Origin: Blepharisma stoltei ATCC 30299
Taxonomy: Eukaryota > Protista > Ciliophora
Reading direction: 5' to 3'
NCBI GenBank assembly: GCA_965603825.1
Contig: CBFDEM010000060.1
Span: forward strand, 496,001-560,000
Length of the DNA: 64,000 bases
Part shown: positions 1 to 64,000 of the stretch, in pieces
Layout: each line of letters opens with the position of its first letter
Position numbering within the stretch: the first letter of the stretch is position 1
The notes under the pieces: generated by a model
The model's database searches: none
Told to the model about the DNA's origin: nothing
Seen by the model: only the letters and a program-made list of their open reading frames with translations
Position numbers and translations under genes: made by a program

Positions 1-1
1 G

Positions 2-136
2 GTAGGCACTCATATGCTACTTGAACCTGCAATGCTCCCTGTAAGACTATTGATGACAGTAGGGATTGTTAGCTATTGGAATAGATGCTCTAGAAAAGCA
101 ATTTCAGAAGCAGGAAGAAGGCCTAGAAAGGTTTAA
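2..136 (+). CDS. 3' end of a small membrane protein (partial), probable paralog of the 480-965 gene; DUF1279/FAM210-like
   Basis: Frame 2 reads ..LLEPAMLPVRLLMTVGIVSYWNRC..KV to TAA at 134-136, resembling IFPVTIPLRLWLTIKIVKFWNK of the next gene. Confidence 0.45.
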   Translation, partial: VGTHMLLEPAMLPVRLLMTVGIVSYWNRCSRKAISEAGRRPRKV

Positions 137-479
137 ACGAAATAATGGCTTATTTTAAGCATAAAGGTTTAAAGTTAGTTAATTAGCACATGATAATTCA
201 AGATAGAAATAAGCATATTTAAATAATTTTGTTTAAGCAGTTTAGCATGTAATCAGCTATTATGAAAATTTATATAGACAGGTGCTCAAATACTTATCTT
301 TATGCATTTATATTTAGTTTAAAATATAAAATAATAATTACAAAATCTAAAATAATCCAGCTTGGCTTTAGACAATTAAATATTACTGCCAAATTCAAAA
401 ATAACTAAAAAATATTAATCAACTATCACTGCAAATTGAAAAATTTATCTTTAACTAAAATGAAATAGGCATTTTGGAA

Positions 480-965
480 ATGGCACTTAGTGAAAAGCTT
501 CAGGAGTATGGTGTGACAGAAAGTAATATCGTTAAAGCATTAGCTGCATATGTTTTTGTTGGCTATAGCTATACTTGATTTATGTTCGGATTTTGCTATT
601 ATTTTAAACCAATCCAAAAATTATCAAGAATTTTTAATACCAACAAGATCTATATAATGATGGAAAAGTCTTGCCTTAATGAAAACACAATAAAGGAGAC
701 TTCTTATTACTATCATATCAAAAATAACCCCAAAAAGCTAGAATTAAGCATGGCTTTTGCAGATCAAATTGCATTAAAATCATTAATTTTCCCCGTGACA
801 ATACCTTTAAGGCTATGACTAACCATAAAAATTGTGAAATTTTGGAACAAAATCACAAAGCCCACTACAGAAGCTTCCAATAATCTAAAAGAAGAGTTAA
901 AAACTGAGGAATCTATGCCTATCGGAGAAGTATTCACGAAAGAGCAAGAATTTAAATCTGAATAA
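480..965 (+). CDS. Small hydrophobic protein (161 aa), possibly DUF1279/FAM210-like
   Basis: ATG 480 (MALSEKLQEYG..) is in frame with ORF 582-818; two TGA=Trp; ends at TAA 963-965. Confidence 0.6.
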
Positions 966-1008
966 TAAAGCCATTGTTTTTAAGATCCTTATGAGTCGAA
1001 ATTTATTA

Positions 1009-2241
1009 TTAATCTTCTCTTTCCATATCTAAATCTTTTTTCTTTTGGAGACTGTCATTTGAGTATCGGGGGTTCGGGGTATTATAAAATGGAGTTTCTG
1101 TATAATTTGAAATTGTCGGGGACACCGCACTCACTTTTTCTTTAAGCATCGTTACAACTCTTTCTGCTGAGTGTCGAAGATATTCTTTTGAATTTTGGTT
1201 TTCCATATTGCTAATTGAAGGAATTAAAGAGAAATCAGGCCCGTAGTATCCTAAGTACTCATCCCAGTCTGGCAGCTTAAAATCCAGCTCACGCCCACAT
1301 ACAATTCCAGTTTCATATGCCCAGCATCTTGACACATTTCTTAGTGTGTATCCTCCTCCACCTATCAGTAAAACTGGCTTTCCAAAACTTTTTACATACT
1401 CGACACAAGCACCATGCCCTTTAATTGACAAATTAAAGCAGCCAAGCCTATCCCCTGACAAGCTATCAGCTCCAGACTGCAAAATAATGACTTCAGGGTC
1501 ATAAGTTTCCATAATTGTTGCAATGACAGGCTTGAATATCATTATATAGCTATCATCATCCATCCCTTCACTCAGTGGGACATTTACACTATACCCATCT
1601 CCAATCCCATGCCCAGTGTCATTAAAATTCCCAGTATCAGGAAAATAGTTCCCAAACTTATGGAAAGAACACGTCATGACTCTATTTGTGGTATAAAAAG
1701 CTTCCTCAACGCCATCACCATGATGAATGTCAATATCAATATAAAGCACTCTATAATGATTTTTCAACAGCTCTAAAGAACTTAATACACAGTCATTTAT
1801 ATAACAAAACCCGCTTGCTTCCTGCTGCTTTGCATGGTGGAAACCACCTGACCAATTAACTGCAATGTGATTTCTTCCTTCATTGATAGCGTTGGCGCCG
1901 ATTATGCTACCTGAGGTTGTAAGCTTGCAGAAATCCCATAAACCTTCAAAAATAGGGCAGTCTTCACCCATGTTAAAGCCAATAAAAAGGTCTAAATAGT
2001 CATTAAGATTGTCAGGGGTGACTGTTTTAAGAAAATCAATATAATCTTCAGTGTGAAAATAGGACAAATCTTCTTCAATTGTAACAGGAACTGCAGTGCC
2101 ATCAATTACTTCTAACTGATCAAGCATCCCATAATTCTGAAGCAAAGAATGGCACATTTTTACCCTATGCGGCTTCATTGGGTGCCCAAGACCATATATA
2201 AAATTCCCTATTTGGTCATCGAAATAATAAAGCACCTTCAT
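1009..2241 (-). CDS. Class I (RPD3/HDAC1-type) histone deacetylase
   Basis: GHPMKPHR, NWSGGFHHAK, SGFCYIND, YIDIDIHHGDGVEEAF, GADSLSGDRLGCFNL and GGGGYT motifs. Confidence 0.97.
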   Translation of the reverse strand: MKVLYYFDDQIGNFIYGLGHPMKPHRVKMCHSLLQNYGMLDQLEVIDGTAVPVTIEEDLSYFHTEDYIDFLKTVTPDNLNDYLDLFIGFNMGEDCPIFEGLWDFCKLTTSGSIIGANAINEGRNHIAVNWSGGFHHAKQQEASGFCYINDCVLSSLELLKNHYRVLYIDIDIHHGDGVEEAFYTTNRVMTCSFHKFGNYFPDTGNFNDTGHGIGDGYSVNVPLSEGMDDDSYIMIFKPVIATIMETYDPEVIILQSGADSLSGDRLGCFNLSIKGHGACVEYVKSFGKPVLLIGGGGYTLRNVSRCWAYETGIVCGRELDFKLPDWDEYLGYYGPDFSLIPSISNMENQNSKEYLRHSAERVVTMLKEKVSAVSPTISNYTETPFYNTPNPRYSNDSLQKKKDLDMERED

Positions 2242-2282
2242 ATTAATTTTATTATAGATTTAAAAAATGAGGGATTATTGGG

Positions 2283-2826
2283 TTAAATATAATAAGAATA
2301 ATATTTTGACGCCAAATCATAAATGACTCCAAAGGTGTGACCAATTTCTGTAGAAAGGATGACAGGGAAAGGATATTTCTGCCAATCAGTATCAAAATCA
2401 ACGTCTAAGGGCAGCTGAGATATAACAAATAAGGTAAATGCTATGGTAATATATTGCTGTGTTTGGTATTTCCCTTGCAGAACTTTTGGAAGAACTATAT
2501 AAACTATAACCAAGCTATTAATCCAGATAAGCTGATAGCCTATTTGTAAAATACTCTAAAGACGCGCCTAGTAATATGCTTGCAGAAACTGCATATAAGC
2601 TCTCTCAGAACAACTTAACGTGGGGATTAATAAGATGCTGATTAGATTTTACATGAAGTTTTACTCTGTTGAGCTTTGTTGCTATAAATAAATACCCTGG
2701 AGTATATAAAATAGCGAAAGACACTAGAAACCTTGTTGTGTCTTGAAAAAAGTTAAAGAGATTTAAACACATGGTCCAGCAGGTTAACTTTAAAATCAGT
2801 ATCCATATTTCGCCTTTTCCAAGCAT
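2283..2826 (-). CDS. PIGF: GPI biosynthesis protein PIG-F/Gpi11-like (exon junction unresolved)
   Basis: C-terminal LPLDVDFDTDWQKYPFP resembles PIG-F PLDWDRPWQ.WP; upstream part ..KLF(TGA)ESL..LLGASL; candidate 15-nt introns 2638-2652 and 2540-2554 still leave a 1-nt frame discrepancy. Confidence 0.6.
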
Positions 2827-2851
2827 TCTTTATATACTCTTAATAGATAAA

Positions 2852-3262
2852 ATGGATGATTGAACACCTATTGAAGGCTCAGTTTTAAACACTATAACTG
2901 TTGATGCTACTGACAAAGCAATAAAAAAGAAAATGAAAGAGCTTGATATAGAAGAAGAATTCCATGATCCCTCTTTAGATATCAAATTAGAATCTTGGAG
3001 CCTTAATACATTCGGAAAGCGTTCTGAAACCGTCTTATCCTGTCCTAGCTGCTTCTCAGTAATTACTTATAACTCAATCCCTCAAGAAAAATCATTCCTT
3101 TCGAAAAAAACCATAAATACCTCTTTCTCAAAAACTGTTGGGACTTCAGAAAATGATATAAATTTCCTCATAAATTGCAAAATCTGTATGGCTGAGCTAG
3201 GGGTTTATGATCCAAGCCTAAAAAATTACCATTTGTTATATTGCCTCCCAGGATATGGCTAA
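2852..3262 (+). CDS. EAPP (E2F-associated phosphoprotein) C-terminal-domain protein
   Basis: ATG 2852 MDD(TGA=W)TPIE.. joins ORF 2933; FHDP..D..LESW, SETVLSCPSC and CKICMAELGVYD zinc-binding pattern. Confidence 0.7.
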
Positions 3263-3304
3263 AGAAATTGTGTTTAATATGATAATTAATTTACTTAAAA
3301 TTCG

Positions 3305-3790
3305 CTAGTCGCTGCTATTCATCGGCATAGCTTGAGTGTTCGCTATAAACCGTCCTTTAACTCTTAATCTCTTATCTGCAACTTGTTTTCTGCAATTGTA
3401 GCTCACTCTTTTGCCCCAATGTCTCCTTTTCTTCTTCTCTTGGAATTTTCGAATTTTCAATTTTCTCTCCTCAGGAGTTAGACCACCGATCCTTTTCAGA
3501 GTCGTGGGTACTAGAATTTGAAAAGCAATGGGCATTTTAGGCTCCTCATTTGTGTAGTCGTCTAAGATGTGAGGGCTGAGGGTGACATTGAATGAGGAAT
3601 CTTTGAACTGCGAGTTGCAATCTTCATCGTATGGGTCTGTGTTGAAATCTGTGGTGTTAGAGCACGTGGAAGAAGAGAGGAGATCGAAAAATGAGGAAGA
3701 TCTCTCTCGTTTACCGATTTGACATAAGTCAAAATCAAGGAGATTTTGCTCCAAGTCAGTTTGGCCTTGTTCCCAAGCGGATAAAAACAT
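3305..3790 (-). CDS. CCT-motif protein
   Basis: ERKLKIRKFQEKKKRRHWGKRVSYNCRKQVADKRLRVKGRF is a CCT motif; first in-frame ATG at 3790 (start uncertain). Confidence 0.88.
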   Translation of the reverse strand: MFLSAWEQGQTDLEQNLLDFDLCQIGKRERSSSFFDLLSSSTCSNTTDFNTDPYDEDCNSQFKDSSFNVTLSPHILDDYTNEEPKMPIAFQILVPTTLKRIGGLTPEERKLKIRKFQEKKKRRHWGKRVSYNCRKQVADKRLRVKGRFIANTQAMPMNSSD

Positions 3791-4156
3791 ATTTTTATTG
3801 GACTGCAACAGAAAATGACTTCACTGAATGGCATCAAGTTAAATTTCTCGTCTAGATTATTCTTTATAACAAACATAAAAATAAGTGTTTGGTAAGAATG
3901 AAATAGAATAAAATTTATTATGTGGTGTATTTTTCACTTTATTGAAATTTACAAGAGAGTAACAAAATTACATTTGAAATGAAGATAAATGCAGAAACAG
4001 CTTAGATAATAATTAAATAACTGCCAAATATTTTTCTTTTCTTTTTTAAACCAATAATCCAAAAACTGCTGAGGCCTCTTAAAACAGAAAATTAAAAGGG
4101 AAGCTTAAAATTTCCCATATAAAAAACTAGCTTTATTTTCTTTAAATCAAAGAAAC

Positions 4157-5585
4157 TTAAATAATTCTATGGTATTTTACATCTCTTTTTTCATCTTTAT
4201 TAAGTAATGGACTCATACTATCTGATTCTGTTTTTCTTCTATTGATGGATTCATCCAAGCCATAAGCAAAAATAATGCACACTAACCCAAAAATCGCAAA
4301 AATAATAAAAATAAAGTGTGAATTCAACGGATACCCTAATCCACTATTAAGAGATCAGCCAAATATAGTCCCTGCTAAAGCTGGGCCTATAAACCTACAC
4401 AAGCTAACAGAACTTTGTGCTATCCCATTAGCAGCTCCTAAGTAATTATAATCAACCGAATGATTTACTCCTAAGGTAACACTCGTAAACACACTGGCTT
4501 GAGTTGAAGCAAAGAAAATATACAAAACTATTATAGCGATTCATAAGCTCCAGCCTCCAAATACATGAATATTTGGAAGCATCAAAAAATCTATTATCAA
4601 AATTACTCATGCGACTTTAATCCATTGCAAAATCCCAAAATAATTCAATGCAGATGGCACTATAAAGGTCTGGAACAGTATTATTGATGCCCCTCCAAAG
4701 GACTGAACTATTCCTATATCAGCCTCGCTATTTCATTCTAACCCTCCATTTATTTTCAAAGCTCTGCACCAAAAAGTAAAAACTTCATTAAAACTTGAAA
4801 ATATAAGGGCACCTATTGAATGGATCGCCGCACATAACAAAAATTTTGAATTTTTTGTGAGCAAGCAAGGACTGATTTTTCTTTTTGATTTTTTTTTGGT
4901 TTCGTAGAGTGAAAAATATCCTACAGTGAAAATAAATAAAGATACAAATGAATTTGCAAGCGTTGGAAGAAAATAAGGGTATTGTCCTCAAAACCCAGAA
5001 GGAGAAAAAATGCTTGGAATTTTGTCAGAAATTCGTGATAATGTCCCTCCAATTATCGGGCCTACAGTCGTTCCTAACCCTCAAGCAATCCCTAAATAGC
5101 TGAATAGTTTAGATGAATTGGTATCATCTGTAATTTCTGCAGCATAAGCTCTAAAAATAGTCGCATTCCCATTAATTAGTCCATTTAAAGATCGAAAAAT
5201 AATCGCTCATGTATAATTAGGAGCAAGCCCTAATAAAGGTGCTGTAAATGCATTGCCAAGCATCCCTATCAATAATGTAGGTCTTCTTCCATACTTATCT
5301 GAAATAATACCCCTAAATTAAAAGTTACCAAAAAGGAGCACTCAGAAATTGAGCAAGATTGAAAGAAGAGACCAATAGTCCTGAATACAAAGAAACAATG
5401 CCGTCTGTAGATTTATCATTTCTATCCAGTCAGTAAAAAAAATCAGCTACCATATAAGCAATAAAAGGTAAAAGTACAGAATTTAATACGCCTTCAATGA
5501 ATATAGCCAGAACCACCACAAATGATTTTGCTTATTAGCCCTTACCTTTAGGAAGTGGCGTTTGCTTTTTCCTCCCTTTATTCAT
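4157..5585 (-). CDS. MFS transporter, ZIFL/drug:H+ antiporter-like (465 aa; 2 introns, 7 TGA-Trp); missed by the ORF track
   Basis: Introns 5531-5545 and 5313-5328; spliced product has WGIISDKYGRRP (MFS motif A), NYT(W)AIIFRSLNGLING, IA(W)GLGTTVGPIIGG and F(W)GQYPYFLP; TAA 4157-4159. Confidence 0.92.
5313..5328 (-). other. 16-nt spliceosomal intron GTAACTTTTAATTTAG
   Basis: Removal restores the frame and creates the W of WGIISDKYGRRP. Confidence 0.9.
5531..5545 (-). other. 15-nt spliceosomal intron GTAAGGGCTAATAAG
   Basis: Contains an in-frame TAA; GT-AG ends, A at position 10. Confidence 0.85.
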
Positions 5586-5702
5586 TTTTTATAAAATATT
5601 GATATTAAAATGACTGGGTCTAATACTAGTGAACCAATTTATAACGATTATTTATATAATGATTAAAATATTTGAAATTTATAACATAAATATTAAAAGT
5701 AT

Positions 5703-7103
5703 TTACACTTTAGCTTCAACTGCATCTTTTGCAGATTCCCATCTAGTTCTAAACAAAATCCACACTAAAAGGCATAAAGAAGTAAAATCTCCTATAAAAA
5801 GCCCAGTCCAAACCCCATGCAAGCCGAGATCGCCAAAAAACGCAAGAACATATCCTAAAGGTGACCCAATACAGTAATATCCGACCACAAAAACCCCAAC
5901 AACTTTGCTTTGCTTTGCAAGTCCTCTTAAAATCCCTACAATTGTGCAGCTACATGCACTAAGAAAAATATAAACACCTACTATGTAAGAAATTGAGCTC
6001 GTAATGTCAATTACATTTTCATCCTAAATAAAATTTACCTTGGTAAAAATTTCACTTCATGGAAATCCAAAAATTATGGTTGCAGTTGATATAGGAAGCA
6101 TGATGACGAGTAATATAATAAACGACGCTTTTACAAAAAGCAAAGCTTTTTTGGGCTTTGATTCTCCAATGGCTCTTCCAACTACTGAAGCCATAGTTAT
6201 GCTTAATCCAACAGGAAGCATATAAAAAAACCCATCAGCGCTGACAATTATTATATGTGCGGCTTGATAATCATGCCCGAGCAATGTAGCCTGGTATAAC
6301 GCAAATTCATAAAATACTGTTGGAATAAGTACATTTATTAAAGTAGGAATTGCATATTTTAAAAACACTTTAATGTTTTCGAAATAGTTACTGAAATCAA
6401 TTCCAGTTCTGCATTTCTTATCAAGTTTTTTAACTCTGACGACTGTAAATAAGACTATAACTAGGATTGAATAAGTCATGTTGGTTGCAATTGCGGCACC
6501 TACTTCATATAATTCAAAATAGACAATAAATAGATATCCAGAAAAGATATGTGACATAGAGGCTATCAAATAAGCTATAAAGCCAGGCCAAAAATGGCCT
6601 TGTGCTTGTAAATATCTTCTATAGCTTTCAGAAAACATTAAAAGGCCAATTGCTGGAATGTAGTATTTTATATAGTTACTTGCATATTTTGCAATTCGAG
6701 GATCGACTCCAATAAACACAAACCACGTCTCTGAGTTAAACCAAAATAAAAGCGACGTAAAATAAGCAATAGCCATAACTGATAAGCCTCTTTGAAACCA
6801 AATTCCTACTAAATGATATTGCTTTCTTCCAAAAGCTTGGGCACATAAAGTGTCTAATCCTCCACTTAATCCCATAGATAGAGATACCCCAATTATAACA
6901 ATTCAAGAATATCCTAACCCCATTCCTGCAAATCTGTACTTGTCTATATTTCCCACATATAAAAAACTCGTAAGCTTGATCACCACGTTTAAAAATTGAG
7001 ACACCACCACAGGTAAACTCAAAGAACCTAAGTGATAAACTGCTTTGCAAAAAGAAAAATCTGAACGTTTGTCGATTAAAGGCTCATTTCTTCGAGGCTC
7101 CAT
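5703..7103 (-). CDS. MATE family efflux transporter (461 aa)
   Basis: Three ORF fragments joined by TGA 6903-6905, TGA 6057-6059 and 15-nt intron 6024-6038 (GTAAATTTTATTTAG); GLDTLCAQAFG, GILRGLAKQ and GLHGVWTGL motifs. Confidence 0.93.
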
Positions 7104-8246
7104 AATAAATTAAGTTTATTGGAGTTTCATTAATTTAAGTAAAATGTTACCATAAGGAGTTGTTTTAATATTTTTTTCTTCAAATGTGTGAAATCTTTTA
7201 GAGTAAAGAAATTTATAAAGACAAAATTAATCGCAGCAAGGTAGGAGAAAATATTTAATGGCATAGGAAAATATTGGAATGGTAATTTTAGCTTTGAAAT
7301 TTAGTGATGTTTAGAAGATGAAGAGTTGATGAGGAGATATTTATAGTCATACAAACGTAAAAAAATATGATAAATTTAACATTCAATTTCATATTGAAAT
7401 AATTTTTTTTATTGTTAAAAATGCTATGCGATTGAGAGAGCTTATCAGTTGCAATTTATTGACAATTTTTTTAAAAGTTTTATTTAATAATTTGCATTTT
7501 TTATAGAATTGAGGTGAATTTGATAAAGAAATGATTTTATGAAATTTATAAAATTAATTGTTAATAAATATTAAGTCTAAAGTTTGAGGCTAAAAATATT
7601 AAAGATTTCCCGTTGATACAAAAATCAAAATCTAGCTTAAATAAATGGCATATAAAAAGGCATTTTCTATAATGATAATCCTTGTTAATTTTTGTTTTAA
7701 TTTGCTAGCTGGGAATATATTAGTAAAGCAAACCCTTTTCAATGTTTTAATTGCGATCCTTTCTTGCTCAAATAGAAAAAATATTTTAAATAAAAACTAA
7801 AAAGTAAAACTTATTATGTTTCTATCAAGTATATATAGGCAAACACTTTATATAAATTCATTTGCTGAGTAAAAAATTCAAAGTAAATATTTCAAACTAT
7901 TATTTGCTTACAAGTGAAGCTTTTTTAAAACTAAAAAAACCATATTTATTGACATGGAATAACAAAAAAATTTTATAATCATGAATTTCGTAGGATATCT
8001 GTCTATTTAGGATTCCAGATCTCAGATATTTAGGACTTTAAAAAAATGATTTAAATATACTAGCAAGTTTAATGCAAAATATGTGCCCATCACACTGATT
8101 TTTGCGGTTATTATCTATCTCAGTTCTATCTATACATTATATGTGAGCTAGTAAAGCAGACTATACTTAATTAATAAATAAAGATGTAATAAAAAAACTA
8201 TAAATGGAAAGAAACTTTTAATAAAGGCTAACTTAATATTAGCAGT

Positions 8247-8648
8247 TTATACTAAAAATCAAGTTATAGAATTAATTAGCTGAATTAATTGATCATGAGA
8301 TTTTGATAAGTGCTTTCTTAGATGATAGATTGAAGAGTATTGCTTGTTGCAGTCCATTATTGGGCAAGCAAATTTCTTAAGGTCATGAATCATTTTATGA
8401 TGATAAGACCTTGCGCTTGACGAAGAAAAAGCTTTATTGCATCCTTTTTCGCACTTATACGGCTTTTGTAAAGTATGCTTACTATTGCAATGCCTTTCTA
8501 ATTGCTCTTTAGTAGCAAACATTTTTCCACACCCACATGAAAATGGTCTATATCCTTGATGAACTACCTTAATATGTCTTTCTAGCGAGTAACGATGCTT
8601 GAAATTTTTACAGCAGCAGTTACATTGAAAAATTTCAATATATTCCAT
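8247..8648 (-). CDS. C2H2 zinc-finger protein (4 fingers)
   Basis: Repeated CxxC..F..L..H...H units with HQGYRPF and HTLQKPY linkers; TGA 8259-8261 read as W, then TAA 8247-8249. Confidence 0.88.
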
Positions 8649-8964
8649 CTTGAGAAAGATAATTAATTTCTGGTTTCATACTTAAAATGCATCAGTAGTT
8701 AATTGAAGATTTTACCTATTAAAAAAATTGAAGATTTTATTACGATCTTCATCCATTTTTAAACCCTATATATAGGCTATTTTCAATTAAATTCATTTAT
8801 GCTTCAAAAATTCTAATCAATGCCTTAGAGAAGCTGTTTCGGTTGATCAAAATAAATCATCAATTTTAATTTATTTGTGTTTGTAAAGAAAGCTAAGCTA
8901 TAATTGCTTAACATTTGATATAAAATAAATGCTATTATGTGCTTGATTATTTGACAAAAATATA

Positions 8965-9324
8965 TTAGCTTAGCTTTTTCTTAAGATTTTCGATCTCTTG
9001 TTTTGCTTTCCTGATTTCAATTCTTTTTAAAAGTCTGTCTTTATCAAAATACCGCACAGCAAGATATTTTCCTGCTACTTGCATCCCTTTCAAGTGGTCC
9101 ATTGCATTTTTAGCATCAAAAATATCTTCATAGACGATGAAGGCTGACCCTTTTGTATCCCCAGCAATTCCTTTCCTAATTTGTCTGATAGCGCCGTATT
9201 TTCCAAAAATTTCATATAGCTGCTCTGCAGTGATTTTTGTAGGTAAATTTTTTACATAAAGTATCCTATTAACTTCTTTTGGAAGTCTCATCTGTTCGCT
9301 AAGGTCCATTTTGCGTTCGTTCAT
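8965..9324 (-). CDS. SF3B6: Splicing factor 3B subunit 6 (p14)
   Basis: RLPKEVNRILYVKNLP..YEIFGKYGAIRQIRKG..KGSAFIVYEDIFDAKNA, the typical p14 RRM. Confidence 0.95.
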   Translation of the reverse strand: MNERKMDLSEQMRLPKEVNRILYVKNLPTKITAEQLYEIFGKYGAIRQIRKGIAGDTKGSAFIVYEDIFDAKNAMDHLKGMQVAGKYLAVRYFDKDRLLKRIEIRKAKQEIENLKKKLS

Positions 9325-9356
9325 TATGTAAATTATTTACATTTATTAAAATAAAT

Positions 9357-11975
9357 TTAAGGCAAAGGCACATCGCAATTTTTAAGTCAAGCGTCTAATT
9401 CGTCCTCATCACCATTTACTATTGCTAATTCTTTTTCTAGCTGTGATAAAAAGTCATCGTTTGGAATTACACTAGGGAGCTTTTTCTCTTCTTTTTTTAT
9501 CACTTTAGGTGACTTAGACTGTATAGGTCTAGTCTGCTTTTGCTGTGTAATGGATCTTGTCCTTTCAGGCGTTTTGCTCATACCTTTGACTGGCTCATTT
9601 TCTTTTTGTGAAATCCCTTTTGGCACGGGCGATTTTCCTAAATCATCTTCGTACACTTTGAAATTGGGAGATTTTGACCTTATATCACTTTTTGAATAAT
9701 TTTCATGCTCCTGTTGCTTTGAGATTGAATTTCTGACTCCTTCTTCGCTTGCTTTTAAGATTGGCGATTTGGAGCGTGAATCAATTTTTATGCTAATTTC
9801 ATTTTCCTTCTGGTTTGATTTTTTTATTGAGTTTCTTGGCAGATCATCATCATTTAGCTTCAATATAGGAGATTTTGACCGCGGCTCTATTTTTGGGTTT
9901 ACTGCTCTTTTTTTCTGAGTAATTCTATTTGACGAAGGAGAAGGAGAAACTGTTTTTAAGGATTCTTCTTTAGTAATCTGCTTTTGATGATTTTTAATGC
10001 GGCTTATACTAACTGATTGAGACCTGATTGGCGTTTCTTGCTCTTGCTGTTTTATTGTTAATTCAGGTTTAGTTTTCTCAGTTTTAGGAGAAGACGCTTT
10101 AATGGGTACTTCGAAATTTATTGGATTTTCAATCTGGATTTCTGCTTTTGGAGAAAATTCTATTGGTGGATGCTCAAATCCTTTTAAAAATTTAAAATCA
10201 CTCTCAAGCTTTGGCGAAATTGGCTTAACAGGGATTTCTTCTTGTATGGTTGATTGTTGTGTAGTGAACTGAGCTGCCATGCTTTCAGTCCTTGCAGGCT
10301 CATTTCTATTTTCTTTTTTGGCTTTCATAAGCTCTTTTACGCTTAATTTAATTTGTGGTCTCTGAGGAGGTTCCTGACTGACTATTTCTGGAAATTTAAT
10401 AACTGCAGGAGGCTCTTCATAACTAATAACAGGCTCTTGAGTCTCCATCATCGGCTTTAATGCTTCATTAGCTTCTTTATTAAAGCTCTCTACTATTTCT
10501 TTATTATGCTTGTAAGGAATTCCTCTTATCGCAGACTTCATAAACTGCGCATCTATTGCAACTCTTCCAAGCACATTTAAATTCTCAACCAATTTTTTCG
10601 CAAAAAACTGAACTTTATTCACAATCTGTGTCGATGAAAACTGGTCAAGCTTCACAAAAATATCTCCCATATAAGATTCATCACTAGAAAAATCATAATT
10701 AGAAATCGGATACGGAAACTGCTCTTCAGCTATTTCTCTATCACTTTTAGGTATAGAATTTCTTGTTTTATGCATTTCTTGTGTTAATTTTATTGAAGTC
10801 TGTGTCAATTTTGACAATAATCTCAATAAATAATAAATCACTTCTGAATTACTGTGGCTAAAAATAGGCATATTCTGCTGCTCCAGTTCTTTTATCCTAT
10901 ATATTAAGACTTCTTCTTTTTTTCGTAATTCTTCTAATTCTTCAAGCAAGCCACTAGGTATTTTCAGCTGAGGCTCAGGGTTTTCAGATTCTTCATCATA
11001 AAGTACAGGAAAACTAACCACTTCTTTGCATCGGGATGCAAATTGTAAAGTTGATATAGTTTCGCTGCCTGAAGCATAGCTTGGACCTACTGTTGCAATC
11101 ATGACAACTTTTCCACGCAATGAAGGCTGCAAAAGTCTTGTTAATTTTGAGTCACGGAATGGGATATGCCCAGAGGTTTCAGAAGCTAAAGCACATATAA
11201 CTTTTCCTAAAGCACTTAAAGAGCCATTAATGAACTTTGCTTCATCTAAACGTTGGCCTGAAGAGCTGGTTCCTCTTACTCGTTCACTGCCAGCGAGGTC
11301 AATTAATGTTAATTTTGAGTAAATTGTTTTTTCATTTATAGTCGATTCAATATCTAATGTAAGCACTATATGTGATCTTGATGAGGTCTGATTTGCATTG
11401 GTTGAGCCCATAATTCTATTACACAGCCCTGCATTAATCAAATTTGCTGCCTGAGAAAAATCGTCAACAGGCACCTGTGTCAAATCTTTAACGAAAATTC
11501 CAGAATTGGCATCTTCTCTAAGTAATAAAGTTTTTTTGGTCGGATTCAACAAATCATATATATTTTCCATATAAATCTGCAAAAAACTCAGAGTTACTGT
11601 GCCTTCTTTAACTCTTTCAAAAATATGTTTAATAGCTGCAGGCACAATTCCTTCAGATTTTGTTGTCACTTTTTTCAAAAGTCCCATTGTATGGGTTTTT
11701 CCTGTTCCTGTTTGTCCATATACAAATAAAGTACCATGATATCCTTCTAAAACACTATCAACTAGGTCTCTTGCTGTAGAATCATATACTTCTTCCTCAG
11801 TTGAATTTTCTTCTAAAACTGAGTCAAAATGGAAAGGGCGGATTGTATCTCGAGGAAAATAAAGTTTGAGGGTTTGGGGATCACTGATTTCTACACATTT
11901 TCGGAAATCTTTGGATTTAGTTTCTTCTTGACTGGCTGGGCGAACTCTTATATGAACTTTTACTTGTTCTTCCAT
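9357..11975 (-). CDS. Kinesin with N-terminal motor domain and low-complexity basic tail
   Basis: VHIRVRP, GQTGTGKT, SSRSH, DLAGSE and HIPFRDSKLTRLL; TGA 9387-9389 read as W extends to TAA 9357-9359. Confidence 0.95.
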
Positions 11976-12029
11976 TTAACTGAAATAATGATTAATTAAA
12001 TTAACACAAATAATTTGTGGGAATGCTGT

Positions 12030-12683
12030 CTATTTATATCGCTGAGGCACTTCGTAAAGCATTTTGGAGTTCACGATATTATTTTGTAAGTCTCTATCAA
12101 AGTCTTTATATTGGACTAAAGTATTAAACTGCTTTTTCATGGCTTTTCTGAATTTTCTGCTGTTTTTTGACATGTGCTCATAGACGAAATTTCTTTCATT
12201 TTCAAATAATTTTTCTTCAAATTTTCTTTGTAATGTATATTTATAATATGTAAAAATTTCAGATGCAATATGGTCAAGCTCCATTTCGCTTAGGTAGTTT
12301 AGCTCAATATCTTTGTATTTTTTTACTGCTTCAATTAAGGGCCGATTATATTTTAATAGAGCATCTTCATTTCTCTGATCACTTTTTCAATAATCAGGAG
12401 TTTTTTCAGTTTCTTCAAATTCGTCTGAGTTAGGGGTATTTTTGTCCTGTCCTGCTTCTTCTCTTTCTTCTTCCTCTTCTTTTTCAATGATTTCTGCTTT
12501 TATTTCTTCATGATTTATAATGCCAATAGAACTTTTTTCTTCTTCAATGTAGTTCGAATTAGAAAAATTCGACCTTATAGATTCTGGATTCATGTGGACT
12601 CTTGAATATTCACTTGATATATCTGGATCTTGAGCTGGCTCAGGAGAAAACAAGCACGAGCATATGTTCTTAAGCGAAATCAT
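12030..12683 (-). CDS. Hypothetical protein (217 aa)
   Basis: ORFs 12387-12683 and 12030-12284 are one frame joined through TGA 12387-12389. Confidence 0.75.
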
Positions 12684-12709
12684 TTTTATTATAGGAATTA
12701 CATAAAAAA

Positions 12710-13849
12710 TTAAAATAAGTCACATCTTATGCATTTTGGACTTTCTGCCATTATCTGGTTTTTAGATTTATCTTCAAGAAGTTTATTTTGGACTTGATGG
12801 AATGATTTTTTTACATTTTCTAGGTAATTGTCAGGGTCCATTTTGAGAATAATCTGTGGGCCTTCATCATAGTTTTCATCTTTTGTCTTTTGCTGGTCTT
12901 CTTCAGCCTCAGTCACCAATAAATCTTGATTTTTGTTTTCAAAAGGATTTATTGGTTTTTCATTTTTTGCGTTTAATTCTTTTTCTAACCTTTCAATTTC
13001 TTTTTCTTTTCTCATGCTAGAGTTAATTGTGCGATTCAAGTCTATAACAAGCATATCATTTTCCTCTGCAGCGTTTCTTTTTTGTTTAGCTAATTCTTCA
13101 ATAACTTCTTGAATTTTAGATTTTTCTTCATAATTACTAAAAGAATTTCCTGAAAATTGTTCAGTTTTTCTTAATAGCTTAAGTTTTAAAGCTACTAATT
13201 CCTCTGATTTTTTCTTCATCTCAAACAGTTTGTTTCGGTTATTTTCATAATTTTGTTTTTCTTTGTCTTTTTGATTTTCCAGCTCTTCTATGACCTTTAA
13301 GTCAGTTTTTTGCTTTTCTCTTGCATCTTTGAGCCTTATTTCTAATTCTTTTTTCTTTATTTTTAAATCTTCTTTAGTTGAGGTAGCTTTATTTCTTTTC
13401 TGTAATAGTAAATCTAATTGAAAATCATAATCGCTTTGATTATTTTCAATCTCTTCTTCTAAGGTTTTTCTTTCTTTTGATAAGCATTCTCGGTTATCTA
13501 TTTCTTTATTAATTCTTATTTTCAATTCAGCTATTTCCTGCCTGAATTTTCTATATTCACTATTAAAATCTGTGATTATAATTTTTTGACTGCAAATAAT
13601 ACACATTTTTTCTAGTTTTGAGGTTTCTGGATGTAAGGCTTGCTTAGAAATGCATTTTGCACAGATTCCCCGATAACAAAACATACAACAATTTTTTTGT
13701 GAATGTGAAATTCCAGGAATGTTTAAAGACATCTGACAAACTGTGCATTGTGTGTCAATTTTTCATTGCTCACGGTCTGATGGGAGTTCAATTGGAAGGT
13801 CTTCATCAACGACTTCAGATGCAAAACTGCCTGTAAAGGAAGAATCCAT
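12710..13849 (-). CDS. FYVE-like zinc finger plus coiled-coil protein with Cys-containing C-terminus
   Basis: ATG 13849; Q(TGA=W)KID gives the FYVE WxxD motif, followed by CTVC, CMFC..ICAKC and CIIC; ends CIRCDLF. Confidence 0.8.
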
Positions 13850-14249
13850 ATAATTAATTATTGAATTTTGTTATTTATTCGGCATGCTGGTGAACATTTT
13901 TCGCACAAATAAAATACTATTAAGTTCAAAAAATGAATAATTATGCTATTCTATCTTAGGTAAAACACATCGTTTTTGAGGTAGCGAATTGGGTGAAAAT
14001 ATAAAACAAATTAAAATATAAAATAATTTGTAGGGATTTTCTAATGCAATTATGATGTAAAAACAATAATAACACTTTTAAAATCAGGACTCTAAAGAAT
14101 TTATTCAATTATTTATTCTAAAATTCCATACATTATTGATCTTTTCTTTTTACTGTCTCATATTCAAATCTTTAAATTTTCCATTTTTCCTTTTGAATGT
14201 TTTAGAATCTCCATTTTCATTTTATAGTCTCACATTTTATTATTATAAT

Positions 14250-15191
14250 ATGTTAGGCCATATCAGTAAAAGCATTGATAAAATCGTTGAAAAAACACCA
14301 AAACAAGCACTTTATGGCTTTGCCGCACTAGGCTCATTTTATGTCCTGAGATCTGGCTTTCGAGTTTTGTCTTCTTTTTATAGACATGTAATTCGAAGAC
14401 CTCTCGATTTTCCATCAAGATATGGCAAAGGCAGTTGGGCTCTCGTCACAGGTGGGGCAAATGGAATTGGTAAAGCCTGGTCCCAAGAGCTCGCAAAGCT
14501 AGGTTTTAACATTTTAATTATTGATTTTGACTGAGAAGCTGCCAATCAAGCTAAAGAAACGATTGAGCTTAACTATAAAGTTGTTGTCGAAATGCTCATA
14601 TTAGATCTATCTGATCAAGATAACATTGCAAATGTCGGAAAATTCATAGAAGAAAACAACCTAGACATTTCCATACTCGTCAACAATGCTGGTGCTCACA
14701 AAATGGCTCCAGTTAAGGACATGCCAAATGAAGATATTATGAAACTGATAAACACCAATGTCATAGCTATGACTCTATTGACAAGGCTGCTACTACCAAA
14801 ATTATTAGAAAGAAAACAGAGGTCAGCAATAATCAACATGTCCTCAGTTTCTGCACATATAGGATTCCCTTATTCCACAGTTTATGCAGCTACTAAATCT
14901 TATATAAGGATTTTTTCAGCAAGCTTAAGAGAAGAAATTAAAGAAAAAATTGACGTTTTAGTTGTGTCGCCTGAAGGAGTCAGCACAAATATGACGAAAA
15001 AACCAGTAGGAGGGGATATTGTGAGGCCTGAAGACTGTGTAATAGGAGCTCTTAAAGAGCTTGGAAGAAGAATTGAAACTTTTGGAGCCCCAAGACATAC
15101 GTGGAATGGATGGAAAAACAGCTTTTTTTCTGATGCTACAAGAAGTGAGAGGACTGAAAGATATTTACGGAAATATTTTATTAATAAGTAG
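14250..15191 (+). CDS. Short-chain dehydrogenase/reductase, very-long-chain 3-oxoacyl-CoA reductase (HSD17B12/KCR)-like
   Basis: RYGKGSWALVTGGANGIG, LVNNAG, NMSS and YAATK; fragments joined through TGA 14532-14534. Confidence 0.92.
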
Positions 15192-15203
15192 TCGTTGGGT
15201 CTA

Positions 15204-16625
15204 TTAATCTTGGAATTGGGCATGAAATTTATAGTCATTTATTGAGAAAATGTCATCATTATTGATTTTTTCAAATGCAGAAAATTCTTGGTGGTCTATT
15301 TGACTTCTCCGCTTTAGCCCAAAGTAAGTAAAGTTTCTTGATTCAAGGTCTTTTAGATATATCTTTCCACCAATTCATTCAAATTGAGCGTGTTTTCGAC
15401 TTATTTCATCATTATTTAGTATAATGTCATCCCTTTCTACAGATCTTCCTATTATAAAATTTCTTTCAGTTAAGCGTATCTTTGTTTCCAATCCGTGGAG
15501 CTCTCCTTTATTCCAACGGATTGTAATTTCACTTTTATTAATATAAATGACCTCAAAAATTTGACTTGATTGAATTTTACCTAGCCTGATGATCATTCCT
15601 GGCTGAAGAGCTATTGGATGATTTGGACTGAGTCTTTTCCAGACAATTGATCTATAAAATTCGTTTTTGTCACTATAAGAAGTATCAACACAATAAAATC
15701 CATCATCCAAATTTACAATACACATATGAATTTGGCTGAAATATGACCATATAGGGTCGAAATTTACTTTATTTATATTTTCACCATCTATATATTTCCC
15801 AAATGCAGTTACCCTCTTGGTCTTGTCTTTATTATTAGCAATAATTATCTGCTGCCCTACTTGTAAAAATATCAATTCATTAGGAGCAGCCATAACTGTT
15901 AATGCCAAATTAGGTTTAAAATCACTATTTTTTTCTATTCTATACTTCATACTTTCAATTAGACTATATACTGAATTCAAAATTCTATAGGCATTAAAAG
16001 ACTGATATTCTCCAAAAAATATAAAGCAAAAATCTTCAAGTCCTGGAATGCATGCTTCTGGATGGTCAGAATTATCTGATAAAATATAAGTCACTAATTC
16101 TTTTAGATATCCAGTTTTAAAAAAACCATAAATTTCAAGATAACCTAAGAGTTTTATAGCCGCTTGCTCTAAATTGACTGTATTTATTTCTTTTCATATT
16201 AGCCTTGCTAATTTCTGCATCATTGCTTTTCTCAGTAAGTCTGATATAGGAATATTCTGGTCTTGTATTAACGGGGATAGCCCTATATCTTCGCAAACAA
16301 GAGTTTGGCAAATTTGAGAGCAAAAACAATCAATAAAGTGCTTTGTGAAATAATCCAAAATTTTATAGCCGTCTTCAGGATTATTTTCAAAGGTTAAGCC
16401 TATATTTGTGATATGTTCTGAAAAAAGTAATAACCTTTCTATATAAACTGGAAATGAGTGGACAAACCTAAGTGTCTGAGAAGCTATTGAATGGAGGCGA
16501 GATTCTTGCAATGGATAATTTGGGATTTTTATTGATTTTAATTTATTGTAAAGAGAGACAATATGCTGATTGTTATTCTGATTTGAGGATGGCTCTAGAG
16601 TAGAAAACAGTCTTGATTTCTGCAT
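15204..16625 (-). CDS. FHA-domain protein (473 aa; probably two FHA-like domains)
   Basis: Joined through TGA 16194-16196 and 15375-15377; FIIGRS..ISRKHAQFE(W)..IYLKDLESRNFTY is an FHA domain; TAA 15204-15206. Confidence 0.82.
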
Positions 16626-17007
16626 TTATTATAGAAAATATGAAAGTATTGAACTATTTTGTATAAAATGGGAAAGTCATGAGCCAAAAAGTTTACTTTT
16701 TAACTAATTTAGCTTTATATCAGTCGATATTTTATTTTTATTTAAAAATTAAAATTTGTTTCTAAAATACATTAAGAAGCAGCACATCTAATTTCAATTA
16801 TTAAACATTACTGAAAAAAGAGCATATTAAGCACATTGTTATCTATTAAAGTTTTATAAATATATTAATTAATAATTACTTATTCGCTAATTCCAATTTT
16901 TTCAAATTCTGAATAACAATGAAAAATCATATTTACGATTAAAAAATAATTATTTCAAAATTAAATTAAAATTGTTAATGAAGAACAAGATTTTTGTATG
17001 ACTCTCT

Positions 17008-17436
17008 ATGTTTTGCTGCAATAATAATGAAAAAGAAGCCGAAGAAAACATTACATCAAACAACAATCATTCTATCAACGAAGCTGGAGTAAATTCTGGG
17101 AATCCTTTAAAGGAAATAAGTGAATTTGAGTCACACAACTCATCAAATGTAAAGGTAAAAACTCCAAATATATCAGAAATAATAAATCTAGCTCCACCTG
17201 ACGCAAAATGTTCAGATAAAGGAAGCCCAAACTCAGGAGAGGAAACCAAAAAAGCTTATTTTTTCAGAAGTCCAACGTTTGGAAAACCCTCTTTTTCTGA
17301 CCTTTGTCAGCAGTATGTTGACAAAGAAGAAAGCACTGGCGGAACCAAAATTAAAATTGAAGGAAAATCAGAGAAAAAGAGAAGAAGAAAGCGTAAAGAA
17401 GTGAGTAAGAAAAATTCAAAGGACTCAAAGGATTAA
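17008..17436 (+). CDS. Hypothetical low-complexity protein with N-terminal CC and basic tail
   Basis: 142-aa ATG-to-TAA ORF between AT-rich spacers. Confidence 0.6.
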   Translation: MFCCNNNEKEAEENITSNNNHSINEAGVNSGNPLKEISEFESHNSSNVKVKTPNISEIINLAPPDAKCSDKGSPNSGEETKKAYFFRSPTFGKPSFSDLCQQYVDKEESTGGTKIKIEGKSEKKRRRKRKEVSKKNSKDSKD

Positions 17437-17455
17437 ATGTAAATTATTTGTAAAA

Positions 17456-18865
17456 ATGGAATCATTATATGGAGCGATTAAACAAACTTTAGGCCCATTG
17501 GGAAGAGATATTTTGTTGAGTAAAGCAGCGGTTTTAACAAATCAAGGGAGTATAATAATCGATAATGTGGAAGAGAGTTCTCATTTAGTCCAAGTAGTCA
17601 AGAAAACGTTAAAACACCTAGTAGATGGAAAATCTCAATTTGTAATTCTGAGCTATTTGTTTATAAAAGCAATAGAAACAGAAAGAAGAAATAAAACAGT
17701 TCAAATGATTGAAAAACTGTATTTTTCATGCTTTGATAGAGTTATAATAGAGCCTTTTATCAAAATTGTAAAGCATATTTAGTCAAAAAGAGATGAAAAT
17801 GCTGCAGAAATGCTGGCGTGAACTGCATTATATGGGAAATATACAAGAGAAAAAACAATTGAAATTATAAAAATTGCAGAAAATGCAGCGAATCATGATT
17901 TCAGTTATAGAAATCTGGAGTTTACCTATGAAATTCTTGAAGCCATTTATGTTGGAGATGCAATCAAGCTTGTTAAAGGAAATATAATCAGAGGCCAAAT
18001 CTCAAAAATTTTCTCTGGCAATAGATTAAACCCAAAAATTATCATAATTCCAAGCAGAGACCTTATCCCCGTGTCAATTGAAACAGATATCTCAAATTTA
18101 CTTGAATATTCCTTAAATTTGCAGCAAGAGCTTTTATTATATTTACAAGAAAATAATTTTTCTGTTGCTATTCTAGATTCTTCAGCTCCATTATGAGTAA
18201 AAGACTCATTTTGTTCTCTAAAAACAACTGTGTTAGAAGTACAATTAAAATAGGCTGCCCATCCAGATGATATGAAAAGACTAATTTTAAGCTCTTCTGG
18301 GAATTTATCTGAATCAAAATTCGGGTTTACTTTGAATCTTTCTAGCTATGAGATTATCAGCAATTTATGAGGAGTTTATTTAATTCTTGAATATCCTGAA
18401 GCCCCTCCAACTTTGATTTTGCCAGAAAATCAATTGAGTAAATACGACTTTGAATCAATCAAAAAATTAATTGGGATATGAAAGCAATGATCAATTGATT
18501 ATATAGTAATCCCAGGGGGTGGAATATTTGAAGCTATTGTATCATCAAACTTGCATGAGTTTCCATTATTGCAAACAGTTTTCAGAAATTATTTAAGAGT
18601 TTTATATGAAAATTGTGCCCCAGCATTCCAAGAACCAGAAAAAATGTGAAGAGAATTTTTAGTTAATTTACTTTTGGGGACTCCAAAATCTATCCAAGTT
18701 GACCTCGAAGACGGATCTGCAACTCTTGAATATAATCCAAAAACAGTAGAGTCTCTGAATTTAAAGTAGTTTTTATATAGAATTACAAATTTCAGATTAC
18801 TAATTGAAATGTGGATTCAGTTAGCTAGAATTGACATTATCTTGGAGGACAATAATAAGAAATAG
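17456..18865 (+). CDS. Divergent group II chaperonin-like protein, BBS10/MKKS-like (454 aa; 3 introns, 6 TGA)
   Basis: QTLGPLGRDILL..LTNQG, LVDGKSQFVIL, VIPGGGIFEA and VESLNLK..LARIDII; 15-nt introns 17768-17782, 18239-18253 and 18766-18780. Confidence 0.78.
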
Positions 18866-19032
18866 ATAGAAAAATAAATTAATTATATTAGATAGCAATG
18901 CAAATTATATTCAAATATCAGGCATCCAGGCACTTTTAGGTTTAAAAGATTCTCGTTAATATTTGAAAAATTTAATTAAATAGATATTTTTGAATAATTA
19001 ATGATAATAACCAAATAACTTGATATTTAATA

Positions 19033-19737
19033 ATGGAAGTTCCTTCGAAAAATTTAGCAATAGCAGGATGCGTTATAGCTATTTCAGCTGGAATTCTCGT
19101 CTACTTATATCAAAAGAAAAATCAAAAAAATGATATGCTTAAAGTAGAAATTCTTTCCAAGGAATCTTTTATTGAAATCTGTCAAAAAATCAGAAAGGAG
19201 TATTCCAACAATTATTGGCCAGCAGTTAAGGCATGCCGAATCGAGCGCAGAAAATATCCTCCAAGATCAGAGCATTATGAGCATGCTATAGTAAATTTCC
19301 AAAAAAAGACCAAAGCATTTTTGGACCATGCCACAGAGCATGTAACTAAAAATTATCGAGTTTCTCCTAAAGTTTTTGAAGACTCAGTCAATTACTACGA
19401 CTCTTTCCCAGAGATTTCACAATATTCTGAAGAAATCGTCAAGCCAGCTTATACGGAAGACATAAAATTGCATCTCACTAAAGAGCGAGTTATTGAGTTT
19501 ATGATGTATTACTCGAACCGATTTACTGAGCTTAATGCTGATTATTTAGATTTTGATGAGTATTTAGTCGTCACAAGCCAAATTGAGGATGAAATTTACT
19601 CGAATTATCAAATAGAAGTGGAAGAGCTGAATAATGAGTACGAAAAATATAAAGCTGAGCTTGAAGATATAGTAGAGCCAATGAAGACTCAAACTTCATA
19701 TATTTTAGCTGCTGCTGATGACTCTTTTGAGAACTAA
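19033..19737 (+). CDS. Hypothetical protein with N-terminal membrane anchor
   Basis: 234-aa ORF with hydrophobic LAIAGCVIAISAGILVYLY followed by basic residues. Confidence 0.75.
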   Translation: MEVPSKNLAIAGCVIAISAGILVYLYQKKNQKNDMLKVEILSKESFIEICQKIRKEYSNNYWPAVKACRIERRKYPPRSEHYEHAIVNFQKKTKAFLDHATEHVTKNYRVSPKVFEDSVNYYDSFPEISQYSEEIVKPAYTEDIKLHLTKERVIEFMMYYSNRFTELNADYLDFDEYLVVTSQIEDEIYSNYQIEVEELNNEYEKYKAELEDIVEPMKTQTSYILAAADDSFEN

Positions 19738-19781
19738 GTTTATATCTCATTATTAAACGAATTGCTAGTAAAGAAAATTAT

Positions 19782-21347
19782 TTAGTCATCTTCGATTCCA
19801 TTGAACAACTTCGCTCTGTATTCTGAAATTAGATTTTCCAACTTAAGTTCTTCGCTCTTTTTACTATCTTTCTTCACCCTTCTCTTGCTGGGAGAATCTT
19901 CAAATTCAATCATTTCAATTTCAAAATCATCTTTCCTCTTTCTCTTTGTAGGTTTTTCAGATGAAGCATCTTTTTTCTTTTTGCCTTCAGATTTTGATAC
20001 TTTATTTTCTTTCTCTACAAAAACTTCATTTTCCTCAATTTTTTCTGTTTCTCGAGCTTCCTTCATCATTTTTCTTTTCATTCTTTGTCGCTTACCCCTC
20101 CCCATTTTTGTCGATTTTTCTTCTTTTTCTTCAGTTTTTAATTTTGTTTTAAGCTCTTCTTTCAATTTTTGTTGCCTTGCAAGCTTCAGCTTTCTTAGCC
20201 TGATCATCCTATGATCTTCCAAGGCAAATTCAACAATTGGCTTTTTTCCTTTTCCAAAAATTTTATCATTATTGTTCAGTCCTCTAAGACAAGTCAATGC
20301 ATATTCATGCTCTTTGCACTCTACAAACCCAAACCCTCTAGAAATCGCATTCCCATGTGAGTCCAACTTGTCTTTGTCTCTTTTAATTTTTATCTGTGTA
20401 AATAATTTTTTATTTTCTAGCTCTGGGTTATTTTTTATCAAAATTTGTTTTAAAGCATTTTTCAGCTTTTTTTCATCGACAGCTTTAGGCAAATTTCTTA
20501 TAACAAGCCTTGTTTGTGATACAAAAATATTTGGGTTCATTAATTTTTCTTTTTTGGTTTGGGCTGCACGAGTTCTTCTCTCAATGTCTTCTTTGGTGAG
20601 TGTCGAAAATTCTTCGGAGTTTGGCATAATAATTCCTTCTTTGCTTAAAGCGAGGTTTCTTTTATCAACTTTAGCAGGCTTGGCGGATTTTATTTTGGCT
20701 GCCTCTTCTCTAGAAACAGCGATCATTATGTTAAGCTTTCGGTCATCAAGGACTAGGCCTTCCTCTTCTTTGGATTTTGCTAGGGCTTTTTCGGCGTCTT
20801 CTTGGGATTTATAAGTCACAAAGGCGGTGCCTTTGGATTCTCCTGTGTCTTTGTCTAATACAAGATTAGCGGATTTCAGCTTGCCGAATTGGCTGAAGAA
20901 CTCTTGGAGAGATTCTTCTTCGGTGTCAAAGCTCAGATTTTGTATAAAAAGACACTTTCCTTTGTCTAAACGGTTTGGCTTAGGCTTGGGAGCTTCTTCT
21001 TCCTTTTTTTCTTCTTCAGGCTCTTTGTGTGGCTTGAATTCTTTGTTTAATTCTTCTTGTTTTAGAGCTTGATTATATTTGTCTTTGCTTAAAGAATAAT
21101 CGATAGAAATTTGTCTGTTTTGTATTTTTTTGTTGTTAAGGAGCTTAATAGCTTTTTCTGATATATTTTTCTTCTCGAATTCCACAAAGGCAAAGCCTTT
21201 ATTTCGCTTTTTAGCTTCTTCCCATGGAAGTTTAAGATCGACTATTTCTCCAATCTTTTCAAGCATTTCTCTGAGTGCTTTTTCATCCAGGCTAAATGGA
21301 AGATTTCTAAGAATTAGCCTTCCTCCATGCTTGCCTAATTTTTTCAT
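19782..21347 (-). CDS. RBM28: Nucleolar multi-RRM protein RBM28/Nop4
   Basis: RLILRNLPF..KGFAFVEF; KGTAFV; DKRNLALSKEG; NPNIFVSQTRLVIRNLPK; RGFGFVECKEHEYALTCLRGLNNN..PIVEFALED. Confidence 0.92.
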   Translation of the reverse strand: MKKLGKHGGRLILRNLPFSLDEKALREMLEKIGEIVDLKLPWEEAKKRNKGFAFVEFEKKNISEKAIKLLNNKKIQNRQISIDYSLSKDKYNQALKQEELNKEFKPHKEPEEEKKEEEAPKPKPNRLDKGKCLFIQNLSFDTEEESLQEFFSQFGKLKSANLVLDKDTGESKGTAFVTYKSQEDAEKALAKSKEEEGLVLDDRKLNIMIAVSREEAAKIKSAKPAKVDKRNLALSKEGIIMPNSEEFSTLTKEDIERRTRAAQTKKEKLMNPNIFVSQTRLVIRNLPKAVDEKKLKNALKQILIKNNPELENKKLFTQIKIKRDKDKLDSHGNAISRGFGFVECKEHEYALTCLRGLNNNDKIFGKGKKPIVEFALEDHRMIRLRKLKLARQQKLKEELKTKLKTEEKEEKSTKMGRGKRQRMKRKMMKEARETEKIEENEVFVEKENKVSKSEGKKKKDASSEKPTKRKRKDDFEIEMIEFEDSPSKRRVKKDSKKSEELKLENLISEYRAKLFNGIEDD

Positions 21348-21661
21348 TAAGTTTTATTATTTAAGCCTCTTAATATTTAGCAATTTTTTACTGAAGAAAT
21401 TTTCAAAATAATTATCGCTATAAAAATACCGATATCTTATTTCTGATGAGCTAATTAAAATGTGACTGATTATTACTCTTAATTAGAGAATGACTTAAAC
21501 AGAGCTAAAATATATGCTATCTATTATCTAACAATGTTATTTCCCGTTTATTTAGAATTTATAAATTTTATTTCATAAATAGGTTGATAAAATTATTGCA
21601 TTTTGCCCAAAATTTTGAATCTCTAAAATCTATAATGAACCAATAAAAAATTCAAAATCTC

Positions 21662-22291
21662 ATGTCCGTTAAAATTTTTATGAAATCAACAGAAAGCAGC
21701 GATATAGAAAATATTCTTGAGTCACAAACTTGGAAAAAAGCTTCAAAATCAACTAAGGCTTGATCTACCTTGTCATATCATAACGAACCGAAGAAAGCGC
21801 CAATTTCATTACTACCAAAAATATCATCTCGTCAGAGTAATAGAAATAATACTGACCTATCATTGATGAACAACCCTTTTATAGATTTAAATCAGATCAC
21901 TGCGAATATTAAACTAATTGAAAAGCTGTCTTCCAAGAAGCCAAAAGAAACTGAGATTTCTGACCTTAATAAGTCAATAAGGGTTCCTGCTTTCCCTAAA
22001 AAGCCATTTGGAATGCATACCCAGAGTTTAAATTCAAGTTTATTATTTACTGAAGTGAAAAAGAAACATATCATAAATACAAGCTTGATCGAAGATGATA
22101 TAAAATTAATCAAGTCTATACATGGCAGGCATGTAAGCTGTAAAAATAATAAGATCGAAATATTTGGGCCAAAAGTGCAGCTAAATAAGATTAGAAGATC
22201 TGCAACAACTGTGTCTATACCTAATTTTTCGTCAGAAAAATGGGTTAAGAAAAGAACTTTAAATTTTACTTATAATTATGATGGTAAGTAA
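21662..22291 (+). CDS. Hypothetical basic protein (209 aa)
   Basis: ATG 21662 is in frame with ORF 21770 through one TGA. Confidence 0.65.
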
Positions 22292-23040
22292 TTTAGCTTG
22301 ATAAAATTAGAATTCAAAACTTTATTATCAATAGGCTAAATGCTTAATTTCTTTAATCATTTAGAATAAATAACTATATCAACTTATAGTATTACAATGA
22401 TGTCTAATAAAAAAATAAAAGAGTGCTCACTCAAGTAGTCAATGCGCATAGAAATGATGAAAGGCCATAGATTAAAGCACTATCAGGAGCCCAGCGCTTT
22501 AATTTTAGGGTTCCTATAAAATCAATATTGAATGATGAGCATTGCTGTTCAATGTTTATCCAACTTAATAAATGCCATTCTGCACTCAATGTTAAACTGC
22601 ATACAGAATTTTATTGCTGCAAATGCTATGAATTTGATGAAGGAAATCAAGGGATTGCCATTTTACTATTTCAGACGCAAGCTCCCATGATCCCGCCTCC
22701 AATAGCTCTTGAAAAATGGCAAGCTCAGCTTTTACCTCAATTTTCTATAGACACTATTTTTCAAGACTCTAATTCTTCAAATCCGTTAATTGTGAGATCT
22801 TACACAAATCAACCAAAGATAGTCCTGCGGAGTCAATTTAATTAACTGTTTATAAACTTTAATAGCATATATATATGCCTTTTTGAAATTAAGAAGTATT
22901 AAGTAAAGCTCTGCTTTTCAATATAGTCAGCTTTTATTCAATAAATAAAGCTTTATCAATTTCTCTTATATTTAAAAACCCAAATGACTCTTATTTGTTG
23001 AGTAGCCTAAGTTTTATGTTTTCTAAAGTTAGCAGAGAAT

Positions 23041-23165
23041 TGTTCATCAATATCCAGCCTTTAGCGCAGATTCCAAATATATTTTTTTATAAATGCGAAT
23101 GTGTTTTATCAATATCCAGCCTTTGGCGTAGATTCCAAATTTATTTTTTCATAAATGTGAATGTG
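23041..23165. repeat. Imperfect tandem duplication of a ~62-nt unit (2 copies)
   Basis: ATCAATATCCAGCCTTTAGCGCAGATTCCAAAT..ATAAATGCGAATGTG followed by ATCAATATCCAGCCTTTGGCGTAGATTCCAAAT..ATAAATGTGAATGTG. Confidence 0.9.
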
Positions 23166-23388
23166 ACTCCAAATGGAATGGATTAGTTTTGTCAAACATT
23201 TATTAATAGAATCCTGCCAATCTGCTTTATGCCTATTTTAAATTTAAAAGGAAATTATTATTAAAAATGGAGTAGTATAATATTCAAAGAGTCATTATGA
23301 TGATATTAAAGTAAGATTAATATTTTTAAAGAATTTCCGCTTAATATAAAAACTAAAATGTGTTTAAAATAGATATTCAATAATTTAA

Positions 23389-25797
23389 ATGATAAAGCCA
23401 AGCTATCCAAAATTGATTTCCAAAAAATCAACGAATTCTACTCCAGTAAAACCTTCAACAGCTGGGTCAATCAATAGAAGAAAATCCTTATCTCATGACT
23501 ATGATTACAAATCTGAATACAGCTACAATTTAAATGAAGTATTTGAAATCACACAAACTCCTGATGCAAGACCATTTTCTGTGAATGTAATTAAATACAA
23601 AAGAAATTCTAATGCCTTCTGTGATAATGAGCTCGATCACTATGATAAAGATCTAGACGAATTTGAAATAGGGCTTGAAAATACTTATCAGAGCAGCTTT
23701 TTAAAAATTAATGGAGAATGAGAAAAATATCAAAAATATTTAGAAAATATTTCAATATGTGCTATACAAAAGGACAGCAAATTAGGAAATTGTATTATTC
23801 GTGGAATCATAGGATTAACAAAAACATTTAAAAAATTATCAAAAAATATAAATGAGGGTCCACTAGAAGCCAAATCAACAAATTATAAAGAAAAATCTTC
23901 TCAGACAGAAAAAGAAAAAGTGCCTGAGCCTAGATTTTGCTCTTCTCCTGAGTTAGAATCGTTAAAAGAGCTACAATCAAAACTGAAAAATATAAGATTT
24001 TCTAGGATAACAGGCCAACTTTGTGATCTTTATGATTCTCTTTGCCAAATGCATACAGATATTCCTAGTCCTACAGATACTCCAGATCTTATTAAATTCG
24101 ATAGTGAGGAAGCAGCAAAAGAATTGGAAAAAGATGTAGAGGAACTGAGAAATGAGTTGACAATTAAACTAGTTAAAAAGAAAGTTATCAAAAAAACATT
24201 AGATAAAGAATGCCAAGTAGAAAGAATCCAAAAAAATACTCATAGAGAGGAATTGCTGGAAAATATCTTAGGAGAAAAAGAACTTGATCTCTTTAAATTA
24301 AAACATAAGTGTGAAGAGCTTTTAGAAGAGAGAAAGAAATGGCAAGATAAATTAGAAGAGCATAAGAATAAATCAAATGAAGATGAAAACGCAAGCCAAA
24401 ACGAGCAAGAAATAGAAAAATTAAAAGAAAAAATTCATGAGCTCGAGTATGAGCTCAGAGGGCAAAACATTAATGTGGATATTTTGAAAGAAAAATACGA
24501 AAGAGCCAGAAGTAACTTTGAAAGAATTAAGAAAGAAAATGGGAAGTTAAAGGAAAAATTAATAGGAAAAAGAAGGAAATTGCAAGAAATTAGAGAAAAC
24601 TTGTTTCAAACAAACGTGCTGTGGAGAATAGCAGAAGAAAAGACTAAGCAAATAGAATACGCTTGGAAAGTTAAATATGGGAGTGATTTTGTTTATGGAG
24701 AAATAGATACTAATGAAATTATTAAAAGATATAATTTGACAAAAGATCAAGAAAGTGATAGCGAAATAAAAGAAGAAATAGGATTTGAAGGAGCACTGGT
24801 CGGCTATGATGGAAAGGAAATCATAATGAGCTTTAAAGATAAGGATAGTGGAAAAGCAACTATTCAGAATTATTCGAATAATCTTCCTGACAAAGAATAT
24901 TATACAGAAAATGCTGGTATAGTTTTGCAAAATAATAAAGAGAAAATAATTATCCCACCTAATAAAACTGAAAATGAGTATGAATTAAAGGACTCAAAAG
25001 TAGCTAAAGAAGAATTTTCTAACAGTCAAAAGCAAAACATTAACAGAATAAGCCAAGCCAAAAATATATCAGAGATTTATTCAAAAAATAATTGATTCCA
25101 AGCAAGTGGTAACACAAAAGACGAAAAAGCACAATATAATTATGGTGATACAAATAATAGTTTTACAAATAGTCTGCATACAGCTAAAATTGATGAATTA
25201 GCTGAACTAGCCAAAATCGCTGCAAAAAAGCTTATATTGACTCTTAATCAAGATCAAACAAAGCTCTTTGAGGACTATAAACAAATAATGGAAATGCGAT
25301 TATCTGAATACCAAAAAATCTCAAAAGCCAGGCCAAGCCACAATAAATCAGCATCAAGTGGTCCGCCAAAATTAAGCCATCGAAGTTTTCAATACTCACG
25401 CTTACAAAAGAAAAATAAAAAGCCTAGGCCATCTCCTATAGGAGACTCAATGTTTTCTTCTATGGGGACATCTTTAATCCACACCTCAAAAGTTGCAGAA
25501 AATGCAAAGACATTTTTCTACACAGAGAACTTAAAGACAGAAGGAAATGAAGAAATTCCGTCATTATTGATTTCTTTATTTAAAGGAGATGAGGATTATT
25601 GGTCATTGTCCCCAACCACAAGAAGGCTTTTAGGAAGATGCATGGAGGGGCACGATTCTCAATTTTGTGGAGAAGACTGTGAACACTTGAAAAGGGCGAT
25701 GAAAATAAAAACAAAATATCAAGGGGTTCTTTACCCAATAAAGAAAAAAAATGTAGATACTAAGCTCAAAAATATTTTAATTTATAAGAAAAAATAA
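23389..25797 (+). CDS. Large coiled-coil protein (802 aa) with C-terminal C/H motif
   Basis: Three ORFs in one frame joined through TGA 23719-23721 and 25093-25095; tail CMEGHDSQFCGEDCEHLKRA. Confidence 0.8.
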
Positions 25798-25844
25798 TTA
25801 TGAAGGCATTATATAAATAATCTAATTAATAAATTCTAAGTTTC

Positions 25845-27320
25845 CTAAAATAAAAAATAGATTTTGAGAATCAAAATTCCACAGTGGAGAGCTGCAATTA
25901 TTAAGGAAGCAATTCTTGGAGAATATTTACAATCGTAAACAGATTCCTTTTCAATTAGTTCTCTTCCTGCAATATGCATTAGTGGTATCCCAACAGGAAC
26001 CATCAAAATGCTAATAGCTCCAGCAACAGACATAATAGAACCCTAAATATTTTTTACCAAATTATACACAAATGTAGAAAGAGCCAAAGGCACAACTACC
26101 ACTAATAGTTTTACTAAATAATCTTCGCGTTTTGAAATATTCTTATTTCCAATCCCATAGAAATAGGACTCTGTATTATGGGCAAGTGGTATCGCGATCA
26201 ATGCAAAAGCTGATAAAATTCCTATCGCTGGGGAGAGCACAATAAAATACGAAAAAATATAAGTCCACCACGGTCTCTCAGCTTGAGAATAACCTGCAGA
26301 ATAATTTCTAAAGCTAATATTATACTGTCCATATACTTTTGACACAGCCATAGGCACTATAAATCCCATTGGCAAGTAAATAAGCAGAGACGCTATCAGG
26401 GCATTTCTCAATATCGGCTTTACATTAGTTCTTTTATCATCCAAATTTTCTATGATGCTGGGTAACGAAAGCTGGATCATTGATGCAAATAAAATGATAG
26501 GAAGGCTTATCCCGATATTGGAAATATTAGCTATATCATAATCACTTCTGTTTAAAGGCCTGTCGCTATCTATTTCTGTATCTTCTATTATACTGATAAC
26601 TGATAGTGTAATGACAATAATAATATTTAATACTGAGCTACCTGTAATTATATTTTGGATTACTTTTTGTTCATTCATTTCTACCAATGTCAAATAGACT
26701 ACTATTACTGAAAAAATAGCCAAAAAGAACCAATAAGTTTTCCAGCATTCACATGAAAACTCAGAGCATTTATAAATGTCACATGAATCCAAAAATCCTA
26801 TTTCTAAATTTGAAGCTAAAGAGCTTGAAAATATTACAGCATAGCTTGACAATGTTAGGAGGAATGTCAATACAAAAGAATAGAAATAAACTGCTTTCCA
26901 TTTCTTGCCGAGAGTTATTTCGACCATCTCAGAAATGTCGATTCTCTTGGTTATTTCAAACGAGGAAGAATCCTCATTGCTAATTAAATTAGTTTCTAAG
27001 TCAGTTTTGTTCTTATTTTTCCCAAATAAAATCTGCTTCAAAGTCGGTTTTTTAAGGGAAATCCCTTTTTCTTTTAACTGAAGGTAATAGCAGCATCTAC
27101 TTGTCAGCTCTACTAATTGACTGCTTCAGATATAGCCTAGCGAGCAGCAAATAACAGTGTAAAGTCCACAAACCAGCCATCCACCCACTTTAAAAGAATA
27201 AGGCAAACCCAAAATTCCTGCCCCAATTATAAGGTTCATTGTAAAAAATAGCCCTGTTAGTGCTCCAAATTGGCTGGGCTGATGGTGGTCAGAAGCTTTC
27301 AAATCTTTTTCAGGTGGCAT
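25845..27320 (-). CDS. Amino-acid transporter (Aa_trans/AAAP; TMEM104-like), paralog A
   Basis: GLFFTMNLIIGAGILGLPYSF; TGA 27126-27128; 15-nt intron 26043-26057. Confidence 0.9.
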
Positions 27321-27775
27321 TTAGCTTAATATATATTATGGAAAAGTTTTTACTGGATCCTTTTCAAAGAATTAAAATCAATTTAGCACCATGATTTTTA
27401 AACTGAGAAATACGTAAGCAATTTAATTATGAATTTTATTATTATATCTAAAATGAGAAAATCTGAAGTTTTAGGAAGAGTTATTTGCAATTTGCAATCA
27501 TATTTTCTAAAGAATCCGCTTATTATGAATATTACGTAGTAATGAATTTTCTAACCTCAATTTATTAACCGTCGAAAAATCGATATGATTAAAATAAAAA
27601 GGCTCAAAAATAATCACTATAAGTAAAATTCGCTTGAAAATGTTATAAAAATGCATAAAATCTCTCCTTTATATATCTACAATCATTTAAACAATTGCCT
27701 TTCTGCATAGCATCAATTATATCTGAAAAACTATTAGAATTTTATTTTATGAATTAATAAATCTCCAGACATATA

Positions 27776-29254
27776 ATGTCTTCTAAAAAGGTCTCTGACG
27801 AATCTGCCCCAGCCCAAGAACACCAAATAGGAGCAATAACTGGTCTTTTCTTTACCATGAACTTAATCGTAGGCGCAGGTCTACTTGGCCTGCCCTATGC
27901 TTTTCGCATGAGCGGCTGGGCGATTTCAGGCATTTATACAATCTTTTGTTGCGTTTTAGGTTATGTTTGGGCCTGCCAACTAATCGAAGTAATGAGTAGA
28001 TGTGAAGCCCTTCTACAGCTTGAAGAACAAGGTCTCGCAGTCCAAAGACCTTCATTTAAAGAGCTTCTCTTTGGGAGAAATAAAACAAAGCTCCATGATC
28101 CTCTAATAGGAAGAGATTGTCAGCCTGACATAACTCACAGAAGAATCGATATGTGTGAGATGATCAATGTCCTATTTGGCAAAACCTGGAAAAAAATCTA
28201 CTTAAGCGGCATGATCTTAGACACTATTTTAAGCCTCGCCAGCTATTCAATTGTTTTTTCTAGCTCACTTGCCTCAAATTTAGAAATTGGGTTTTTAGAT
28301 ACTTGTGATATCTATCAATCTGAAGGATTTTTTAGTGATTGCCGGAAAACGTATTGGTTTTTCTTGGCAATTTTTACGGGAGTTTCTGTTTATTTGACAT
28401 TGATTGAAATGCATGAGCAAAAAGTGATACAAAATGTGATCACTGGCGCTTCATTATTTAATATTTTAATTGTGCTGACGCTATCAATAGCCAGTTTGGC
28501 TACAAATACAGCTATTGATAGTGATGACTCTATTGATCCAGGCTCTTATAAAGCAGCTGACATTTATAATATTGGGATCAGCTTGCCAATTATTTTATTT
28601 GCATCAATTTATCAGACCTCACTGCCAAGCATTATAGAATTTGTAGGAGAAAAAACGACCAGCATTAAAAAAATTTTGACATATGCACTGTTTGCGTCCT
28701 TATTTATATACTTATCAATGGGACTGATCGTTCCAGCAGCGGTTTCAGGCGTATATGGGCAATATAATATTAGTTTCAGAAATTATTCAGCTGGTTATTC
28801 TCAAGCTGAGAGACCATGGTGGACCTATGTTATTGCTTATATTATTGTGCTATCCCCAGCTGTTGGAATTTTATCCTTATTCCCATTAGTTGCAATCCCT
28901 CTTGCTCATAACCTTATTACTTATATATACGGTTTTGAAAAACCAGCTGGTGTTAGACTAGGCGATTATATTATAAAACTTATTGTGGTTTTGCTGCCAT
29001 TACTATTAGCATTTGTTGAGTATGATTTGGTAAAAAATATTTAGGGAAGCATTCTTTCTATTGCAGGTGCTATCACTATTGTCTTGGTCTCTATTGCCAT
29101 ACCTATCATGTATATTGCTTCAAGAGAAATGATTGATGTGCCTTCGATTTATGATTTTAAGTATTCCCCTAGGCTGGTCTCTATATTTGTTGTGGTAGTG
29201 CATATTGGAGTTTTAATATTCAAAGCTTATTATGCTATTTTCCCTGAAGAGTAA
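27776..29254 (+). CDS. Amino-acid transporter (Aa_trans/AAAP; TMEM104-like), paralog B
   Basis: GLFFTMNLIVGAGLLGLPYAF; 15-nt intron 29030-29044; last exon runs to TAA 29252-29254. Confidence 0.92.
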
Positions 29255-29393
29255 CTAATAATCACTAGCGTTTAGCTTATTTAATAGAGTTAATCGTTTA
29301 TTTCAAAAGACCTCTAATAATTCAGGATTTTTTATATATAAATATAATGCACGATTCAATCACTTTATTCTTTCGTATAAATAAAAGTCATAA

Positions 29394-30347
29394 ATGGAAC
29401 AGTGCCGAGTCTGCTTAGAGCTTCAGCCTTCAGAGTACTTTCTCCAAACTCAATGCGGCTGTCGTGCATGCTTAGAGTGCCAACAAAGCTGAGCTCGATC
29501 TCAACTAGAAGATTCTAAAGTAGTTCTAAAATGTCCGATGCCAGAATGCTCATCTGCCTTATCTGCACAAGAGCTCTTAACAATTCTTACTGAAGATGAC
29601 CAAGAAAATTTATGGAAATCTCAATTTAAGCTATATCTAAAACTCGCACCAGATATAAAATTTTGCCCAAAACAGGACTGCCACTATGCTGGGATTTTTA
29701 ATAAAAATCAAACCCAATTTTATTGTGAAGCTTGCCAACATTGCTGGGAAGAAAAAAAAGAGACTTGAACGGTCTGGCTGAAAAATTTAAAAAGTAATGT
29801 AGATGATTGATTTTCTGGACTTTGAAAAAGTGTATTTTGTAAGTCATGCCCAAGCTGTGGGATTAGTATAGAAAAGAACGAAGGATGCAAACATATGGAG
29901 TGCATTATATGTGGGGACAATTTCTGTTGACTCTGTATGAAACCATATGGAAAGCATCAAGAAGTTGAATGCGCAAACCCAAATTTTGATGGACCATTAA
30001 TTATGGCAGTGGTATTAGGGATTCTGTTTCTTGCCAAAATCTTTACAGAATTTCAAAGTGTATTGAATTTGACGCTAATTTTGGTATCATATCTTTTTTT
30101 CCTACTTGGTACTGCTACACAAACTTGTCTGGATTATGGAATAGCAGAAAATTTATTTGGGAAATTGACGAACACTGAACCTTCTTTTTGCATCACAAAT
30201 CTCCATCTTATGAATTTTATCATAGTCAGAGTTCTTATTATTTTAATTGCAAACATGGTAAAGGCATCAAATAGCCTTTCAATCTATTTTGATGCCGCTT
30301 TATTCATTTTTGTCATAATTTTTAAGCTTACTAAACGATATTTGTAA
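29394..30347 (+). CDS. RBR (RING-IBR-RING) E3 ubiquitin ligase with C-terminal transmembrane helices
   Basis: RING1 CRVC..CGCRACLEC..(W)..CPMPEC; IBR CPKQDC..CEAC; RING2 KSCPSC..IEKNEGCKHMECIIC..FC(TGA)LC; 5 TGA. Confidence 0.9.
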
Positions 30348-30385
30348 TTTTTGCATTAAAATTTTACTTAAAAATGCTTTAATCA

Positions 30386-31201
30386 TTATTTTGGCTTTCC
30401 TATTAAAAAGGTAATTGGGAATTTTACAGTCTTTATTTCATTTCTATTCCAAACTTTTAAAAATTTTTCAAAAAATGGCTGCGAAGGATCTGCATTTAAT
30501 TGTTTAATTGCAGTTTGTAATGCTGACCAAGTATGAAGATAATTCCAATAGTCTTCCAAACTCCACTCTTTTCTAATATCCCTTGTTGGTGGTAGCGGGA
30601 CATCTCTATCAAAAGGAAATTCCAAATTTGCATATCCTTCATCTACATGTCTTCTTTGGGGGTCCCAATATTTTTTACCTAAAACCCCTTCATAGATCTC
30701 CATCATGATTTCATCAACTTGGCTATTTACTGTAGGCAACTGATAAGTCCAAGCTGCAATAACTCCATTTTTCTTTAAAACTTTATTTACTGCATCATAG
30801 AACTGGTCTAAATTGAACCAGTGCAAAGCTTGGGCAATTGTAATTAAATCGACATTATTGTGAGTCAAATACTTGTGAGTGTCTATTGTTTCTGATGATA
30901 ATTCCGCTGGGAGACTTTCGAAAATAGGAGAATTTGATGCTTGGATTTGTTTTGCGCTGTTTATTTGGTTTGAGCTAAGATCAGTGCCAATGACTGTTTT
31001 GTAGTATTTGCAGAGAGGAAATGCGGCTTGGCCTGAACCTGTTGCAACATCTCAGGCGACTTGATGATCTCCGGTAAGGGAAGATAAATGAGAAAATAAA
31101 TCTGCAGGATAGTCAGGTCTATATTTAGCATATGAAGAAGAGAATCCAGAAAATAAGTCTTTAGAGAAAAACCTAGCGCTGATTTTTCTTGTGGAGATCA
31201 T
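30386..31201 (-). CDS. Class I SAM-dependent methyltransferase (Methyltransf_11/Tmt1-like), possible mitochondrial presequence
   Basis: [11 protein letters not shown](TGA=W)[23 protein letters not shown] and YLHTWSA; N-terminus [13 protein letters not shown]. Confidence 0.9.
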
Positions 31202-31248
31202 ATTTATTTTTTATATTTATAAAATCAGTAATGCGTTAATTAATTCAC

Positions 31249-34101
31249 CTAGCCATAGCAATGATCCGTATTTCTTGTTCTCGATATAAAATGTTTTCTT
31301 CGAGCGAGCTTATAAGTTTTAGAATTTAATTGGCCAGCATATTCTAACTTGTTTTGAAAAGTACCAAGATCCAGGTCTCAATTTCGCAAATTATTTAAAA
31401 TCTCGATTTGCTCTTCATTTATTTTTGTGAAGTAAACGCCAAAAATTTCATTTTCGATTCCATTTTTTGGGTCTTTTTTAAGTAACTCATGAGGAATGTC
31501 ATAAAAAAGATCCTTTATCGCTGTTGAAGTTTTATTAAGGGTTATAAGCGCCATGTTTATTTTTTCTCATCGCATGGGCTGCTTCATGAATGAAAGTTAT
31601 TTTTAAAGCAAATGATTGAAATTCATCATACTCTTCTGATAAATCTTGCTGTAGCAATATTGTTCCTCCGAATAGAGTGATTCCAGAAATATTTCGAGGA
31701 AGGATAGTGAAGTATGTTCTATCAAATAAATCTGCATAGTTTTCAGTTCAAATATTTTGATCAACAAATACAGTTTTTACTGGCGGACTACTTAAAATCT
31801 CTTTCAATTCTTTTATTTGGGATTTATTTAATTTTTGTGGTTTTTTCAAGTGCATATCTATAACAGTCTGTATTTCTTCTGTAATAAAGTCTGCTCTTAT
31901 TTCATCTAAAGTTCCATTAAAGAGTTTGGTAAAGTACAAAGCTAAAAATTGACGTAAAATGAAATCTTCTTTGTCGTTGCTGAAAACAATATTATAGAGA
32001 AATGAATTTAAAAATTCTTTTAATTGTTCTGCTTGAATAAGCCTTTTATCTAAAAATTGATTCAAAAGAGAATTCTGAGTAATTTCGCTAATGTAGCTTC
32101 ATATTTTTTGGATATAAGATAAAAATAACTTCAATAGAATCTTTATTATGTGTATGATTCTATTTATTTTTGATATAATTCCCAAAAAAGCGTTCTTTTC
32201 TATCTTGCTCTCACCAAGATGAAATGTTTCATTTTCATCAGATATGCAATTCATATCATTTATATCAAATGCTTTATCACAAGAGCTCTTAAAATCTGCA
32301 AACAATTTTGTTAAAGGCACACTAATAAGACTAAGAAAATATTTAGCAATTGTTTCTGGGCTCTTACTTGATTCATAATCAATTTCATCAAATTTAAAGT
32401 TATCTAATAAATCTTTAACATCTTCATGTATCTCAAATAATCCAAAAACATTTTTACTTTTCACAGTCTCAATAAATTTATTGATGATATTTTCGAAATA
32501 TGGAATTGATTTTACCGAGTTTTTCTCCAGCTTAGATATTGATTTTCATAAAGAAAGGCATGGTTTTAATTTCCAAATCTTTCACTTATTCTCAGACTTC
32601 TTGATCTTTAAAGTATCAGCTTTTTCTTGTCTTTTATTTTTTTAATTTTTTGTTTGAATGCTGGTTTTAAAACATTTTTTAGATGCTCTGCAATTTCTTT
32701 TTGGATTTCTGGGAGATATGAAAATGTAATTTAAAAAAAGACATAAATTCCATTTCGTTTGAATAAATATCATATTTTATCTGATCAATCAAGCTACAAA
32801 AATATTGTGCTATGACTTTATTTTTTGATATATCCTTATTTGAGCCTTTTTTCAAATATAAAACAAACATTGGGAGATATTCTTTTGTTTCACTCAGCGA
32901 TTTTGAATCGACCGATGTAAGGCAATTAAAATAAGCATCAAGAAAATCAGGAGAATAGCAAGCGCATGCTAATTGAGCATCCGCAAGATCTTTGAGGCCA
33001 TCTTTAAAATCATTAAAGTATTCAGATTCTTGCATAAACTCATCAATTGAGGTATTAATGCATATATCCCATGCTGATTTTTTATCAACATTCAATGTAT
33101 AAAATGTAAAAGCTTCTAGAATGATGCTAACCATAACATCACTTCGATTGTCTCCAAATTTTTTAAGTTCATTTTTAAAATAATTAAAAGAATGGGCTAA
33201 AATTTCTTTACTTCCGCAAAAAAAGTTTACCAATATAGTTGTGTCTTCAAACAAAGAAAGATCAATCTCTGATAAAATTATACTTAATGTGCTTTCATTC
33301 AATACTGAATTTTCGGCAAGACTTAAAACATTAGCAAGAGTTTCGCTTGATTTTATATTTTTTAGCAAAGTATCGATTTTAAATGGTGTCGAAAATATAA
33401 AATTGAAGGGTAAGAAGTAATTTGACATTATTATGGTAAATGTAAAAACTTCATCTATGCATTGATTGCAACTTAAAGAAAAATCCAGCATATTCACTAT
33501 TACATTCTCAACATTTTCTCTGGGAAATTCTTTCAAAAACATTAATTTTTGAGGTGAAAATTTCTGAATAAGTATAAGCTAGATACAAAATTAATAATCG
33601 ATTCTGGATTTTTTCAGCCCCCTTCTGCATTTAATTCCCCAGGGTGTCCCATTAAATTTATAATTTCGCTTGATATAATAATTTCAAATGCTGAGTTCAA
33701 AATTGTATCAGAAGGTATTGATGACTGTTTTTCGAGCAAATAAATTAGATATCCTTTGAATTTTGAGTTTAAAAGAGTATCTAAAGAAGGAAAATCGAGC
33801 TCCCCACTACTATATTTATAATAGGCTAAACAATTTATAATCCGAAGAACATCTACAATTTTTTCATCATCTTTTTGAGAAATTAAGGAATTGATGATGC
33901 TTTCGCCTACATCTCAAAGATCTCATGATATTGCCTTCATATATTCAAGAGCTCTTTTACTTCTCTTTGCTCGCCAATCTATGATCTTCTGTAAATTTTT
34001 CAGTAAGAAAGTTTCAACTCATCATAGTGAATATCTAACGCCATAGTAAATAAATTTGTAAAAGCAATGACTCAATAAAACAAATTATTAGGAAGCCCCA
34101 T
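31249..34101 (-). pseudogene. Multiply frameshifted large gene with a C-terminal HEXXH (zincin-like) domain
   Basis: Protein-like segments hop frames about 5 times; TFIHEAAHAMRK near 31570-31600, then GIENEIFG..RN(W)D in another frame; no 15/16-nt intron found at the shifts. Confidence 0.6.
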
Positions 34102-34236
34102 TTATATTATTTGATAAGTTTTTGAACCAAGTAAAACACTTGATTAATAAGGGTTGACTTTATTAATGAATGGATAATTAGATAATGATATAAAAATCAA
34201 TGTCTTGCTATATGTCAGTTATTTATAATAACTAAT

Positions 34237-35706
34237 TTAAATCTTTTCCATAATAAGTGACTGGAACTCCCTCAAATCAATTTCCCCATCTCCATTTTGA
34301 TCGACTTCCTTGATGATATCTCTCCACACTGCATCATCTAGCAGCTCTCCATTTGACAAAATATCTCTCAGCTCTTTTGCAGAAATTGACCCACTCCCAT
34401 CCTTATCAAAAAGTCTAAACGCAGTCTCCAGGTTTTTCTTCGAAAAAAGAATTTCACGTCTCAGTGTCGCTTGGATGAATTCTGTATAATCAATAAACCC
34501 ACTATGATCCGTATCTACATTTTTCATAATCTGGTCTACCTGTTTGCTAGGGTCAATTCCTCCTACACATTCTTTATATTTTTCTAACAATTCTTCTTTG
34601 CTGACTCTTCCATCTCCATTTCTATCAAGCAAGCGGAAAGCGTTTCTCAGCTCTTTTGTATCAGCTTGAGATACAAGCTGGGCAGAAATGAAAGTCGAAA
34701 TAGCGGTTTTCAGCTTACTATTTGAGTTAAAATGAGTAAGCTGCTGCAAAACTCCGGAAAGGGTTTGATTGCTATGGTCTTGGCTGAGATTTTCTAAATC
34801 CTTATACTTTTTGACTCAGCTGTGCTCTAAAGCTTCTTGGGCTGTAATTCTTGATAAGAGGTTTTTGTCTAAGAGCTTTACTATAAGGTCTTTGGCTTCT
34901 TCTGAAACGTATTCGAAGCCACGCCATTCTGAGTTTAAATTCCCAGTCCTTATGTTTCTTAAGATCTCTGAATCAGTTTTTCCATTAAAAGGTGGCCTTC
35001 CAGACAATAATATATACAAAATAACCCCACAGCTTCATTCGTCACACTTTTCATTGTATGAATTTAACAAAACTTCTGGGGCTATATAATATACAGAGCC
35101 ATAGCAGCCTGATATCTTTGTTTTGTTGTCAAAAATAGTTGAGCTTCCAAAATCTGCCACTTTGATAGTGTAGTCTTCATTTCTTTCATCTAAAAGAATA
35201 TTCTCAGGTTTAATGTCTCTGTGGATGATATTTTTTGAGTGGCAGTATGCAACTGCTGAGAATAGCTGGTACATTATTTTGGCTGCTTCTTGCTCTGTGA
35301 AAATCCTCTTTTTAACGATTTTATTAAATAGCTCGCCACCAGAACAAAATTCCATGATGACATAAAAACTTTTTTTATCTTCAAAAATTTGAAAAACTTT
35401 CAAAATATTGGGATGATCAAGCTGTTTTAGAACTTGAATTTCTTTTAATTTAAACGTATGAGTCATATGATCTTTACCTAAGGCCTGCTTCGAAACTACT
35501 TTAACGGCTCGCACTTTTCCAGTTTTTCTTTCAATGCATTGATAAACAGTTGAAAATGCTCCGTGGCCTAGCTGGTGGTCAACTTCATATTCTGCAGTGA
35601 AGACGTCGCTTTTTTCTAATATAAACATCCCAGGATTAATACGGATTTGTGGATAACTTTTATTAACGTGAGAGGATTTCTTGTTTTTACTTGGCACGCA
35701 TCCCAT
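34237..35706 (-). CDS. Calcium-dependent protein kinase (CDPK) with 4 EF-hands and N-terminal MGC acylation motif
   Basis: LGHGAFS, AVK, HRDIKPEN, DFG, APE, CDE(TGA=W)SCG and LEHS(TGA=W); four DxxxxG EF loops. Confidence 0.97.
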
Positions 35707-35985
35707 TTTTGTTTATACTGATCTCAAAGTTAAGGCTTGTTTGAAACTGATTATTAAGTAAATTTTGGGTAAAAGTTTTTGTTTTTTATTCATAAGTACG
35801 GAAAATAATTGACATTTTGAATTAAATTAATTTATCTCTAAAGATTATTCATTTTAGCTCTATAATCTTCCTATAAAAGTCAATCTTTTCTAATACCTGA
35901 TCCAGTATAATTAATAAAATTAATTATTTAAAATGTTTTCGTTTGTTTAATGACAATCATTTATTATGAAATTATATTTATTATA

Positions 35986-36672
35986 TTAAAAACTGTAATC
36001 CTCTGTTTTTTTAGCAAATGAAGTTTGGTTTCTAATGGGTGCAAAAATCCCACTATTGCTTCTGTTAAAAATTCCTGGCAAATCATACGTCCCAGGCCCA
36101 GGGCTCTCATCTAATTGTCTCATATTTTTTCTTTCTCCATGTCCAAACCCGATTTTTGAAAAGTTTGACCTTTCAACAATTTTAAAGCTGGGGTTATATG
36201 TCCCAGGAGCTGGCGTTAAATATTTCTCTTTAAATTGTATTCTTGGCCTTAATGTAAACTTAGGGCTATTTTTTCCAAAAGGTAAATCTACATTATAAGC
36301 TCCAGGCCCTGGGACAATTTTTGTTTTAATTGGTGTTCGCTCAGCTGTTACTCCAGAACTAAAATTAACAGCTCTTGAATGTACAGCAAAATAGCTTGGC
36401 GGACTATAACATGTGGGTGGGGGCGAATCTCTGCCTTTGTCGTTTTTTGGCTCTCATCTTTTGCCGAAGCCAAAAGAAGTTGATCTTTTTGATAAAGAAG
36501 TTGGAGGGATTATGAAGTCTGGGGTTGACGTGATTTGCTTGTGGGTAAATCTGTTTGCTTTGGAGAAGCTTCAGTGATAAGAATCTTTTCCTAGAGTAGT
36601 ATTCAGAGATTCTGTGCTTAAAGATGAACTCCTAAGCGGCGAGTAAAATTTCGGTTTTAAGGTGTCCTTCAT
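35986..36672 (-). CDS. SHIPPO/ODF3-type PGP-repeat ciliary protein (228 aa); missed by the ORF track
   Basis: ATG 36672, 2 TGA; repeats VPGPGAY, TPAPGTY, SPGPGTY with FGFG spacers; TAA 35986-35988. Confidence 0.85.
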
Positions 36673-36940
36673 ATAGCAAGCAGAAAAAAAAATTATTTTG
36701 GCATATTATTTGTTATTAAAACTATATAAAAAGTTATAGAAAATTAGTAAAGATTAAGAAAACAGCATAATATCAATAAGGGTTAATTAACATAATGAAA
36801 GATCGCTTAGGCAATGCAGTATTAATTTTTGACATTTATTTATTATATTCTCTATTTATATTTAATTAAATTAACAACAGAGAACTCAGCACATGTATTT
36901 TAAATGATAAAAGCTTCTAATTACAACTGATTTTGCTAAA

Positions 36941-38245
36941 TTAAAGATATTCTTTAATAAACTTTTGAGTTGAGTCAATTTTTTCTTCTATAATTGGGAA
37001 GAACTTCTTGAACTCAAGCCAGCTTAGCTCAGGTTTTTCTGACATATGAATGATATCACTTGTAATTCCATTAATAAGGTCATCAATATCAGCATTATGA
37101 TCGATTTTTGATAAAATTAAACCTCTCAAGACTTCTTTCATTAAATTCTCTATTTCCAGTGAAGAAATCGACCCAGATCCATCAACATCACAGTCGTTAA
37201 ATGCTCGTCTTAGATTTCCTCTTAAAAGTCTGCTTTCATGGTGAATGTCTCCGCCACTGGCATATTGCAGCCATTCTCTTCTTGTAATATACCCTTTCTT
37301 CTCTGTGTCGACAGCCCTCATGACTTCTTCCACTTTGTCTAGGGTCACTTCTTTTCCTCTTTGAAAGCTCATTAGCACCCTGATTTCGACCTTATCTAGT
37401 TTTCCAGTCTTCAAAAAGTCACTTACTGAATAAGCAACCCAGTCCTTCATTGCTTCAAAATAATTGTCTTCGGTTACGAGCTCACTATTTTCATCAGCCA
37501 TCATTTTGATCAAAAGCTGAACTTCAGCGTCTTCGAGCTCTTGGATTTCTTCTATTTTTTCGAGCTCTTCGATCAAAATATTCTTATGCGCCACTTTGTC
37601 TCCTCCAATGATTTCAGCTATTTTTTGGAAGATTTCATCAAAAACCGTTATTTTTTTATCGAATTTGATTTTTGCAAGCTGAAAAGACTGTCTCGAAGAC
37701 AAAATTGCCATAATTTCTTGAAATTCTTCATTATTTTCAGTTCATGTCTGAATTTCTTCTAAACTCAGTGTTTTGCTTTCATCTTTATCAATTTCGTCAA
37801 AAATTTGTCTTGCTACATTAAAAATAGTTGATTTATTCGGCACAATCCCAGTCCCTATTTTTCCTAAAGCTCTAGTAAAAGCTCCAATAGTCATAACTAA
37901 CTCATTCATATCAATAGTTCCTGAGTTATCAAAATCAAACAGCTGAAACAGATGCTCAACCTTCCATTGCACAGTAGATTGGCAGGCCAAAACTATCAAA
38001 GCTAGCGTCTCAAATAAATCCACTTGTTCAGTATTCTGACTAAGCCTATCGAAATAGCTAGTTACATCGCTTAAGATTGGACTAAATAAATCATCAAAAT
38101 CCTCATAGTTCAGAGTATACGTGTTTGGGTAGTTGACAGTGTAATACTCCATGGTTTCGTCGATATCTCTTGCTCTTGCTTCTTTTAAGTGGGCAACTAA
38201 GGGATCTGAAGCATTGAGTTTGTATCGAGTAAGCAGTCCTCCCAT
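36941..38245 (-). CDS. Multi-EF-hand protein with N-terminal MG (calcineurin-B/recoverin-like first half; 434 aa)
   Basis: DFDNSGTIDMNE, DKDESKTLSLEE, DTEKKGYITRRE and DVDGSGSISSLE; joined through TGA 37742-37744. Confidence 0.85.
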
Positions 38246-38271
38246 TTTTATCTAATATAATCATTCTCAAA

Positions 38272-39597
38272 ATGGAGAACGAAGTTTGCGATATTTGGTA
38301 AGTTTAATGTAGTGGAAAAGAAATTCCTATTCAATCAATCTCGCTCCACAAGATCCACTGTGAAAGAAATACCATAAAATGCTCATTATGCGGCCAGCCT
38401 ATATCAAAATCAGAAAAAGAGGAGCATGACAAAACCGTTCATGCGCCTAAACCCTGCCCACATTGCTTTATGCAATTTGAAACAAGGTTTTTTGATCAGC
38501 ATGTCTGTCCTAAAGCCCCTAAATTTTGCCAGTTTTGTGAAGGATCAATCCCTAATGACGAATATAATGACCATTATGAAATGTGCGCAAATAGGACTGA
38601 GATGTGTCCTACATGCAAAAAATATATCCCATTGAAAAATTATCAAAAACATATAGAGGAGAAGACCTGCTTGAAAAAAATACTGGAAGAGGAAAAAAAG
38701 ATTGTGGATCAGAAGAGAAAAGAAGAGTATCAAGAATGAAAAAATGAGGGAAAAATTGTGCAAAATAGGCCAAAGCAGCGTGTTGAGAATAAAGAAATAC
38801 AGAACAAAGGGAAACAAGAAATTCAGCCAAGAGCTAGAGGTGGGTATAGGATGCCTGATGCAGAGAATGCGAAGGAAGATGCAAAGGCAAATAGGGAAAA
38901 TCAAGGCCAGCAACAAAATCCGATAAGGGAAAATCCAAAACCGAAATTAATAAATAATAGAGAGGCTCAGAGGCAGCCTAATGCTAGAGTTAACAGAGAA
39001 AATCCACAGCAGCCAAATGCTCTAAATAGAGAAAACCCAAGACAGCCTAATCTTATCAAAAACAGAGAAAACCCACGCCAACCAAACGCTAGAGATAATC
39101 CAAGGCAGCCAAATGCGATAAACAGAGAAAAGCCAAGAGATCCAGCTGCTGGACAAAGAGAAATCCAAAAACCCCCTCAAAGATTTAATCCAAACCAAAA
39201 TGCTAGACCTAATCCTAACAATCGAGCTGGGCAGATCCGTCCGAATTCTGGAAGGGGCCAACCAGCAAGAAGAGAAAATCCAGCACATAAAGAGCCGGCA
39301 AATCATTATCAAAGACCAGCAAATCAAAGGCAAGACAGACAAGCGGGAAATAGGCAGCAGAGGGACGAAGAGTTAGCAAGGCAGTTCTATGACGAAGAAT
39401 TAGTAAGAAATGAGTGGGAACAGCCTGCTTATGAACAAGATTACCCAGAGCACAATTATTTTTCACATGAAGATGGACAAGTGGAAGAAGATATCCTCAG
39501 ACAAATTATTGAGCAATCCAAGCAAGAATTCGAAGGCATTTCTCCTGATGAACAGATATTAAATGCAGCTATTTTAGAGAGTATGAAAAATCATTAA
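38272..39597 (+). CDS. TRAF-type zinc-finger protein (XAF1/TRAFD1-like) with repeats and C-terminal UIM-like motifs
   Basis: Intron 38298-38312 (GTAAGTTTAATGTAG) restores CDIC..HKIHCERN; further CxxC..H..C fingers; TGA 38737-38739; EEDILRQIIEQS and DEQILNAAILES. Confidence 0.82.
38890..39140 (+). repeat. Coding degenerate tandem repeat (NRENPRQPNA-like)
   Basis: NRENPQQPNAL NRENPRQPNLIK NRENPRQPNA RDNPRQPNAI in the translation. Confidence 0.8.
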
Positions 39598-39705
39598 GCA
39601 GATTTATTAGTAAATTGATAGGCTTATACATTTTATTTTAATTAAAAATGATCTATATTGGAATGAGATCATTTTTTAGTATTTTTACTGCTTAGTTAGA
39701 GATCA

Positions 39706-40485
39706 CTAAAATAATAAGCACGCGTTGCAAGCAGCTTGGCCTTTAGCATCACGATTTTTCCTCTTAGATTTCCCTTTAGTAGATGCAACTTGTTGAGCTT
39801 CATCATTTTTATGCATCGTTGTCACTAATGGACTGTTGCCATACTCCTGGCCATCTCCTCCAAGTTTTTCTTCTTCCTTCTGTTCTTCATCGTATTTTTC
39901 TTCAGGAGCATTCTTCAATGGGTCTTTATTCTCTTTTACATTTTTAGGAGACTGGCTTTCCTCAGCAGCGTAACTCGTCGTGGTGACAGTAACTTGCACA
40001 TTTCCCCTGACTTCATTAGATTGCTGCACCTTAGGCTCATTTTTTTCACTTGAGTTGGTCTTTTCCTCTTGTGGTTTAGGTTTGACTTCCTCAACTTTCG
40101 CAATAATTGGCTGGTTCAAAGGATCATCATTTTTGCTAAGAGATTGGACTTTAACTGAAGTCCCAGAAGATTGCTACATAGAAATTACCATCTTAATCGT
40201 ATGTTTCGGCAAGTCGCTTTTGGTTATTGTCTGGGTTTCTTTGGCTTCTTCATTATTAGATACATTAATAGGATGTTCATTAGAAGTTGTTGTAATGTTC
40301 ATGTTATGAGTGGTATCTGGCAATTTTGGATAAAGATCTTTATTTTGGTTCACGACTGGATTATGCTCTGGGCTTGTATTAGAGTTAGAAGAATCTTGGG
40401 TAGTTGAAACAATGGTGACAACTCCTGCAGGACCAGAAAATTCTTGAACTATTGTTACAGGTTGAGAAGAATTTTGTTCCTCCAT
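39706..40485 (-). CDS. Low-complexity protein with C-terminal CaaX-like prenylation signal
   Basis: 15-nt intron 40174-40188 (GTAATTTCTATGTAG) joins two ORFs; ends with a basic patch and ACNACLLF. Confidence 0.78.
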
Positions 40486-40510
40486 TTTACAATTAAATCA
40501 ACTTTTTATA

Positions 40511-43258
40511 TTAATCTAGCTCCAAAGGTGGGCTTTGATCTCCACTTTGGCACTTTACTGTGACTGATCTTGGCTTTTTGAATTTCATATGGAAAGGGGA
40601 GCTGCTTAAATCAAGCTTTGAAGGTCTTATAGCAATTTTTGTTTGCCTTGTTAAGCATTCCAAATCGACCATGTATTCTTTAGAAATTGTTCGCTTGTGG
40701 GCGTGCTTTGGGCCTTTTTTGTTTTTATCACAAGGGATTCCTGTCTGCTCTTGTAATTCCATATACTTCGTAATTCAGCTGCCTAAGACTTCGTGGAGTT
40801 TATTGATTTCTGTTTGCTTTCGGGACAGTTCTTTTTCGCATAAGTTTTTGAAGCCTTCAAGGTATTCTTTTCATCTCTTTTTTTCGTTTTTGTAGACTTC
40901 AAGGGTTTGCTTTTGTGTGGACTCTAAAAGAGTTTTATAGGACTCACTTTCTTTTTTGGCAAGCTCATAGCCTTTTCGCATTTGTTGGTTGAAGAGGGTT
41001 TGCATTCTTAGACTGGTTTCGAGGCTTCGGATTTTGAATGATTCGTCGACTGGCTCAGAATTGAATCTAACTGCTATAGGTTCTTCAGCATGCATATGAT
41101 TCGGCATAGTTGTAAGCATCCTGACCGATCTTCTTTGTATTGAGGTTTCTATAGAAGAAATAATCGGCCTAATTATCTTTCCTCGGCCTGCAGGAGTTTC
41201 TGAAGCTCTTTCCCTTTGCCAGTTTCCATTTTCCAGCTTATCAATCAGCCCAATAATTTTGCTTGACTGATCATGCAAATATTCTACTGATTTTTCCAAA
41301 TTAATAATTTTTTGTTCTTGATAAGTCACGAATTTTCTTTTTAAATTGAATTTTTCTTTCAATAAATTAAATTTTCATAGCAATTCATAGTAATTCCTTT
41401 GGAGATCACAATTAATTAGCCCTGAATGGATGACTTGTTTCCGTAGCTGATGAATAAAAATTTCATCTTTTATTGTCGAATTTTCTTCAAGGACTTCTGG
41501 CATGCTTTGTGAGTAAACATCTTGAGAAATCAATGTTTCTGCGTCCAAAGGGATGTCAATGAATATTTCTGATGACCGATTTACTATAAGAGGAGCTTCT
41601 TCTGTATAAACAGGCAAGTCTGAGCTATAAGCTGCAGATGCTTTGGAAGGGTCAATAAATTCTCACTCTGTAATATTTTCACCTTTATTTATTTTTGTAA
41701 TGTATTCTTCAAATCTTTCGTTTATCTGGGATAAATGGTACTGCAAGATCTCAACCTGCTTTTTCAAGCTTTCGTTTTCAGCAGAAATTTTATTTTGGGT
41801 GCAGTTTTGGCTATTTTGGCTGTTGGTAGCTTTTTGGAATAAATCGTAATTTCGTAATGATACCTCTTCAGCTTTAATTCTTTTTTTCCTTTCAAGGCCA
41901 AGTTCTTCTTCTAGTTCTTTATTTCGTGACTCTAAATTTTCTTTATCTTGCTTCATACTCGAAAATTCTTCATATAAATGGTCCGAAGTGCTGACCTCAT
42001 CTGAAATGCTTTTAAATCTATCATGGCTTAGCAGCGATCCTGAATTAGATTCAAAAAATCCTGAATTTTCTAGCGACGCCGCTTCAAAAGTCAGTGAAAA
42101 TTTTCTTTTTAAAGCTGCAGGAGATGGAAGATTTGACTTTGAGTGTCTTGAAAGCTCTCCTTTTAGCTCCTCAATTTCTTTTTTTAGCTTATTAATAATC
42201 CTCATATAGGCTTCTGGGGATTTTTTCACATTTAACTTAGCTTGATTTTTAATTGTTTTTACTCTTTGGGCGAATTTCAAGGTATTTAGAGTGTCTTCAT
42301 AGTTTCTTGGGTGAGGACTGCAGTTTACTATTAACGTGGTTTTATAATTCCCTCCTAATGATTCTTGCAGAAGTCTTGTGAGTTTTGAGTCTCTATATGG
42401 GATATGCTCAGAATGAGAAGTCAAAGCATGAATTACATTTCCTAGTGCGCTTAGCGACAAATTAATTTTTTTAGCTTCTTCGAGCTTGTTTCCAGTAACT
42501 CCAGTTTGATTTATTTTTTCACAGCCTGCAAGGTCAACTAAATTTAAAACTCCGCGCCTTTCACTGTTATCAGGCAATTTCTGATTGACTTCGACTATAA
42601 ATAACTGATGGCTTCTGGAACTGACTTTATTCATTTTGGTAGAAGCAACAGTTCTATTGCTTTCTCCCATTGATAAGATTTCCATCATTTCTTCTTCACA
42701 GACTACGTATTCTTCAGTTAGTCCTTGAATATAAATCCCTTTACTTGTGGACTCTTTGATTTTTAATTCCCCTGTGCCTCCCAAGAGATCTTTTAAAGTT
42801 TCTTTATAAATTTCAAGCATCGAGCATTTAACCGTGCATACAGCATCCTTAGTTGACGCAGAAAGGGATTCGAAGATTAAAGAGCTTGCACGAGGAATTA
42901 TACCTTTTGTTATGTTATCGTAAATGTCAAGGCCCATCATAGTAAATGATTTTCCTGAGCCTGTTTGCCCATACGCAAAAACAGTTCCATTATACCCTGT
43001 TAAAACATCTTCAATTATCGGTTTTCCCACAAAGTTAAATATTTCAATTTGCTGAGATGAAGGAGAAAAAACTTTATCGTACACAAAGGTGTCAGTGTTA
43101 TTGGCATCATGGTGAGCTTCTATAGCAGTGTCAGTTGGAAAGGTATATAAATCAGTTCGGTTATCAGGCAAATCAGCTTCTATTTCAATAATAGGTCGAA
43201 ATCGAGCAATGACTTTGATATTACTGCTACTTTCATCATGCGAGCTTAGCCTCTTCAT
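40511..43258 (-). CDS. Kinesin (kinesin-1/KIF5-like motor) with coiled-coil tail (915 aa)
   Basis: NIKVIARFRP, GQTGSGKS, SSRSH, DLAGCE and HIPYRDSKLTRLLQESLGGN; four ORFs joined through 4 TGA. Confidence 0.93.
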
Positions 43259-44005
43259 TTTTATTCTTACATGGATAGGAATTATTTTTATTTTAGATAT
43301 TATGCATTAATTGAACTGGCTTGATTTTGAAAAAAAGTTAGCTGTTTGAGAAGGATAAGAGGAGCTTTGCTGTTTTTCTTTTGAACTTTAAGCAGCTTAA
43401 AATAATTCAAAATGGCTAATATTAGCCATAAAAGATGTCATAAAGATTGCAGCCTCTTGGAAGACTGATATTTATTTTTTAGTATGACTGGCTAATATTA
43501 TAATTCAATAAAAACTGCATTAATTATTCAGCTAAAAATTATATTTTAATATATTCTAGATATTTGGCATATTGAATAAACAATATAATGCGTTATAGCT
43601 CATTATGAGAAATAATCATTTTAAATGTTTATATTAGAGATTGTATTATCTATTGGCCTTTAATTATATTGATTCAAACAGTAATTCTTCACTTTATATT
43701 TATTAGTAAAGAATAAAAGGAGGCTTAAGATTTCATAAGAGAAGAGCCAGCTTAATGCTATAAAGTTAGGAAAGACTACACTCGATAATCTAAAATTTTG
43801 TATTGGTATCCTATAGCATTAGTTATGGCATACATATGATATACCATAGAAGGCTATATCCTTCAGAGCTATATAAGCCATTTCTTCTTTATAAAATAAT
43901 TAGGCTAGACAATTCAATGAAAGAGCCTATGCTGAAGCATATTTAAGTATCTATTTCTCACAAAAAAATGCTAAATACTAATCAAAATTATAAAAATTAG
44001 TCAAA

Positions 44006-45769
44006 ATGGACGCAAGAAAAGTGCTTGATCCTCCCTATGCTTTCAATTTGTCTCCATCTCATTTCTTCTTGCAAAAAGAAAACTCAGATACCACTGTTGT
44101 GATTAACCGTGAGACTAATGGAATAACAGTTGAAGAAAAACACTCTCAGCTTCCAGGGAAGCCAAAAGAATGCTATGGTTTCATCGGTATTGCTAAATTT
44201 TCATTTACGAACTATGTGATCGTCATTACACAGGCTAATTACATTGGGCGTATTAAAGACTCTTATATTTTGCAAATAGTAGATGCAGAATTTATGCCTT
44301 ACTCAAGTAGCCAAGAAAATCCTCCAGAGAGGAAAAAAGATGATTATTTTATAAACTTATTGCTTGAATTAATCCGCTCAAAAGCATTTTATTTCTCCTA
44401 CGACTATGACCTTACACACTCTATGCAGAGAGCAGCCAATTTTTCCGACAAACAAAGTGCTTCTTACTTATGGGAAAGAGCAGATTATAAATATTTCTGG
44501 AACTCCTTTTTATCAGAAGACTTCATGAATGCTGGTGCCAGCGACGTAATAATTCCTATAATTAATGGGTTTGTGCAAGCAGAAAGTATCATTATTGAAG
44601 GATCGCCATTAGAGTTTATTTTGATAAGCAGGAGAGACCATAGAAGAGCAGGGACAAGATTTAACACAAGAGGACTAGATGAATCAGGTCATGCAGTTAA
44701 CTTTGTAGAAACTGAACAAATTATAACGTGTTTACGCAATGGAAAAGTCACAGTTTGCTCCTTTGTGCAGATTAGAGGATCAATACCGCTTATTTGGCAG
44801 CAGAAACCTAATTTAAAGTGGGCACCTAAGCCGAGAGTTCTAGGAGGTGTGCAGCAGAGCTCAAATGCAGCTTTTCAGCATTTTACTGAGCTTCATGAGG
44901 TTTATTCAGGAATTTCAATGATAAATTTGATTGATAAAAGTGGAAGTCAAAAGATGATGGGAAACGCCTTTGGTGAGCTAGTGGAAATTGTGAAGGATGA
45001 CAAATTAAGTCTTATTTGGTTCGATTTTCACCATGAATGCAAAAAAATGAAATACGAAAATCTAAGCAAACTATTAGCAGAAGTAGAGACTGATTTATCA
45101 AACTACCAATGGTGCCAATTAAGCGTCGATGAAGGCCTTCCTTTTACTAGAGCTGAAGTGGTTTTAAACCAAAATGGAGTTTTCAGGACAAATTGTATGG
45201 ATTGCTTAGACAGGACTAATGTTGTGCAGTCTGTATTCGCCAGAAATGTTTTGCATAGGCAGCTTTATTCACTTAAAATTCATTCCAAGCCCACAGGAGA
45301 AGCCTTCCAGCCATTTCCAGAGCCATTAGAAGACTGTTTTAGATCTTTTTGGACGAATAATGCTGATGAGCTAAGCTTGCTATATTCAGGAACCCCAGCA
45401 CTTAAAACTGATTTCACAAGGACAGGAAAAAGAACAATAAAAGGAGCAATCAATGATGGAGTTAATAGCGTGACAAGGTATAATATCAATAATTTCATGG
45501 ACGGGAGACGTCAAAATTCTCTTGATGCATTTTTAGGCAAAGTTTCAGTAAAGAGGACCAAAGCAAGCCTTAAAGGAAAATTCAGCTCACTGTACACAGC
45601 TTTATTGACCATTTCGGCGCTGCTATTTATATCTCACTTCACAGCAAGTCATTTTTCGGAAGGTTGGGGATATTATTGGGGAATATTTTTGGTGTCTAGC
45701 TTAGCACTTTTTAAAGTTGCCATGATTTATGGAACAGCATTGATAGATAAACCGTTGCTTAACTCTTAA
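44006..45769 (+). CDS. SAC1: SAC1 phosphoinositide phosphatase with two C-terminal TM helices
   Basis: FYFSYDYDLT, ISRR..RAGTRF..RG, NFVETEQ, QIRGSIP and catalytic RTNCMDCLDRTNVVQ. Confidence 0.96.
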   Translation: MDARKVLDPPYAFNLSPSHFFLQKENSDTTVVINRETNGITVEEKHSQLPGKPKECYGFIGIAKFSFTNYVIVITQANYIGRIKDSYILQIVDAEFMPYSSSQENPPERKKDDYFINLLLELIRSKAFYFSYDYDLTHSMQRAANFSDKQSASYLWERADYKYFWNSFLSEDFMNAGASDVIIPIINGFVQAESIIIEGSPLEFILISRRDHRRAGTRFNTRGLDESGHAVNFVETEQIITCLRNGKVTVCSFVQIRGSIPLIWQQKPNLKWAPKPRVLGGVQQSSNAAFQHFTELHEVYSGISMINLIDKSGSQKMMGNAFGELVEIVKDDKLSLIWFDFHHECKKMKYENLSKLLAEVETDLSNYQWCQLSVDEGLPFTRAEVVLNQNGVFRTNCMDCLDRTNVVQSVFARNVLHRQLYSLKIHSKPTGEAFQPFPEPLEDCFRSFWTNNADELSLLYSGTPALKTDFTRTGKRTIKGAINDGVNSVTRYNINNFMDGRRQNSLDAFLGKVSVKRTKASLKGKFSSLYTALLTISALLFISHFTASHFSEGWGYYWGIFLVSSLALFKVAMIYGTALIDKPLLNS

Positions 45770-47132
45770 TTTATTGGGTAGGATGGCTAATAAGATAATG
45801 AATTCGTTATGATTATTTATTCAAAAAATTATTAAATAAGACTCTTCTTTAATTTTGCTCAATTTTTATTATAATGAACTGACTTTAATAGTTAATGTCT
45901 TATGATTTTATAATGCATAAGAAAATGGATATCTGCAAGCTAAACTTTAAAAAGCGTTCCTCAATGATTTTAGCACAAATATTATCAGAGATATTTCTAA
46001 TGATAGGTAGCGAGAGTTAAAGAGCTTTAATTTCAAGTCGGTTACTTTGAGGCTCTGAATTTCATTATAAATTGTAAATCATCATCAATGGGCTCTGGGC
46101 TTTTCAAATAATAAAATAAGAGTCAAGAAATTATCTAAATACATAAGAAAAAAGTAACTTTCCACAAAAGTGGTTAAAATTCATTAATCACTTTGAAATA
46201 ATAATTTATCAAATTCATAGACATTCGAGACACTATTGGAGATACCATATTATGAAAAATAAAGCCAAATAGGTTTTATGAAATAATCTCAACATTTTAG
46301 GTTTATTTTCTTAAGCATAATATATTTGAATATTTATATAAATTTTATTATTGGAAACTATAATTTATTTATAATAAGCTTCAATAGCAAGTGCTATCTT
46401 AGTTCTATTTTATTATGAATCTAAAAGTCTACTCTTCACAAATAAAACAAAATTTTAATCCATAGAGTTAGGGTATTTATTCAAGCATATTGTATTAATA
46501 TATTTTGACTATTTAAAAAGTTTTGCATTAGAAATCAAAATGTCTTAACTGATAGTGATATTTTATAAATTTTAATCCCATTCTTTCTATAATTTTTACC
46601 CTTTCTTCATATCTTTTTTTTTTATAATTGTAGACAATGGGATATGAATCATCTATAGATATTTTCTTTAAGAGATTAACCAAACTATTTTGAAATCTTA
46701 GCCATAAATTGCGATATTCACCACATAATTGCAACAAAAAAAAGATAAGATTTAAATTTTCATAAAATATCTTTCTTCAAAACAAATTTTTGTAGAGTAG
46801 TGAATGTAGATTCGACGACCTACAAAAATGAAGAAATTGTAAATTTTATTTTTATTCGGGAAAATATAAGAAGTCAATCAAAATTCACTATTAAAAGAAG
46901 ATTAATCCTAAATTAGCATAAGAAATTCCTTTAAAATCAGTTTTTACTATAAAGCAATTAATCATTTAATCATAATTAAAAATTTAGAAATCAGAAGGTT
47001 TTATCTTAAAGTGAAGCCAGCAAGTCAAAAATTATAATTATGATAGATATTAAGAATTTTGAGGAAAATATTTCAATTTCACAATAAAATTTTTAAATAT
47101 GCAAAAATGTTAATTTTAATAGATAAGTTAAT

Positions 47133-47915
47133 ATGTCTAAGATAAAGAGACCTTATCTAAGTTTATCTCAAAATTTTGAAGATGACGAATTTAAAAGAAT
47201 ATTTACAAGGCCAGACACCAGCCCTGAAAAAAGTGAAGGCTATAAAAAATCCACTCGATATAGCCTTCACAAACCAAAAAATAACTCTATGCATGAACAG
47301 TCTGTGAGGAGAACTAAAACATTAGAAGGGACATCAAGGACTTCTGATGTCCCTTCCTTTGTTCATGAGTATCTTTATATTTCTGAAGAGCCTAAACCAG
47401 AAGCAAAAACAGTTCTAGACACTTATAACAGCTGATATCATGACAGACAAAAAAGCTTGAAATCATCAACAAGATTCTCTACTCAAGATCGCTCAAATAA
47501 AAATAAAGAACCAATTGGAATTGAGCCTATTTATTATGATAATTATAAAGCTAAGCACAAGCTTCGGCCCAAGTCTGCTTCAAAAGTGACAAAAATAAGA
47601 GATCAGTCTCTTTTTCAGACATATAGAATTTATAAACCCAAAGTATTAGAAATCTCTCCAAGATCTAAATTTACAATTTATCTAAAATCATCAATTGTTG
47701 AAAGTTCTGAAAAGAAAAAAGCAGAATCATTATCTCTTTCACCTAAAAAAACAGCAGCATCCAGCAGCATTCAAGCTACTCCTAACCTAGAATTCAAACG
47801 TCCACCAAGTCCTCCAAAATTTACCTCAAAAGTATTAGAAAAAACTGCAGAGACTTATGGAGAAAAACTTTGGAAACTCAACGAGTTATCTCTGATGGAT
47901 TGAATCGCAGAATAA
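47133..47915 (+). CDS. Hypothetical basic Ser/Lys-rich protein (260 aa)
   Basis: Two ORFs joined through TGA 47433-47435; TGA 47901-47903 read through to TAA 47913-47915. Confidence 0.72.
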
Positions 47916-47964
47916 AAATGTATTTATTTATAAATAGTAAAAAATCTTAGTATTTTAAAAGTTT

Positions 47965-48501
47965 TTACATATTTAATGCCATTTCAGTCAAAATATCTTC
48001 TTCTTCTCCAAGCTCGTCCATTTCATTCACAATATCTTCAAGCTCATCTTCGTCAATATCCATGTCCATGTCTGATTCTTCTTTTTCATCTTTTTCGCTT
48101 TTTTCATCTTTTTCTTCTTTTTCTTCCTTTTTGTCGACTTTCAAGCTATAATCATTGTCGTCTTTTGGCCTCGATTCTTCAGGTTTCACTTTGATTCTTG
48201 ACATATCTTCGCTGTTCAAGTTTTTGATTTTCTTTTGAATGATCATTTTGTTTAGCTCAATTAGTGTTTCTAGCTCAAGGGTCGCAATCAATTTAATAAG
48301 AAATCCTCTATCTGGAGGCTTGGCATCTGGAACATAAGGTTTTAGCTTACTACTGGTAAGACAGTGATTGTATAAATCAGCTGTTTTTGAGGGAACGTAA
48401 GAAACTTGAGGAAGGCAAAATTCTCTGGTGTCTTTTAAGGGGAGGGCTTTCTTTTCGCCTGACTCAATTTGCTTTAAAAATTGGAGAGGACAGTTTTTCA
48501 T
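47965..48501 (-). CDS. Hypothetical protein with globular N-terminal half and acidic tail (start uncertain)
   Basis: 178-aa ORF; the frame stays open 17 codons upstream (LPFYEYLAHRYQLLLPE) without an ATG. Confidence 0.7.
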   Translation of the reverse strand: MKNCPLQFLKQIESGEKKALPLKDTREFCLPQVSYVPSKTADLYNHCLTSSKLKPYVPDAKPPDRGFLIKLIATLELETLIELNKMIIQKKIKNLNSEDMSRIKVKPEESRPKDDNDYSLKVDKKEEKEEKDEKSEKDEKEESDMDMDIDEDELEDIVNEMDELGEEEDILTEMALNM

Positions 48502-48949
48502 TTCTGGCAGGAGAAGCTGATATCGGTGTGCGAGATACTCGTAAAATGGTAACTATTTTTAAAATTGCTGCATATGGACAAAGAATATTAATTTATTTTG
48601 TATTTAATTAACTTATACGCAGAAAGAAGTATGCAAAATACCAAACTCAATTTAAGAAAATATTGCTTTATCTAAAACAAAAAATATACTTCAAGCTCAA
48701 AATCTCAAAATTAAAAAAATATTTTGCAATCCTACGTTTTATTTCTGTTTTTTGGATTAATTGCCTAAATACCTTATAAAATTATTTATAATTCCATTTA
48801 TTTAACATTAATAATGATTAAAATATTCAAATTCTTATAAATTGATAATCAGAGTTGCCTTTTTATTCATTTTTTTATTTAATCTGTTATTCATTCAGAA
48901 TTCATAATGGCAACTTTACAATTACTAGTTCAAATAATAACATTAGTAA

Positions 48950-49621
48950 ATGAAAAAAACCGGAAGACTCACCTCAGGCAAGCTAAATCTGAAAGAAATG
49001 ATAGACCTCCTTGACAGTGACGGCTTACTTACCGATCTTCAGCAGGTAATCTCAAAAATCCATACCAAAGTTTCGCCTCTAAAGGGAAACAAAAAAGAAG
49101 CATTCATGAACCTTCTGGATCTCCTTGTTACTAAAGAATGGAGGTCTACCACAGCAGCTTCAACCGAAGCTGACGAAGGAGTGGTCCAAACTCCCATTTT
49201 TTCAGCTAAACAGTCTCCAGTAAATTCGAGACCAGCAACGCCGTCAAATTCAGGCATGAGCTTATTAAACTTAAAGCATAAAAGAAATGCCTCAATCAGT
49301 GAACTTACAGAGACTTACGTCAATAAACATAAACTTTTTGAAGAAGGCCAAAAAGAAGAGCTTGATTACTTGGTGACTTTTATTTAGAGCGAATTTTCTC
49401 ATGCAAATATTGCAGTGTCTTTTCCAAAAGCAAAAAGGGACTTAGGGGAAGTTAAAGATGTAAACCCTGGGCCTGGGTCTTATAACCCAAAAACAATTCT
49501 TGTGGAAGAAACTACACCGTCATCAGTGATACCAAAAGGAGGGAAGCGTTTTGAATTCAAGGTCCCAGAAACTCCTGGCCCGTGCTATTACAAGCCGAAA
49601 CGCTATCTTATCTCAAAATAA
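48950..49621 (+). CDS. Protein with C-terminal SHIPPO/PGP repeats
   Basis: 15-nt intron 49373-49387 (GTGACTTTTATTTAG); NPGPGSY and TPGPCYY. Confidence 0.8.
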
Positions 49622-50060
49622 GGTGTTTAAAATAATCTTTTGATAAGTCTGTAACTGATGGATACTGTTTGTCTTATAAATCTATTTGGATCAGCTTGTT
49701 GAGATTATATTTATTTCTACTTATTTAGCCAATGGCAACAATTATTATACTCAGAAAAGCTAAAATATTTATTTGTGATTCTTTTGCCTGCATTTCTTCA
49801 TCAATTATCAGTCATAAATTAAAAATAATTTACCATCCCAACCCAGGAGTAATAAAATTGGATCCATACCATGTGATTAGATTTTATTCATGAGAATATA
49901 GCTAATAATATAATCCAAAGTCTTGGTAGCCAGCTTGTGATTAGAATCCGCATATATCTAAGATAATCGGATGAAATCGATTAAAATTCACCTACCCTAG
50001 AATTTCACTTAAAAATCTTACTTAATTTAACGAAAAAGACTCAAAGTATTTAATATTGCT

Positions 50061-50285
50061 TTATCTTAGTTGTAAAACCATATGGATTACTGCTCCAGCA
50101 GTTAGATTGTAGTCACTTAGCCTGCTTTCGTCATTCAATTGGCGTCCTCCGAAAATTAAACGAATTTGTTCAACGCTAATACCTTCCTTCTCTTGCAAGG
50201 CTTGTTTCACTTGAAGAACAGTGTTGTCGAGTTCAAAGTTCATAGGCTGCTTCTTCCCAGTCAAAGTTTTTATAATGATTTGCAT
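50061..50285 (-). CDS. NEDD8/Rub1-like ubiquitin-like protein lacking the C-terminal di-glycine
   Basis: MQIIIKTLTGK..VKQALQEKEGI..QIRLIFGGRQLND..VIHMVLQLR followed directly by TAA. Confidence 0.88.
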   Translation of the reverse strand: MQIIIKTLTGKKQPMNFELDNTVLQVKQALQEKEGISVEQIRLIFGGRQLNDESRLSDYNLTAGAVIHMVLQLR

Positions 50286-50525
50286 ATTTATTATAAGAAA
50301 GGGACAGAATAATAAAATTGCAATAAGTAATCTAATAAACTACTAACAGACAATATCAGATAAAACATGCTCCAAATCTATTAAAAAGAATTTTGATTGT
50401 ATTAATATTTGCCTCATAGATTTTTTAGGTAAGCCAGTAGCTGCTGGCACATTATTATTTAAATTATTCAAAAATTTTTAAATTTTTATTTTTCATCACA
50501 TTTTAAGCATTAATTATCAAGAATA

Positions 50526-52130
50526 TTACGAGGGACATTGTCTGTCTCTATCAGTAAGTGGCGCATAGTTAACAGTTTGTGAGCTGTGAGTTTGAAGATT
50601 ACCATTTTCGTCCTTCTTCACAATTGTAATGTGCTGAAACCCACTTATAGGTCCTACTGGAGCCATTAGCACCCCACCAGGAGCAAGCTGTTCTAGCAAT
50701 GGCTGCGGGATTTCTGGAGTAGCTGCTCCAATATGAATTACATCAAAAGGTGCATACTCCAACAACCCTATTCTTCCGTCTCTATGGACCATTCTCATTT
50801 CTAAGTCATTTTTCTGCAATAAGTACAAATTAGATTTTCTAATATTATCAATAGCTTGATTTATCAGTTCTTCAATATGGTCAACTCCATAGACTTTCCC
50901 TCTCCCAATCATCTTTGCCATACATACAGTTAGATATCCACTGCCACAGCCTATGTCAAGGACTCTTGCTCCAGGGACAAGCCATGGCTCAAGAATTGAT
51001 AAGGTCATTGCGTGCATATGAGGAGCCGAAATGGTTGTATTGAAGCCAATACGTTGAGGTCTGTCTTCATAAGGGCTGCTTTCGTCTGGGATAAAATCTT
51101 TGCGGTCTGTAGACTCCATTACAGTTCTGACACTTTGGGTTGAAATCAGTCCTTCAATAGCTAAGGTTTCGACCAGTTGGACTTGTAAAGGGTTGCTATG
51201 GACTTCTTCAGCAGCTGGAAGCACCTCAGGAGACCATTTAAGCTCATTTTCAATCGCTATTTCCTGAGAAGTAAGCCCTTCAACTGACCTCAATGCACTA
51301 TCAAGGCTGATATCCATATTAAAATTCAAATTTTCTGCTTCCTGCTCCAACGTTTTTAGCTTATCTGCTAGCTTATCCTGCTCAAACGACAGTTTATTTA
51401 TAGACTGCACCGCTTGCAGCCTCGCAGGCCCCGCAATTTTTGAAATTTGCCTCATAATCCCATCTATATCAGAAATCGTTTTTTGCCTTTTTTTGACAAT
51501 ATCGTCACAATACTCCACATTTTCTTGGATTCTTTTGACAAGTGCATTTACCGGCCTATTTAAGCTCATAACAAATTCCTTCTTCTTTTTATCAATAGCT
51601 TGTAAAAGTGGTTCAAATTTTCTATCAATTTCTTCTATTGCTTTAGCCTTCTTTTCTTCTACTTTATTAAAGATATTCACAGACCAATCTCGTTCTGATC
51701 TAGCAGTGCTGAGAAGGTCTTCAGCTTTTTTCTTTGCTTCTTCAAGCTGCTTATCGGTGCCTTGTGTTATAACAGTATCGTCTATATCGTAAAAATCATG
51801 CTTTTTGTGCTTTGTCGCACAGCGGGAACAAAACGGGACATTCTCGTCTAAACAGAAAAAAGTGGCTTCTAAGTTCTGGTGTTCAGCACAAGGAGCCAAA
51901 GGCTCGTTTTTGGACTCAGATAAGTGCTGCAAAACCAAAATATTTTTCTTCATTAAGGAAACTTCTCGATAATCTTTACTTCTGCAATGAGGGCAGTTCA
52001 GAGCGCCCATTCGTCTTTCCATTGCGGAAATGCATTTTAAGCAGAAGGTATGGCCACAGTGGAGAACTAGTGGGGAGCCTTCGCTGCTGTTGAAGTCGTG
52101 AAAGCAAATTGGGCATTGAAAAGATTCCAT
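50526..52130 (-). CDS. RING/B-box/coiled-coil (TRIM-like) protein fused to protein-L-isoaspartate O-methyltransferase
   Basis: RING CPIC..CGHTFCLKC..CPHC; B-box CAEH..FCLDE..CSRC..HKKH; coiled coil; PIMT PYEDRPQRIGFNTTISAPHMHA, VLDIGCGSGY, APFDVIHIGAA, EQLAPGG and YAPLTD. Confidence 0.93.
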   Translation of the reverse strand: MESFQCPICFHDFNSSEGSPLVLHCGHTFCLKCISAMERRMGALNCPHCRSKDYREVSLMKKNILVLQHLSESKNEPLAPCAEHQNLEATFFCLDENVPFCSRCATKHKKHDFYDIDDTVITQGTDKQLEEAKKKAEDLLSTARSERDWSVNIFNKVEEKKAKAIEEIDRKFEPLLQAIDKKKKEFVMSLNRPVNALVKRIQENVEYCDDIVKKRQKTISDIDGIMRQISKIAGPARLQAVQSINKLSFEQDKLADKLKTLEQEAENLNFNMDISLDSALRSVEGLTSQEIAIENELKWSPEVLPAAEEVHSNPLQVQLVETLAIEGLISTQSVRTVMESTDRKDFIPDESSPYEDRPQRIGFNTTISAPHMHAMTLSILEPWLVPGARVLDIGCGSGYLTVCMAKMIGRGKVYGVDHIEELINQAIDNIRKSNLYLLQKNDLEMRMVHRDGRIGLLEYAPFDVIHIGAATPEIPQPLLEQLAPGGVLMAPVGPISGFQHITIVKKDENGNLQTHSSQTVNYAPLTDRDRQCPS

Positions 52131-52291
52131 TGATATTTATTATCAGAATAGCGAATGAAATGCAAAAGCAAAATATATTCTTGCATAATAGCATAATACC
52201 GACCAGTATTGCAAGAATATATGATTCAATTAAAAATAGTTGGAAATTTAAACTAAAATAAATTATATTGAATTGTATAAGCAATTAATTA

Positions 52292-53119
52292 TTATAATTT
52301 TTCATAGTCTGGAGGAGTGGGAGGATTTGCATCATCTGGAGGACACTGAAAGATGTTCTCGCTTTCTCTTCTTGTAGAAACCCCTTCGAATTTTCTTTTG
52401 ACATTGTTTTTTATATTGTCAAGCATGCTTTTTGTGTTTTCCTTGAAGTTTTGGATCATTGGAGTATTGCTTCACTCTTTTGTTTTGGTTATCCCTTCTT
52501 TAACCCCGCTTTCTAGTTTAGACAGCGCGCTTACAGTTTTGACTTCTCATTCTTTTACAGTAGGTTTTTCTGTCATTTCTTTGACTTTATTAGTTACTTT
52601 ATCTCCCAAAGATCTTGCAGCTGAAATTGCAGAATCGAAAGTCCCTTTCCAAGAAAAGCCTCTTTCATTATTTTCTACACAAAAAGACTTAGCTTCTTCT
52701 TCATTCACCATTAATAAACCCTGCTCTAAGCTTGGCTGCTCTGCTTGGTAGATTCTTCCATCAGATATTTTTTTCAGCATCTCTCTATAATATTGAGCTG
52801 CTCTAGTTCTATATTTTACAGATATTTCCATATCCGCTGGCATATGATATATACTAAAAAACCTCGCCAGGGCTGAATTTCCTCCAACAGTCATCATTTT
52901 TAGCTGCTTTATGCTCCAATGGTCATTCACAATTTTTCTCACAAAGCTCAGATGTAGCCCAAGCTCAATATGTTTGATTGCACAATTTTCACAAATAAAA
53001 ATCCCATAGCTGACTGAAGCTCATTCTGGGTTTGGCTTTCAGCAGTCAAAGCAAACATTATTGCTCTGGTCTTCTTTGAGTTTTTTAAATCTTTCTTCTG
53101 CGGATTCTTTTGTTACCAT
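52292..53119 (-). CDS. ArfGAP1/Gcs1-type zinc-finger protein with catalytic Arg replaced (275 aa)
   Basis: NNVCFDC(W)KPNPE(W)ASVSYGIFICENCAIKHIELGLHLSFVRK..W..MTVGGN..KYRTRAAQYYR; 4 TGA. Confidence 0.9.
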
Positions 53120-53141
53120 TTTAATTTATTATATGAGGAAA

Positions 53142-56066
53142 TTAAATTATTTCGAATTTGTAAAGAGAGTCTATGTCAGATTCGACGCTGGGGTAGGCTT
53201 GTGAGAGCTCAGCTTTTTGATGGGGTGTTAGCCTGTGAAAATTCATTAGGATGTCAATATCGATTATCTGTGTAGAGTTGCGAGGGGTTTGAAGATGGAG
53301 AAGCCTCTGAATTGAGGATTGAAGAGATAATAGTTCTTTTTTTAATGGGTATGTAATCTGGTATACTGCGCCAGTCCAAGAAAAGAAGAGGGCGTTTTGG
53401 TTGCATGATGGCTTTAAAGATGTATTTGTCAGGTTTCCAGAGATTATTGCTCTTCCTCCATCATGGAGATCATCGAGTGTTATTATTTTCTTTGAGTCTT
53501 TTTCGAGAATTTTGATACTTCCTAGTTTGTCGATCATTATGATAAATTGGTCCATAATTAAAATATTGGAAATAAGGAATCCTCTTAGTGATGCATGTTC
53601 AAAAGTCAATGTATCAGTCAAAGTGTACTGTAAAATACCATCTCTGCTGTCTATTGAATAAAGAATGTTTTGTTCTGAATAGAGACCAATAACAGAATTC
53701 CTGACTCTTGTAGTTGCAATACTTTCAATATTGATGCCCTCTCCAAGTCTTAATACAAAAATATGTTCTTCAGCTCCCACTATCATTTTATCTTCATGTA
53801 TACAAATTGCCTGCACTCCATGAGGGAAAAATCCTCTATAAAGCTCCGTAAACCCTTCTTGAGAAATAATTGTAACAATTCCTTTCCTTTCTAATGTTTC
53901 TCCTCCTATTGCAATTCCATCATACTGCGGAATATTCGCCATACAGTACATTTTTTCTGAATTTGTATAGCTCAAACTTGGGAAATTTCCACTGAAATTA
54001 TAGTCAGACAAAGCTATATGGTCTGCAATATCTCTATATATATAAGCTATTTTATTCCTATTTGGCAGATATAACAGTCGTTTTATTGAGCCTTTTATGC
54101 TTATAAGCTCTTTTGTATTTAAAGAGTATGGCGTTGGGTTTTCTAGTGCAGCTATCAATATATCTTTATTAATACATATAAAATAGGAATTATCTAATGA
54201 GCAGCCACTTCGCATATCAATTTCAATTGGCCTGAATTCTAAATTTTCATTATAAATTAGTATTGCACGATCAGAAATCGCAATCAGCCCAATTTTATAT
54301 TTAAAAAGTGTCACAGGCTTATTGCCAAGTTTTTTATATATTGGAGGATCCAAGCACACAATGAGATTCCCGTCTCTGCAGCCAATAAACATTTGGTTCC
54401 ACATAAATCTAAATAAATTTTACATGACTGAATGTGGAATTGAGGATTCTTGTAGAGCATACACAAATTTGTTAATTACATTTCCAGTCATATCCAGCTG
54501 TAAAGTTTCGCAGGATTGTAAGCCTATATAGATTGATTCATTATAAATATTTATCATAGAAACATCATAATTTGGGAGTTTTCATAGAACTTCTAAGGCT
54601 GGATTGAGCATCACTAATTCTTGACTAGAAAAAGACACACATATAGAAGAATCTGAGATGCAGGCACCAATTATAGTGGAATTAAAATCTTTTTGAGATG
54701 AGCCATTTTTGATGTAGGTTGAGGTTATGTGTATCCAGTCTCTATTGGACTTCCCAATATCTATGTAATTTTCATCTACTAAGCCTAGAGCAGAGGACTG
54801 GATTGGCTTCATTGTATTGTAGTCAAGAGCCTTAACTCCTTTTGTGTAAAACAAAAATATGATATTTTCAACTGTCTTAGCCCAAAGACATGATTGGCCG
54901 ATATCAGGGATTTGGATAACAACGCTGAAGGTTAAGCCTTAATAAAAATTACTGTTTGAGAGTTCTAGCAGTGAAGAGCTTTGCCCAATTCCACATGCAA
55001 TAATTATAGATTCAGAATTAATTTCATTTTCCTTTTCATGCTTTTTTATTGTAATTGCGTCAAGGATAGCTCCATGTACAGATGAAGGGATTTTTAAATC
55101 GCCATTGGTATTCAGGTTAAAGCCTCTGATTTCTCCTTGTTTTCCAAATATATAGCAAAACCCTTTTAGTGTGGTAATAATTGAATCTTGAGGGATTTCT
55201 TTTATTATATTTGACCTTTTCCTTGACAGCAAATATATCTGTCCAATGTCATTATTGATATATAATTCATTATTATGTATGATATGAGAACAATAAATCC
55301 CAGAAAATTCAATTTCATCAAAATCGTCTTGGTCTATGTTTTTTTGGTTATATTTCAAAGCGTGGATTATATTTTCATAGAAAATATAAATTTTTTTATC
55401 AAAACATATAAAAGCTGTTGGAAATGCATCACCATTTTCAAGGATAGGAGAAAAATGTATAAACGTGCTTAAAGAGAGCAATGATTTATTCACTTTATAT
55501 TCTTTCCAGAAATATAATGGATACTCTCCTGTAGGATTTCTACATAAAATCAGCATAGTTTTTTCGTCGACGAAATTGAAATCTACAATAAAAGACTCAA
55601 CATCAATTTCATACAAAAAGGTAAGCTTCTTTTCTATATCATTCCATTTTAGCACCCACATATAATCCTGTACCAAAGAGGCCGCTATCATGCCATCAAT
55701 ACTTGCTTTTATCCCTACACAAAATTGTTGACTTTCATTTTCATTGCTAATCCTTAATTCATAGCTGTATATTACTTCAAAATACCCCGTCCCCTCAGAA
55801 AACTCATATATTTTAAGTGCAGTTTTTGTCGCAACACACACCAGATCTTTGTCACGAGTCGAAATTTTGCATGAGCTGAAAATATTTTCATTAAAAAGCT
55901 GCTCGTGTATCGGGATAAGCTTTTCTGGCTTTTCTTCATTGATGGTGAAGACTTGCAAAGATTTTTCTTTAATTCCAATAATCACTTCAACTGATTGTAG
56001 GAATTTGCCTGGGTAAACAGATAGAAATTCACTTTGCGATTGAAGGACTTTTATGCCAAAATCCAT
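53142..56066 (-). CDS. Divergent DDB1/SF3B3/CPSF1-family beta-propeller protein (964 aa)
   Basis: 15-nt introns 54938-54952 and 54409-54423, TGA 54582-54584; IIIACGIGQSSSL and C-terminal IIDIDILMNFHRL resemble CPSF_A/DDB1 motifs. Confidence 0.68.
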
Positions 56067-56103
56067 TTATAGTAATCAAATTAATTTCGTGTGTTGATAA
56101 AGT

Positions 56104-56361
56104 ATGGATAGTTATGAAGAAACTACAGAGGAGCACTATAGAAATGCAAGCAGTTTTATTTTTGCATTTTACGTTTTCGCGCTATGTATGATCATGATGT
56201 ATTTTATTCTTGGAATATGGATCAAAATGCAGATGTCAGAAATGACCTTTTGGGAAGCATTTAAGAGCATTATAATTTGGCAGCCATATTCAAGGGTAAG
56301 AAAGGTTATAAATTTAATCAAAAATTTTTTAAATTCACAGAAAAATTATGATCAGGTGTAA
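56104..56361 (+). CDS. Small single-pass membrane protein
   Basis: 85-aa ATG-to-TAA ORF with hydrophobic FIFAFYVFALCMIMMYFILGIW. Confidence 0.55.
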   Translation: MDSYEETTEEHYRNASSFIFAFYVFALCMIMMYFILGIWIKMQMSEMTFWEAFKSIIIWQPYSRVRKVINLIKNFLNSQKNYDQV

Positions 56362-56457
56362 TGCAAAAAAGTCAGCATCTAAAGGAATTTTAATATAAAT
56401 TGAGACTTTAAGCGATATTAAGCTTGATAGCTATGCAAAAATGTAAAAAATAAATAA

Positions 56458-57510
56458 TTATCCTCTAGACATTACTGGCAGATCATGCAATCTGTCTGGT
56501 CTACCCCATGATATAGTATATAGCTTCTTCCCAGATATCTCTGCCAACTCTCTAGGCGTGGTATTCCTAACCAACGCATTGAACATTGCATAAGTCTTCG
56601 AATACTCTGTCGCGTTTTTCCCAGTAATTTTCCACTCAAAGTTATGCAGCCCAGCTAGTATCAGCATGTTTCCATATGTTGGCTCTCCCCAAGACTGCCC
56701 TGCCTGTGACGGCCAGATTTCAAAAATAGTGCCATGCCACTTTCCTTTCAAATAAATTGGGTTAGTGTACCAAGGATCCAAAGGAATATTTATCAAATTT
56801 CTCCTGCAGACTTCAACAGCTTTATCAAAAGAGTCGCTATAGCTTGTAGCTGTCCCAATCCCATATGCAATCATGCCAGCGCCATTGCCCATAAAAAGCA
56901 GCGTTCTTCTACTATTAGTCCTTTGTAGTGCAGATATATTAGTTGACGTAGAAGAATCAAGAAAAATCACATGAAAGTCTTTTTCAGCGGAAGCTTTCCA
57001 TGGCGCCTCAAATTTCATATTTTTCAATGTTTTTAGGTCATAACCAATGCCTGGCTCCCTTACTTCATTTAATGTGTTGCTAGATTTGACTGCTTCTTTG
57101 ATATGCTTGATGTATTCTTTTTTTCTGAACTCTTCATGCAATTCCAGCTCAGCAATACGCTCTTCGTCTGTTTTTAATAAGGTCTTTTCGTAGTCTCTGA
57201 CGTGGGCTTTCCTTTCAGCTTTTAATATGGATGACCATTTAGGCTCTTCTTTGGACTTGAACTCTTTGAGGAAATCGTTGAACTCTTCGTCAGTTTTGGC
57301 GAGTTTTTTGACGGACTCGCTCAGAGACATCCCAGGAATTGAGGTTTCGTCCTTTGCAAGCTTTTGGAGCTTTGCTAAGCGGTCAGGGTCGTGTAGGTAA
57401 TCTGCTTTTCTTTGCAGGCCTAGAGGATTTTTTTTCTTTGGCAGCGAAAACCTGTGAGAAGCTGATAAGGCTGTGAATTTGGAAAAGTTCCTGATGCTAA
57501 GTCTCAGCAT
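56458..57510 (-). CDS. Mitochondrial ribosomal protein uS5m-like
   Basis: Presequence MLRLSIRNFS; S5-like NISALQRTNSRRTLLFMGNGAGMIAYGIG..AVEVCRRNLINI and C-domain FEIWP..LILAGL. Confidence 0.75.
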   Translation of the reverse strand: MLRLSIRNFSKFTALSASHRFSLPKKKNPLGLQRKADYLHDPDRLAKLQKLAKDETSIPGMSLSESVKKLAKTDEEFNDFLKEFKSKEEPKWSSILKAERKAHVRDYEKTLLKTDEERIAELELHEEFRKKEYIKHIKEAVKSSNTLNEVREPGIGYDLKTLKNMKFEAPWKASAEKDFHVIFLDSSTSTNISALQRTNSRRTLLFMGNGAGMIAYGIGTATSYSDSFDKAVEVCRRNLINIPLDPWYTNPIYLKGKWHGTIFEIWPSQAGQSWGEPTYGNMLILAGLHNFEWKITGKNATEYSKTYAMFNALVRNTTPRELAEISGKKLYTISWGRPDRLHDLPVMSRG

Positions 57511-57563
57511 TTAAACCTTTATAAATGTCTTTCCATATTAGAAAGTAAATTAGATTAAGCTTA

Positions 57564-58208
57564 TTATTCAGCTTGTTTTGGTGCTTCTCTGCCGCCTCGT
57601 TTCTTACAAACGTAAAGATAATGGACATTGGGCTGGTCTCTGTCGTCTGTAGCTAATGCAGCTGTGCTTGCGATAGTTGGCTTTTGGACTTGGTGTACTG
57701 TGATTTCCCAATTGTACTCTGATTTGTCAAGATACGGATACCTATGAGGAGGCTGCCCATAAGTGATTGCAACGTATACTCCTGTGGGAGAAAGCACTCT
57801 ATACACTTCAGAAATCATTTTATTAGCATGAGCCGTTGAGTTTTCTCCACAAAGTATGGCATCTAGTGTACCTTTGTCAATTACAGCGTCAAATGTTGCA
57901 TCATCAAATTCCATGTTCCTGCCGTCCATATGCAGAAATCTCATCGTCTGCTTATCTCTGTATTTCTCTTGCATAGCCTTGATTACTACTTGGCTGATAT
58001 CAATATTAATGCTATTAATAAAGCCTTCATCATACATTTCTTCACTTAAACGCGAATTCCCACATCCAAGATGTAGAATCTGATGTGTAGGAAACACATA
58101 CTGGGCCAGTAAATCTTTAATACCACTCCATCTCTGGTACCAATCAAAAGGTTCTGCGTCTCTTGTGTATCTTTCTTCCCAGTATTCTGCTTTTCCGTAT
58201 TGTGCCAT
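57564..58208 (-). CDS. EEF1AKMT4/METTL13-type lysine methyltransferase
   Basis: YGKAEYWEERY..FDWYQRW, LHLGCGNSRLSEEM, FDAVIDKGTLDAILCG and ITYGQP. Confidence 0.92.
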   Translation of the reverse strand: MAQYGKAEYWEERYTRDAEPFDWYQRWSGIKDLLAQYVFPTHQILHLGCGNSRLSEEMYDEGFINSINIDISQVVIKAMQEKYRDKQTMRFLHMDGRNMEFDDATFDAVIDKGTLDAILCGENSTAHANKMISEVYRVLSPTGVYVAITYGQPPHRYPYLDKSEYNWEITVHQVQKPTIASTAALATDDRDQPNVHYLYVCKKRGGREAPKQAE

Positions 58209-58243
58209 TTGCTATTTAATTATTCTAGAAATAGAGAAAATTA

Positions 58244-59722
58244 TTATTCACTTATATCGCACAGCTGGACTTTGAGGGAAATCCCTGATATCGCGACAAA
58301 TGTGGAGTATCGTGAAAAGTGGCCTGGATTTACGACTTTGGAGTCATCGATTGAGTAGTTGAAGTAGCGGGTATTGTCGGCAAGACAGATAAGGTCAGGC
58401 TGGGATTCAATTCTTAAGGTATGGTCGTAGTCAGGGAGAACTTGAGTGTGAAGAGTAGGGCATAGGTGGCCTTGTTTAAGGATAGTATGAGCTAAATGAG
58501 CATCCGGGTTTGCATTTTCATCAAAATTGGGCTCGACAGCACTGTTTCGCTGAAGGGTTCGCAATTGGTCAATTTTTGCAAAAATTAATTTTTTACCACA
58601 GAATAGGATTCTTGTGGGGTTGCTTGAGGATTTTCAGTGTTTTAAAGACTCAAATGCCTCTGTCAGGTTGTTTGGCAGCTTTTGCTGAGGAAGAAACAGC
58701 CCAAGTCCAGGGTCGTTTGGGCCTGGGATAAACACCCACATAGCGTTTTCTTGCAAATTTGGGTACTTTCCTATCAAATTAGCTAAATTTGTAAATAGAT
58801 TTTTGTGGTTATAAGGATTTGCTTGTGGTTCAGAGCTAAAATTACCCATCAAAACAAATAAAATATTGCTAAAAGCAGCATATCCCGCAAATAGCTTATC
58901 CAGAAGTCTCATTACTCTAGGATCATTCAAATGTACATTAGATAAAGCCACAATAACACAGTTATCCGGCCATTGACATGTTCATAAGCTTTCTGTTCCT
59001 TTTCTTTGCTCAATTAAATATTCCCCACCAAAAATATCAACATCAGCATAAATACTGCATGCAGGAGGCTGGGCAATGCAACTGACATATAAAACCCCAT
59101 CAACATGTCTGCCTTGTGCAAGCACTATGCAGCCTTCACAAAAAAATCCAGAGTTTTTTTCTACATCGTAGATGTCTAATTTTACAGTTCCATTAAAATC
59201 TTCTAAATACCAAGTTTTTCCGTCTATTTTAGTAAGCATTCCTAATATGATTTTTTCATTGTTACAGCCGATTAGACTTTCTACTTCACTGAAAGGGATT
59301 GCGGATTCGTTTAAACTTGGGTTAAAAGTTTTGTGTTTTTTTATTCTAGATCGTGCTATTGCAAATCTTTCTCTGTACATCATATGTTTTGATAATGGCG
59401 CGCCTAAAAATGATGGAGGAGATGCGGGGACAAATTTTTCGTTTGAGTTAAAAATATACTTAGGCAAATCTTTGAACACATCAATTACAACGATTTCTTT
59501 TGACTCTTTTATAGCCGAGCTTGGAGTTTCCTGAATTACAGACTGCAGCTGATCTACATCTACCACATCAAACTTGCCTAAATCAGAAATAATATCATCA
59601 AGCTGTTCTTCACTGTCATAGTTTTTATGCTGCGCATAAGACATCAAGTAATCCAAAGCTTGTGGACGTATTTTAATTCCTTTTCCCAATAAATAAGAAA
59701 TTAGCGCCCTTTTATCGTTCAT
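58244..59722 (-). CDS. POLE2: DNA polymerase epsilon subunit B (492 aa)
   Basis: ILGMLT..YLEDFNGTVKLDI..GFFCEGCIVLAQG, FVLMGNFSS, FIPGPNDP, TILKQGHLCP, PDLICLAD and NPGHF; joined through TGA 58982-58984 and 58634-58636. Confidence 0.93.
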
Positions 59723-59744
59723 ATCCCTTTATTTATTAAACTAC

Positions 59745-61067
59745 TTAACTACTGTTAATAAACTCATCAATATAATCCTGATAAAATGTGTGGAGTTGGA
59801 AAGTTTGCCTGTTTAAAATCCTGACATCATGGGCTTTAGCTAACAATTTCATATAATTTATCAAGCTCAATAGCTCTTTATCTTCTTTCCTGTTAGTCCA
59901 GGAAATTATGGGGATTCCATTATCAGCCTGAAATCCAAAGCTGTACACAGAATTGTCAACTATTGCGATGTCTTGGAGTTTTCTGTTAAGCAGGATCCTT
60001 AAATCTTTTACCATAATCCCTCTTAAGTAGATGCAGCTTTCTCTATACAGTCTGTGGTGGATATATAGGTTATTAGGATCAAGGTAGTCTAATACAGCAT
60101 CAGCATAGGCTTTATGTGAAGCTGTAAATACAATGACTTCAAACAGCTTGCTTGCTTCTTTTAAACATTCTATAGCATAAGGTCTTATATTGATCCCAGT
60201 CTTGGCAATTACTCCAGAAGGCAAAGTTACGTTTATTTGGACATCAGAGTCCCCATTTATTTCTTCACAACAGTGCACTAATGTTTCGTCTAGATCGAAA
60301 ACAATTGTTTTCTTGTTTTCGTAGCCTGATCTTTTTGGAAAATTTACTTGTCGGATTCTGACAAGCTGGATATCAGGAGCAGAAAGCTCTCTTGTGGTTT
60401 TTAAGGCTAAGTAGGTTTGGTAGAGATGGTCTTTGATGATTAGCTCTGTTACTTTTTCTTCTGATTTTTCGTCCTCTAAGCTGCAGGTGGCGGATGTTTT
60501 GGATTTTATGACCCTTTTGCGGAAAAATTTCTTTGATTTTTCAAGAGTTACCATTTCTGCTGATAGCGACTTAAAGAGCTCTTCATCTGTTTTCACACTT
60601 TTTATGGTTGGGGTGACTGCTCTTATAATTTGGCTTTTATGGTTTATAGGTTTCAGGATTTTTGCTGACGAGCTTGGCCTAGGGAAATAAGTTTGACAGT
60701 CTTCACTTGTCTTATTTTCCATTGCATTTTTTACTAGGTCAAAAGAAATATGGATCGGCCTTTGAATTGGCGTAAGGGTGTTAAGAAAAAGGCTCCGTGG
60801 GGTATTTGGAGTTGTGATAGATTTTTTTTCAGTGACCTCTGTTTTCATCGGTTTGAATAAAATTGCAGCTCTTTGTTTCAATTTTGAAGAGCTGCGTAGG
60901 TCAGGAGTTTTGCTTATTGGAGTTGCTCGGTTAGATCTAGAAGATAAACTTTCGTTTTCTGGTAGCAGGATTTCGAATTTCTTTAATTTTTTAAGGTTGC
61001 CTACCTTATCTTGAGTGGAAGAGGAAAAGATATTATTTGTCTGCCTGAAAGCCAGTCGAACTGCCAT
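59745..61067 (-). CDS. FCP1/SCP-type (NIF) CTD small phosphatase-like protein
   Basis: KKTIVFDLDETLVHC, IRPYA, VFTASHKAYADAVLDYLDP, KDLRIL, IVDNS and NGIPI; first ATG at 61067. Confidence 0.93.
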   Translation of the reverse strand: MAVRLAFRQTNNIFSSSTQDKVGNLKKLKKFEILLPENESLSSRSNRATPISKTPDLRSSSKLKQRAAILFKPMKTEVTEKKSITTPNTPRSLFLNTLTPIQRPIHISFDLVKNAMENKTSEDCQTYFPRPSSSAKILKPINHKSQIIRAVTPTIKSVKTDEELFKSLSAEMVTLEKSKKFFRKRVIKSKTSATCSLEDEKSEEKVTELIIKDHLYQTYLALKTTRELSAPDIQLVRIRQVNFPKRSGYENKKTIVFDLDETLVHCCEEINGDSDVQINVTLPSGVIAKTGINIRPYAIECLKEASKLFEVIVFTASHKAYADAVLDYLDPNNLYIHHRLYRESCIYLRGIMVKDLRILLNRKLQDIAIVDNSVYSFGFQADNGIPIISWTNRKEDKELLSLINYMKLLAKAHDVRILNRQTFQLHTFYQDYIDEFINSS

Positions 61068-61543
61068 AATGGTCAATAATTTCTCTTATGCAAACTTAAG
61101 ATATGTGTTTAACTATGTCTATTATTCCTTATTTAGCGATTTTTGATTACAGCTGAGCAAAGTTATTAGACGATTTAGAATTATAGAATATGCAATAGAG
61201 TTATTTTAACATTTATTAATTCATAAAAGAAACATTTGTTCGTTATCTTCATAAATGATTGATTACTATTTATAGCTTCATTATGCAATTTTAACTATAA
61301 TAAAGCTCAATTCAAAGCCGGTCCTCATCATTCTTTTTAAAATTATAATTGCGCCAATATTATGGATAATAAGATGAAACTGCTTTTTCTTAGAAAATAA
61401 GAAAATTTCATTTAGAGCCACACAGCGAAATAAATTCTTTATTAATTACTTCATTGATTCTAAATAAACTAATAATACAAAAATTCAGCCTTAATATAAA
61501 GCTGGGGATATCCATAACGCAATATATTATACAATTTTAAAAA

Positions 61544-62291
61544 TTAATTAGAAGAAATTTGAAGCAAAATGTCTAATTTACACTTCTCGTCTTCCATTTG
61601 ATACCTTGATAGCTCTTCAATTGTTGATTTCATTAAACTGACTGCTTTTAAAGATGACTGTAGCCTTCTCTCTAGAGACAATTTTTTATTAATGCTCTTT
61701 TTGATTTTAATTTCTTGCTTTTCAATTCCTTTCTCGATCATTTGAATCTATAATAATCTTTACCGACTCTTTTTCTTCAAAATAATTGTTTGATAAGCAC
61801 TTCAGCTTATCTTCAACTGCCTGTATCTTTAATGTTTCATCAATTTTTTCTATCTCAACTGCTTCTAAAGTGTTAGATAAATCAGTGATTTCTTTATCAA
61901 ATTTTGAGTTATTTTCATAAGCATCATTTTCAGCAGACTTTATTGCTTTGAGCAATTCCGAATGATTTGTCTTAAAATTTTTAATATCAGTATTCAAGAT
62001 GTTATTCTCACTCGCTGCATTTTCTAATTTTTTTCCTAACTCTTTCACAACTCCTAACTCTTTTTCATACAATTCCGCAAAATTCACATTATAAACTTCT
62101 TCCTTGTTTGAGTTTTCTCTCACAGTGTCCTCTACTATCATACTCATCGAAATTTTGTATTTTATTGCTTTTTCATTCTTTGGGAAAGTAATATATATCG
62201 GAGTCGCAATAGCCCCCGAGCTTGACCTTTTCGCCTTCATAGGAGTGTTTTTGTCACACCTCTTTCTTTTCAAATAGTTGCTAAAGTCCAT
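61544..62291 (-). CDS. Coiled-coil hypothetical protein (243 aa)
   Basis: 16-nt intron 61748-61763 (GTAAAGATTATTATAG) joins ORFs 61722-62291 and 61544-61741 in frame. Confidence 0.75.
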
Positions 62292-62318
62292 ACTTTATTT
62301 ATAGTCTTCTAATAAAAT

Positions 62319-63188
62319 ATGAAACCTGGGCTACTTTTAGGTATTTTAGGCGCTGGGGAGAAAGGTCTTCGAATAGCTCTTCTCGCAAGCCGCAACGCAA
62401 AATTCAATGTAAAATTGATTGATACATGTGAAAAAAATTTATCATACGCAAACCTGTCAATGGAAACCCTACTGATGAGCATGCAAACTTTCGAAGCAAT
62501 TTCTGATAAAGAGTTATATGAAATTCCTCAAAGGATTTCGGTTTCCACTAAAATTGATGCACTCGAGGCATCTGATTTTGTAATAGAATGTATACATGAA
62601 GACTTGGATGCAAAGCGTAATGTATTTCGAAATTTGGAACAGATAGTTCGAAACGATACAATTATTGCTAGTAAATCTTCAAAATTCCCAATAACACAGA
62701 TTGCTCATGACACCTCCCACCCCGAAAGAATAATTGGGTTGTCATTAAAATGGGTAGATTTCAAAAATTGCTTAGACGATGGCCAAGCTATCATAAGGCC
62801 TGGCCTCCAAACATCTCACAGCACTATTCATATTGCCATACAGTTCGTGAAGTCTATAAATTGCACACCGCTCTATGCATGTGACAGTTTAGGCTTTATG
62901 AAATATAGAGATATGTATGCATTTATAAACGAAAGCACTTTTCAAGTCAAAGAAGATTTGTCAACTATTAAGGACATTGATGAAAAATTGAAATCGGAAA
63001 TGAAAATTCCTTTTGGGCCTTTTGAGCTTGCAGATTTAATAGGACTGGAAGACGTATATGCAAAGCTAGAGAAGTATTATCAGAAATTAGAAGACGAAAG
63101 GTTCAAGCCTTCAAAAATCCTGAAAAAGTATATATCTGCTGGTTGGACTGGGAAGAAAGCAGGTCGAGGATTTTATGAATACCATTAA
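62319..63188 (+). CDS. 3-hydroxyacyl/3-hydroxybutyryl-CoA dehydrogenase-like protein with degenerate active site
   Basis: GILGAGEKG, DFVIECIHEDLDAK, HPERIIG, PFGPFELADLIGL and GWTGKKAGRGFYEY. Confidence 0.88.
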   Translation: MKPGLLLGILGAGEKGLRIALLASRNAKFNVKLIDTCEKNLSYANLSMETLLMSMQTFEAISDKELYEIPQRISVSTKIDALEASDFVIECIHEDLDAKRNVFRNLEQIVRNDTIIASKSSKFPITQIAHDTSHPERIIGLSLKWVDFKNCLDDGQAIIRPGLQTSHSTIHIAIQFVKSINCTPLYACDSLGFMKYRDMYAFINESTFQVKEDLSTIKDIDEKLKSEMKIPFGPFELADLIGLEDVYAKLEKYYQKLEDERFKPSKILKKYISAGWTGKKAGRGFYEYH

Positions 63189-63234
63189 TAATCCCAGATA
63201 ATAGGAATTAGACAAATTGTTGTTAATTTTTACA

Positions 63235-63999
63235 TTAATGCTTTTTTTTGGGTATATCAAGGGTATCAACTTTTCTTTGGGGAAACCTTTGGGTTTTCGG
63301 TCTTTCTAAAGCTGGGTTATTTGAAGCTATTTTAGATGCTGTTTTATTTCTGAATAGAGGCTTTGGGTCTGCAACTTTTACTCGAGAAGCTCGTTTAGTT
63401 TCTGCTTGGTTGATTTCTAGTTTTGGCTGCTCTTTTCTTTCAGGGATAGTTTCATTTGATAATTGTTGATCTCATTTATTAAAATTAATAGCAGAGCTGA
63501 TTCAGTCTCCAGCCATTGCTGCAAATGAAATTGCTTTAGAATTTTCAAAAGACCTATATATGAGCTGCTCAGGTTTGCTTTTTGGTGTTAAATCGAGCCT
63601 CCCAGGAGTTTTGATATTTTTTGAAGTGATATCAAGGCTCATTCGCCGACTTGGTTTTTTCAATTGTTCAAAATTTTTGCTTTTTGTTCTCTCATAAGTT
63701 ATAGGTGCGATTAACAGTTGAGCTGTTTTCGATCGGTCACTTTCAGTTATTAGAGTTTGCTCTAACAGTTCATATTTCTTTTTTATTACTGATCAGTTGA
63801 ATTTCCTCGTTGACCATAACTGCTTCATCTTGATCCATAAGAGTTTGTCTCTGATCTCTGTTAATTTTTTATGTTTTTCTTTCAATTCTTTTAAATTTAT
63901 TATGCAATCAACAGTTTTTATCCAAGAAATAATCATTTTGGTAGCCTTATCTCTACGCATAAGTTTTTCCTCTCTTAGTCTATTTGCAGCGGCTCGAAA
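63235..63999 (-). CDS. 3' part of a hypothetical basic protein (partial; possible IQ-like segment)
   Basis: Frame open from the window edge to TAA 63235-63237 with 3 TGA; RDKATKMIISWIK. Confidence 0.65.
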
Positions 64000-64000
64000 T

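What the first reader, a model, noticed from the sequence alone, without database searches (positions are those of the whole stretch)
50526..52130. TRIM-type E3 ligase fused to an intact isoaspartyl repair methyltransferase: a possible repair-or-destroy enzyme
Seen: one 534-aa ORF with no internal stop or TGA and no intron needed. It carries a C3HC4 RING (aa ~6-49), a B-box (~80-113), a long coiled coil (~120-295) and a full PIMT/PCMT1 domain (~310-534). PIMT motifs for isoAsp binding (TISAPHMH) and SAM binding (LDIGCGSGY, PFDVIHIGAA, YAPLTD) look intact. Established: in TRIM proteins the domain after RING/B-box/coil is usually the substrate receptor; PIMT recognises L-isoAsp damage; animal PCMTD1 links a PIMT-like domain to a Cullin-5 ligase through a SOCS box. 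Inference: this may be an independently evolved single-chain ligase that binds isoAsp-damaged proteins and either repairs them or ubiquitylates them. I know of no described RING-B-box-PIMT architecture.
Basis: partly seen in the sequence, partly recalled or inferred. Interest (0 to 1): 0.9.

Follow-up and report, generated by a model that had tools for sequence, protein, structure and literature searches.

The report
Ubiquitin ligase fused to protein-repair enzyme
A ciliate gene, seen as one continuous message and conserved in related ciliates, joins a TRIM-type ubiquitin-ligase module to an apparently active enzyme that recognises age-damaged (isoaspartyl) proteins, which suggests a single protein that repairs such proteins or marks them for destruction; no activity has been tested.

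Summary
Window 50526-52130 (- strand) is one 534-aa ORF with no in-frame TGA and no intron. It encodes a C3HC4 RING, a B-box2, a helix of about 110 residues with fold-back helices, and a full PCMT1-like isoaspartyl methyltransferase domain.

Assembled contigs from four public runs cover only 50483-52171. One 1635-nt contig spans the whole ORF without a joint. The genome matches Blepharisma stoltei (41 Mb, 64 contigs, UGA = Trp).

The protein is not unique. A 529-aa paralog lies on contig 55, and full-length relatives occur in Fabrea, Stentor, B. japonicum and about 50 unnamed clusters. All zinc ligands and PCMT motifs are invariant across them. This includes the Thr that human PCMTD1 has replaced by His.

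The genome also keeps a stand-alone PIMT. It holds at least 60 other RING/B-box genes, some with PHR or Kelch C-termini.

Best reading: a TRIM-like E3 whose receptor domain is a still-catalytic PIMT, analogous to CRL5-PCMTD1 but in one chain. The anatomy is shown; the function is inferred. Databases already hold these proteins under automatic PIMT names, but I found no paper that describes them. The scan also flagged the paralog separately (s1-629548).

Verdict: new variant of a known kind.

The parts
50483..52171 (-). Extent of the assembled contigs, taken as the transcript (about 41 nt before the ATG and about 43 nt after the stop)
   Evidence: contigs of runs X1-X4 lie only within 50483-52171, with zero depth in the flanks. 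X4 record 15 is a single 1635-nt contig at 50489-52123. No joints were reported.
50526..52130 (-). Complete 534-aa coding sequence including the TAA stop
   Evidence: Full-length relatives cover 100% of it.
51981..52118 (-). C3HC4 RING finger (aa 5-50). Ligands are C6 C9 C25 H27 C30 C33 C46 C49. I8 and P47 sit at usual E2-contact positions, and R50 sits at the linchpin position after the last Cys.
   Evidence: Pfam. C6-C46 are invariant in 18 relatives. Foldseek to TRIM23/32/2 RINGs gives TMt 0.75-0.86 and rmsd 1.1-2.4 A. The roles assigned to I8, P47 and R50 come from general knowledge of RING domains.
51792..51896 (-). B-box type 2 zinc finger (aa 79-113). Ligands are C81 H84 C93 D96 C101 C104 H108 H111.
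   Evidence: Pfam PF00643 at 3e-7. Seven of the ligands are invariant in A1 and in A3 of 59 rows.
51444..51776 (-). Long helix (aa 119-229), the TRIM-like coiled-coil H1
   Evidence: AF2 models with pLDDT 85-96 over this stretch. The KAP1/TRIM28 tripartite motif aligns over 303 columns, and TRIM72 and TRIM5alpha B-box-coiled-coil structures also match.
51279..51428 (-). Three short helices (aa 235-245, 255-266, 277-284), placed like the L2 fold-back region of TRIM proteins
   Evidence: The analogy to the TRIM L2 region is inference.
51192..51278 (-). Non-helical linker (aa 285-313) between the RBCC module and the methyltransferase
   Evidence: lower pLDDT of 69-84. The region is variable in A1.
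50529..51191 (-). PCMT1-like L-isoaspartyl methyltransferase domain (aa 314-534). It carries pre-motif I TTISAPHMH, motif I LDIGCGSG, post-I VDHI, motif II/III, and YAPLTD.
   Evidence: Pfam 1.1e-65. 1i1n at 4.9e-55. Foldseek to 1i1n/1kr5 gives TMt 0.93-0.94 and rmsd 1.4-2.0 A. Motif residues are invariant in A1.

Best explanation
The gene encodes a single-chain TRIM-like (RING, B-box2, coiled-coil) ubiquitin ligase. In place of the usual C-terminal substrate-receptor domain it carries a PCMT1-type L-isoaspartyl methyltransferase that still looks catalytically competent.

Proposed mechanism (inferred):
1. The PCMT domain, loaded with AdoMet, binds L-isoaspartyl sites on spontaneously damaged proteins.
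2. It can methylate them, which is the first step of repair.
3. While the substrate is held, the RING recruits an E2~ubiquitin and ubiquitylates it.
4. Substrates that are bound for long, bound repeatedly, or damaged at several sites are therefore sent for degradation.

The coiled coil probably makes an antiparallel dimer that presents two PCMT domains, as in other TRIM proteins.

Shown here: the architecture, its continuity in assembled contigs, conservation of every catalytic and zinc-binding motif, and a separate stand-alone PIMT in the same genome.

Inferred: E3 activity, methyltransferase activity, dimerisation, and the coupling between them.
For: (1) One ORF, and assembled contigs cross the domain junction. 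X4 has a 1635-nt contig at 50489-52123 and X1 has a 1210-nt contig at 50962-52171. There are no joints and no coverage of the flanks. Separate transcriptome assemblies of B. japonicum (P0123, 97% identical) and Fabrea salina (P0124) also run from the B-box to the PCMT domain.

(2) The architecture is conserved. Full-length relatives at 45-59% identity occur in Fabrea, Stentor coeruleus and unnamed samples. There is a paralog at 47% on contig 55, and a second clade at 25-32% identity.

(3) Across 18 of these, the RING ligands C6-C46, seven B-box ligands, and PCMT residues T365 T366 S368 A369 P370 H371 H373 D392 G394 G396 G398 D417 H418 are invariant.

(4) In PCMTD1, a Thr-to-His change blocks the AdoMet-to-substrate channel and Thr-to-His inactivates PCMT1 (PMC12590147). 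Every fusion keeps Thr.

(5) The PCMT fold is PCMT1-like (TMt 0.93-0.94), whereas PCMTD1 9oma gives TMt 0.65.

(6) The best structural matches of the N-terminal model are nearly all TRIM proteins.

(7) The genome holds at least 62 B-box matches and at least 69 matches to the RBCC module. Members carry PHR, Kelch or no recognisable C-terminal domain. The PCMT domain sits in this family's variable C-terminal slot.

(8) A canonical 236-aa PIMT is retained on contig 33, so the fusions are additional to basic repair.

(9) Five variant positions in the expressed contigs are all synonymous.

(10) CRL5-PCMTD1 shows that isoAsp can act as an E3 recognition site (PMC12590147).
Against: - No biochemical data exist for any member.
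- Only 5 residues precede the first RING cysteine. The N-terminal helix that helps TRIM25/32/5alpha RINGs dimerise is therefore absent, and some monomeric TRIM RINGs are inactive in vitro (PMC6487577, seen by abstract only).
- Strict retention of catalytic residues fits equally well with a protein whose main job is methylation.
- The runs used for transcript evidence are labelled RNA only as a guess. They are contigs, not reads, so strand and exact ends are not shown.
- The two P0031/P0032 relatives lack the last RING cysteine.
- The PCMT tree cannot show that RING-PCMT fusions arose more than once (p-AU 0.39), so there is no convergence argument within this set.
Confidence: 0.55

Rival explanations
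1. It is mainly a repair methyltransferase. The RBCC module serves to dimerise, localise or regulate the enzyme, for example by auto-ubiquitylation that sets its own level or by anchoring it to a cell structure. It does not ubiquitylate the damaged substrates.
For: All PCMT catalytic motifs, including the channel Thr, are invariant, and the domain is PCMT1-like. The N-terminus before the RING is short. Several RBCC paralogs in this genome have no recognisable C-terminal receptor domain (L012, L017), so the module may have roles of its own.
Against: The RING zinc ligands and the R/K at the linchpin position are kept over deep divergence. That is hard to explain if E2 recruitment were dispensable. 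A stand-alone PIMT already covers plain repair. In TRIM proteins the C-terminal domain is normally the substrate receptor (general knowledge).
Confidence: 0.27
2. The PCMT domain has been re-purposed. It recognises or methylates one specific partner or a non-damage carboxyl group, and the ligase controls a particular pathway rather than general protein-damage triage.
For: Motif I reads GCGSG in the fusion clades, against GSGSG in canonical enzymes and in this genome's own stand-alone PIMT. The fusion clades are separate, well-supported branches with long stems. There are two diverged paralogs in one genome (47% identity).
Against: [quoted passage not shown] The predicted fold superposes on human PCMT1 at 1.4-2.0 A with no insertions.
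Confidence: 0.13
3. It is an artefact: two adjacent genes merged by assembly, or a chance read-through ORF.
For: None found. The only caveat is that the transcript evidence rests on contigs from runs whose RNA label is a guess.
Against: The same 524-544-aa architecture recurs in independent assemblies and transcriptomes of at least four named heterotrich ciliates and in many unnamed samples. A second copy sits on another contig. Contigs bridge the junction.
Confidence: 0.02

Closest known systems
PCMT1 / PIMT (protein-L-isoaspartate O-methyltransferase, EC 2.1.1.77; human 1i1n, 1kr5)
   Same: The C-terminal 220 aa match at 43-45% identity, E 4.9e-55 and TMt 0.93-0.94. All AdoMet and isoAsp motifs are present, including the channel Thr.
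   Different: PCMT1 is a free enzyme of about 226 aa. Here the domain is the C-terminus of a 534-aa RING/B-box/coiled-coil protein. Motif I has Cys at the position where PCMT1 has Ser.
PCMTD1 in the CRL5 ligase (PCMTD1-ELOB/C-CUL5-RBX2; PDB 9oma; PMC12590147)
   Same: A PCMT-type domain is linked to ubiquitin-ligase machinery. In PCMTD1, isoAsp serves as the recognition site and AdoMet is needed for engagement.
   Different: PCMTD1 recruits a separate cullin-RING through a SOCS box and is catalytically dead (Thr to His). The ciliate protein carries its own RING in the same chain, has no sequence after the PCMT domain that could hold a SOCS box, keeps Thr, and is structurally closer to PCMT1 (TMt 0.93 against 0.65).
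Metazoan TRIM / RBCC E3 ligases (for example TRIM28/KAP1 6qaj, TRIM21 5olm, TRIM32 5fey, TRIM72, TRIM5alpha)
   Same: The order and spacing of RING, B-box2 and long helix are the same. Sequence hits run to TRIM3 over aa 6-205, and nearly all the best fold hits are TRIMs.
   Different: It comes from a ciliate. It has a single B-box and a very short N-terminus before the RING. A methyltransferase as the C-terminal domain was not among the C-terminal domain classes mentioned in the passages I read of the two TRIM surveys (PMC2533329, PMC3503706). Orthology to any animal TRIM subfamily was not tested.
Other RBCC genes of the same genome (C-terminal PHR: L014, L018; Kelch: L015; none: L012, L017)
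   Same: They share an N-terminal RBCC module with 24-31% identity over about 200-250 aa.
   Different: Only two members (contig 60 and contig 55) carry PCMT. In the 1.84-billion-protein library, their RBCC module has just four representatives below E 1e-30. Three are full-length PCMT fusions and the fourth is a 289-aa fragment.

Membership tests
PIMT / PCMT (Pfam PF01135, EC 2.1.1.77) | Seven-beta-strand methyltransferase fold of the PCMT type, covering the whole domain | tested here: met
   Pfam 1.1e-65 over profile positions 5-209 of 210. Foldseek to 1i1n/1kr5 gives TMt 0.93-0.94.
PIMT / PCMT (Pfam PF01135, EC 2.1.1.77) | Pre-motif I T-I-S-A-P-H with Thr and Ser, motif I GxGxG, post-I D-H, motifs II and III, post-III PLT | tested here: met
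   The protein has TTISAPHMH, LDIGCGSG, VDHI, DGRIG, IHIGAA and YAPLTD. The residues are invariant in 18 relatives.
PIMT / PCMT (Pfam PF01135, EC 2.1.1.77) | AdoMet-dependent methyl esterification of L-isoAsp peptides | not testable with these tools
   This needs an enzyme assay.
TRIM / RBCC E3 ligases | N-terminal C3HC4 RING with all eight zinc ligands | tested here: met
   RING fold matches to TRIM23/32/2.
TRIM / RBCC E3 ligases | B-box (type 2) directly after the RING | tested here: met
   PF00643 at 3e-7 over aa 79-113. The C-H-C-D-C-C-H-H pattern is present.
TRIM / RBCC E3 ligases | Long coiled coil following the B-box, with helices that fold back on it | tested here: met
   This is a prediction only. 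AF2 gives a helix at 119-229 plus three short helices, pLDDT above 85. The alignment to the KAP1 tripartite motif spans 303 columns.
TRIM / RBCC E3 ligases | Antiparallel coiled-coil dimer and E2-dependent ubiquitin transfer | not testable with these tools
   Only monomer prediction is available, and no assay can be run here.
TRIM / RBCC E3 ligases | Common descent with an animal TRIM subfamily | not tested
   No RBCC phylogeny with animal TRIMs was built. The literature reports only TRIM37-like members outside animals (PMC3503706).
PCMTD1/2 (SOCS-box PCMT-domain proteins) | C-terminal SOCS box (BC box and Cul5 box) after the PCMT-like domain | tested here: not met
   The protein ends 5 residues after the PCMT domain (Pfam envelope to aa 529 of 534).
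PCMTD1/2 (SOCS-box PCMT-domain proteins) | His in place of the channel Thr (inactive methyltransferase) | tested here: not met
   Thr is kept in all fusions. The criterion comes from PMC12590147.

The most novel reading that the evidence does not exclude
The protein is a truly bifunctional triage enzyme. One active site methylates isoAsp (repair) while the RING of the same chain ubiquitylates whatever stays bound or rebinds. Dwell time, or the number of damaged sites, then decides between repair and destruction. That would be a self-contained kinetic-proofreading device for protein ageing. It would also be evolutionary evidence, alongside CRL5-PCMTD1, that isoAsp acts as a degron.
Probability: 0.3. 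Interest if true: 0.85.

Novelty: new variant of a known kind. Interest (0 to 1): 0.62.

Why it matters
IsoAsp formation is a major spontaneous form of protein ageing. Until the CRL5-PCMTD1 work (J Biol Chem 2025, PMC12590147), the only known response was methyl-dependent repair.

A conserved fusion of an intact PIMT to a RING ligase is a 'Rosetta stone' link between isoAsp recognition and ubiquitylation. It is found in a lineage far from animals, and here the methyltransferase still looks active.

It gives a compact, single-polypeptide system in which to test two questions: whether isoAsp acts as a degron, and how repair and degradation are partitioned.

It also adds to the evidence that full RING/B-box/coiled-coil proteins with varied receptor domains exist in large numbers outside animals. 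An early survey stated the opposite (PMC2533329).

Tried and rejected
(1) Independent origins of RING-PCMT fusions. In the PCMT tree, a RING-without-B-box clade (P0075/78/80/96/104) and P0074/P0114 fall in the other half from the RBCC fusions. However, an AU test does not reject one clade of all RING-bearing fusions (p-AU 0.39). I make no convergence claim.

(2) Taxonomic breadth. A second homology search with the distant member P0047 found about 20 more fusions, none with an organism name. Contig look-ups gave only metagenome records. The range beyond heterotrich ciliates stays unknown.

(3) Literature. Searches combining isoaspartyl/PIMT terms with RING, B-box, E3 or ciliate names found no description of this architecture. 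The library is incomplete, so absence there is not proof.

(4) Neighbouring ORFs in the window (47968-48501, 48950-49384, 52550-52942, 53145-54404, 54942-56066) have no Pfam match. They give no context.

(5) Artefact or two-gene reading: rejected.

(6) PCMTD membership: rejected (no SOCS box; Thr, not His).

(7) Notes on method. Own-genome paralogs with in-frame TGA were given to the tools in pieces by reference. Whole translations with TGA = Trp were made only inside scripts. No spliced model was needed.

Full report
**The sequence**

Window 50526-52130 on the - strand is a 534-aa ORF running from ATG to TAA. It has no in-frame TGA.

Pfam places the following domains:
- RING-finger families at aa 5-50
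- a B-box at aa 79-113
- a complete PCMT domain at aa 318-529 (E 1.1e-65, profile positions 5-209 of 210)

Against solved structures, the C-terminus matches human PCMT1 (1i1n) at E 4.9e-55. The N-terminus matches TRIM3 over aa 6-205, plus TRIM32, TRIM21 and TRIM72.

**The organism**

The assembly has 41.46 Mb in 64 contigs, and the window is contig 60:496001-560000. Paralogs carry in-frame TGA at positions that align with Trp or are read through. The protein is 97% identical to a Blepharisma japonicum transcriptome product.

This fits the published Blepharisma stoltei ATCC 30299 macronuclear genome. That genome has 41 Mbp, 64 telomere-to-telomere contigs, UGA = Trp, 15-16 bp introns and short UTRs (PMC9942806).

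**One message or two**

Four public runs of one 2022 study hold the stretch. Their contigs lie only on 50483-52171, with no depth on either flank.
- X4 has one 1635-nt contig covering 50489-52123, which is essentially the whole ORF.
- X1-X3 have a 1167-1210-nt contig running from inside the PCMT domain to beyond the ATG.
- No joints were found, so no intron is indicated.

The tool labels these runs 'RNA?' as a guess. Coverage that stops about 40 nt outside the ORF, in a genome without gene-sized chromosomes, is what RNA would give and DNA would not.

The contigs of X1-X3 break at a bubble of five variant positions (50898-50961). All five are third-codon-position synonymous changes. The published RNA-seq series mixed two mating-type strains, which could account for two variants. 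Independent transcriptome assemblies of B. japonicum (P0123) and Fabrea salina (P0124) also run from the B-box into the PCMT domain.

**Conservation**

A search of 5.8 billion proteins found full-length relatives with the same Pfam set:
- Fabrea salina (P0002 cluster, 59% identity)
- Stentor coeruleus SteCoe_23244 (P0006, 47%)
- a B. stoltei protein (P0010, 47%)
- many unnamed environmental proteins at 44-53%
- a more distant group at 25-32% identity over 99% of the length

A second search seeded with the distant member P0047 added about a dozen more, all unnamed. Together this is roughly 50 clusters at 90% identity.

An alignment of 18 full-length members (A1) shows these invariant residues:
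- RING ligands C6 C9 C25 H27 C30 C33 C46
- B-box ligands C81 H84 C93 C101 C104 H108 H111
- PCMT residues T365 T366 S368 A369 P370 H371 H373 D392 G394 G396 G398 D417 H418 I419 G452 G455 H466 G468

The linker and coiled-coil sequence varies freely. P0031 and P0032 lack the last RING cysteine.

**The rest of this genome**

PF01135 hits four real loci:
- this gene
- a 529-aa paralog with the same architecture on contig 55 (L003:568-2154, two in-frame TGA, identical to P0010)
- a canonical stand-alone PIMT of 236 aa on contig 33 (PCMT E 6.4e-71)
- a divergent 287-aa PCMT-like protein on contig 44

The RBCC module (aa 1-310) matches at least 69 places in the genome, and the B-box profile matches at least 62. 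Sampled members end in PHR domains (L014, L018), Kelch repeats (L015) or nothing recognisable (L012, L013, L017). The PCMT domain thus occupies the variable C-terminal slot of a large TRIM-like family.

Against 1.84 billion representatives, the RBCC part has only four hits below 1e-30. Three are full-length PCMT fusions and one is a 289-aa fragment. A further 100 hits lie between 1e-30 and 1e-10.

**Structure**

AlphaFold2 on a 77-row alignment gives mean pLDDT 92. The model shows:
- RING and B-box zinc folds
- one helix at aa 119-229
- helices at 235-245, 255-266 and 277-284
- a linker at about 285-313
- a methyltransferase domain

The PCMT domain superposes on human PCMT1 at TMt 0.93-0.94 and rmsd 1.4-2.0 A. 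PCMTD1 (9oma) ranks 17th with TMt 0.65.

A separate model of aa 1-310 (pLDDT 93) finds almost only TRIM proteins:
- the KAP1/TRIM28 tripartite motif (303 columns, prob 1.00)
- TRIM21 RING-B-box
- TRIM23, TRIM32 and TRIM2 RINGs (TMt 0.75-0.86)
- TRIM72 and TRIM5alpha

Global TM-scores for the elongated module are low, as expected for a long hinged rod.

**Phylogeny of the PCMT domain**

The tree has 98 rows.
- The window protein sits with the contig-55 paralog, Fabrea, Stentor and unnamed relatives in a fully supported clade of 22.
- The distant RBCC fusions form two further supported clades.
- All of these, together with this genome's stand-alone PIMT, lie on one side of a 95% branch.
- RING-only (no B-box) PCMT fusions of unknown organisms lie on the other side.

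An AU test does not reject a single clade of all RING-bearing fusions (p 0.39). I therefore make no claim of repeated independent fusion.

**Mechanism**

The relevant precedent is CRL5-PCMTD1 (PMC12590147).
- PCMTD1 binds isoAsp substrates only together with AdoMet and brings them to a cullin-RING ligase.
- It cannot methylate, partly because a Thr-to-His change blocks the AdoMet-to-substrate channel.
- Thr-to-His also inactivates PCMT1.

The ciliate fusions keep Thr everywhere and are PCMT1-like in fold, so methyl transfer is probably retained. The RING keeps all ligands. It also has a hydrophobic residue after the first Cys pair, a Pro before the last Cys, and Arg/Lys directly after the last Cys at the linchpin position. 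This last point is my reading of A1 against general knowledge of RING domains.

The most likely function is an isoAsp-directed E3 in one chain, which may both methylate and ubiquitylate. One caution applies. Only five residues precede the first cysteine, so the N-terminal helix used by several TRIM RINGs to dimerise is missing.

**Novelty**

The proteins are already in NCBI/UniRef under automatic PIMT names. Searches of the paper library found no description of a RING/B-box-PIMT protein.

An early survey called the tripartite motif exclusive to metazoans (PMC2533329). A later one found only TRIM37-like members elsewhere (PMC3503706).

The scan itself had noted the contig-55 paralog, and other TRIM-like families in this genome, as first-reader notes.

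Overall this is a new variant of a known kind (an isoAsp-recognising E3), with solid anatomy and untested function.

Noticed in passing
G000 contig 55:322913-324499 (L003:568-2154, + strand): A second RING/B-box/coiled-coil/PCMT gene of 529 aa, 47% identical to the window protein. It has two in-frame TGA (Trp) codons at aa 228 and 294 and is identical to database protein P0010 (B. stoltei).
   Followed up: yes
G000 contig 44 (L004:1234-2094, - strand): A divergent 287-aa PCMT-like protein (Pfam PCMT 3e-20). It has an altered pre-motif I, three in-frame TGA codons and an 88-aa C-terminal tail with no Pfam match. By sequence its best solved match is PCMT1, and PCMTD1 was not among the hits. Function unknown.
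   Followed up: partly
G000, at least 62 B-box and at least 69 RBCC matches genome-wide (for example L012-L019): A large family of TRIM-like RING/B-box/coiled-coil genes in a ciliate, with C-terminal PHR (L014, L018), Kelch (L015) or no known domain. This is at odds with the older statement that the tripartite motif is exclusive to metazoans.
   Followed up: partly
Database proteins P0018-P0021, P0023, P0027, P0037: Tandem PCMT-PCMT proteins with two complete domains in one chain. They occur in filarial and other nematodes, in Phytophthora, and in some proteins of unknown origin.
   Followed up: no
Database proteins P0077/P0092, P0046, P0041, P0117: Other PCMT fusions listed by their precomputed Pfam hits: a nucleotidyltransferase domain (MAST-4 stramenopile), a protein kinase, a UBX domain (Darwinula), and ankyrin plus SAM domains (Timema). 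Some may be gene-model merges. The UBX case would be another link to the ubiquitin system.
   Followed up: no
window 50868-50991: The expressed contigs of runs X1-X3 split into two variants that differ at five positions, all synonymous. The published RNA-seq series mixed two B. stoltei strains, which could account for this.
   Followed up: yes
window 47968-48501, 48950-49384, 52550-52942, 53145-54404, 54942-56066: The five neighbouring ORFs of 131-420 aa have no Pfam match at E <= 0.001. Run X2 has low-depth contigs over 52320-52616.
   Followed up: partly
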